35,979 nt of DNA from an uncultured bacterium. GTDB taxonomy: Bacteria > Verrucomicrobiota > Verrucomicrobiia > Verrucomicrobiales > DEV007. Shown piece by piece: positions 1 to 35,979 of this stretch. Location: assembly GCA_963977015.1 (NCBI GenBank), contig CAXBMO010000038.1, positions 1 to 35,979 on the forward strand, read 5' to 3'. The translations under genes and the position numbers were made by a program. Below the pieces are notes generated by a model. That model was not told the DNA's origin and ran no database searches. It saw only the letters and a list, made by a program, of their open reading frames with translations. Numbering within the stretch: position 1 is the first letter of the stretch; each line of letters starts with the position of its first letter.

Positions 1-55
1 CATCCAAGCGGCATCCAAGCGGCATCCAAGCGGCATCCAAGCGGCATCCAAGCGG
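1..55. repeat. Tandem repeat, 5 copies of the 11-mer CATCCAAGCGG (may extend left of the window)
   Basis: Read directly: units at 1-11, 12-22, 23-33, 34-44 and 45-55. Confidence 0.95.
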
Positions 56-86
56 AGTCGGCGCTCGCGCTTGCCTCCGCACTCCC
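48..86 (-). repeat. REP-like imperfect hairpin (GGAG-tagged)
   Basis: Minus strand reads GGGAGTGCGGAGGCAAGCGCGAGCGCCGACTCCGCTTGG. GCGGAG (52-57) pairs with CTCCGC (75-80) and a GGAG tetramer precedes the stem. It resembles REP families of PVC bacteria and lies downstream of a stop codon. Confidence 0.55.
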
Positions 87-204
87 GGACGCCGGTGCGC
101 CGTTAATGGGAGCCACAAGTTGAGTTTGTCGGTGGTGAAAACCATAGGGAATTTGGAACACCATTGCCTGCCTGTAGGATAGATCGCCGATCCGCCAACC
201 GAGC

Positions 205-1782
205 CTACTTCGGGGCAGAGCCGAGTTGCCAAATCAGATCACGAACAGCCATGCCACCATCATCGATTTGGTCCTCGGCGACTGAATAGATGATATAAAT
301 CCCGCGCTCTGAGTCGTGACGCACACTGACGGGACGCGTGAGGTCGTAGCGATCTCGCGGTATCTCGGCGATGAATTGCGGAACCAAGTCGGAAAGATCC
401 GCCGGCAAATTCCCGTTGGCTAAGTGATAGCGTTCAAGCGCGATGGCGATTTGTGCCAGGTCGAGCGTTTGCTGGATCATGATTCCGATTCTGATCGTTT
501 GGGAGTAGAATCGAAGGTAATCGTTGGCTGGAATGAAGCCTGTGCCATCCTTGGCAGCGGAGAGCCGATGTTCCAAGGCGAGCAAATGCTCGTACTGGAT
601 GTCGGCGTTTGGTAAAAAATTTGGCGCGATCAACTCCTCCACAAGCGGGTGTTGAGAATCGTAAATCGCGAGGTGAAATACGCCCGGAGGCGCCAAGCGG
701 TAAACCGTCGCGCGAAGGTTTTGATTCATCCACTCGCGAACGGCAGTTGGGTCGGCCTTCGGCAACTGGTCTAGCTTGAACGTGAATTTTGGGTCGATCT
801 TTCCCTTGGAATGGCGGAAGCCAAGATCGCCGCCCATCAGTCGGTAAAAGGTATCGACCCCAACCAACTCTTGTTTCAATTGCTTCGATGGTATCACTTG
901 GAGTTGAATTTTGCGGAGAAGTTGACTCAACTGGCTCAATTGGTCGTCGTTCCATCCGTGAAGGTTCAACCCTTCCCACAAGACTTCTCGTATCTGGACG
1001 ATTGTTCCAAGTATCGGTTCGTAGTCCCAAAGCAAAGGAATTTCTTCGGTAAGGTGCGCTGCGAGGCGTTGCGTCGTTACAAAGTCCTTAAAGGCGGCGT
1101 CAGTATTTCCTACTTGGAGATGGGTTCTTGCCCGAAGTGAGAATAGAGTTGCGTCTTCATTGAGGTCATTGAGAGAAAGGACGACGTCATCAAAAGCCGG
1201 ATCGTCGATCGGGGGTAGCGTGCACTCGCTCTTCGGTCGTTCTGCCGCAAGTGCTAACTCCTCGAGGATAGGCTTCAGCGGTTGCAAAGCGTCGAGGATC
1301 TCTTGAGCATTCTCCGATTCGTGCGGGTCTCGGGGCGTTAGCGCTAGCTCGACGGAAACGAGATCACCTGGTGGATTGGGGAGGTCATGTTGGGCCAATC
1401 CAAGGAGATAGAAGTACGGCCTTAAGGACAGCCCTCGAATCAATCTCGGATCCAACTTTTCGAGACGATAGCTTACCCGCTTACCCTCTGCGTATTCCCG
1501 CAACTCCACCAGCAGCGGAGCCTCAAAAAAGTTCTCCTCCGGATCTATCTCCGGCTCCTTCTGCTTGTGCCAACGCAGTTCATCCCCGCATTCGGCCCAA
1601 TGGTTTTGAAAGTGGGCGAGCCTCGCCCGACCGTAAAGATCCAGCCCAATCCAGATGCTGAGAAGAAACGTGAACCCCATCAACAACCAACGCAGTGCCT
1701 TTGGCAAGCGACGGTAGCGGTCCCAACTGCCGGCGAGGAGTCTCATCCGGCAATCCTGGCATATCTGCTCCTGATTTGTCAC
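205..1782 (-). CDS. Hypothetical membrane-anchored helical protein with a C-terminal GspG/pilin-like motif
   Basis: 525-aa ORF with an N-terminal TM segment (WLLMGFTFLLSIWIGL). The C-terminal LAQIAIALERYHLANGNLPADLSDLVPQFIAEIPRD...YSVAEDQIDDGG is typical of a PVC family. The start is uncertain (GTG at 1782 or a nearby ATG). Confidence 0.75.
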   Translation of the reverse strand: MTNQEQICQDCRMRLLAGSWDRYRRLPKALRWLLMGFTFLLSIWIGLDLYGRARLAHFQNHWAECGDELRWHKQKEPEIDPEENFFEAPLLVELREYAEGKRVSYRLEKLDPRLIRGLSLRPYFYLLGLAQHDLPNPPGDLVSVELALTPRDPHESENAQEILDALQPLKPILEELALAAERPKSECTLPPIDDPAFDDVVLSLNDLNEDATLFSLRARTHLQVGNTDAAFKDFVTTQRLAAHLTEEIPLLWDYEPILGTIVQIREVLWEGLNLHGWNDDQLSQLSQLLRKIQLQVIPSKQLKQELVGVDTFYRLMGGDLGFRHSKGKIDPKFTFKLDQLPKADPTAVREWMNQNLRATVYRLAPPGVFHLAIYDSQHPLVEELIAPNFLPNADIQYEHLLALEHRLSAAKDGTGFIPANDYLRFYSQTIRIGIMIQQTLDLAQIAIALERYHLANGNLPADLSDLVPQFIAEIPRDRYDLTRPVSVRHDSERGIYIIYSVAEDQIDDGGMAVRDLIWQLGSAPK

Positions 1783-1831
1783 GTGGGAAGCCGCTCGAAA
1801 CGGGTGCTACGGGTTGGCGCAGCACTTGGCG

Positions 1832-2254
1832 CTACACGGAATACTTGGCGATGATGTCTTCCGGGATGTCGGTGGCGCGGCCGGTCTCGGTATTGATGAG
1901 GGTGTAGTCGAAGTAGCCGATGGCGCTGAGCTTGTTGGTATCCCGGCGCAGGATCTCGTAGCTGACGCGCACGCCGCGTTGCTGCACGTCCGCGATGCGG
2001 GTTTTGACGATCATCCAGTCGCCCATGAAGAGGGGCCGCTTGTGCTCGATGAAGGCGGCTTTGACGAACCAGGTCAGCCCGCGGTCGAGAAACTCGGTCA
2101 TGGACATGTGGTAGCAGCGCTCCATCTGGTCGAAGCGCGCGGCGAGCACGTAGTCGAGGTATTTGCTGTTGTGGACGTGGCCGTTGAGGTCGATGTCATC
2201 CGGGCGAACCTGCAGCTCGGTCTCGAAGGTTGAAAAAGTGGTTTCGTCGCTCAC
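1832..2254 (-). CDS. Acyl-CoA thioesterase (4HBT/YbgC hotdog family)
   Basis: Motif VRPDDIDLNGHVHNSKYLDY; 140 aa. Confidence 0.9.
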   Translation of the reverse strand: MSDETTFSTFETELQVRPDDIDLNGHVHNSKYLDYVLAARFDQMERCYHMSMTEFLDRGLTWFVKAAFIEHKRPLFMGDWMIVKTRIADVQQRGVRVSYEILRRDTNKLSAIGYFDYTLINTETGRATDIPEDIIAKYSV

Positions 2255-2281
2255 GGGCTCACTTTAATCTCACCTTTCGTC

Positions 2282-2998
2282 ATGCCTACCAAAATCCTCA
2301 GCCTCTGGTCCGGCCCCCGCAACGTTTCCACCGCGCTGATGTATGCCTTTGCCGGGCGCGGGGATACGGCGGTGATTGATGAACCGCTGTATGGCCATTA
2401 CCTGAGCCTGACCCATGCGCCTCAGCCGCATTGGGAGGAACTGATCGAGGTGTTGGAGACGGATGGGGAGAAGGTGGTTCGTGAGGTGATTCTGAATCCG
2501 CCGGACGTTCCGTTGTTCTTCATCAAGAACATGGCGCATCACCTCATCGATCTCGACACCGGGTTTCTGGATGAACTGACGAATGTGTTTCTGATTCGCG
2601 ATCCCGAGCAAATGCTGCCTTCGCTCGTGAATCAGATCGCTGAGCCAACGCCGCGCGATGTGGCGCTGGAACAACAGGCCCGGCTTTTTCGTGAGCTTGC
2701 GGAACGGGGGAGGGAGCCGCTTGTGATCGACAGCAAGGCACTGCTGCTTGATCCCGAGACGGTGCTTCGCCGGCTTTGCGAACGCATCGAGATTCCGTTC
2801 AATCCCGCGATGCTAAGCTGGGAACCCGGTCCTCGTCCCGAGGATGGGCCGTGGGCGCCCTACTGGTATCACAATCTTCACAAGTCGACCGGGTTCGCTC
2901 CTTACACGGAGAAGACGGAACCGTTTCCGGAGGCACTGCGTCCGCTGCTCGAGGCTTCGCGACCGCATTATGAGTTTCTCCTGGGGCGGGCGCTTTAG
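2282..2998 (+). CDS. Sulfotransferase-like P-loop protein (family also found fused to BCAT-like proteins)
   Basis: WSGPRNVSTALMYAF, DEPLYGHYL, KNMAHH, FLIRDP, MLSWEPGP...DGPWAPYWY. Confidence 0.85.
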   Translation: MPTKILSLWSGPRNVSTALMYAFAGRGDTAVIDEPLYGHYLSLTHAPQPHWEELIEVLETDGEKVVREVILNPPDVPLFFIKNMAHHLIDLDTGFLDELTNVFLIRDPEQMLPSLVNQIAEPTPRDVALEQQARLFRELAERGREPLVIDSKALLLDPETVLRRLCERIEIPFNPAMLSWEPGPRPEDGPWAPYWYHNLHKSTGFAPYTEKTEPFPEALRPLLEASRPHYEFLLGRAL

Positions 2999-3050
2999 CA
3001 CAAACCGATGGATGTCTGGCTCGTCGCCAACCTTTGTGGTGAAGTTTGGG

Positions 3051-3812
3051 CTACCGCCGGTTCCAGGCGACGCAGTCGGCGTAGCTGACGAGAGTGCCGC
3101 CAAAGAGGTCGAGGGCACTTCCGATGGTTAGATCGACGTTGCCGTTGCTGAGGTCTTCGACGCGTTGCAGGTCTTCGAAGGAACTTGCGCCGCCGGCGTA
3201 GGTCATCGGGATGCCGCCCCAACGACCCAGGACTTCGACGAGTTCGCCGTCGATGCCCTCGCATTTGCCTTCGACGTCGGCGGCGTGAACGAGAAGCTCG
3301 GCGCAATGCTCGGCGACATCGTCCAATGCGCCGGGTTCGATCGGGAATTTGGTGAGGGTTTGCCAACGGTCGGTTGCGACGACCCAACCTTCGTCCTTGC
3401 GCCGACAGCTGAGGTCGACAACGAGGCGCTCGCGGCCGAGCTGGCGGGCGAGATCGCGGAGGCGCGCGACTTTGAAACGCTCCTCTTGAAACAGGAAGGA
3501 GGTGACGATGACGTGACTGGCGCCGGCTTCGAGCCATTGCTCGGCGTTGGAGTCGCGAATGCCGCCGCCAATTTGCAATCCACCGGGGTAGGCGGCCAGG
3601 GCTTCGCGAGCGGCATCTTCATTGCCGGGGCCGAGCTTGATGACGTGGCCGCCCGTCAGTTCATCGGCACGATAGCGTTCCGCGAAAAACTGGGCCGGTT
3701 CCTCGCTCTCGAAATTCGTCCGCAACGCCTCGGCATCCTCGCTCAGCGTTCCGCCGACGATTTGTTTTACGCGTCCTTCGTGGAGGTCGATACAGGGGCG
3801 GAATTTCGTCAT
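3051..3812 (-). CDS. hisA: Phosphoribosylformimino-5-aminoimidazole carboxamide ribotide isomerase, eukaryotic/His6 type
   Basis: MTKFRPCIDLHEGRVKQIVGGTL, GGHVIKLG, LQIGGGI, GASHVIVTS, LVHAADVEGKCEGID, DLTIGSALDLFGG. ATG at 3812 chosen as start. Confidence 0.93.
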   Translation of the reverse strand: MTKFRPCIDLHEGRVKQIVGGTLSEDAEALRTNFESEEPAQFFAERYRADELTGGHVIKLGPGNEDAAREALAAYPGGLQIGGGIRDSNAEQWLEAGASHVIVTSFLFQEERFKVARLRDLARQLGRERLVVDLSCRRKDEGWVVATDRWQTLTKFPIEPGALDDVAEHCAELLVHAADVEGKCEGIDGELVEVLGRWGGIPMTYAGGASSFEDLQRVEDLSNGNVDLTIGSALDLFGGTLVSYADCVAWNRR

Positions 3813-3857
3813 CGGCAAAGTCGGTCGATAGGTGGTGAGATGGTTGGCCGGTCGCGG

Positions 3858-4433
3858 TTACCGCTCGAGCTCGACCTTGCAGAGGACGGTTACGGTGTCC
3901 TTGACGCGAATGGTGCCGGCGAGGGCGCGAGGGGCGTTGAGGCCGAGGTCCTTGAGGGAGAGCGTCAGGGCCAGGTCAAAGCTTCCGCCGTTGGTGCCGG
4001 TGACGAAGTTTTGGGTTCTTCCGGTGACGGTCTTGCTGTGCCCGGCAATGGTGAGGGTGACGGGGAGTTTGCCGGTTTTCCCTGGGCCGGGGTAGGCCGC
4101 CTTGAGCGAGGCGTTGCGAACCTGGACGCCGAGATGGGGAAACTTGTCGGACTGGAACATCTTCCACATCTCGCGGTCGCGGGCCGGTTTGGCCGTGTTG
4201 AGGCTGGTAACGGCAACCTTGGTCGTCATGTTCAGCGTGTCGCCATCCTGCAGGCTAACGGAGAGCGGCACCTTCGCGATGGTTCCAGTGAAGCCGTGGA
4301 GGTTGGACTTGCCTTCAAAACGGACGGAGCACGAGCCGGCGTAGGTGCCATTGGCGAACGTGGTTTGCGCGTGGAGAAGGCCGGGACAGGCGAGGAGGCA
4401 GGCAAGATAGGCGACGGGGAGGAGGGACCGCAT
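3858..4433 (-). CDS. YceI-like lipid/polyisoprenoid-binding secreted protein
   Basis: Signal peptide; SVRFEGKSNLHGFTG, LNTAKPARDREM...FPH, LTIAGHSK, LKDLGLNAP. Confidence 0.8.
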   Translation of the reverse strand: MRSLLPVAYLACLLACPGLLHAQTTFANGTYAGSCSVRFEGKSNLHGFTGTIAKVPLSVSLQDGDTLNMTTKVAVTSLNTAKPARDREMWKMFQSDKFPHLGVQVRNASLKAAYPGPGKTGKLPVTLTIAGHSKTVTGRTQNFVTGTNGGSFDLALTLSLKDLGLNAPRALAGTIRVKDTVTVLCKVELER

Positions 4434-4442
4434 GAGGAGGAA

Positions 4443-6062
4443 TCAAATGAGGGTGAAGCTGTCCTCACCGGGGGTGTTCCCGGGTTTGCGAATGGCGCCG
4501 GAGTTGGCGGCAAGGTGGTTGAGAATGTGATAAACGGCTTCCGGATTGGCTTCGAGGGTTTCGGCGATGGCTGGAGCGGTGAAAGGAACGCGGCGATTGT
4601 AGGCGAGGTGATTGCGCACCTTGTTCATGAGGGTGAGAAACTCGCCCGCGGCCTTTTTCCCAGCTTCGACGCCAGGCTGATGGTAGGCGTTGACGTTGAT
4701 GAGGTCGGCGTAAAAGGTGACGGCGCGTTCGAACAGGGCGATGAGGGCGCCAAGGTGAAAGGCGTCGACACTCGGAATGGAGATGGTCATGGATTCGCGA
4801 CCGTTCTCGTAGAGTGCATCGCGGGTGCCGCGCAGGAATCCCTGAAGGAAGTCGGCGCTGGTGGCTTCGGTATCGGGATCGACGATCTGGGAGTCGCCTT
4901 CGCGGCCTTGACCGACCTCGAGGAAGATGGCGAAGAAGTTGTTGATGCCGTCGCGCAGTTGCTGGACGTAGGCGTGCTGATCGGTGCTGCCTTTGTTACC
5001 GTAAACGGCGATGCCTTGCTCGGCGCGTTTGCGGTTTTCGTCATCCTCCGGGCCTTCGCCGCGTTCGAACTCTTTGCCGAGCGATTCCATGACGAGTTGC
5101 TGGAGGTAGTTGCTGAAGAGGGAGAGGCGATCCTTGTAGGGAAGCACGACCATGTCCTTCTCGCCCTTGCCATTGCCAGCGGAGTACCACATGAGGGCCA
5201 TGAGCATGGCGGCGTTTTGAGCGGTCTCGGGCTGGCGGGTCATGGTGTCCATGGCAGCGGCGCCTTCGAGGAATTCATCGATCTCGATTTTTTGGAGAGC
5301 AGCGGGGACGAGGCCGACGACGCTCATGACGCTGGTGCGGCCGCCGATCCAGTCGGACATGTAGAAGCGTTCGAGCCAGCCCTCTTCGCTGGCGAGTTTG
5401 TCGAGCTTGCTCTCGGAACCGGTGATGGCGACGGCGTGTTTGCCGAAGTCGAGTCCGGCGGCTTCGTAGGCGGCTTTGGCTTCGAGCATGCCATTGCGCG
5501 TTTCGGGCGTGCCTCCGGATTTGGAGGTGACGACGGCGAGGGTTTCCTTGAGACCTTCGGGACCGATTTCAGCGAGAACGCGATCCATGCCATCGGGGTC
5601 GGTGTTGTCGAAGAACCAGGTTTTGAGCGGGGCGGTGTGATCGGTGAGAGCCTCCTTGAGGAGTTGGGGGCCGAGCGCGGAACCGCCGATGCCAATGAGG
5701 AGGAGATTGCGAAATTTCTCGGCTTTTTCCGGGCTGACGACGCCGGTGTGGATGACGGAGGCGAAGCGTTTGGCGTCGGCGACGCTGGTGCCGATTTCCT
5801 GCTGGAGATGGGGCTTGGGGGCGAGGTTGGGATTGCGCAGCCAGTAGTGACCGACCATCCGCCCTTCGTCGGCATTGACGAGTTCGCCGTTTTCGAGGGC
5901 TTCCAAGTGTTTGAATGCGGCCTGGCAGAGGGGTTCCATCCCTTTTAACCAACCGGCGGTGAAGTTCATCCGGCTGATATCGAGGGTGAATTGCAGCTCG
6001 TCCTCTTCATAACGAAGGAGATACTCCTGATACCGGTTCCAAAGCGTTTCTGGCTCGTTCAT
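4443..6062 (-). CDS. pgi: Glucose-6-phosphate isomerase (cyanobacterial/plastid-like type)
   Basis: DEGRMVGHYWLR, IGIGGSALGP, SKSGGTPETRNG, DWIGGRTS, QQLVMESLGKE, GNKGSTDQHAYVQQL, NAYHQPGVEAGKK. Start placed at MNEPETLW (ORF is open to 6116). Confidence 0.96.
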   Translation of the reverse strand: MNEPETLWNRYQEYLLRYEEDELQFTLDISRMNFTAGWLKGMEPLCQAAFKHLEALENGELVNADEGRMVGHYWLRNPNLAPKPHLQQEIGTSVADAKRFASVIHTGVVSPEKAEKFRNLLLIGIGGSALGPQLLKEALTDHTAPLKTWFFDNTDPDGMDRVLAEIGPEGLKETLAVVTSKSGGTPETRNGMLEAKAAYEAAGLDFGKHAVAITGSESKLDKLASEEGWLERFYMSDWIGGRTSVMSVVGLVPAALQKIEIDEFLEGAAAMDTMTRQPETAQNAAMLMALMWYSAGNGKGEKDMVVLPYKDRLSLFSNYLQQLVMESLGKEFERGEGPEDDENRKRAEQGIAVYGNKGSTDQHAYVQQLRDGINNFFAIFLEVGQGREGDSQIVDPDTEATSADFLQGFLRGTRDALYENGRESMTISIPSVDAFHLGALIALFERAVTFYADLINVNAYHQPGVEAGKKAAGEFLTLMNKVRNHLAYNRRVPFTAPAIAETLEANPEAVYHILNHLAANSGAIRKPGNTPGEDSFTLI

Positions 6063-6159
6063 AAAGTGCAATTCTACGGGGTCGCCGGGCAACTGCATCC
6101 AGAAAGTTTCTGTCATTTTCGATGGACAGATCTGGCCGAATCACAAATCCTGCCGGAGC

Positions 6160-6540
6160 ATGAAACCCATCCTTTCCATCCTCCTCTCGACGTTTATTCT
6201 CAGCGGCATGGCCATGGCTGACGACAATCTTGGGAATTTTCGCCATGTGGTTCTCTTTAAGTTTAAGGAGGGGACAACTGAGGAACAGATTGCCAACGTG
6301 GAGAGCGAGTTCAAAAAGCTGCCGTCTAAAATTGATACGATTGTAGACTTTGAATGGGGAACCAGTAAAACCGTGGAGGCAGATTTGGCTCAGGGTTACA
6401 CGCATTGCTTTTTGGTGACGTTCAAGAACAAGGCTGGTTTGGAGACGTATCTGCCCCATCCGGACCACCAGGCATTTGTCTCGATTGTGCGTCCGTTGTT
6501 GGAAGAAGTGCACGTATTTGACTACGTGGCTTCCAAGTAG
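6160..6540 (+). CDS. Dabb (stress-responsive A/B barrel) family protein, secreted
   Basis: Signal peptide; RHVVLFKFK, GYTHCFLVTF, YLPHPDHQAF, VFDY. Confidence 0.9.
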   Translation: MKPILSILLSTFILSGMAMADDNLGNFRHVVLFKFKEGTTEEQIANVESEFKKLPSKIDTIVDFEWGTSKTVEADLAQGYTHCFLVTFKNKAGLETYLPHPDHQAFVSIVRPLLEEVHVFDYVASK

Positions 6541-6552
6541 CAAAATTCCCTG

Positions 6553-7095
6553 ATGGAACCCGAGAATTACCAAGCCACGCTGGACGAGCTGAATGCCTCG
6601 TCGACCAGCTTTGTCGGCATCATCATTGTGGCGATCATCATGATTGTCTCGATTTTGTCGGCGATCAGCGCCGTATTGGCCTTTCTCTACACCATGACGT
6701 TCTTCCGGATTCCGGAGGAGCATCGCAAGATTTCGCTGGGAAAGATTTGGCTCGTGATGGTGCCGTTTTACGGTCTTTACTGGCTTTATATGCTGACGCG
6801 GGAGCTGGCGGCGTCGTTCCGCGCCTACTTTGAGGCGCAGGACCCGGAAGATGAGCCGATGCCGGAGGGCGACTTTGGGCAGACCTACGGCCTGTTGATG
6901 TGCATCAGTGCCGCATTGGTCCACCTCGCGGCCCTGGCGGTTTTTTGGAAGAGCCCGTTGATCCTGGGGTTAAGCATGGGAATCAGCACCGCGCTGAGTC
7001 TGCTGCTGACGGTGAAATACTTCCTGGAGGTCTTTAAAATCCGGCAACGAATTCCCGATCCGGAGTTGGAAATGCTGCCCGAGAGCTACATTTAG
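6553..7095 (+). CDS. Hypothetical integral membrane protein (about 4 TM)
   Basis: IPEEHRKIS.GKIWLVMVPFYGLYWLY motif; hydrophobic segments; 12 bp after the Dabb gene. Confidence 0.75.
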   Translation: MEPENYQATLDELNASSTSFVGIIIVAIIMIVSILSAISAVLAFLYTMTFFRIPEEHRKISLGKIWLVMVPFYGLYWLYMLTRELAASFRAYFEAQDPEDEPMPEGDFGQTYGLLMCISAALVHLAALAVFWKSPLILGLSMGISTALSLLLTVKYFLEVFKIRQRIPDPELEMLPESYI

Positions 7096-8768
7096 TGGGT
7101 GCAGTGCATGGGATCCTCGAGCGACTCGAGGCGCCGGAACCAGAGGAGCTTGTATTGATACCACGGGATCGGATCGAACAGATGCGCGTCGCCGGTGATG
7201 AAGTCGCCCTCGCGAATGACGCCTAGTTCCTTGCCTTGACGGCGATAGATGACGCGGACATTGCCCTTGTGCTCGCTGAGGAGTCGGCGCAGTTCGAAAT
7301 AGGGGAAAATGGGGCCGGAATTGGCGTGCTGCATGAAGTTCCGCGGCTTCTCTGGAGGCTCGAGGATGTTGGGCTCGTAGTCGATCAACTCGATGAGATC
7401 GTTTTGCATCGGGAACAGGTCCCAGCGCTTGAGAAAGGCATGATTGCCGTCGCCCTCGCTGCGGAGATTGCTATACATCGAGAACGAAGTCTGGGTTTTG
7501 AGCCCGATCCAGGGGTTGAAGCCGTTGAGGAGAACGGGGAGGACCATGATCCACGCGGGATTGAGCGTTGGGCGATTCGGCCAGGTCCGGAAACTGGTGC
7601 GATGTCTCCAGACGGCGACGAGGTAACATTGTGCGAGCCAGACGCCCCAGATCAGCCAAAGCAGGAAGCCGATTCGGTTGGCTTTGGTCTCGAAAACCTC
7701 CCGGGTCCGGCCCTGAGTGAGGTAAAGATAGCCCTGAAGAATGACTGCGAGCACGAAGACGATAACGATCGTCCAGCGAATGACTTTTCGCCCGAGTTCG
7801 GGACGCCCCTTGCTGATCGTGGTCATCGTCCGCGACCACATCGACTGGAGTTCGTTGGTGGCGTTTTTGGGAAGGAAGAGATAAAGGGAGGCAAAAATGA
7901 GCGAGCTGAAGCTGTAGATCCCGCCGGCTGGATGAACCGACAGCCAGAGGTGAAAAAAGATCGCGGCAAAGAAGCCGAGGGCACGCAAACGCGGGATCAG
8001 CAGCAGAAACGGGATGCCAAACTCAAACATGAGGGAACCCCAGATGGCGCAATACTGGGACCACGGTGCCGCGGGAACTCCGGGCAGGATCAAGGCGATC
8101 TCCTTGTGAAGGAGCGCGGCGCAACTGTGGACCGGATTCCAGTAGTCCCAATTGCATTTCTGGATCGCGGCCCAGATGTAAATGATCACGATTTGAATGC
8201 GAAGAACCGGTGCGACGGTATCAATGAACTCCCGCCGCACTTTGGGGATTTCGACCGGTTTACGGGCAAGGGCGGAGCCGATCGCGACGACCATGATCAG
8301 CGTTGTCGCTCCCCCGATGAGGTGGTTCCGGGGTTCCGAAGTAAGGTTGAGATGGACGAACTTGACCAAAACTCCCAGTGCGAAGGGCCAGCCCCGGACC
8401 CAGGCTTCGTGCATCAACTCCTTCTTGCTTGGCAAGTCCTTGCGATGTTGCCAGACGACCCAAATGATGCCGACCAACAGCATCAGATTGATCATTCCCT
8501 CAAAAAGCATGTGGTTCGGCACAAACGGCAGTTTGTAGAACCAATTCATGAGAGACGTGACGATGAGGGCGCTGAATCTGACGAAACAGCGCGGCTCGAG
8601 AACCACGAGAAAGGCGCAGTAGGTGAGCAGCCAGCCTGGCCACGTCTGGAGCCAGAAACTAAAGGAAAGCTGGTGAATGAGGGTCGTGATCCCCCAAATC
8701 AGCGCAAAACTTCGGAACGGCTGATAGTCTTCGGAATTGAGAACGTCGGCGTTGTTGGAGATTCCCAT
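7092..8768 (-). CDS. HTTM-domain multi-pass membrane protein
   Basis: Many TM helices; PNH motif, IYIWAAIQKCNWDYWNPVHSCA, EFGIPFLLL...FH, PWIGLKTQTSFSMYSNLRSE. Confidence 0.7.
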   Translation of the reverse strand: MGISNNADVLNSEDYQPFRSFALIWGITTLIHQLSFSFWLQTWPGWLLTYCAFLVVLEPRCFVRFSALIVTSLMNWFYKLPFVPNHMLFEGMINLMLLVGIIWVVWQHRKDLPSKKELMHEAWVRGWPFALGVLVKFVHLNLTSEPRNHLIGGATTLIMVVAIGSALARKPVEIPKVRREFIDTVAPVLRIQIVIIYIWAAIQKCNWDYWNPVHSCAALLHKEIALILPGVPAAPWSQYCAIWGSLMFEFGIPFLLLIPRLRALGFFAAIFFHLWLSVHPAGGIYSFSSLIFASLYLFLPKNATNELQSMWSRTMTTISKGRPELGRKVIRWTIVIVFVLAVILQGYLYLTQGRTREVFETKANRIGFLLWLIWGVWLAQCYLVAVWRHRTSFRTWPNRPTLNPAWIMVLPVLLNGFNPWIGLKTQTSFSMYSNLRSEGDGNHAFLKRWDLFPMQNDLIELIDYEPNILEPPEKPRNFMQHANSGPIFPYFELRRLLSEHKGNVRVIYRRQGKELGVIREGDFITGDAHLFDPIPWYQYKLLWFRRLESLEDPMHCTH

Positions 8769-8856
8769 CGGGAGAGTCAGCCAAAAATCAGAGGAAATGG
8801 CAGGTAGTAACCATGTTAGGCTGCGATTCCCGATAAACCCAAGAACTTTTGAAAGC

Positions 8857-9237
8857 TTAGCGCTCCAAAATTTCTACCTCATAGCCGTCGGGGTCGGTCA
8901 CAAACGCCATTTTGGACTTGGCGCCGCTTGGGAACGTCTCGCGCCAATCACCGGGCCAGATCTCGATGCCGGCTTTTTCCAAATCATCACAGAAGCTCAT
9001 GATGTCGGAAACGCCGATCGCGGTGTGCATCAGATCTTCCGGAAACTCCACCTTGAATTCGGGCGAATAACACAGCTCAAGGAAGTGCTCATTCCCCTCA
9101 ATCTCGAGAAACGCGAGTTGATTACCCGCCGGGGACTTATCCATTTTTCGGGTGAGCTTAAAACCCAGTTTTTCGTAGAAATCGATGGTCTTATCCAGGT
9201 CGCTAACGCGAATGCGGGTATGGAGGAACTTGATCAT
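8857..9237 (-). CDS. VOC family protein / lactoylglutathione lyase (glyoxalase I-like)
   Basis: FLHTRIRVSDLDKTIDFY, LELCY, HTAIGV, AFVTDPDGYEVEIL. Confidence 0.9.
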   Translation of the reverse strand: MIKFLHTRIRVSDLDKTIDFYEKLGFKLTRKMDKSPAGNQLAFLEIEGNEHFLELCYSPEFKVEFPEDLMHTAIGVSDIMSFCDDLEKAGIEIWPGDWRETFPSGAKSKMAFVTDPDGYEVEILER

Positions 9238-9324
9238 TGTGGTTCGGTTAGAAGTGTGGCGAGGCTATCGTTCGCCGCAATTAAAATCAAGTGGCGGATG
9301 CAGCCAAAGTCCGCACGTTGCAAA

Positions 9325-9693
9325 ATGGCCCATCCTCAAGACCGCATTTTTTTGTCGGCGATCCGCGTCTCCTCCCATATCGGAGTTCCGGACGAAGAAA
9401 GAGCGATTCCCCAGACTCTTGAAGTGGATGTGACCTTGTTCCCGATTCAAAAACTGGCTGGTCTGGCTGATGATCTTGAGAAAACGATCAATTACTACGA
9501 GGTCTGGCTTTTGGTGCGGAACCGCGCTGCCGAGCGCCCGCGGAAGCTGATTGAAACCCTTGCTGAGGAGTTGGCCGAGCAGATTTTGGCGAACTTTGCG
9601 CTTTCAGCCGTTGAAATCACCGTTCGCAAGTTCATCCTTCCCGACACGGGTTCTGTAAGCGTTTCCATTTCTCGCGAACGGGGAAATTCCTGA
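9325..9693 (+). CDS. folB: Dihydroneopterin aldolase
   Basis: C-terminal 122 aa of ORF 8737-9693: DRIFL...HIGVPDEERAIPQTLEVDV, DDLEKTINY, KLIETLAEELA, ITVRK. ATG at 9325. Confidence 0.92.
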   Translation: MAHPQDRIFLSAIRVSSHIGVPDEERAIPQTLEVDVTLFPIQKLAGLADDLEKTINYYEVWLLVRNRAAERPRKLIETLAEELAEQILANFALSAVEITVRKFILPDTGSVSVSISRERGNS

Positions 9694-9787
9694 AAAGTTT
9701 CGTGCGAAGCGCCGGTTTTTCACCTAGAAAACACCCGCTCTGTTAAACCCCCACCCACAGTTCTGCTTCCTCAGCATTTAGTCACAC

Positions 9788-10375
9788 ATGGCCGGTCCAC
9801 GAAAGCCAGACGAAGATAAGCCACTCGTGGAACGTGCCCAAGACGGGGACACGGAGGCTTTTGATGAACTGATTCGAAAGCACAATTCGAAGTTGTACGG
9901 GTTGGTCTACAACATGACGTCCAATCATGAGGATACGAACGACCTTCTGCAGGACATTTTCGCCAAAGCCTATCGGAGCCTGAAGCGATTTCAGGGAAAG
10001 AGCACGTTTTACACCTGGATTTACTCGATTTCGGTCAACATGACCCTGAATTTCCTCAAAAAGCGGAATCGGCAACGCAAGGTGAGCCTCGACGACGTGG
10101 ACTTGAACATTCAGAACGACTCCGATTTTATCGAGTCGACTTCCAAGTCGGATCCCGTCAAGGAGGTCAACATTTTGGAGCTTCAGCAAAGATTGAACGG
10201 TGCTATGCAGGCACTGTCAGAGGACCACAGAGCAGTCGTCACAATGTTCGATGTTATGGGTATGCCTCACAACGAAATCGCCAAGATTCTGAATGTTTCA
10301 CCCGGCACCGTTCGTTCCCGACTGTTTTACGCCCATCGTCAGTTGCAGAACTACCTCGAAGAGTTTCGGCAGTGA
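9788..10375 (+). CDS. ECF RNA polymerase sigma factor (RpoE-like)
   Basis: LVERAQDGDTEAFDEL, DLLQDIFAKAYRSLKRFQGKSTFYTWIYSI, EIAKILNVSPGTVRSRLFYA. Confidence 0.95.
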   Translation: MAGPRKPDEDKPLVERAQDGDTEAFDELIRKHNSKLYGLVYNMTSNHEDTNDLLQDIFAKAYRSLKRFQGKSTFYTWIYSISVNMTLNFLKKRNRQRKVSLDDVDLNIQNDSDFIESTSKSDPVKEVNILELQQRLNGAMQALSEDHRAVVTMFDVMGMPHNEIAKILNVSPGTVRSRLFYAHRQLQNYLEEFRQ

Positions 10376-10413
10376 CGTAAGGTCCCCACCACTCAAGACA
10401 CCCTCCCAAGATT

Positions 10414-10749
10414 ATGGACGATTTTGAAAAAGTCAGAAAATTGATCGCTCTGAAGCGTTACGAAACGCCTGGAGATGCCTATTTCGAGCGCTTTGTGGAT
10501 GAATTTCACGACAGGCAGCGCGCCGCGATGCTCAGGCTGCCGGTCCATCGCCTTTTTCTCGACCGGCTGGATACCTGGTTGTCGGGATGGGGCGGGAAAC
10601 AGTGGATCGCAGGGAGTATTGCCGGAGCGTGTGCCGCAGTCATTGCCCTCGCGATTTTTAGCGGCGGAAACTCCGAGGTCGCTCCTGATTTTCAGGGAGA
10701 ACTTGCGGTGGAGGAATTTGATTCCAACTCCCTGTTGCGAGAATTCTAG
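10414..10749 (+). CDS. Putative anti-sigma factor (single TM)
   Basis: Directly downstream of the ECF sigma; cytoplasmic LIALKRYETPGDAYFERFVDEFHDRQR followed by one TM helix. Confidence 0.65.
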   Translation: MDDFEKVRKLIALKRYETPGDAYFERFVDEFHDRQRAAMLRLPVHRLFLDRLDTWLSGWGGKQWIAGSIAGACAAVIALAIFSGGNSEVAPDFQGELAVEEFDSNSLLREF

Positions 10750-10782
10750 TCTTGGTAATCCAAAGGGCCTCCGCTCGATTCC

Positions 10783-11799
10783 GTGATTTCATTCGAATCC
10801 AGCCTCAAAGTGGCATTCTGCGGGTTTTTGCTGATCTGCTCAGCGATTGCCCAGAATAATGATCTGGAAGATGTCCCTTTGGCCGCGAACCGGGAAACGT
10901 CCATCGCGCCGACGTCGTTTCCCGTTCTGAGTGAAGTCACTCCTTCGCTGGTTCATGTTTATTGGCGGGGCGAGGCGCGAAGTAGAACGGAGCGAACGCC
11001 GGGATTTGCCTTGCCAAACGGCATGTTTGTCACGGTGCGGTCCTCGGCAAAGGTCGCCGAGAATGTCATCATTCGCTCGTCCACGAGTGATCATGAAGCT
11101 CGAATCGTATTGATCGATTCCAATTCGGGGCTGGTTTTGGCCAAAGGGAGCCGGAAAGCCGGTGAAGAAGTTCCCCCACTGAAGCTGGGAGCAAGCCGGC
11201 AACTTTACATTGGCGATTCGGCCTTTGCATTGACTCTGGATCAAGACGGGTTTGCTGAACAAACCGTCGATGGGGTTCTGATTGGCCGCGATCGAAAGGT
11301 TGAGGGGAAGGAGCTTCCGGTAGCGCATCTGCGCGTTCGAATTCCCGATGCCCTCTCCTTTGGCGGCTTGCCGTTGCTCGATGGAAGAGGGCGGGTGATT
11401 GGTGTCGATCTCGGTCGCCGATTGGATGACGACGGTGAAGAATTCCATGTGTTGCCGATCGAGGTGGCCTCAAAGTTGGCGACGGATCTTCAAGATTTTG
11501 GAAAGCGGGAAGACGCCTGGCTTGGTGTAACCTTCAACACCGGCACCACAACCGCCAAGGTGGTGTCCGTCCGGCCCGGATCGCCGGGAGACCAGGCCGA
11601 TATGAAGCCGGGAGACGTGGTGATTTATTTCGGGGGAGCCCGGATTGATACGCTGGACGATCTCTCGGACACCTGCTATTGCCTGACTCCGGGGCGGGCT
11701 GCCGATATCCATTTTCTGCGAGGGGTGACGCGAGTTCAGAAGCAACTCACCCCGGCGCCCAAATCGGCCAAACCGCAGACGGTTGGCCCAAAGCCGTAA
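10783..11799 (+). CDS. Secreted trypsin-like (S1C/HtrA fold) plus PDZ protein, probably catalytically inactive
   Basis: Signal peptide; PPLKLGASRQLYIGD, PLLDGRGRVIGV, AWLGV...VRPGSPGDQADMKPGDVV (PDZ). The catalytic triad motifs are degenerate. Confidence 0.8.
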   Translation: MISFESSLKVAFCGFLLICSAIAQNNDLEDVPLAANRETSIAPTSFPVLSEVTPSLVHVYWRGEARSRTERTPGFALPNGMFVTVRSSAKVAENVIIRSSTSDHEARIVLIDSNSGLVLAKGSRKAGEEVPPLKLGASRQLYIGDSAFALTLDQDGFAEQTVDGVLIGRDRKVEGKELPVAHLRVRIPDALSFGGLPLLDGRGRVIGVDLGRRLDDDGEEFHVLPIEVASKLATDLQDFGKREDAWLGVTFNTGTTTAKVVSVRPGSPGDQADMKPGDVVIYFGGARIDTLDDLSDTCYCLTPGRAADIHFLRGVTRVQKQLTPAPKSAKPQTVGPKP

Positions 11800-11891
11800 C
11801 GGCGGGAACCTTGTGGAAGGAAGGGGAGGGCTCAATGGCTTCGCAATTTGTTGGATTGCCGTTAGCAGGGAGTTTTGGTAGGAACTTGAAG

Positions 11892-13184
11892 ATGAAACTC
11901 AAGCTGCTCTGCGTTTTTCTGTTCGCGCTTGGTTCTTTTCAGCGGGCGATTGCGATTCCGGATACGTTCATCATCAACGGGAACGGGAACTTCATCATTC
12001 CGCCGGTCATCCCTGCCACGCCACGGTTCAATGCCGATTTGACGCGCCCGTTCCTGAATGTGGATGTCTGGCAGCAAGGCGAATTTCCGGGGCCGTGGGA
12101 AGATCAGCCCGGGCTTGGCGATGAATCGATCCGGAAAATGAGCGCGAACCCGGTGCTTTTTGGGGCGGTTCCGTATGCGGTTTTCGCCCATTCCAAAGCC
12201 GGGGAGACGCAGCAGATCACGATCACTTATCTTGATGCGGGGCCCTATTTCGGATTCAAACCGGGAGGAGAGAAAACGCATGCGGATCGCCGGGCCGGGG
12301 AGGAGAAACGTTCGGAGTTTGCCCATCAGTTCGATCAACTCACCCGCAATCTGACAACCCGGCTCGAAGGTGGTTGTGGTCCGCCGAAACTCACGACCGT
12401 GGGCCGGAGCAATCGGCTGAGAATGGTCTACAAGGATTATCAGTGGGAGGATTTCCTCATTCGACTTTCAGTGCGTCCGAATCACTCGATCAGTGTTTCG
12501 CTGTTGCGAGAGGATACCGTGTTCCGAAGTTTCATGGATGAGGAGATTGCCTCACTCTCCGCTCGGGAACGGGCGGATCGATGGGCCGGGAACGTCGAGT
12601 TTGCTGAGAACGGGGACCTCACCGTTTCGAGTATCCCGATGTTCAGCCAAGGCAATACTCCGTTTTGCGGCATTCATTCGTTGGCCATGGTTGGTCACTA
12701 TCTGGGGCTCAGAATGCCGGTCGACCTTCTTGAATCCAGCGCGAATCTCCGCAACACCGGCAGTGCGAGGGGCGCGGACATCATGGGGCTGTATCAGGCA
12801 ACGGCGGAGGAGGTAGATCTTCGCGTTCAGCTCTCGAGCCGATTCGATTCACGTCGAATCGAGCAATCGCTCGAAGCCGGCCTCCCGGTCATCGTCTGGA
12901 GACGCGTATCCGCCGAACGGGAAGAGGCTCACAATTTGTTTGCGGTGAAGTATGCCAAAAATCCGGACGCCAGACTTCCCGAACCCGGAAAGTCGGACGT
13001 CGAATCGTGGCCAAACCGCCACAAAAAAGGGAGCCCGTCCCACGCCTCGATCGTGTCCGGGATCAATCGCGATCGCAACGAGGCCATCCTCACGGAGCCG
13101 TGGGGTGAACACGCTCGCGGAAGACGAATTCGACTGGAGGAGTTGGAGGCGACGACCTACGCCGCGTTCTATTTTCGGCCTTGA
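11892..13184 (+). CDS. Secreted protein with a C-terminal C39-like (papain-fold) peptidase domain
   Basis: Signal MKLKLLCVFLFALG from ATG 11892; IPMFSQGNTPFCGIHSLAMVGHYLG (Q...C), SLEAGLPVIVWR, SHASIVSGIN, TEPWG. Confidence 0.75.
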   Translation: MKLKLLCVFLFALGSFQRAIAIPDTFIINGNGNFIIPPVIPATPRFNADLTRPFLNVDVWQQGEFPGPWEDQPGLGDESIRKMSANPVLFGAVPYAVFAHSKAGETQQITITYLDAGPYFGFKPGGEKTHADRRAGEEKRSEFAHQFDQLTRNLTTRLEGGCGPPKLTTVGRSNRLRMVYKDYQWEDFLIRLSVRPNHSISVSLLREDTVFRSFMDEEIASLSARERADRWAGNVEFAENGDLTVSSIPMFSQGNTPFCGIHSLAMVGHYLGLRMPVDLLESSANLRNTGSARGADIMGLYQATAEEVDLRVQLSSRFDSRRIEQSLEAGLPVIVWRRVSAEREEAHNLFAVKYAKNPDARLPEPGKSDVESWPNRHKKGSPSHASIVSGINRDRNEAILTEPWGEHARGRRIRLEELEATTYAAFYFRP

Positions 13185-13191
13185 GGCGAAT

Positions 13192-13935
13192 CTAGATTCC
13201 CACGACCGCTCGCCAGGTTTTCGCCATCAGGGCGTGACCGGCGATGCTTGGGTGAACGCCATCGCCCGCCCAGTATGCTGGCGCTGTGCCGAGGCTGACG
13301 GCGTAGTCGAACATCGTCTGAAAAGGAACCCAGACCGCGCCGGATTCTTCGGCGACCTGCTTGGCATAACCACGTCGCTTGTCGAAATCGGGGAACCAAT
13401 TGGCATTCACCGCACCGCAACGAAGCACGAACGGCTCACAAACCACGAGCGTCACATCCGGGAGCGCTTTCTTGGTCTCGGCCAGTAACGCCTTGAACCC
13501 GTCACGATAAACTTCTGCCGTTCCGTCATAACGACCGTTCAGTTTGTGCCAAATGTCGTTCACGCCGATCAGAATGCTGAGCACGGCTGGTTTTAGATCG
13601 AGAGCGTCGGCTTGCCAGCGGGCTTTGAGATCGGGAACCTTGTTTCCGGAAATTCCGCGATTCATGATCTTCAAATCCAGCATGCGGTGAGTGTCGAGCA
13701 AGCCCCCGGCGGCGTGCTGGGGATATCCGAACCCGAGAGCCTGAGGATCATTGGCACCCTTCCGGTTCTTGTCGCGACGTGCGTCCGTGATCGAGTCACC
13801 CTGAAACAGAACAACGTCCCCCTTTTTGAGCGAGGGCTTGTCTTGATCGGCGCAAGCGTTGCTCGCGATAAAAGTGGAAACGGCTGCAGAAGTTGCCAGG
13901 AAACCCCGGCGCGAAAAACTGGATTCTTCGTTCAT
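13192..13935 (-). CDS. SGNH/GDSL hydrolase with Tat signal
   Basis: SRRGFL Tat motif; FQGDSITD, NRGISGN, LIGVND, DGVHP. Confidence 0.93.
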   Translation of the reverse strand: MNEESSFSRRGFLATSAAVSTFIASNACADQDKPSLKKGDVVLFQGDSITDARRDKNRKGANDPQALGFGYPQHAAGGLLDTHRMLDLKIMNRGISGNKVPDLKARWQADALDLKPAVLSILIGVNDIWHKLNGRYDGTAEVYRDGFKALLAETKKALPDVTLVVCEPFVLRCGAVNANWFPDFDKRRGYAKQVAEESGAVWVPFQTMFDYAVSLGTAPAYWAGDGVHPSIAGHALMAKTWRAVVGI

Positions 13936-14024
13936 ATCCTTCCCACCAACAGTCTCTCAGCTTTCTTGCAAGCGGATTCTGCGATTGATCACGTTAATGG
14001 TGATTGGAAGTGGGGTGACCCTAC

Positions 14025-14936
14025 TCACTCCGCAAAAATTGCCGTTCGCGGATTCAGATCAACAACCCGCTCAATTTCGGTTTCTGACAACCGAAGGTGC
14101 TCAGCCAGATTGCGGCAAAGTGTCGGCATGGTGATCGTGGATCCCGCCAGATTCCGGGAGCCCGGGCGCCGGGCAATGCCTTCCTCGTCGACTTCGATGA
14201 CCAGGCCGGAAAGCTCGTGAAGGCCGGGGTCGAGCTTGGTCGCCGCAATCGCATCGGTCGTCATGATGGTTCGATCGAGGCCGACGAAATCGATGTAATT
14301 TCGAAGGGCGACAAAGTCGATGTGGGCTCCGTCTGGAATGAAGCAAAACCAAAGCTGGTCGCGAAGGTGTAGCATGCGCTGCAATGCGTTGTCGTGCCGG
14401 GGGAGCTCGACCGGGCAACCGTTTCCAAAGTGAGTGATCATGGTTAGGCCGTGATCGATCGCTCCTTGAAGTTGATCGACTGTTGGATCGCAATGCCCAG
14501 CCGAAACCACGACATCCCGGCTCGCGAAGAATTGAGTGGTGGCGAATCCGGGGTCATTCTCGGGAGCAAGGGTAACCAGTTTTGCCAATCCATGGGATGC
14601 ATCCCAAAGCCGCCTGGCGTCATCCGGATTTCCAGGTTTTACGTGGTCGGGCGAATGCGCCCCAATGAAGCCGGGCGCCGAATTGAGAAAAGGGCCTTCG
14701 ATGTGGAATCCTGCGATCAGATTTCGGGCGATTTCGTCCTTTTGACGCAATTTCACCAAATGCTCGAGCTTGCGGACCAGCCCCTCGATCGAGTCCGTTA
14801 TGACGGTCGCGAGAATCCCATCAAAGCCATCCTCCACCAAAGCCTGACAGCCTGAGTGCAGATCTTCCGTCGTCAGTTCCAACGAGCAGAAGTCCGCTCC
14901 GGCATAGCCGTTCACTTGGAGATCGAAGGGCTTCAT
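14025..14936 (-). CDS. nagA: N-acetylglucosamine-6-phosphate deacetylase (short form)
   Basis: DLQVNGYAG, GFHIEGPFL, GAH, LVTLAPE, SAGH, THFGN, PDGAH, TDA, LAGS. Confidence 0.88.
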   Translation of the reverse strand: MKPFDLQVNGYAGADFCSLELTTEDLHSGCQALVEDGFDGILATVITDSIEGLVRKLEHLVKLRQKDEIARNLIAGFHIEGPFLNSAPGFIGAHSPDHVKPGNPDDARRLWDASHGLAKLVTLAPENDPGFATTQFFASRDVVVSAGHCDPTVDQLQGAIDHGLTMITHFGNGCPVELPRHDNALQRMLHLRDQLWFCFIPDGAHIDFVALRNYIDFVGLDRTIMTTDAIAATKLDPGLHELSGLVIEVDEEGIARRPGSRNLAGSTITMPTLCRNLAEHLRLSETEIERVVDLNPRTAIFAE

Positions 14937-15031
14937 GCAAAGATGCTACGAGTGATTTTTCGAATCCGAAATCGAATTCCTGAGCGGGTTTTCCATTGAC
15001 TTGGGCATCTTGGGTAAGATAAGGGCCTAAC

Positions 15032-16144
15032 ATGCCCCCCGAAAATCCCCCGGATATTCAGCAACAGGCGAACGGACCTCTTCCGGCTCGCGATCAACAG
15101 ATCCTGTTGGTGATCATGGGGGTAATCATTGGCGTCTTTGCGGTTTGCGGGATTGGGAGCGCCTCCAATTCGTTGATGAGCATCACCCAAATTGGCTTGG
15201 TCAAAGCGGATATTGTGCAGTCGCTCAAGGACGAAGGAGTGCCGGATGCGGAGTTGTGGGTTGAGCGGGGGGAAGGGTTGGCGAAACGAATGGTGTGGAC
15301 GCAAATGCTGATGCAGCTGCTCAATGCGGTGGCGTTGGGATGGCTGGCGATTGGCTCCCTCCTCATGAAGCGTTGGAGCCAGAAGATTCTGCTGGCGTTG
15401 GGCTGGATGTGGTTGGCAACCACACTGCTCGCATTCTTTTCCGGGATCGGAGCTATCTCGCTCATCGTGGACGCGATCCAATCCGTTTCGCCGTCCATGG
15501 GCGGAAGTGGGTCCGTCATGATGATCGGCGGCGTTTGGGTGGCCGTCGCTCTGGGCGCGAACCTGATTCCTGCGGTCGTTCTGGTTCTCGTTTACAACCT
15601 TCGTGATGTTCGGCTGACGGTGATTCACCGGGATCCCGTTGAACGTTGGACCGATTCGGTGCCGCTCCCCGTGTTGTCGCTCTGGACGCTTCTGCTGACG
15701 TTCAGTCTTTATCTTGCGGCGATCAGTGCGGTGATGGGGGATGTGATTTGGCTGCCAATTGGCGTGCAGGGAATTTCGGGGATTCTGGGAGGTGTGGCCA
15801 TCGCTGCGACGGTCGGATATGCAGCGTGGCTCGTTGCAAAGCTCAATCCGATCGGGTGGTGGATTGCGTTGGTTGCGGCGATTTGCGTGACGTTTCTATC
15901 CGTCTACGCGATCATGAGTCTGGATTTTTGGGAGCTGATTGCCCAAATCGAATTACCGGACGAATTGATGGCGAAAATTCGCGGCGAATACACGGATGTC
16001 GTCGATCGCTTGAATCGCTCAGTCAAGAAGCTGTGGTTGCCGGCAGTGATTTACGGGTGCGGTTTGCTTGGCGCACTGGCTTGGCTGAAAAAGTTCTTTA
16101 ACGAGGAAGACGAAGCCCCCGGCTTGGGCCTGCGCCAGGACTAA
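15032..16144 (+). CDS. Hypothetical multi-pass membrane protein
   Basis: 370 aa with about 8 hydrophobic segments; DVRLTVIHRDPVERWTDSVPLPVL. Confidence 0.75.
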   Translation: MPPENPPDIQQQANGPLPARDQQILLVIMGVIIGVFAVCGIGSASNSLMSITQIGLVKADIVQSLKDEGVPDAELWVERGEGLAKRMVWTQMLMQLLNAVALGWLAIGSLLMKRWSQKILLALGWMWLATTLLAFFSGIGAISLIVDAIQSVSPSMGGSGSVMMIGGVWVAVALGANLIPAVVLVLVYNLRDVRLTVIHRDPVERWTDSVPLPVLSLWTLLLTFSLYLAAISAVMGDVIWLPIGVQGISGILGGVAIAATVGYAAWLVAKLNPIGWWIALVAAICVTFLSVYAIMSLDFWELIAQIELPDELMAKIRGEYTDVVDRLNRSVKKLWLPAVIYGCGLLGALAWLKKFFNEEDEAPGLGLRQD

Positions 16145-17577
16145 GCCAGGATCTCTTGGACGACATGGCCATGAACGTCGGTTAGGCGGAAGTCGCGGCC
16201 TTGAAAGCGGTGAATCAGCTTCTCGTGATCAAAGCCGAGTTGATGCAGGATGGTCGCGTGGAGATCGTGCACATGGATCTTTCCATCCACCACGCCAAAG
16301 CCTAACTCATCAGTTTCGCCATGGACGATTCCAGGCTGGAAACCTCCTCCGGCGACCCACATGGTAAAGGCGTCAATGTGATGATCCCGGCCGATGATCT
16401 TTTTCCGTTGTTCTCCCATCGGGGTCCGGCCAAACTCGCCCCCCCAAATGACGATGGTGTCGTCCAACAGACCGCGCTGCTTGAGATCGGTAACGAGCGC
16501 GGCGCTGGCCTGATCGATTTGCTTGCAGCGTTTCTCCAACGCATCGGCCAGGTTGGTATTCGGATTGCCGTGGTCGTCCCAATCCGTGTGATAGAGCTGA
16601 ACAAACCGAACACCGCGCTCCACCATGCGACGAGCCAAAAGGCAGTTGTTGGCGTAGGAGTTCGCGCCCGGCGTCGCTCCGTAGGATTCGAGAACCGAAT
16701 CGGGCTCTGACTTGATGTCCATGAGTTCGGGCGCGCTGGATTGCATCCGGTAGGCCATCTCGTAGGCGTTCAAACGGGTTGAAATCTCCGGGTCCCCGGT
16801 TTTCTGGAGACGTTCCTGATTGAGTTTGCCGACAACGTCAAAGAAGTCGGCCTGGCTCTGCGCGTTGATGCCCTTGGGGCTCGTCAAATTCAGGATGGGA
16901 TCGCCGGTCCCACGGAACGGAACACCCTGATACGAGGTTGGCAAAAACCCCGACGCCCAAAGAGAATTCCCGGCGCGTGGACCGCGGGGCCCGGATTGCA
17001 GCACGACGAAGCCGGGCAAATCCCGGGATTCGCTTCCGAGCCCATACGTTACCCAACTTCCCATTGCGGGACGCCCCGGAACCTGGAAACCGGTGTTCAT
17101 GAAAAGTTTGGCGGGACCGTGATTGAAAACGTCCGTCGTCATTCCCTTGAGGAAACAGAGATCCTTGGAAATTCCCGCAATGTTGGGAAGTAATTCGCTG
17201 ACTTGGGCTCCACCGGGACCGTGGCGTTTGAACTTGCGGGCTGAGCCCAGTAACTTTGCGCCTTTGCCAATGAAGGCGAAGCTCTTTTCCTTGGGGAAAA
17301 ACGAATCGGGAGCAAGCTGCCCGTCCAGTTCCTTCAGCTTCGGTTTGTCGTCAAACAACTCAAGTTGGCTGGGCCCTCCCGCCATGAACAGGAAAATCAC
17401 GTTTTTTGCCTTGGCCTTGAAGTGGCCGTCTCGGGGCGTCAACGGTCCAACTTGCTTGGCGGCCGTTGATTCCTGAGCCAGCAGATTGGCGAGCGCGATG
17501 GATCCAACGCCCACTCCACAATCCTGGAAGAAATGACGACGGGTTTGTTGCTGAGTAACGCTGGGCAGGTTCATCAT
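16141..17577 (-). CDS. DUF1501 family (sulfatase-like) Tat-exported protein
   Basis: TRRHFF Tat motif; AKNVIFLFMAGGPSQLELFD, FNHGPA, RPAMGSWVTYGLGSE, CLLARRMVERGVRFVQLY, WGGEFGRTP, GRDHH, HVHDLHATILHQLG. Confidence 0.93.
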   Translation of the reverse strand: MMNLPSVTQQQTRRHFFQDCGVGVGSIALANLLAQESTAAKQVGPLTPRDGHFKAKAKNVIFLFMAGGPSQLELFDDKPKLKELDGQLAPDSFFPKEKSFAFIGKGAKLLGSARKFKRHGPGGAQVSELLPNIAGISKDLCFLKGMTTDVFNHGPAKLFMNTGFQVPGRPAMGSWVTYGLGSESRDLPGFVVLQSGPRGPRAGNSLWASGFLPTSYQGVPFRGTGDPILNLTSPKGINAQSQADFFDVVGKLNQERLQKTGDPEISTRLNAYEMAYRMQSSAPELMDIKSEPDSVLESYGATPGANSYANNCLLARRMVERGVRFVQLYHTDWDDHGNPNTNLADALEKRCKQIDQASAALVTDLKQRGLLDDTIVIWGGEFGRTPMGEQRKKIIGRDHHIDAFTMWVAGGGFQPGIVHGETDELGFGVVDGKIHVHDLHATILHQLGFDHEKLIHRFQGRDFRLTDVHGHVVQEILA

Positions 17578-20500
17578 TCGCGGGTGATAAATTCGTCGGT
17601 GTTGATGAGGGCGCGGGCAACGGCCGTCCAGGACGCGGATTCGGCCACGTCCGTTGCGCCTTCCGTGGCCACCAATTTTGCGGACGGGAGATCCAGCGCA
17701 AACTGGGCTCTCTGCGAAATCTGGAAGCTGGAGATGACGTCCATTTCACGTTCGCTGGGCTGCCTGGCGTAACAAAGTTCGAATCCAAGCGTGATGCGTT
17801 CTTCCGGAGAGTCGGCTTCGCGCAACAACCGTTCGGATAAGCCTTTTGCCATCTCAAACAACGCCAGACTGTTGGCAACGGTGAGCGCTTGAAGCGGAGT
17901 GTTGGACCGTTCGCGTCGCGTGCAGACCGTTTGGAAATCGGGCACATCAAACGTGCTCAACATCGGGTAGGGCGCGCTGCGATAAAATTTCGTGTAGAGC
18001 GCGCGGCGATAGCGATTGGAGCCTCGATCATCGACCCAGTTTTTCGAGGTTTGAGTGAAGGCGTAGACCCCGGTTGGCTGTGGTGGGCGAACGCTGGGGC
18101 CGCCAATTTGCGGGAAGAGCAGGCCGCTTGCTCCCAGCGCGGCATCCCGGATGATCTCGGCATCAAAGCGGAGCCGGTTTTGTCGGGCGAGCAAGAGATT
18201 GCGAGCATCGATTTCCATCAGCTCAGGTCGGTGGTGAGACGATTGTTGATAGGTTGCGGAGGTCACGATCAACTTGTGGAGCTTCTTCATCGACCACCCC
18301 GCATCCGTCCGAAACCAATTCGCGAGCCAGTCTAGGAGTTCGGGATGCGTTGGAAAGGTTCCCTGGGTGCCGAAGTCGTTTTCCGTTTCCACCAATCCGA
18401 GACCGAAGTAGCGCATCCAGACCCGATTTACGGTAACGCGCGCCGTAAGCGGATTTGCGTCGGAGACCAACCACCTCGCCAGATCCAGCCGTGTCGGGAG
18501 TTCGGCATCTGTGGTGAGGGGAGGCAGGACTTCCGGAACGTCAGGATGAAGCAAGCCGGTCTCCTGGTCCTTTCGCAGGAAATCACCCCGAATGTGGATG
18601 TAGGTTTCTCTCGGTTTTTTAAGGTCCGCCATGACCATCGCCCTGGCGTTCTCCTTTCCAAGTCCCATTTTTTGGCGAAGGGCGGCAAGCTCTTGCTCTG
18701 TCTCTTTGCGCGCTTGATCTTCGCGATCAAACTGGGTGCTCAGTAGCTTCTTCTGGGAATCGGTCCGTTCTTTTTTGGGGATTTGGAGGGCTGCGAGCAG
18801 TTGCTCATGATGGGTGGGGGCCGGGATGGTCGAGGAAACGTCGATCGCAAATCGTCCCACGTTGTAATGGGGATTTTTCTCATGGCGCAGGACGGTGCGG
18901 AGCGCTGTTCCCGGAGGAAGGGGATGGGCGAGAATGAGGTGAACCTCGTGATTGGCGTTCATTTTGGCGCCTGGCGAGGAGCCCCGGCCAACATTGATGG
19001 CCCAACCGGTATTCGGATTTTGGTCAATGACGCCCGCGGCATCATAGCCGGGCTGAGAATGATCGGCTTGAACTCGAGCGACCGGGACCCGCTCATCGCC
19101 ATTCCAGAGCTCAACCTCGGTGAGAACGAAGTTGCCATTCCCGGCCAAACCGGGCCCATTTTTGGGCAATCGTGGTTCCGTGAGGACCTGAAGTCGAACC
19201 GCGGCGACGGCTTCAGGCGAAGGTTCCAGATCCACGTGATAAGCTTCGTTCGCCGCTCCCTTGCCCGCGAGAACGGATGCATCGGCCATGACTTGAAGAG
19301 GTGCGCCACCGGCTGCTTTCACGGTGGAGGGAAGCCGTCGCGTCCAGTGAGTTGGAGCATCGCCTTTTTCTGGTTTGAGGGACTTTTCCCAAGCCGCCTG
19401 TCGTTGATCACGTGTTTTCGCGAGCTTGGCCAACGTGGTTTTGGCCTTCTCAACCTGCTGGGTCAGAAGCGGGTCAATCTCCCCGAGAAAAAGTTCTCCC
19501 TCACCCACTTCCACGGTTGGACCGGTATTGTTCACGTCCACGCCATGATTGAAAAACGCGAACATCTTGAAGTAGTCGCGATGAGTGATCGGGTCGAATT
19601 TGTGGGTGTGGCACTGGGCGCAACCGAGCGTGAGGCCTAACCAGACGGCTCCGGTCGTGTTGACGCGATCGACAACGGCCTCATTGCGGAACTGCTCGTT
19701 GTCGGTTCCTCCCTCCTGATTGATCAGGGTGTTGCGATGAAATCCGGTCGCGACGCGTTGGGCCTTGGTCGGGGAGTTGAGCAGATCGCCAGCAAGTTGT
19801 TCGATCGTGAATTGGTCGAACGGCAGATCGTCATTGATCGCGCGAATGACCCAATCCCGGTAGGGCCACATGACCCGGTCGCCGTCGATGGTGTATCCAT
19901 TCGAGTCGGCATAGCGGGCTTGGTCGAGCCAATGCCGGCCCCAGCGTTCTCCATGATGAGGGCTTGCCAGGAGTTGATCGGCATAGGCCTCGAGAGCCCG
20001 TTCCCGGTTCTTCGAATAGGCCGCGACAAACTCTTTGGTCTGTTGGGGCGTCGGGAGCAGGCCAATGACATCAATGGCGATCCGCTTGGCGAGTGTGTGG
20101 GGATCGGCCGGCGGTGCCGGTTTGATGGTGTGCTCACCCAGTTTTCTGGCGATGAACCGGTCGATCGGATTCGCGGCCCAGTTTTTTCCTGCCGAGGGAG
20201 GATCGACGGATGCGATGGGCTCAAACGACCAATGTCCCTGGTATTGCGCACCTTCCTTGATCCATCTCCGCATCAAGTCGATCTCCGACTTCGTGAGCGG
20301 TTGCTTCTTCGACTTCAGCGGAGGCATGATGTCGTCTTCCGCGTGTTCCGAGATTCGGAAGAGCAGCTCGGATTGTTCGGGATCGCCCGGGACGATCGCG
20401 GCATGGCCCCCCAAATCCGCGGTGGCGTGTTCAAACGAGTCGAGCCTCAATCCCGCTTCGACCGTTTCTTCGTCAGGACCGTGGCATTGGAAGCAGCGAT

Positions 20501-20603
20501 CGGAGAGAAGCGGGCGGATGTCCCGATTGAATTCGACGGCATTGGATGGAGCGGCCGCGAAAACCACCAAAAGGGGTAGAAATCGGCATGGGAACAGGGG
20601 CAT
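17574..20603 (-). CDS. Planctomycete-type cytochrome c (PSCyt1) plus DUF1549 and DUF1553 protein
   Basis: [20 protein letters not shown] (CxxCH), HWSF, [63 protein letters not shown]. Overlaps the DUF1501 gene by 4 bp. Confidence 0.93.
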   Translation of the reverse strand: [1009 protein letters not shown]

Positions 20604-20657
20604 TGGGGATGCGATTCAACGAATCGGTCGCATTCAACACGAATCCGGGGCGGTGAA

Positions 20658-22223
20658 TCAATCAAGAATCGTGCTTTCCCGCCGGTGGCGTCCGATCGTC
20701 AACCAGGTGACCAATTGAATCAGGGCAAAAGCGAGAAATGGTCCCCAGGTGATCCAGGTCAGGGCGGGAAGACCGAGAAACTCAGTGGAAGTCCAGGTGT
20801 AATCGTTGTGAAACTGCAGATAGTAGGCGGAGACAGTCAACATCAGCAGAATCAGACTGGGCGAGGGAAAGAGGCAGAGAAACGGGACGACCCACGCGAA
20901 ATACCACGGAAACGAGGTGGGATTGAGAAGGAAAAGGAGAGCGACAACCCAGAAACACTTCTCCAGAACATCTTCGTGGGTGAAGGACGGAAGGAATGCC
21001 AGGACGAGAATGCTCAAAATGAGGATGACGGCGACGACGATTTTTGCGCGGGCATAGGTCTCACCGCCCATGATCCCATCGATGATCAGGAAAAAGAAAC
21101 TGTTGTTCTGCCAGTCTTGCGAATACGTCAGCAGACCACTGAAGACCCTCGCGAAACCGGCATCCTGCCAAACGATGAACGGCCAATAGCTGCCGATGAC
21201 CACCAAGGCGCAAAGCAGATAAACGAGCCAACTCTGCCATCGTTTTGGGGAATGCAGCACCGGAACGACCAGCGCCCCGAAAAACTTGGTGAGCGTTCCG
21301 ATTCCAGCGGCGATGCCTCCCAGAACGGCGTTTCGCCCGAGTGAAAGGCAGATCGCGAGGAGCAGGAAGAAAATCGGGATCGCGTCATAGTGCGCGGAGT
21401 TGGAGAACTCGACCAGAATGAGCGGCGACCAGGCGTAGAGAATCACGGAAGCCGTCGATCGTTTGAGCAGAATCAAAAGCGCCACGATTAAGCCGATACA
21501 GCCAAGATCGAAAATCAGGAGCATCATCTTCAACCCGAGGAGCGAGTCTTCAAAACACAGGCTCGAAAGCGCGAAAAACCCCTGGGCGGCAGGCGGATAG
21601 ATGGTCGGCACCTGCCAATGCCCGATCCGTTCGTGCAATTGATGGTTGTCGCCGCGAAGTTCCGAAAGGCGCTTGAGATGCACCTCGTCCTGCTCCGTCC
21701 AAGTTCGGCCGTTGAGCACAACGGCGTTGATTTCCGTGGGTTGGGTCAGTCCCTGTTCATGGATGAACAGGGCTGCGGGCTCATAGAGATAGGGATTGAT
21801 CCCATTTTTGAGGGACTTTCCATCCCACAGATAGCGATAGAAGTCATTCTCGTGAATCGGGACGCTGCCGATCATCAGGATCCGAAACCCAATGGCAAAG
21901 AGAACGATCAGCCAGGTAACTTTGGGCGAGGCCCGTTGGTTTTGGAGGAGGAGAAAAACGGGCACCAAGACCAACCACAGCAAAACCTGGAGGATCAGGA
22001 AGGCGACTGTGGGCATGTCGTCGTTGTCCACCTCGTAGTCGAAACCATTTTTCAACTCAGCAACAAAGCCTCGCGTCGATTCCGGCGTGGCGTTGACGAG
22101 ACTGGCGACAAAGTCGGGGTGGAGGCCGCGCGTGATGTCCGCCAGCAAAAACCAAAGCGCCGCACTGAGGGCTCCCCCAAGTGCCACCACGAGGTAAAGC
22201 GTGCCGACGTTTCGTTGTTGCAT
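20658..22223 (-). CDS. GT-C superfamily membrane glycosyltransferase (GT87/DUF2029-like)
   Basis: ENDFYRYLWDG...GINPYLYEP, PTIYPPAAQ, LYAWSPL...EFSNSAHYD, FPWYFAW. ATG 22223 preferred because the TTG at 22241 lies in the terminator U-tract. Confidence 0.85.
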   Translation of the reverse strand: MQQRNVGTLYLVVALGGALSAALWFLLADITRGLHPDFVASLVNATPESTRGFVAELKNGFDYEVDNDDMPTVAFLILQVLLWLVLVPVFLLLQNQRASPKVTWLIVLFAIGFRILMIGSVPIHENDFYRYLWDGKSLKNGINPYLYEPAALFIHEQGLTQPTEINAVVLNGRTWTEQDEVHLKRLSELRGDNHQLHERIGHWQVPTIYPPAAQGFFALSSLCFEDSLLGLKMMLLIFDLGCIGLIVALLILLKRSTASVILYAWSPLILVEFSNSAHYDAIPIFFLLLAICLSLGRNAVLGGIAAGIGTLTKFFGALVVPVLHSPKRWQSWLVYLLCALVVIGSYWPFIVWQDAGFARVFSGLLTYSQDWQNNSFFFLIIDGIMGGETYARAKIVVAVILILSILVLAFLPSFTHEDVLEKCFWVVALLFLLNPTSFPWYFAWVVPFLCLFPSPSLILLMLTVSAYYLQFHNDYTWTSTEFLGLPALTWITWGPFLAFALIQLVTWLTIGRHRRESTILD

Positions 22224-22239
22224 GTGCGGGTTCTGAACC

Positions 22240-22274
22240 AAAAAAGCATCTGTCCGCGCTAACGAACAGATGCT
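22240..22274 (-). terminator. Rho-independent terminator of the EF-hand gene
   Basis: Minus strand AGCATCTGTTCG-TTAGCG-CGGACAGATGCT followed by TTTTT; 12-bp stem with one G-U pair, about 30 bp past the stop at 22303. Confidence 0.8.
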
Positions 22275-22302
22275 CTGGAAAAAGCGGTAGGTTGGGAACC
22301 TC

Positions 22303-22791
22303 CTATTTCTTGGGCTGGGTTGTCGAGCCCTTTTTCAGGCCTGCCGAGCCTTTTTGCGCTGCCGTGGCGGCTGCTGCGGCGCTTGCTGCAGCTTTTTTCT
22401 GCGAAACGGCGGCCAGATATTCGCCTTTGACGACTTGGCCGTCCGGAGTGCCGCTTTCAATGGCATCCAACGTATCAAACACCTTCTTCACCGCAGAACC
22501 ATACTCCTTGAAGGCCACATTCGCGTCGCCGTCCACATCCATTTTTGCAAACTCGGGCAGGGCGAACAAGTCCCATTCAGCGGCTGGCTCGCTCTTTTCG
22601 AACTCCGCCGAAGTCAACGTCTTACTGCGATCCCGATCCAACGCCTGAAACTCACTGACTTTCTTTTGGGCGAATTCGATATAGCGAACGGCCTGATCTC
22701 CATCGGCATCATATTTGGTGAAGTGGGATTCATCGGCAAGCGCAACAGTCGCGAACAGCAGCGAGAGGGAAAGGGCGGTCAGTTTTTTCAT
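22303..22791 (-). CDS. Secreted EF-hand calcium-binding protein
   Basis: Signal peptide; DADGDQAVRYIEF, DRDRSKTLTSAEF, DVDGDANVAFKEY loops; Ala/Lys-rich tail. Confidence 0.85.
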   Translation of the reverse strand: MKKLTALSLSLLFATVALADESHFTKYDADGDQAVRYIEFAQKKVSEFQALDRDRSKTLTSAEFEKSEPAAEWDLFALPEFAKMDVDGDANVAFKEYGSAVKKVFDTLDAIESGTPDGQVVKGEYLAAVSQKKAAASAAAAATAAQKGSAGLKKGSTTQPKK

Positions 22792-22867
22792 GGGGATTGT
22801 GATATTTTCTCTTTCTTTACAGTGTTTGGCTCAGAAGTCGAGTCACCATTCCTACGGCCTCTCATTC

Positions 22868-22892
22868 GAAAAATTCTTGCCGAAAAGTCGGA
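22868..22892 (+). repeat. 25-bp direct repeat, left copy (GAAAAATTCTTGCCGAAAAGTCGGA)
   Basis: Identical to 24410-24434. Confidence 0.95.
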
Positions 22893-23012
22893 ATCTTACG
22901 GTGGGAAAGTGACCGCAGAGGAGAAAATGCCGAGAGCCAGCTACGTCATGGAACAAAAAGGATTGCTTTCATAGTGCCATTTCGTTACCAAAGATCATTG
23001 GAAGGAGTTGAT

Positions 23013-23642
23013 ATGGCACGTAAGAAAGTCTTTATAAGCTACTCGTATATTGACCGGGCTTTTGCGGAGAGTATCCCCGCACTCTTGGAATCCGGAGCCA
23101 ACAAACCCGAAGTCTTTTGTGCGGGGCACAGCCTTGAAGCGGGAGATCAGTTTAAGTCTAAAATCCTGAGAAACCTTAGAGAGGCCGACATTGTGGTGGT
23201 GGTGTCGTCTCACAATGCCGCGAAGAGCGAATGGGTTCTCGCAGAGATTGGAGCTGCGCTTGCTTTCGACAAAGTGATCCTACCCATCTTGTGCGGATGC
23301 ACGATTGAAGAAACGCCCAAGATGTTGCGAGAGATTCACCATGAGGAAAGTGTTGGATCGCTGATCCGTAAGATTTGTAGTCGTTTTGGGGACTGTCCCG
23401 AACCGCACGCCATTGGAAATGCTGTCGTTGCCGGTTCTCGGGTAATGCTCCCCCAGGATACGCCGCCCAGTGCCTACCGCGGAGATGGGAACCGTCCAGT
23501 AGAGTGGACTCCTGAAATGGATCCTTATTTTGGAGCGCAAAGTCCTGTGGCAGAAGTCAGCGAGGAGCTCCGAGCCGCCAAGCTGGAGTGCGATCAGGGA
23601 CAATTCTGGTATGCCATTGAATGGCTCACGATCTTAAACTGA
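23013..23642 (+). CDS. TIR-domain protein with a small C-terminal SH3-like domain
   Basis: KVFISYS...D, SLEAGDQFKSKILRNLREADIVVVVSSHNAAKSEWVLAEIGAALAFDKVILPI. GGAG RBS precedes ATG 23013. Confidence 0.9.
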   Translation: MARKKVFISYSYIDRAFAESIPALLESGANKPEVFCAGHSLEAGDQFKSKILRNLREADIVVVVSSHNAAKSEWVLAEIGAALAFDKVILPILCGCTIEETPKMLREIHHEESVGSLIRKICSRFGDCPEPHAIGNAVVAGSRVMLPQDTPPSAYRGDGNRPVEWTPEMDPYFGAQSPVAEVSEELRAAKLECDQGQFWYAIEWLTILN

Positions 23643-23643
23643 A

Positions 23644-24294
23644 ATGGATATGGACATCATCCCTCTCAAAAAAGAAATGGTCCAAGGGGATAAAGAAACC
23701 CTGGTCGAAGACAATACCCAACAAGGTGATTTGCGCATTGGCTTGGGGTGGGATCCGGCGGCAATCAACTCCAAATTTGAGTTCGACCTCGATCTAAGTT
23801 GTATCCTTTTGCGAACTGATGGTCGTATTCGAGAAGCGGAGGATTTTGTCTTCTTTCACAATCTTGTTTCTCAAGGAGGAGCGGTGCACCACAGTGGTGA
23901 TGATCCTGATGGAACTGTTTCACCAAACGAACACGATGAGGTGATCACCATCACACCGCAAGAAATCGAGCTGGACATCACACGGATCGTTGTATTGGTC
24001 ACCATCTACGATGGCATCGCTCGCAACCAGCACTTTGGCATGGTCAATCGCTCGTTCGTTGATGTTCGGTTCGGCAACAAATTCCTCCAAAACCGGTTCA
24101 ATCTGCAAGATCCCGAGCACTCGGGAAACACGGTAATTAACTGTGGAGAAATCTATCGGGTCAATGAGACCTGGCAGTTCAAAAACCTGAGTCTGTCCTC
24201 TCGCGAGGAAATTCCTCAGGTGTTGACGCGGTATGGTGCGAAAGGGGCCGTGAAGCCACCGACAAAAGCTTGGGTGGAGAACCACCAAATGTAG
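23644..24294 (+). CDS. TerD family protein (orphan, single domain)
   Basis: LRIGLGWD, FDLDLSCILL, EDFVFFHNL...GAVHHSGDD, HDEVITI, VTIYDGIARNQHFGMV, GEIYRVNETWQF. Starts 1 nt after the TIR stop. Confidence 0.92.
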   Translation: MDMDIIPLKKEMVQGDKETLVEDNTQQGDLRIGLGWDPAAINSKFEFDLDLSCILLRTDGRIREAEDFVFFHNLVSQGGAVHHSGDDPDGTVSPNEHDEVITITPQEIELDITRIVVLVTIYDGIARNQHFGMVNRSFVDVRFGNKFLQNRFNLQDPEHSGNTVINCGEIYRVNETWQFKNLSLSSREEIPQVLTRYGAKGAVKPPTKAWVENHQM

Positions 24295-24409
24295 GAGCTG
24301 TTCCGATTTGTTGAATCGTGAGGAGCGATTGGGTCGGCAGGCATTGCTCAGAAAGCCGATTGGAGGAGAGACTTCAAATGCTCCAAGGCGTTTCATTTCT
24401 GAACCGTCT

Positions 24410-24434
24410 GAAAAATTCTTGCCGAAAAGTCGGA
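24410..24434 (+). repeat. 25-bp direct repeat, right copy
   Basis: Identical to 22868-22892. Confidence 0.95.
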
Positions 24435-24472
24435 CTTCCCAACTTCGCATTGTGTGTCAAGTTCCCCGCCTC

Positions 24473-25225
24473 ATGGCAAACCCCGTTTTGAGCGTCCAGA
24501 ATCTGGTCAAGGAATTCGGCAATTTTCGTGCGGTCGACGGACTGAACCTCGAGCTCGCGAAGGGCGAGGTTCTGGGCTTGCTCGGGGCCAATGGCGCGGG
24601 CAAAACCACGGCGATGAACATGATGCTGGGCCTGACCACGCCAACTTCAGGGACCATCGAGATTTTCGGGAAATCGCTGCAGGAACACCGGATCGACATC
24701 CTCCGGCGTTCCAATTTTTCGAGTGCCTACACCAATCTGCCCGGAAATCTCCTCGTGGAGCAAAATCTCATCGTAACGGGGCACCTCTACGGACTGGACC
24801 GCATTCGCGAGCGCGTGGATGAGATGCTGGAACTCTTTGAGGTGGCCCATTTGCGGAAGCGACCCACGGGGCATCTCTCGGCCGGAGAGGGGACGCGGGT
24901 GAACCTTTGCAAAGCCTACCTGAACCGCCCGGAATTGCTCTTCCTCGATGAACCAACCGCGAGTCTGGATCCCGATGTCGCGGACAAGGTCCGCAAGATC
25001 ATTTGTCGCAAGCAGGCCGAGTCCGAAACCTCAATCATCTACACCAGCCACAACATGCGCGACATCGAAGAGGTATGTGATCGCGTCATCTTCGTTCACC
25101 ACGGCAAGGTGATCCGAGAAGGAACGACGGCGGAGATCAAGGCCGGTTTTGAAGAAGATTCGCTCGAAAACGTGTTTATCCGAATCGCAAGGAGCGGAGA
25201 TCTGAAGGAGAAGCCCTATGTTTAG
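24473..25225 (+). CDS. ABC-2 type transporter ATP-binding protein
   Basis: Walker A GANGAGKTT, signature LSAGE, Walker B LLFLDEPTASLDP (ELLFLDEP), TSHNM. ATG 24473. Confidence 0.95.
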   Translation: MANPVLSVQNLVKEFGNFRAVDGLNLELAKGEVLGLLGANGAGKTTAMNMMLGLTTPTSGTIEIFGKSLQEHRIDILRRSNFSSAYTNLPGNLLVEQNLIVTGHLYGLDRIRERVDEMLELFEVAHLRKRPTGHLSAGEGTRVNLCKAYLNRPELLFLDEPTASLDPDVADKVRKIICRKQAESETSIIYTSHNMRDIEEVCDRVIFVHHGKVIREGTTAEIKAGFEEDSLENVFIRIARSGDLKEKPYV

Positions 25226-26012
25226 TGGAATTTACGGAATCGTCCTGCGCTATCTTTATCTCTATACGCGCAATCCCCTGCGCGCCTTTGAGTTGTTCTT
25301 TTGGCCGGTCATCCACATCATGTTGTGGGGCTACGTGATGCAGTATCTTCAATCGGTCGGCGCGGGATCGTCGGCCGTTCCCATCGCCTTTCTTCTGGGT
25401 GGGGTCCTCCTCTGGGATGTCCAGTTTCGCGCCTCTCAGGGAGTTTCCATTTCCTTTTTGGAAGATGTCTGGACGCGAAACCTCTTGAACATCTTTGTCG
25501 CGCCGGTCCGGACGTCTGAAATGGTGGCGGGCATGTGCATCGTCGGACTTTTGCGCGTTGCGGTGACGATGCCGCTCCTCCTGTGCATGGCCTACTTCGC
25601 CTTCCAGTTTAATCTCTTTTCGATGAGCTACTGGCTCATTCCCTTCTATGGAAGTCTGCTCCTCTTTGGGTGGGCGCTGGGGATTCTCGGCAACTCGCTG
25701 ATCCTCCGATGGGGCCAGGCGGCCGAAGGACTGGTGTGGGCTCTGCCCTTTGTTGTGCAGCCGATCTCGGCCATTTTCTATCCGGTGTCGATTCTGCCGG
25801 CTTGGCTTCAGCCGCTTTCGCACGCCATTCCGGTCTCGCATATCTTCGAGGGGATGCGGGATGTGCTGGCGGGAAATTCAGACATCGCGCATCGTCTTGT
25901 TTGGGCTTATCTGCTCAACCTCATCTGGCTGTTGGCTGCCGGAGCAATCATGGCGTCCGTCCTCAAAACCGCGAGAGAACGAGGACTCCTCGTCAAGGTC
26001 GCCACCCAGTAG
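25218..26012 (+). CDS. ABC-2 type transporter permease
   Basis: About 6 TM; FLEDVWTRNLLNIFVAPV, SAIFYPVSILPAWLQ...P.SHIFEGMR. Overlaps the ATPase stop. Confidence 0.92.
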   Translation: MFSGIYGIVLRYLYLYTRNPLRAFELFFWPVIHIMLWGYVMQYLQSVGAGSSAVPIAFLLGGVLLWDVQFRASQGVSISFLEDVWTRNLLNIFVAPVRTSEMVAGMCIVGLLRVAVTMPLLLCMAYFAFQFNLFSMSYWLIPFYGSLLLFGWALGILGNSLILRWGQAAEGLVWALPFVVQPISAIFYPVSILPAWLQPLSHAIPVSHIFEGMRDVLAGNSDIAHRLVWAYLLNLIWLLAAGAIMASVLKTARERGLLVKVATQ

Positions 26013-26018
26013 GTAGCG

Positions 26019-26993
26019 TCACAACATCAGCATACAATCTCCGTAGCTGTAGAAGCGATACTTCTCCTCGACCGCTTTCGCATACGCTTCCAATACCAAT
26101 TCCCGACCCGCGAACGCGCTGATCAACATGAGCAAGGTCGACTTCGGCAAATGGAAGTTGGTCAACAGGGCGTCGACGACCTGAAACTGATACGGCGGGT
26201 GGATGAAAATCTGCGTTTCGCCCGACTGAGGCTTGAGCGGAAGGCCTGCTTTGGCGCAGTGCTCCAGAACGCGAACCACCGTCGTTCCAATCGAGATCAC
26301 GCGGGTTGCTTCTCCGATTTGCGCCGCTGCTTCCGCCGTGAGGTCGAACCACTCCGAGTGCATCTCGTGATTCGTCAAATCCTCCTCTTTCACCGGCAGA
26401 AAGGTGCCCGCCCCAACATGGAGCGTCACAAACGTGTGGTTGAGCTGGCTTACCATTTCGGGTGAGAAATGCAGTCCCGCCGTGGGGGCGGCGATGGCGC
26501 CTTCCCGCCTGGCGTAGACGGTCTGGTAGCGTTCGCGATCTTCCGCCGCATCCTCGCGTCTCATGTAGGGAGGGAGCGCGAGATGCCCGTGCGTTTCCGC
26601 GTCGGGAACCTGATCGAACGCAATCACGCGATGGCCGTTCTCCAAAATGCTCTCCACGGTTCCGGTTGCCTCGCCGATCTCGACGGTCCGGCCCAGCTTC
26701 ATTCGCCTGCCCGGTTTCACCATGCATTCCCAGCGGGTTGGACTCTCCTTCGCGATCTGCAGCAACTCCACCTTGCCATCGTTCGAGAAGAAGCGCGCCG
26801 GAATCACGCGGGTGTCGTTGAGAACCGCCAGGTCGTCCGGTTCAAGGAAGTCCAGGAAGTCGCGGAATTGCCGGTGCTCGATCGAACCGGATTTCCGATC
26901 GATCACCATCATGCGCGAATCCTCCCGCCGTTCCGGCGGTTGGGAGGCGATCAGTTCAGAAGGTAGCTCGTAATCAAAATCGGCAGTTCGCAT
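26019..26993 (-). CDS. queA: S-adenosylmethionine:tRNA ribosyltransferase-isomerase
   Basis: DFDYELPSELIASQP, NDTRVIPAR, LPPYMRR, YQTVYA, AAPTAGLHF, TLHVGAGTF, TNFHLPKSTL, YRFYSYGDCML. Confidence 0.98.
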   Translation of the reverse strand: MRTADFDYELPSELIASQPPERREDSRMMVIDRKSGSIEHRQFRDFLDFLEPDDLAVLNDTRVIPARFFSNDGKVELLQIAKESPTRWECMVKPGRRMKLGRTVEIGEATGTVESILENGHRVIAFDQVPDAETHGHLALPPYMRREDAAEDRERYQTVYARREGAIAAPTAGLHFSPEMVSQLNHTFVTLHVGAGTFLPVKEEDLTNHEMHSEWFDLTAEAAAQIGEATRVISIGTTVVRVLEHCAKAGLPLKPQSGETQIFIHPPYQFQVVDALLTNFHLPKSTLLMLISAFAGRELVLEAYAKAVEEKYRFYSYGDCMLML

Positions 26994-26996
26994 GAC

Positions 26997-29192
26997 TCAC
27001 TCAGTTGTCTCAAATCCAAGTTCCGTTGCCGCCGCGATGATCTTGTCGCGAAACTCGCGTTGCTCCTCACTGATTTGGTAAGCCCAAAGCGCGATGATGA
27101 GCGCGGGGATGGCGACCGTCCACGTTGGGAAAATGGCGAAGGCGAGGATCAGCAGCGCGAGCCAAAGCGCGTGGACGAACCATGTTTGCCAGCTCATCGC
27201 CCAGTCAATGTCGCAGCGCACCAAGGTGGCGCCACCGTCGTGGTATTCCGTCGCGGTCCGCAGCTTGCCGGCAACCAGCGGCGACACAGCCGCCAGCAAA
27301 TCCCACCGGCTCCACTCGCCGGGAGGCCAAACCACATCTCCGTTTTCGCTGAGCTTCAAGCGCAGCGCATCGAGCAGGTCATTGCGATCCAATCCCTTGG
27401 AACTGAGAAACGCCAGCGCGTCGTGCCCGCTCGGGAAACCGTCAATCTGGCGAAAGCGCGGAAACCGCCAACTCGTCACGATCCGTTTGAACCCCCGGCG
27501 AAACTTCGCCCAACCCGCCGTTGCATGCATCGCCAGCGCGGTCCCGGTGGAGCGGAAACGGGGATCAATCTGGCCGAATGTCGGTTTCCCGGGCTCGGCG
27601 TAAACCACCTGAAAGGAGGCATCGCCGCGTTGCCCGTGAAACACCCGGGTGCCGGAAGCCGGTTCGTGCTCGTAGACCCAGCCTTCCCAACGAATTGGAC
27701 CGAACCCGGCGCAACGATCCGGATGCGCGGAGATCAGCAGCCCCTCGGCCTCACCGTAACCAACCTGCTGCCGAATGTAAGCCGCGAAACTGAAACGTCG
27801 CTGGTGCCAGACAAACGCCGGAGGGCAAAACCCGATCCGAAGTCCCGCGTTACGCAATCGCCAACAAAAATCCACATCATCGCCCGCCTTGCGAAACCGT
27901 TCGTCAAAGCCGCCAACCGCCTCCCAGGCCGATTTCCGCACCGCCAGGTTGCAACCCGCGACGTGCTCGGCCTCCTCGTCATCCAGCATCACATGACAGG
28001 GACCGCCGGGCGCGGCGATGATGCACGCCTGCTCCCAGTTGGTTGGCGCCGGGGGGATGTTCGGCCCTCCCGCGGCGGCAAACTCCGCGTCCTCAAAAAA
28101 CGTCGCCAGCCAGAACAGCCACTCGCCATCCACCTCGCAGTCATCATCGGTAAATGCGATGATTTCGCCCTTCGCCTTTGCGGCTCCCAGATTTCGCGCT
28201 GCGCTCAACCCTCTGTGTTTCAGCGGCAAATGCCGCACCCTGGCAAAGTCGGAAACCACGCGCTCCACCTCCTCATCCTTGCCATCGTTCACCACCATCA
28301 CTTCCAACTCCGGATAATCCAACTTCTCCAGCGCCTCCAGGCAACCGCGCAACAGCCGGTGGCGACGATGCGTGCAAACCACCACTGAAATCAGCGGCGC
28401 TTCCGCCAGGTTCGGACGCAACCCGGGACTCGATTCGGGCAACGCCTCCTCCAGGGCGGCCGGATCACCTGCAATCTCCACACCCGCGACCCCCGCCTTC
28501 GCGCACTCCTCCAGAAACCAGCGCTGCTCTCCCGCATTTTGCGGCGAGGCATTCACCACCAGCGGCAAATCGCCCGCCTGAATCTGCAAGCGCTTCAAAT
28601 ACGCGCGAACCTCTTCTCGATCACTCAGCTCCACGCAAAAACTCACCAGATCCTGGCCCGGCGGGCGCAGATAATCCGTCGGCGCAAAATTGCGATACCC
28701 AAACTGACACAACGGCGCCGCCTTTTCCCCCAGCTCGATCAATTCGCCCAATGCCCGCTTGATTCGGCGCGGTCCCATCCAGCGCACCAGGGTCGAGGGA
28801 ATTCGATCCGCCACCAGGATCCCCATCAGCACCGGATCCTCGCCAAACTCCTCCGTCAGCGCCAGAATTTGCTCCTTTGCCTTCTTCAGTTCGCTCGACT
28901 TCGCCTGCAAAAAATCCACTTCGTGGTTCCAATCCAGCGAGATGAGCAACCGAAAGTCGCGATCCCGCGCCAACTCCAACAGTTCGGGGGAGGGACGCCC
29001 CAGAATCCGCAACGTGTTGTAGCCCAGATCCCGCAACAGTCCGCCAAAGTTCCCCAATTCGGCCCCTTCCGGCAACCCGCTCGTGCAATTGGCAATTTTC
29101 GCAAACCAGCGCGCTCCTCCCGCGCCAAAGAACTTGCCATCGTTTTCGATTCGACTCAGGGATGCGGCAGTGGGCGGGATGGGTTCGGACAA
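26997..29192 (-). CDS. Glycosyltransferase family 2 with an N-terminal degenerate glycoside-hydrolase-like TIM barrel and C-terminal TM segments
   Basis: ISVVVCT, VVNDG, GLSAARNLG, AFTDDDC, GCNLAVRK...GGFDERFRKAGDDVDFCWRL, QQVGYGEAE. N-terminal GYNTLRI and IPSTLVRWMG. Confidence 0.88.
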   Translation of the reverse strand: MSEPIPPTAASLSRIENDGKFFGAGGARWFAKIANCTSGLPEGAELGNFGGLLRDLGYNTLRILGRPSPELLELARDRDFRLLISLDWNHEVDFLQAKSSELKKAKEQILALTEEFGEDPVLMGILVADRIPSTLVRWMGPRRIKRALGELIELGEKAAPLCQFGYRNFAPTDYLRPPGQDLVSFCVELSDREEVRAYLKRLQIQAGDLPLVVNASPQNAGEQRWFLEECAKAGVAGVEIAGDPAALEEALPESSPGLRPNLAEAPLISVVVCTHRRHRLLRGCLEALEKLDYPELEVMVVNDGKDEEVERVVSDFARVRHLPLKHRGLSAARNLGAAKAKGEIIAFTDDDCEVDGEWLFWLATFFEDAEFAAAGGPNIPPAPTNWEQACIIAAPGGPCHVMLDDEEAEHVAGCNLAVRKSAWEAVGGFDERFRKAGDDVDFCWRLRNAGLRIGFCPPAFVWHQRRFSFAAYIRQQVGYGEAEGLLISAHPDRCAGFGPIRWEGWVYEHEPASGTRVFHGQRGDASFQVVYAEPGKPTFGQIDPRFRSTGTALAMHATAGWAKFRRGFKRIVTSWRFPRFRQIDGFPSGHDALAFLSSKGLDRNDLLDALRLKLSENGDVVWPPGEWSRWDLLAAVSPLVAGKLRTATEYHDGGATLVRCDIDWAMSWQTWFVHALWLALLILAFAIFPTWTVAIPALIIALWAYQISEEQREFRDKIIAAATELGFETTE

Positions 29193-29247
29193 AATCGGCG
29201 TTTGATTGTCATTGGTTACCGTCGAACCTCCAGAGTTTCAAATTACG

Positions 29248-29802
29248 ATGAAGAAAACGCACCAACTCCTGCTTCTTTCTCTCGCCGCAGCAGTTCTTAC
29301 CGGCTGCATCAAGGACCGCGACAACGTCCTCTACGTCAGCGTTCCCCAGCAGCGGCTCGAACTCCGCCACCTGGGGCTTCCCGTCGCCAGCTACGGTGTC
29401 TCCACCTCCAAATACGGGCTTGGCGACACCCCGCGCAGCAACAAAACCCCGCTCGGCACCATGGAAGTCGCCCGTAAAATCGGCTCCGGCAAGCCGCTCG
29501 GCACCGTCTTCAAAAGCCGCAAGCCCACCGGCGAAATTCTGCAACCCGACGCCCCTGGCCGCGACCCCATCGTCACCCGCATTCTCTGGCTTCGTGGTCT
29601 CGAACCGCAGAATCAGAACGCCTACGGTCGTTACATCTACATCCACGGCACCCCGGAAGAACGCAACATTGGCAGCCCCGTCAGCTATGGCTGCATCCGC
29701 ATGAAATCGCGCGACATCATCGATCTCTACGACCGCATTGGCACCGGAGCCCGCGTCCTCGTCATCAACGGCCCCTTCCCGCCAGTGGAAGTCGGTCCCT
29801 GA
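29248..29802 (+). CDS. L,D-transpeptidase (YkuD family) lipoprotein
   Basis: Lipobox LTGC; VSTSKYGLG, TPLG, YIYIHGT...SYGCIRM. ATG 29248. Confidence 0.92.
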   Translation: MKKTHQLLLLSLAAAVLTGCIKDRDNVLYVSVPQQRLELRHLGLPVASYGVSTSKYGLGDTPRSNKTPLGTMEVARKIGSGKPLGTVFKSRKPTGEILQPDAPGRDPIVTRILWLRGLEPQNQNAYGRYIYIHGTPEERNIGSPVSYGCIRMKSRDIIDLYDRIGTGARVLVINGPFPPVEVGP

Positions 29803-29889
29803 TCGAGGGCGAAGACCGGTTTCGTTGAAATATCCGCTGGTCGAGGTTGGACGTTTGGCGAAAGGTTGGCCTTTTTTTCAAACCCAACG

Positions 29890-31089
29890 ATGATGAAATC
29901 CCTCTTTTGCCTCTGCGCCCTTCTGCTTGGTTCCGCATCCCTCTCGAATGCGGCGGAAACGGACACGATTCCTGTCGATTCCCCTGCGTTCGTCTTTTCT
30001 CCGGCGAATTGGACCGGTGACTCGGGACGGGGAGGGAGTGAGTTCCGCCAAACCTGGTATTCCGGAGCCTATTTCCGGGTGACCTGGGAAACCTCCTCCG
30101 AAGAACCCACGGCGACGCTGCTGTTTGATACCTCGGGCTATCCGAAAGGGTTCAGTCGGCCCCGGTTTGCCTACAACATTGATGGTGCCTGGAAGTCGCA
30201 GGTGGCGTGCACGGATGAGGTGGTGATTGAGAACCTTCGCGGCGCAGGGAGGCACGAACTGACGGTTTACCTGCATCAAACGCGGCAGGAAAAACGTTGG
30301 GGCAGCGAGGGGCAGAGCGGCGTGAATGTGTTGCGTCTGCTGGGGCTGCGTGTAGACGCGGGGAGTGAGCCCGTTGTCGGGAAACCCGCAGGAAAATGGG
30401 CGATGATTGTTGGCGACAGCATTACCGAGGGAATTGGCGCGACGGCCTTGGCCGGATACTCGCACCTGGTGGGCCAGGCGCTGCAAACGCAGGGCTATGA
30501 GGTGGCGGTGAGCGCGTGTGGCTGGAGCGGATGGATCAACAAAGGGGATAACCCGCCGGGGGACGTGCCCGGCTATTATGTGGTGACCCAGTCCCAAGAT
30601 GGAAAAGGCGGCGAGTATGATGATGCGGCGAGCCGGTGGAACAAGATCGATGGCAATGGGCATTCCCTGCTCGACGCGAACGGCCGGCTCAGTGCCTACG
30701 GGGAGACCGGTCAGGAGCCCGCCCTGATCATGATCAACTACGGGACCAACGATGCCCTGCACAAATCGAATCCGAGCGACACGCTGGCCAGCATGACCCA
30801 ATGCCTCGGCGCGTTGCGCAAGAGCGCTCCCGAAGCGCAAATCGTGCTGCTGATCCCGTTTGGCCAGTATTTCGCAGCGGAGTTGAAGCAGGCGGTGGAG
30901 ATGCACCGGGAAGCTCATCCCACAGATGACCAAGTCGCAATCATCGACCTGGGGCCCGGCGTAAAAAGGACGCTCGCGGTGAAGGACGGAATCATGGGCG
31001 GTCTGCATCCGAACGATCGCGGCCATGCGAACTTTGCGGCCAGGATCATTCCGCAACTGATGCGGATTCTGGACGGTGATTCCCAGTAG
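29890..31089 (+). CDS. Secreted SGNH/GDSL hydrolase with an N-terminal beta domain (CE2-like architecture)
   Basis: Signal peptide; VGDSITEG, ACGWSGW, INYGTND, GLHPN. Confidence 0.85.
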   Translation: MMKSLFCLCALLLGSASLSNAAETDTIPVDSPAFVFSPANWTGDSGRGGSEFRQTWYSGAYFRVTWETSSEEPTATLLFDTSGYPKGFSRPRFAYNIDGAWKSQVACTDEVVIENLRGAGRHELTVYLHQTRQEKRWGSEGQSGVNVLRLLGLRVDAGSEPVVGKPAGKWAMIVGDSITEGIGATALAGYSHLVGQALQTQGYEVAVSACGWSGWINKGDNPPGDVPGYYVVTQSQDGKGGEYDDAASRWNKIDGNGHSLLDANGRLSAYGETGQEPALIMINYGTNDALHKSNPSDTLASMTQCLGALRKSAPEAQIVLLIPFGQYFAAELKQAVEMHREAHPTDDQVAIIDLGPGVKRTLAVKDGIMGGLHPNDRGHANFAARIIPQLMRILDGDSQ

Positions 31090-31148
31090 TCCCGCCACCC
31101 GGAGGGAGGAGAGAATTCGCGGAAATCAAATTGGGAGGTTGCCGGTTT

Positions 31149-32183
31149 TTACTCGGCTGCTGCTCCCAGGAAGATTTGGCTGACCTTGCCGTCGGTATAG
31201 GTGAACAGCAATCCGCCATAGATCGAACCGGCGACGAAGAGTTCTCCGGACCGGCTGTCTTCCTTGCTCTTCTCATCGGCGTAAGCCCCTTCAACTTCGG
31301 CCTCGGTGGAGCCGATCCCAATGCCTTTGGCGGTTTGGAAGGTGGAAGGGGAGGTGACGGTGATGGAGTAGACTTCCTTGGCGCCGCCGGGTTCGTAGGT
31401 TCCGAGGTCGAGCTGGACCCCCATGCCCGCGAAATCCCATTCCTGGAGGTAGCTGCCCGTGGCTTCTTCGAGCACTTCCGCGGAGATGTTGGGGCGAACC
31501 GGCAGTTTGCTTTTGACGCCGGCTTCCGAGAGGCCGAGGCGAAGCGGACCGACCGACTCGCGTTCCATCAGGGAGAGGAAGAGGTAGCTGATCTCGCTGA
31601 GGGTGGTATGGATCTTGGCGAAGTCCGGGTGGGAGGAGGAGAAGACGGCATCGCCGAGGACCTGGATGGAGTCGTCCGGATTCCAGTAGTTGGGGTCGTA
31701 GCTCATGGTGCCGAGGAAGAGCCGGCCCAGCGTGTGATGTTTTTCCAATTCGCCATCGCCCCAGGAAGAGATGCGCCCGCCGTAGTCCCACTCGAAACCG
31801 TAGAGCTCGAACGGACCGCCATTGGCTTCGTGGAGATCCTTCAAGGTTGAGCCGATGGTGAGACCGCCGGGCGAGACCCAGGGCGTGCCGGGCCGGGAAA
31901 TGCGAACCATGGAGGGATCGGAAAGTCCCTCAAGATCGAACCAGAAGACGATCATCTCCTTGCGGGAGCCGGGAAAGAGAACCGTGGCGGTCTCGGTCTG
32001 GCCCTCGCCGATGTAGACCTCCTCAGTGACGACATTTTTCGCCCCCAGCGCAGCGGCAAGGCTTGCGGCGGTGGACTTGACGGTGACGGGACCGACGCGT
32101 TCACCCAACACCACTTCGTCATGGGCGTGAAGGGCCGTTACAATGACGAGGCTGAGGAGAGAGCAGATCGGTAGAGTTCGCAT
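31149..32183 (-). CDS. Secreted hypothetical protein with two related domains
   Basis: Signal MRTLPICSLLSLVIVTALHA; GLTIGSTLKDLHEANGGPFELYGFEWDYGG and TAKGIGIGSTEAEVEGAY. Confidence 0.8.
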   Translation of the reverse strand: MRTLPICSLLSLVIVTALHAHDEVVLGERVGPVTVKSTAASLAAALGAKNVVTEEVYIGEGQTETATVLFPGSRKEMIVFWFDLEGLSDPSMVRISRPGTPWVSPGGLTIGSTLKDLHEANGGPFELYGFEWDYGGRISSWGDGELEKHHTLGRLFLGTMSYDPNYWNPDDSIQVLGDAVFSSSHPDFAKIHTTLSEISYLFLSLMERESVGPLRLGLSEAGVKSKLPVRPNISAEVLEEATGSYLQEWDFAGMGVQLDLGTYEPGGAKEVYSITVTSPSTFQTAKGIGIGSTEAEVEGAYADEKSKEDSRSGELFVAGSIYGGLLFTYTDGKVSQIFLGAAAE

Positions 32184-32241
32184 CAGTGGCAGGAGTCGGA
32201 GAAAAACCACCAAACGTCAAATCCGAAGCGAATCCCGGATC

Positions 32242-32255
32242 CAACCAATTGGTTG
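32242..32255. promoter_or_regulatory. Perfect 14-bp palindrome CAACCAATTGGTTG, candidate operator
   Basis: Self-complementary; lies between two divergently transcribed genes. Confidence 0.4.
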
Positions 32256-32450
32256 ATTGAATGTGGCCTACAGGGCGTTCAACTCATTCAGCATCTCCAA
32301 CAGGTTTTCATCCAGGCAAAGTTTTGGAGAATGGGTTGAACGAAGAGTTTCGCTCGTGTCCGTCCTGGACTTTTGGCAGTCGCAACATGGTGGAGGCTTT
32401 GACTGACAATTCAGTTGATTCAGTTCTGCGAATCGGGCTAGTAGAATCCG

Positions 32451-33677
32451 ATGAGAATCAAGTTGCGTAATTGGTGGGAGGCTCGCAGGACCTCGGTGTC
32501 CAGATCCAAAGTGGTTCGCTGGGGATTTGTGGCATTGGCAATCAGCCCTTTGCTCGCAGCAACGGGCTATTCACAAATCGCAGGGCAGCAGGGGCTGAAT
32601 TACAAAATCCCGGCGAATGGATGCGAGTTCAAGTTAACGTCGGTTGGACTCGATGGAGAATTTATTGCCGAATGGGGAGACGGAGAAAACGGGCGCTGTA
32701 TTTATCGTGATGCGAATCCGAGAGGCTCGGTTCTCAAGGAGTATGATTCTCGCACTTTTCGGCTCAATCCCAACGGAATTTCCGGAGTGGATCAGACCCA
32801 AGCCTTTATCCAGCAGCGCAACGGGAAGGTTTTGCTGGCAAAGCGCTACTCGGATGGATTTTGGTGTGGACCTTTCGATCGAACGAGTGAGGGGCCGCAT
32901 TACCTTTTCTTCTATGGTCAGAATCGTGAACGAAATGGGAGTGGGGTGGTGTCAATGCATTGCGATGGAAGGCAAGTTTGGTCAAAAACGTTGAAATGGA
33001 AGCAGACCGAAAAGTATGGAAGGCGTGTCGTCGGCATGTTTAAGATTGAGGACGGGATGCTCCAAATCTTGTCGCTTCCGGAAGCGCAGCAGCTGGGATT
33101 TATATCGGATCCTTCGATGGTGGATATCCATTTGGCGAGGGATGCGGCTGGAGTTCCCGCTGATGTGTTTGCAGATTTGTCGAAAGGGAAAAAGCTGTCG
33201 TTGGCTCTCATGGCCAGTCTTCCACCGGAATTTCTCAAAGGGAGAGTTGTGCGCTCAAGTGGCCTGCTTGCCCTCTTGATAGCGAGTCAGGGACCGCAGG
33301 ATTTCACGGTCAATTCGGTGGATCTCGCAAGTGACGGACAACTTTCGATCAAAACTCAGGTTGGCCCTTATCCGGGATCAATTTTGGTTTTTCCGTCGAG
33401 TGGATCGGAGGATTTTGCGACCTCAACCGGAAAAGGGACCGTCTTTCTTTCGGACTCACCACGAATCGAACTTGCCGATGAAGATAATTATTTTGCAACG
33501 CTGGCGACCATCAAGACTGCCGGTGAAACCAAGACCATTGTGATGACCATTCCGATGAAGACGAGTGGGAGCGGGATTTTTGCCGGGGGAGCTCAGTCCA
33601 AAATGGGAGCTGGGCTTGTTGGCAGCTTGCCCGCAGCGGTGGACTCCATGATACGAACGTTTCTCGACAAGAACTAA
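32451..33677 (+). CDS. Hypothetical exported beta-rich protein
   Basis: 408-aa ORF with an N-terminal hydrophobic segment (WGFVALAISPLLAA). No family recognised. Confidence 0.7.
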   Translation: MRIKLRNWWEARRTSVSRSKVVRWGFVALAISPLLAATGYSQIAGQQGLNYKIPANGCEFKLTSVGLDGEFIAEWGDGENGRCIYRDANPRGSVLKEYDSRTFRLNPNGISGVDQTQAFIQQRNGKVLLAKRYSDGFWCGPFDRTSEGPHYLFFYGQNRERNGSGVVSMHCDGRQVWSKTLKWKQTEKYGRRVVGMFKIEDGMLQILSLPEAQQLGFISDPSMVDIHLARDAAGVPADVFADLSKGKKLSLALMASLPPEFLKGRVVRSSGLLALLIASQGPQDFTVNSVDLASDGQLSIKTQVGPYPGSILVFPSSGSEDFATSTGKGTVFLSDSPRIELADEDNYFATLATIKTAGETKTIVMTIPMKTSGSGIFAGGAQSKMGAGLVGSLPAAVDSMIRTFLDKN

Positions 33678-33991
33678 GCGGTTGGCAGGGGAGTCATGGA
33701 TCGGCTTCGCGTGCTAGGAGGTTGGGACGGCCGGTCCAACGTTCAGAAATTTAGCAATCCAGTCATGCGTCCCTCTTGAACGCAAAACAGCGGCGCCCAA
33801 GGGACACCGGGCAAAGAGATGTCGGCCAAGGGGGCGGCGCTCTTTGATCGTGGGTAAGACCGGGCAAGACGACGATTTCAATGGGGGAGCGAGCGCTTGA
33901 AGAACTCAAGCAAGCGTTGTCGCCCGCGATTTCGGCATTCGCAGTTTGCCTTCATGGCGGCAATTGGTTAAAAATCAGTGAAGAATGATAT

Positions 33992-34022
33992 TTTATGCAA
34001 GAATAGCCCGTCCCTTATTTTT
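33992..34022 (+). repeat. 31-bp direct repeat, copy 1 (TTTATGCAAGAATAGCCCGTCCCTTATTTTT)
   Basis: Identical to 34801-34831; followed by a tandem CCTTATTTTTTCCT x2 (34013-34040). Confidence 0.95.
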
Positions 34023-34074
34023 TCCTCCTTATTTTTTCCTAACTTTAACGGAGGCTCAAGCGCTCGCATTTTAA

Positions 34075-34800
34075 ATGGATACAGCAATATTTCAATTCTG
34101 CGGGTGTGAACAAATTGACGTATTTGGAGCCTTGGAGGTATTCGAGAAAGAGAGTGAGCGAGCTTTGAATTTGATTATAAACGAGTCCGCTAAAAAGCCA
34201 GTTCCTCGGACTTTTGACTCCTCGCATATTACCAGTCGGCAGAAGGCGATAATAAACGAAGGAAAAAATGTATCGTTTGTCGACTCTGTAGCGGAAAGGG
34301 ATATTCTATTTAATTGGGGCGCATTTTTTCATTTTGACTTTGAAAGAACAGTTGTCAGTGGAGGGTTTGTTGTTCAGTCTGACCGGAGCCTTTCAAGGGT
34401 TGATGAAATTGCTCGTGTGGTTTCTTTTGAGTATGGCTACGCTACCATAATGGATACCAACTACCTAAACCCATGGTTATACTTGGGAGGGATCGCAGGG
34501 GGGGGGAGTTTGGTGACCTCAGGTCCAGAATACGAAAAGAGAATCATGATGGGCCGCTGGGGAACTCATCAATATGGCTCTCACGAACGAGGGCTAATTC
34601 GCGCAATATACGAAAAAAACTATTTTGGGACGAAAATGTTAAAGAGCGTGATTAAAGACAAGCCCTTAGAAAAGGAAATTGAAGATATTTCAGGATGTGG
34701 ATTGGATCAGCTCTCCCCCACTCTGTTGGTCCTTTCAGTGCCGAGGGAGCAGTGCAATCGAGTGATGGAGGAACTAAGGCATAGGGTTATTGCGCGATAG
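34075..34800 (+). CDS. Hypothetical protein, possibly a polymorphic-toxin immunity protein
   Basis: 241-aa ORF in AT-rich DNA filling the space between two direct repeats; YGY...PWLYLGG...W...GLIRAIYEKN pattern. Function is an inference. Confidence 0.7.
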   Translation: MDTAIFQFCGCEQIDVFGALEVFEKESERALNLIINESAKKPVPRTFDSSHITSRQKAIINEGKNVSFVDSVAERDILFNWGAFFHFDFERTVVSGGFVVQSDRSLSRVDEIARVVSFEYGYATIMDTNYLNPWLYLGGIAGGGSLVTSGPEYEKRIMMGRWGTHQYGSHERGLIRAIYEKNYFGTKMLKSVIKDKPLEKEIEDISGCGLDQLSPTLLVLSVPREQCNRVMEELRHRVIAR

Positions 34801-34831
34801 TTTATGCAAGAATAGCCCGTCCCTTATTTTT
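34801..34831 (+). repeat. 31-bp direct repeat, copy 2
   Basis: Identical to 33992-34022; begins immediately after the TAG at 34800. Confidence 0.95.
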
Positions 34832-34874
34832 CTCCTATTTTTCTCGCGGGCCTTGGCTTCGTCACACATTTCGC

Positions 34875-34901
34875 ATGTAAAAAAAGCCCGTTCCCAATTT
34901 T
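34875..34901 (+). repeat. Degenerate third copy of the repeat (ATGTAAAAAAAGCCCGTTCCCAATTTT)
   Basis: 21/27 ungapped identity to the repeat core by manual alignment. Confidence 0.7.
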
Positions 34902-34924
34902 AGGAGGTTTGAAACGCGGCTCTC

Positions 34925-35407
34925 CTATTCGTCGCTGCCTTCTTTTTTCGACCCCTTCGGATAAATGATAGTTGCCTTCTTTTTGAATCGGATTTCACCA
35001 TCATCTATGTCACGATCTTTAATCTGAGTTGATGGTTCTGGAGCTTCCGCAGACTCATGATTATGAATAATGTCAGAGTAGATCCCCCTGTATTGATTGT
35101 CAAAGGTCGCAACCTCGCGCCCCGGGAAATTGGACATGGCTGCGACAAATTCATCACGCTCAAAACCATCTTCACTCGGAGAATCTCCAAAAACTCTGAG
35201 GTATAAAGCTTCCAAATCCAGAGCCAATTGCGAGTGGCCCATTTTTTTCAACTCATTTCCAGCCATCCTCACCTCTTGCGGAGAGGTAAAGATCATATAC
35301 TCCAGGATTCCTGAATTCTGAGCAAGTGCGCACAACTGTAGCGCCGCTTCGTAAGAAGGCTTGTTTTGCTGACCTTTGTTGACATTGGCATCATTATTAT
35401 CTTTCAT
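34925..35407 (-). CDS. DUF4375/DMP19-like acidic protein
   Basis: AQNSGILEY (compare NNGGFxQY), LKKMGH..LA, FGDSPSEDGFERDE, FDNQY pattern. Confidence 0.55.
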   Translation of the reverse strand: MKDNNDANVNKGQQNKPSYEAALQLCALAQNSGILEYMIFTSPQEVRMAGNELKKMGHSQLALDLEALYLRVFGDSPSEDGFERDEFVAAMSNFPGREVATFDNQYRGIYSDIIHNHESAEAPEPSTQIKDRDIDDGEIRFKKKATIIYPKGSKKEGSDE

Positions 35408-35500
35408 GGTCTTTGTGTTTAGGTGTTTAGGTGGCGGGGGTGACGATTACATTAAGGTGTTTTCACGCGTAAATGTCTGTAAAGCAATTGATTGGTCTGC

Positions 35501-35831
35501 TTAGGTGCGTACGTTATAGAGGTATTCTGCGTAAAAAAAAGCCAGCCCAACTATATTAAGTAGAGCTGATCCCAGTAATTCTATGTAAATCAACATTACG
35601 ATGTTTATACCTCCAACGGTATATATCCATCTTTTGACGCGTGCCATCTGCCTTTGCTTTACCTTCAATGCTAAGAAGAATCGAATACTCAACAAACGAA
35701 CTCCAAGAAACGAATTTTGGAACTTTCGACTGTTTTCCTTGCTGTTTGAGAAACGGATGAACAAAGCCCAGTGAATAAGTGAGATCGGTTACGATGACGA
35801 CAAATGCCAATATCACAATTACGACATACAT
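35501..35831 (-). pseudogene. Small membrane protein gene, possibly frameshifted
   Basis: ORF 35556-35831 has an N-terminal TM segment; the overlapping frame 35501-35764 supplies a hydrophobic C-terminus. Confidence 0.35.
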
Positions 35832-35874
35832 TGTAAAAAATAGGTGACATCTGCTAGAAAATCAAATCGCCACC

Positions 35875-35979
35875 TGACCTGTTTCCTGAAAAATGGACAC
35901 TTGAAAACTGAAGTTCTGCTTTAACCTAACAGAAGCAGAACAAATGAAAAGAAGTCGATTCAGTGAAGAGCAGATCATC
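35875..35979 (+). mobile_element. Left end of an IS3-family (IS407-group-like) insertion sequence, truncated by the window edge
   Basis: TG-initiated terminal sequence TGACCTGTTTCCTGAAAAATGGACAC at 35875, followed by orfA. Confidence 0.85.
35944..35979 (+). CDS. IS3-family transposase OrfA, N-terminal fragment
   Basis: Translates MKRSRFSEEQII, a characteristic IS3/IS407-group OrfA start. Confidence 0.9.
   Translation, partial: MKRSRFSEEQII

Follow-up and report, generated by a model that had tools for sequence, protein, structure and literature searches.

A TIR-SH3 and TerD gene pair carried as a mobile insertion in uncultured marine Verrucomicrobiales

Do a TIR gene and a terD gene that lie end to end on one strand form a single unit, and does that unit belong to any system that already has a name? 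TIR enzymes have a central place in the immune signalling of bacteria, plants and animals. TerD proteins, common in bacteria and large phages, have for decades been linked to phage inhibition and to colicin and tellurite resistance; to our knowledge, they have no established partner or ligand. The pair considered here lies in the window, by which we mean the whole 35,979-nt stretch of DNA that was analysed, and a preliminary description had presented it as a candidate defence or stress system.

The locus and its two proteins

Table 1. Features of the TIR-SH3/TerD cassette, in window coordinates
Feature	Position	Strand	Description	Basis
TIR-SH3 gene	23013..23642	+	209 aa	Pfam TIR_2, family alignment and model
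Predicted SH3-like barrel of the TIR-SH3 protein	~aa 141-209 (~23433-23639)	+	Follows a linker C-terminal of the TIR domain (~aa 6-109)	
TerD gene	23644..24294	+	216 aa; 214 aa from the alternative start at 23650	Pfam TerD
Left 25-nt direct repeat, GAAAAATTCTTGCCGAAAAGTCGGA	22868..22892	+	Exact copy bounding the cassette	
Right 25-nt direct repeat	24410..24434	+	38 nt upstream of the ABC-transporter ATPase start at 24473	
Segment between the repeats	22893..24409	.	GC 0.502; with one repeat copy, the 1,542 nt lacking at the empty site	

The junction of the two genes reads TGA-A-ATG, the TIR stop codon and the TerD start being separated by a single nucleotide, as the preliminary description had it. 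Two database forms of the TerD protein (P0003 and P0004; 214 aa) begin at the second ATG, so the spacer is either 1 or 7 nt. The claim that this TerD gene stands alone was borne out by a Pfam scan of the 6.9-Mb, 51-contig genome, in which it gave the sole TerD match; TIR_2, by comparison, was matched 34 times. The A+T richness that had been noticed by eye is real and moderate: at 0.506, the GC content of the pair lies below the genome value of 0.560 (sd 0.030), and the pair ranks among the lowest 3.8% of 34,127 windows of the same size; its GC3 is 0.54-0.56, while seven flanking genes have 0.62-0.74.

Of 18 flanking ORFs examined with Pfam, the ones that gave a match have housekeeping or envelope functions: GT87-like, EF-hand, ABC-2 transporter ATPase and permease, QueA, GT2, PSD1/DUF1501, PGI, HTTM, FolB, PDZ and GDSL lipase. 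In agreement with the earlier statement that no Ter, Thoeris-partner, CD-NTase or Argonaute gene is nearby, none of the 18 matched a Ter, SIR2/SLOG, CD-NTase or Argonaute family in Pfam, and PADLOC yielded only generic ATPase matches in the flanks, all of them to the ABC ATPase. A search for sigma-70-like promoters between 22200 and 25300 gave none, using a consensus that may differ from the organism's own promoters.

The first protein of the pair is a TIR protein by its match to TIR_2 (PF13676; residues 6-109; E 8.9e-16; 58.9 bits vs. a cut-off of 28); the Pfam families ThsB_TIR (3.7e-6) and TIR matched it more weakly. With a three-row profile, a full HMMER run against 1.84 billion representatives recovered at least 22 proteins of ~205-230 aa that align with the TIR-SH3 profile end to end, plus thousands of matches to the TIR part only. 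The motif SEWVLAEIGAA, already recognised in the preliminary description, is present, and its second glutamate, E78, does not vary across the 22 rows aligned for the family; we take E78 to be the Glu of the WxxxE-type TIR motif and thus the catalytic position. F7, G44, A82, V144 and W204 are likewise invariant, and conservation reaches at least 90% at S72 and W74. A model of the full-length protein (pLDDT 87.1) gave SPARTA TIR-APAZ and SARM1 TIR as its top folds in Foldseek; the best match of the TIR half was 8qlp_E (E 8.5e-8), and SARM1 TIR chains aligned with TM scores of 0.62-0.68 (target-normalised).

The C-terminal 70 aa are predicted to form an SH3-like barrel of the Mind-bomb REP type. 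Pfam SH3_15, the Mind bomb SH3 repeat, was matched in this part by 16 of 33 family members (best 1.4e-9), while the window protein's own domain, searched alone, matched no Pfam family. An AlphaFold2 model of this domain (pLDDT 88.9) superposed on the Mind bomb 1 REP domain with a Z score of 8.7 and an rmsd of 2.3 Å over 68 residues (4xi6_A), and with a Z score of 8.1 for 4tse_B, whereas ordinary SH3 and KOW barrels scored no higher than 6.8. Foldseek gave weak matches for the same model (best E 0.084). Neither this domain nor the mostly stand-alone habit of the wider family, described below, featured in the preliminary description.

The second protein is a bona fide TerD. Pfam TerD (PF02342) covers residues 11-197 of 216 and profile positions 4-187 of 187 (E 3.3e-38; 131.5 bits vs. 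a cut-off of 25.3), and the protein matches TerD of Klebsiella (2KXT, E 4.8e-26) and of Streptomyces (3IBZ, E 1.5e-22). The acidic motifs GLGWD, FDLD and GDD..G....DE are kept, and no killing, enzymatic or membrane domain was found with Pfam. Beyond the canonical domain lies a C-terminal tail of ~17 aa, which is conserved in the orthologue from a second genome of the genus (G001) and missing from canonical TerD rows. Klebsiella TerD binds Ca2+ (Pan et al. 2011, as cited in PMC8123226), and in Streptomyces TerD-domain proteins have been tied to the homeostasis of this ion (Daigle et al. 2015, as cited in PMC8123226). The Aravind group has placed TerD among predicted sensors of nucleotide derivatives, in a list of signalling domains that also has TIR as an NAD+-utilising enzyme (PMC7159879), and has described a 'TerD-dependent anti-phage system' (PMC3710099) as well as Ter systems in jumbo phages (PMC7824862).

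A mobile insertion and a recurrent pair

The pair is a mobile insertion of 1.54 kb that is present in some and absent from other near-identical strains. It is bounded by the two direct repeats of Table 1; two exact copies occur in the window against none expected (100 shuffles), and these are the only copies in the genome at up to three mismatches. The sister species G002 has the empty site: its EF-hand and ABC genes are separated by 108 nt, in which neither a TIR nor a TerD gene lies, its ABC ATPase shares ~86-87% identity with that of the window, and the sequence past the right repeat can be aligned to what natively precedes the ABC gene in G002. A second empty site was found in the public run X5, where a 196-nt contig joins 22848-22867 to 24410-24585 and skips 1,542 nt. 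At this joint 25 nt fit either side and the short side has 20 unique nt, in one contig of low depth; it agrees with G002. The same run covers both flanks at ~98% identity and has nothing between 22937 and 24392. The cassette is present in runs X1 and X2 at 100% identity, and part of TerD is present in X6 (~98%). The low GC of the pair and the different flanks of the four pair loci also speak for mobility. No integrase or transposase lies inside the cassette, and none of the other three pair loci described below has convincing flanking repeats. Like the SH3-like domain and the recurrence of the pair, this insertion, with its 25-nt repeat and empty sites, is new here.

The pairing is not peculiar to one genome, as it recurs in three others in both gene orders. 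In G001, of the same genus as the window's genome (G000), the TIR-SH3 gene precedes TerD with a gap of 30 nt; the order is reversed in G003 (9 nt) and in G478 (20 nt), the latter from another genus of the same taxonomic family. All four pairs are same-strand, with gaps of 1-30 nt. Among 134 genomes of the family only five carry any TerD gene. In four of these a TerD gene lies next to TIR-SH3; the remaining one, G465, has three TerD paralogues in a canonical cluster that includes no TIR gene. Probably there is also a fifth pair, formed by P0002 (TIR, 85% identity) and P0004 (TerD, 87%), whose longest contigs have the same length, 63,765 nt, and are probably one. A scan of genome contigs with a three-row TIR alignment had found the G001 contig alone, because its search patterns were N-terminal and narrow.

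The two genes have diverged together. Identities for TIR and TerD are 40 and 47% between G000 and G001, 33 and 28% between G000 and G003, and 70 and 55% between G003 and G478, and the identity matrices of the two proteins are congruent. In a 60-row TIR tree the TerD-linked genes fall into two starred clades (99*, 100*), a topology compatible with one origin or with more than one, and in a 37-row TerD tree the TIR-linked proteins likewise form two; their C-terminal tails are conserved within each clade, while canonical TerDs have none. The TerD clade of the window also contains an unlinked paralogue from G001, located between purE and purK. The flanks differ from genome to genome: EF-hand and ABC genes in G000; RecJ, an epimerase, a PMT-type GT and DUF1501 in G001; HAD in G003; and a Ser/Thr kinase and NYN in G478. 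TIR-SH3 and TerD constitute a co-inherited two-gene unit, with a distribution that is narrow: within the sequences searched, it is confined to one taxonomic family of uncultured marine Verrucomicrobiales.

Enrichment in defence islands, which the preliminary description had put forward as a check, was not seen. The setting among housekeeping genes that it reported for the window (GT87-like, QueA, PGI, FolB and others) stands, and none of the four pair loci lies among defence genes; there is hence no defence-island signal, and the defence role stays putative. What holds of the earlier proposal is a co-inherited and unnamed unit, which is in addition mobile; the idea that TerD activates the TIR NADase stays hypothetical.

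Stand-alone relatives and named systems

The wider TIR-SH3 family, sampled mainly in its central clade, is mostly stand-alone. A metagenome scan built from nine closer rows, with the pattern FIS[HY]S[SK]xDxW, confirmed 277 loci, of which 80 were kept and 33 contained a full-length TIR-SH3 member; a TerD profile found no TerD near any of these 33, a count that samples mainly the central clade since the pattern misfits the TerD-linked clades. A flank of at least 700 nt was available on one side of 27 of the 33 loci and on both sides of 14. An all-against-all comparison of the nearest same-strand neighbours gave no recurrent partner. Ten downstream neighbours compared with Pfam comprise an FRG protein (in G134), a ComM-like Mg-chelatase ATPase, a RelE-like protein, CSD-Excalibur, a methyltransferase, one weak zinc-ribbon match and four proteins without a family. 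In an even sample of 401 genomes of the phylum, full-length members were found solely in G000 and G134, and in one of 401 genomes of the order solely in G000, G001 and G478. The mostly stand-alone family suggests that TerD is an add-on and not an obligatory activator of the TIR enzyme.

Viral contigs gave no TIR relatives. None of 49 TerD loci on such contigs had a TIR-family ORF within 4 kb; 47 of them hold clusters of two to four TerD genes and two a single gene. A word-based search, a weak one, found no TIR Pfam domain among 68 long TerD fusion proteins.

The pair matches no named defence system. PADLOC and NCBIfam gave solely domain-level TIR matches for the window TIR protein and the 22 family rows (the best being PDC-S66 at 5.7e-16, with SAVED_TIR in 22/22 rows) and no family for the TerD protein, and a published TIR-TerD pairing did not appear in the literature searched, in keeping with the earlier view that the combination has no name.

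Thoeris (a ThsB TIR with a variable effector; types I-XI) is among the closest known systems. Like the pair, it is a short operon centred on a small, cytosolic TIR protein that has the catalytic Glu, the partner gene varies between relatives in both, and there is a weak resemblance in sequence (Pfam ThsB_TIR as above; best PADLOC ThsB match 9.1e-7), consisting of partial, TIR-level matches. The pair differs in that its match to NCBIfam ThcB4 reaches 39.4 bits where the cut-off is 220, in that TerD belongs to no known effector class (SIR2-SLOG, Macro-TM and others), and in that the TIR protein has a predicted SH3 domain of the Mind-bomb type and comes from a mostly stand-alone family with no defence-island context. 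A survey of Thoeris predicted 29 effector types, which swap, and explicitly removed stand-alone TIR proteins (bioRxiv 10.64898/2025.12.03.692087); the word 'TerD' does not occur in its main text, considered apart from the supplementary tables.

Ter stress and tellurite-resistance clusters share a TerD-fold protein of the Klebsiella 2KXT kind; the pair differs from them in having the single TerD of its genome, an extra C-terminal tail, and no terZABCEF, TelA or vWA partners, and the canonical Ter loci of relatives and phages, with two to four TerD paralogues and no TIR, are unlike it. The TIR NADases of SPARTA (TIR-APAZ) and SARM1 are the closest structural matches to the TIR half, but TIR-SH3 has no APAZ, Argonaute or ARM/SAM part and bears instead, on the sensor side, an SH3-like barrel together with a separate TerD. 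Unlike SPARTA, CBASS and Pycsar, it has no adjacent Argonaute, CD-NTase or cyclase gene, and no APAZ, SAVED, STING or cNMP-binding fusion. Mind bomb 1 REP has the same barrel fold as that predicted for the C-terminal 70 aa; in TIR-SH3, by contrast, the barrel is a single copy fused to a bacterial TIR and falls below Pfam detection in the window protein. The title of a Mind-bomb domain structure entry describes crystallisation with a target peptide, and a peptide-binding role for the SH3-like domain may be suggested by analogy with that eukaryotic domain only.

Possible roles of TIR-SH3 and TerD

We tentatively favour, at a little short of an even chance, a reading in which the pair is a mobile conflict or stress module, with TIR-SH3 as its NAD-consuming executor and TerD as a clade-specific regulatory subunit. 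TIR-SH3 would be a cytosolic TIR enzyme with a catalytic-type Glu, fused to an SH3-like barrel; the barrel would sense, and the TIR domain is predicted to cleave or cyclise NAD+. As the protein occurs alone in the wider family, it probably both senses and acts. In one Verrucomicrobiales family a TerD gene co-transcribed with TIR-SH3 would then have been acquired; its product would be a stoichiometric subunit with a regulatory or sensory part that may answer Ca2+ or a small ligand and so gate the TIR enzyme, possibly by docking of its clade-specific tail on the SH3-like domain. The crystallisation of Mind-bomb domains with target peptides makes such docking a concrete hypothesis. The whole cassette might act as a module of the abortive-infection or stress-suicide type. 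This division of roles is favoured because TIR-SH3 is usually found alone and TerD has no executing domain; NADase activity, contact between TerD and TIR, the direction of regulation and the role in defence are each predicted. Counting against the module reading are the lack of a defence island at any of the loci, the narrow distribution within the sequences searched, the failure of the window protein's own SH3-like domain to match Pfam, the bias of the stand-alone sample towards the central clade, and the 34 TIR_2 matches in the genome, which suggest that TIR domains here may serve general signalling.

Co-folding of TIR-SH3 with TerD, another check that had been put forward, scored 0.32 (runs of 0.32, 0.29 and 0.36) against 0.01 for the best control, a result classed as 'weak support' and counted neither for nor against contact. 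The alignments were shallow (three and four rows), partner pLDDT did not fall below 69, and the runs shared at least 53% of their contacts. In calibration, 58 of 80 solved complexes and 2 of 110 mismatched pairs came up to the mark; scores of 0.60 or below accounted for seven of the 80 solved complexes that passed and for both of the mismatched pairs.

Other explanations assign the two proteins differently. In a Thoeris-like arrangement TIR-SH3 would sense infection and make an NAD-derived nucleotide for which TerD would be the receptor or effector. The exchange of effectors among Thoeris TIR clusters, with their 29 predicted types (bioRxiv 10.64898/2025.12.03.692087), the prediction that TerD binds specialised nucleotide derivatives (PMC7159879) and the weak ThsB-type matches of the TIR domain all fit such an arrangement, which we nevertheless consider unlikely: TerD has no killing, enzymatic or membrane domain beside the TerD domain itself, the TIR-SH3 family is mostly stand-alone, ThcB4 falls far below its cut-off, and the main text of the Thoeris survey, taken without its supplementary tables, does not name TerD. 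A bolder proposal is that TerD is either the dedicated receptor of a TIR-made, NAD-derived nucleotide or a gate that couples a signal from Ca2+ or another ligand to activation of the TIR enzyme, working through its tail on the SH3-like domain; this is a long shot. Were it true, it would provide a first direct molecular partner and a ligand context for the long-enigmatic TerD fold, and would connect TIR/cADPR-type chemistry with calcium sensing in a prokaryote.

It is, in our judgement, about as unlikely as the Thoeris-like arrangement that the pair is a non-defence accessory of stress or Ca2+ physiology, in which TerD and a TIR scaffold would contribute to calcium or redox stress adaptation with no role against phages. 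The housekeeping flanks at all four loci and the richness of the genome in TIR domains would suit this explanation, as would the link between TerD-domain proteins and Streptomyces Ca2+ homeostasis (Daigle et al. 2015, as cited in PMC8123226). Harder to accommodate are the presence and absence of the cassette in near-identical strains, its patchiness (4 of 134 genomes), the strict retention of the catalytic-type Glu, and a divergence that leaves 40-47% identity within a genus whose ABC ATPases share ~86-87%. That TerD and TIR merely hitch-hiked together, adjacent and functionally unconnected, we regard as highly improbable. The four or five carrier genomes all come from one bacterial family, so that relatedness inflates the count of pairs; against this, the pair has outlasted divergence to 28-33% identity, a flip of gene order and relocation among four genomic contexts, the two genes always share a strand with 1-30 nt between them, and the TIR and TerD gene trees are congruent.

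Returning to the module that we tentatively favour, a minimal and portable cassette of TIR and TerD would offer a simple setting for finding out which signal TerD senses and how TIR enzymes are gated. The family that joins TIR to a predicted Mind-bomb-type SH3 domain would be dropped by surveys that exclude stand-alone TIR genes. The nearest cluster in the ESM Atlas (0.96) has 116 members and was automatically named 'Mind bomb SH3 repeat / ThsB TIR-like / TIR'.

Ends of the cassette and the adjoining gene

An exact 25-nt direct repeat lies at both ends of the TIR-SH3/TerD cassette, and these two copies are the only ones in the whole genome. The ABC ATPase gene starts 38 nt downstream of the right-hand copy. 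The cassette itself carries no recombinase gene, and a target-site duplication of 25 nt would be a long one. We also noted a degenerate third element, AGAAGTCGAG, at approximately 22833-22845 of the window, which is similar to the single native element of the sister species with the empty site (G002).

The EF-hand protein encoded beside the insertion site appears to be secreted. Because the gene for this Ca2+-binding protein is also conserved next to the ABC transporter in G002, in the absence of the cassette, its occurrence near the gene for TerD, likewise Ca2+-binding, is probably a coincidence.

Coordinates of the features discussed
Feature	Location	Strand	Remark
EF-hand (Ca2+-binding) protein gene	window 22303-22791	-	adjoins insertion site
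25-nt direct repeat	window 22868-22892 and 24410-24434		exact; both cassette ends
Lone TerD paralogue, 226 aa	L115 (G001:C48) 1435-2115		member of window TerD's clade
TIR-SH3 member and FRG-domain protein gene	L027 (G134:C8) 1147-2850		
Second TIR-SH3 copy in G478	L120 (G478:C10) 2-2067		central clade; at contig end
TIR_2 matches in G000	C25 ~76-91 kb; C36 ~15-21 kb; C23 ~91-93 kb		

Cassette components in other settings

The lone TerD paralogue of G001, a same-genus genome that also encodes the pair, has a purE-like gene on one side and a purK-like gene on the other, and there is no TIR gene in its vicinity. It retains a P-S-K-x-W tail resembling the PTKxW tail of TIR-linked TerDs. P0146 (224 aa), a protein recovered by the profile search, contains the SH3-like C-terminal domain twice in tandem and lacks a TIR domain; the SH3-like domain therefore exists independently of TIR.

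In G134, which has a TIR-SH3 family member, an FRG-domain protein gene (Pfam 3.1e-29) follows 31 nt after the TIR-SH3 gene. The small Cys-rich ORF preceding that gene looks, by eye, like a CPCC-type protein. The second TIR-SH3 copy in G478, from another genus of the family, is preceded by a same-strand ORF of 496 aa, which contains a P-loop-like GSGKS motif and had no Pfam match.

TIR content of the source genome

The genome that carries the window (G000) is TIR-rich, with 34 TIR_2 matches. Very long ORFs, reaching 2010 aa, hold several of them, with three TIR repeats within one reading frame, and several are clustered, in possible TIR islands.
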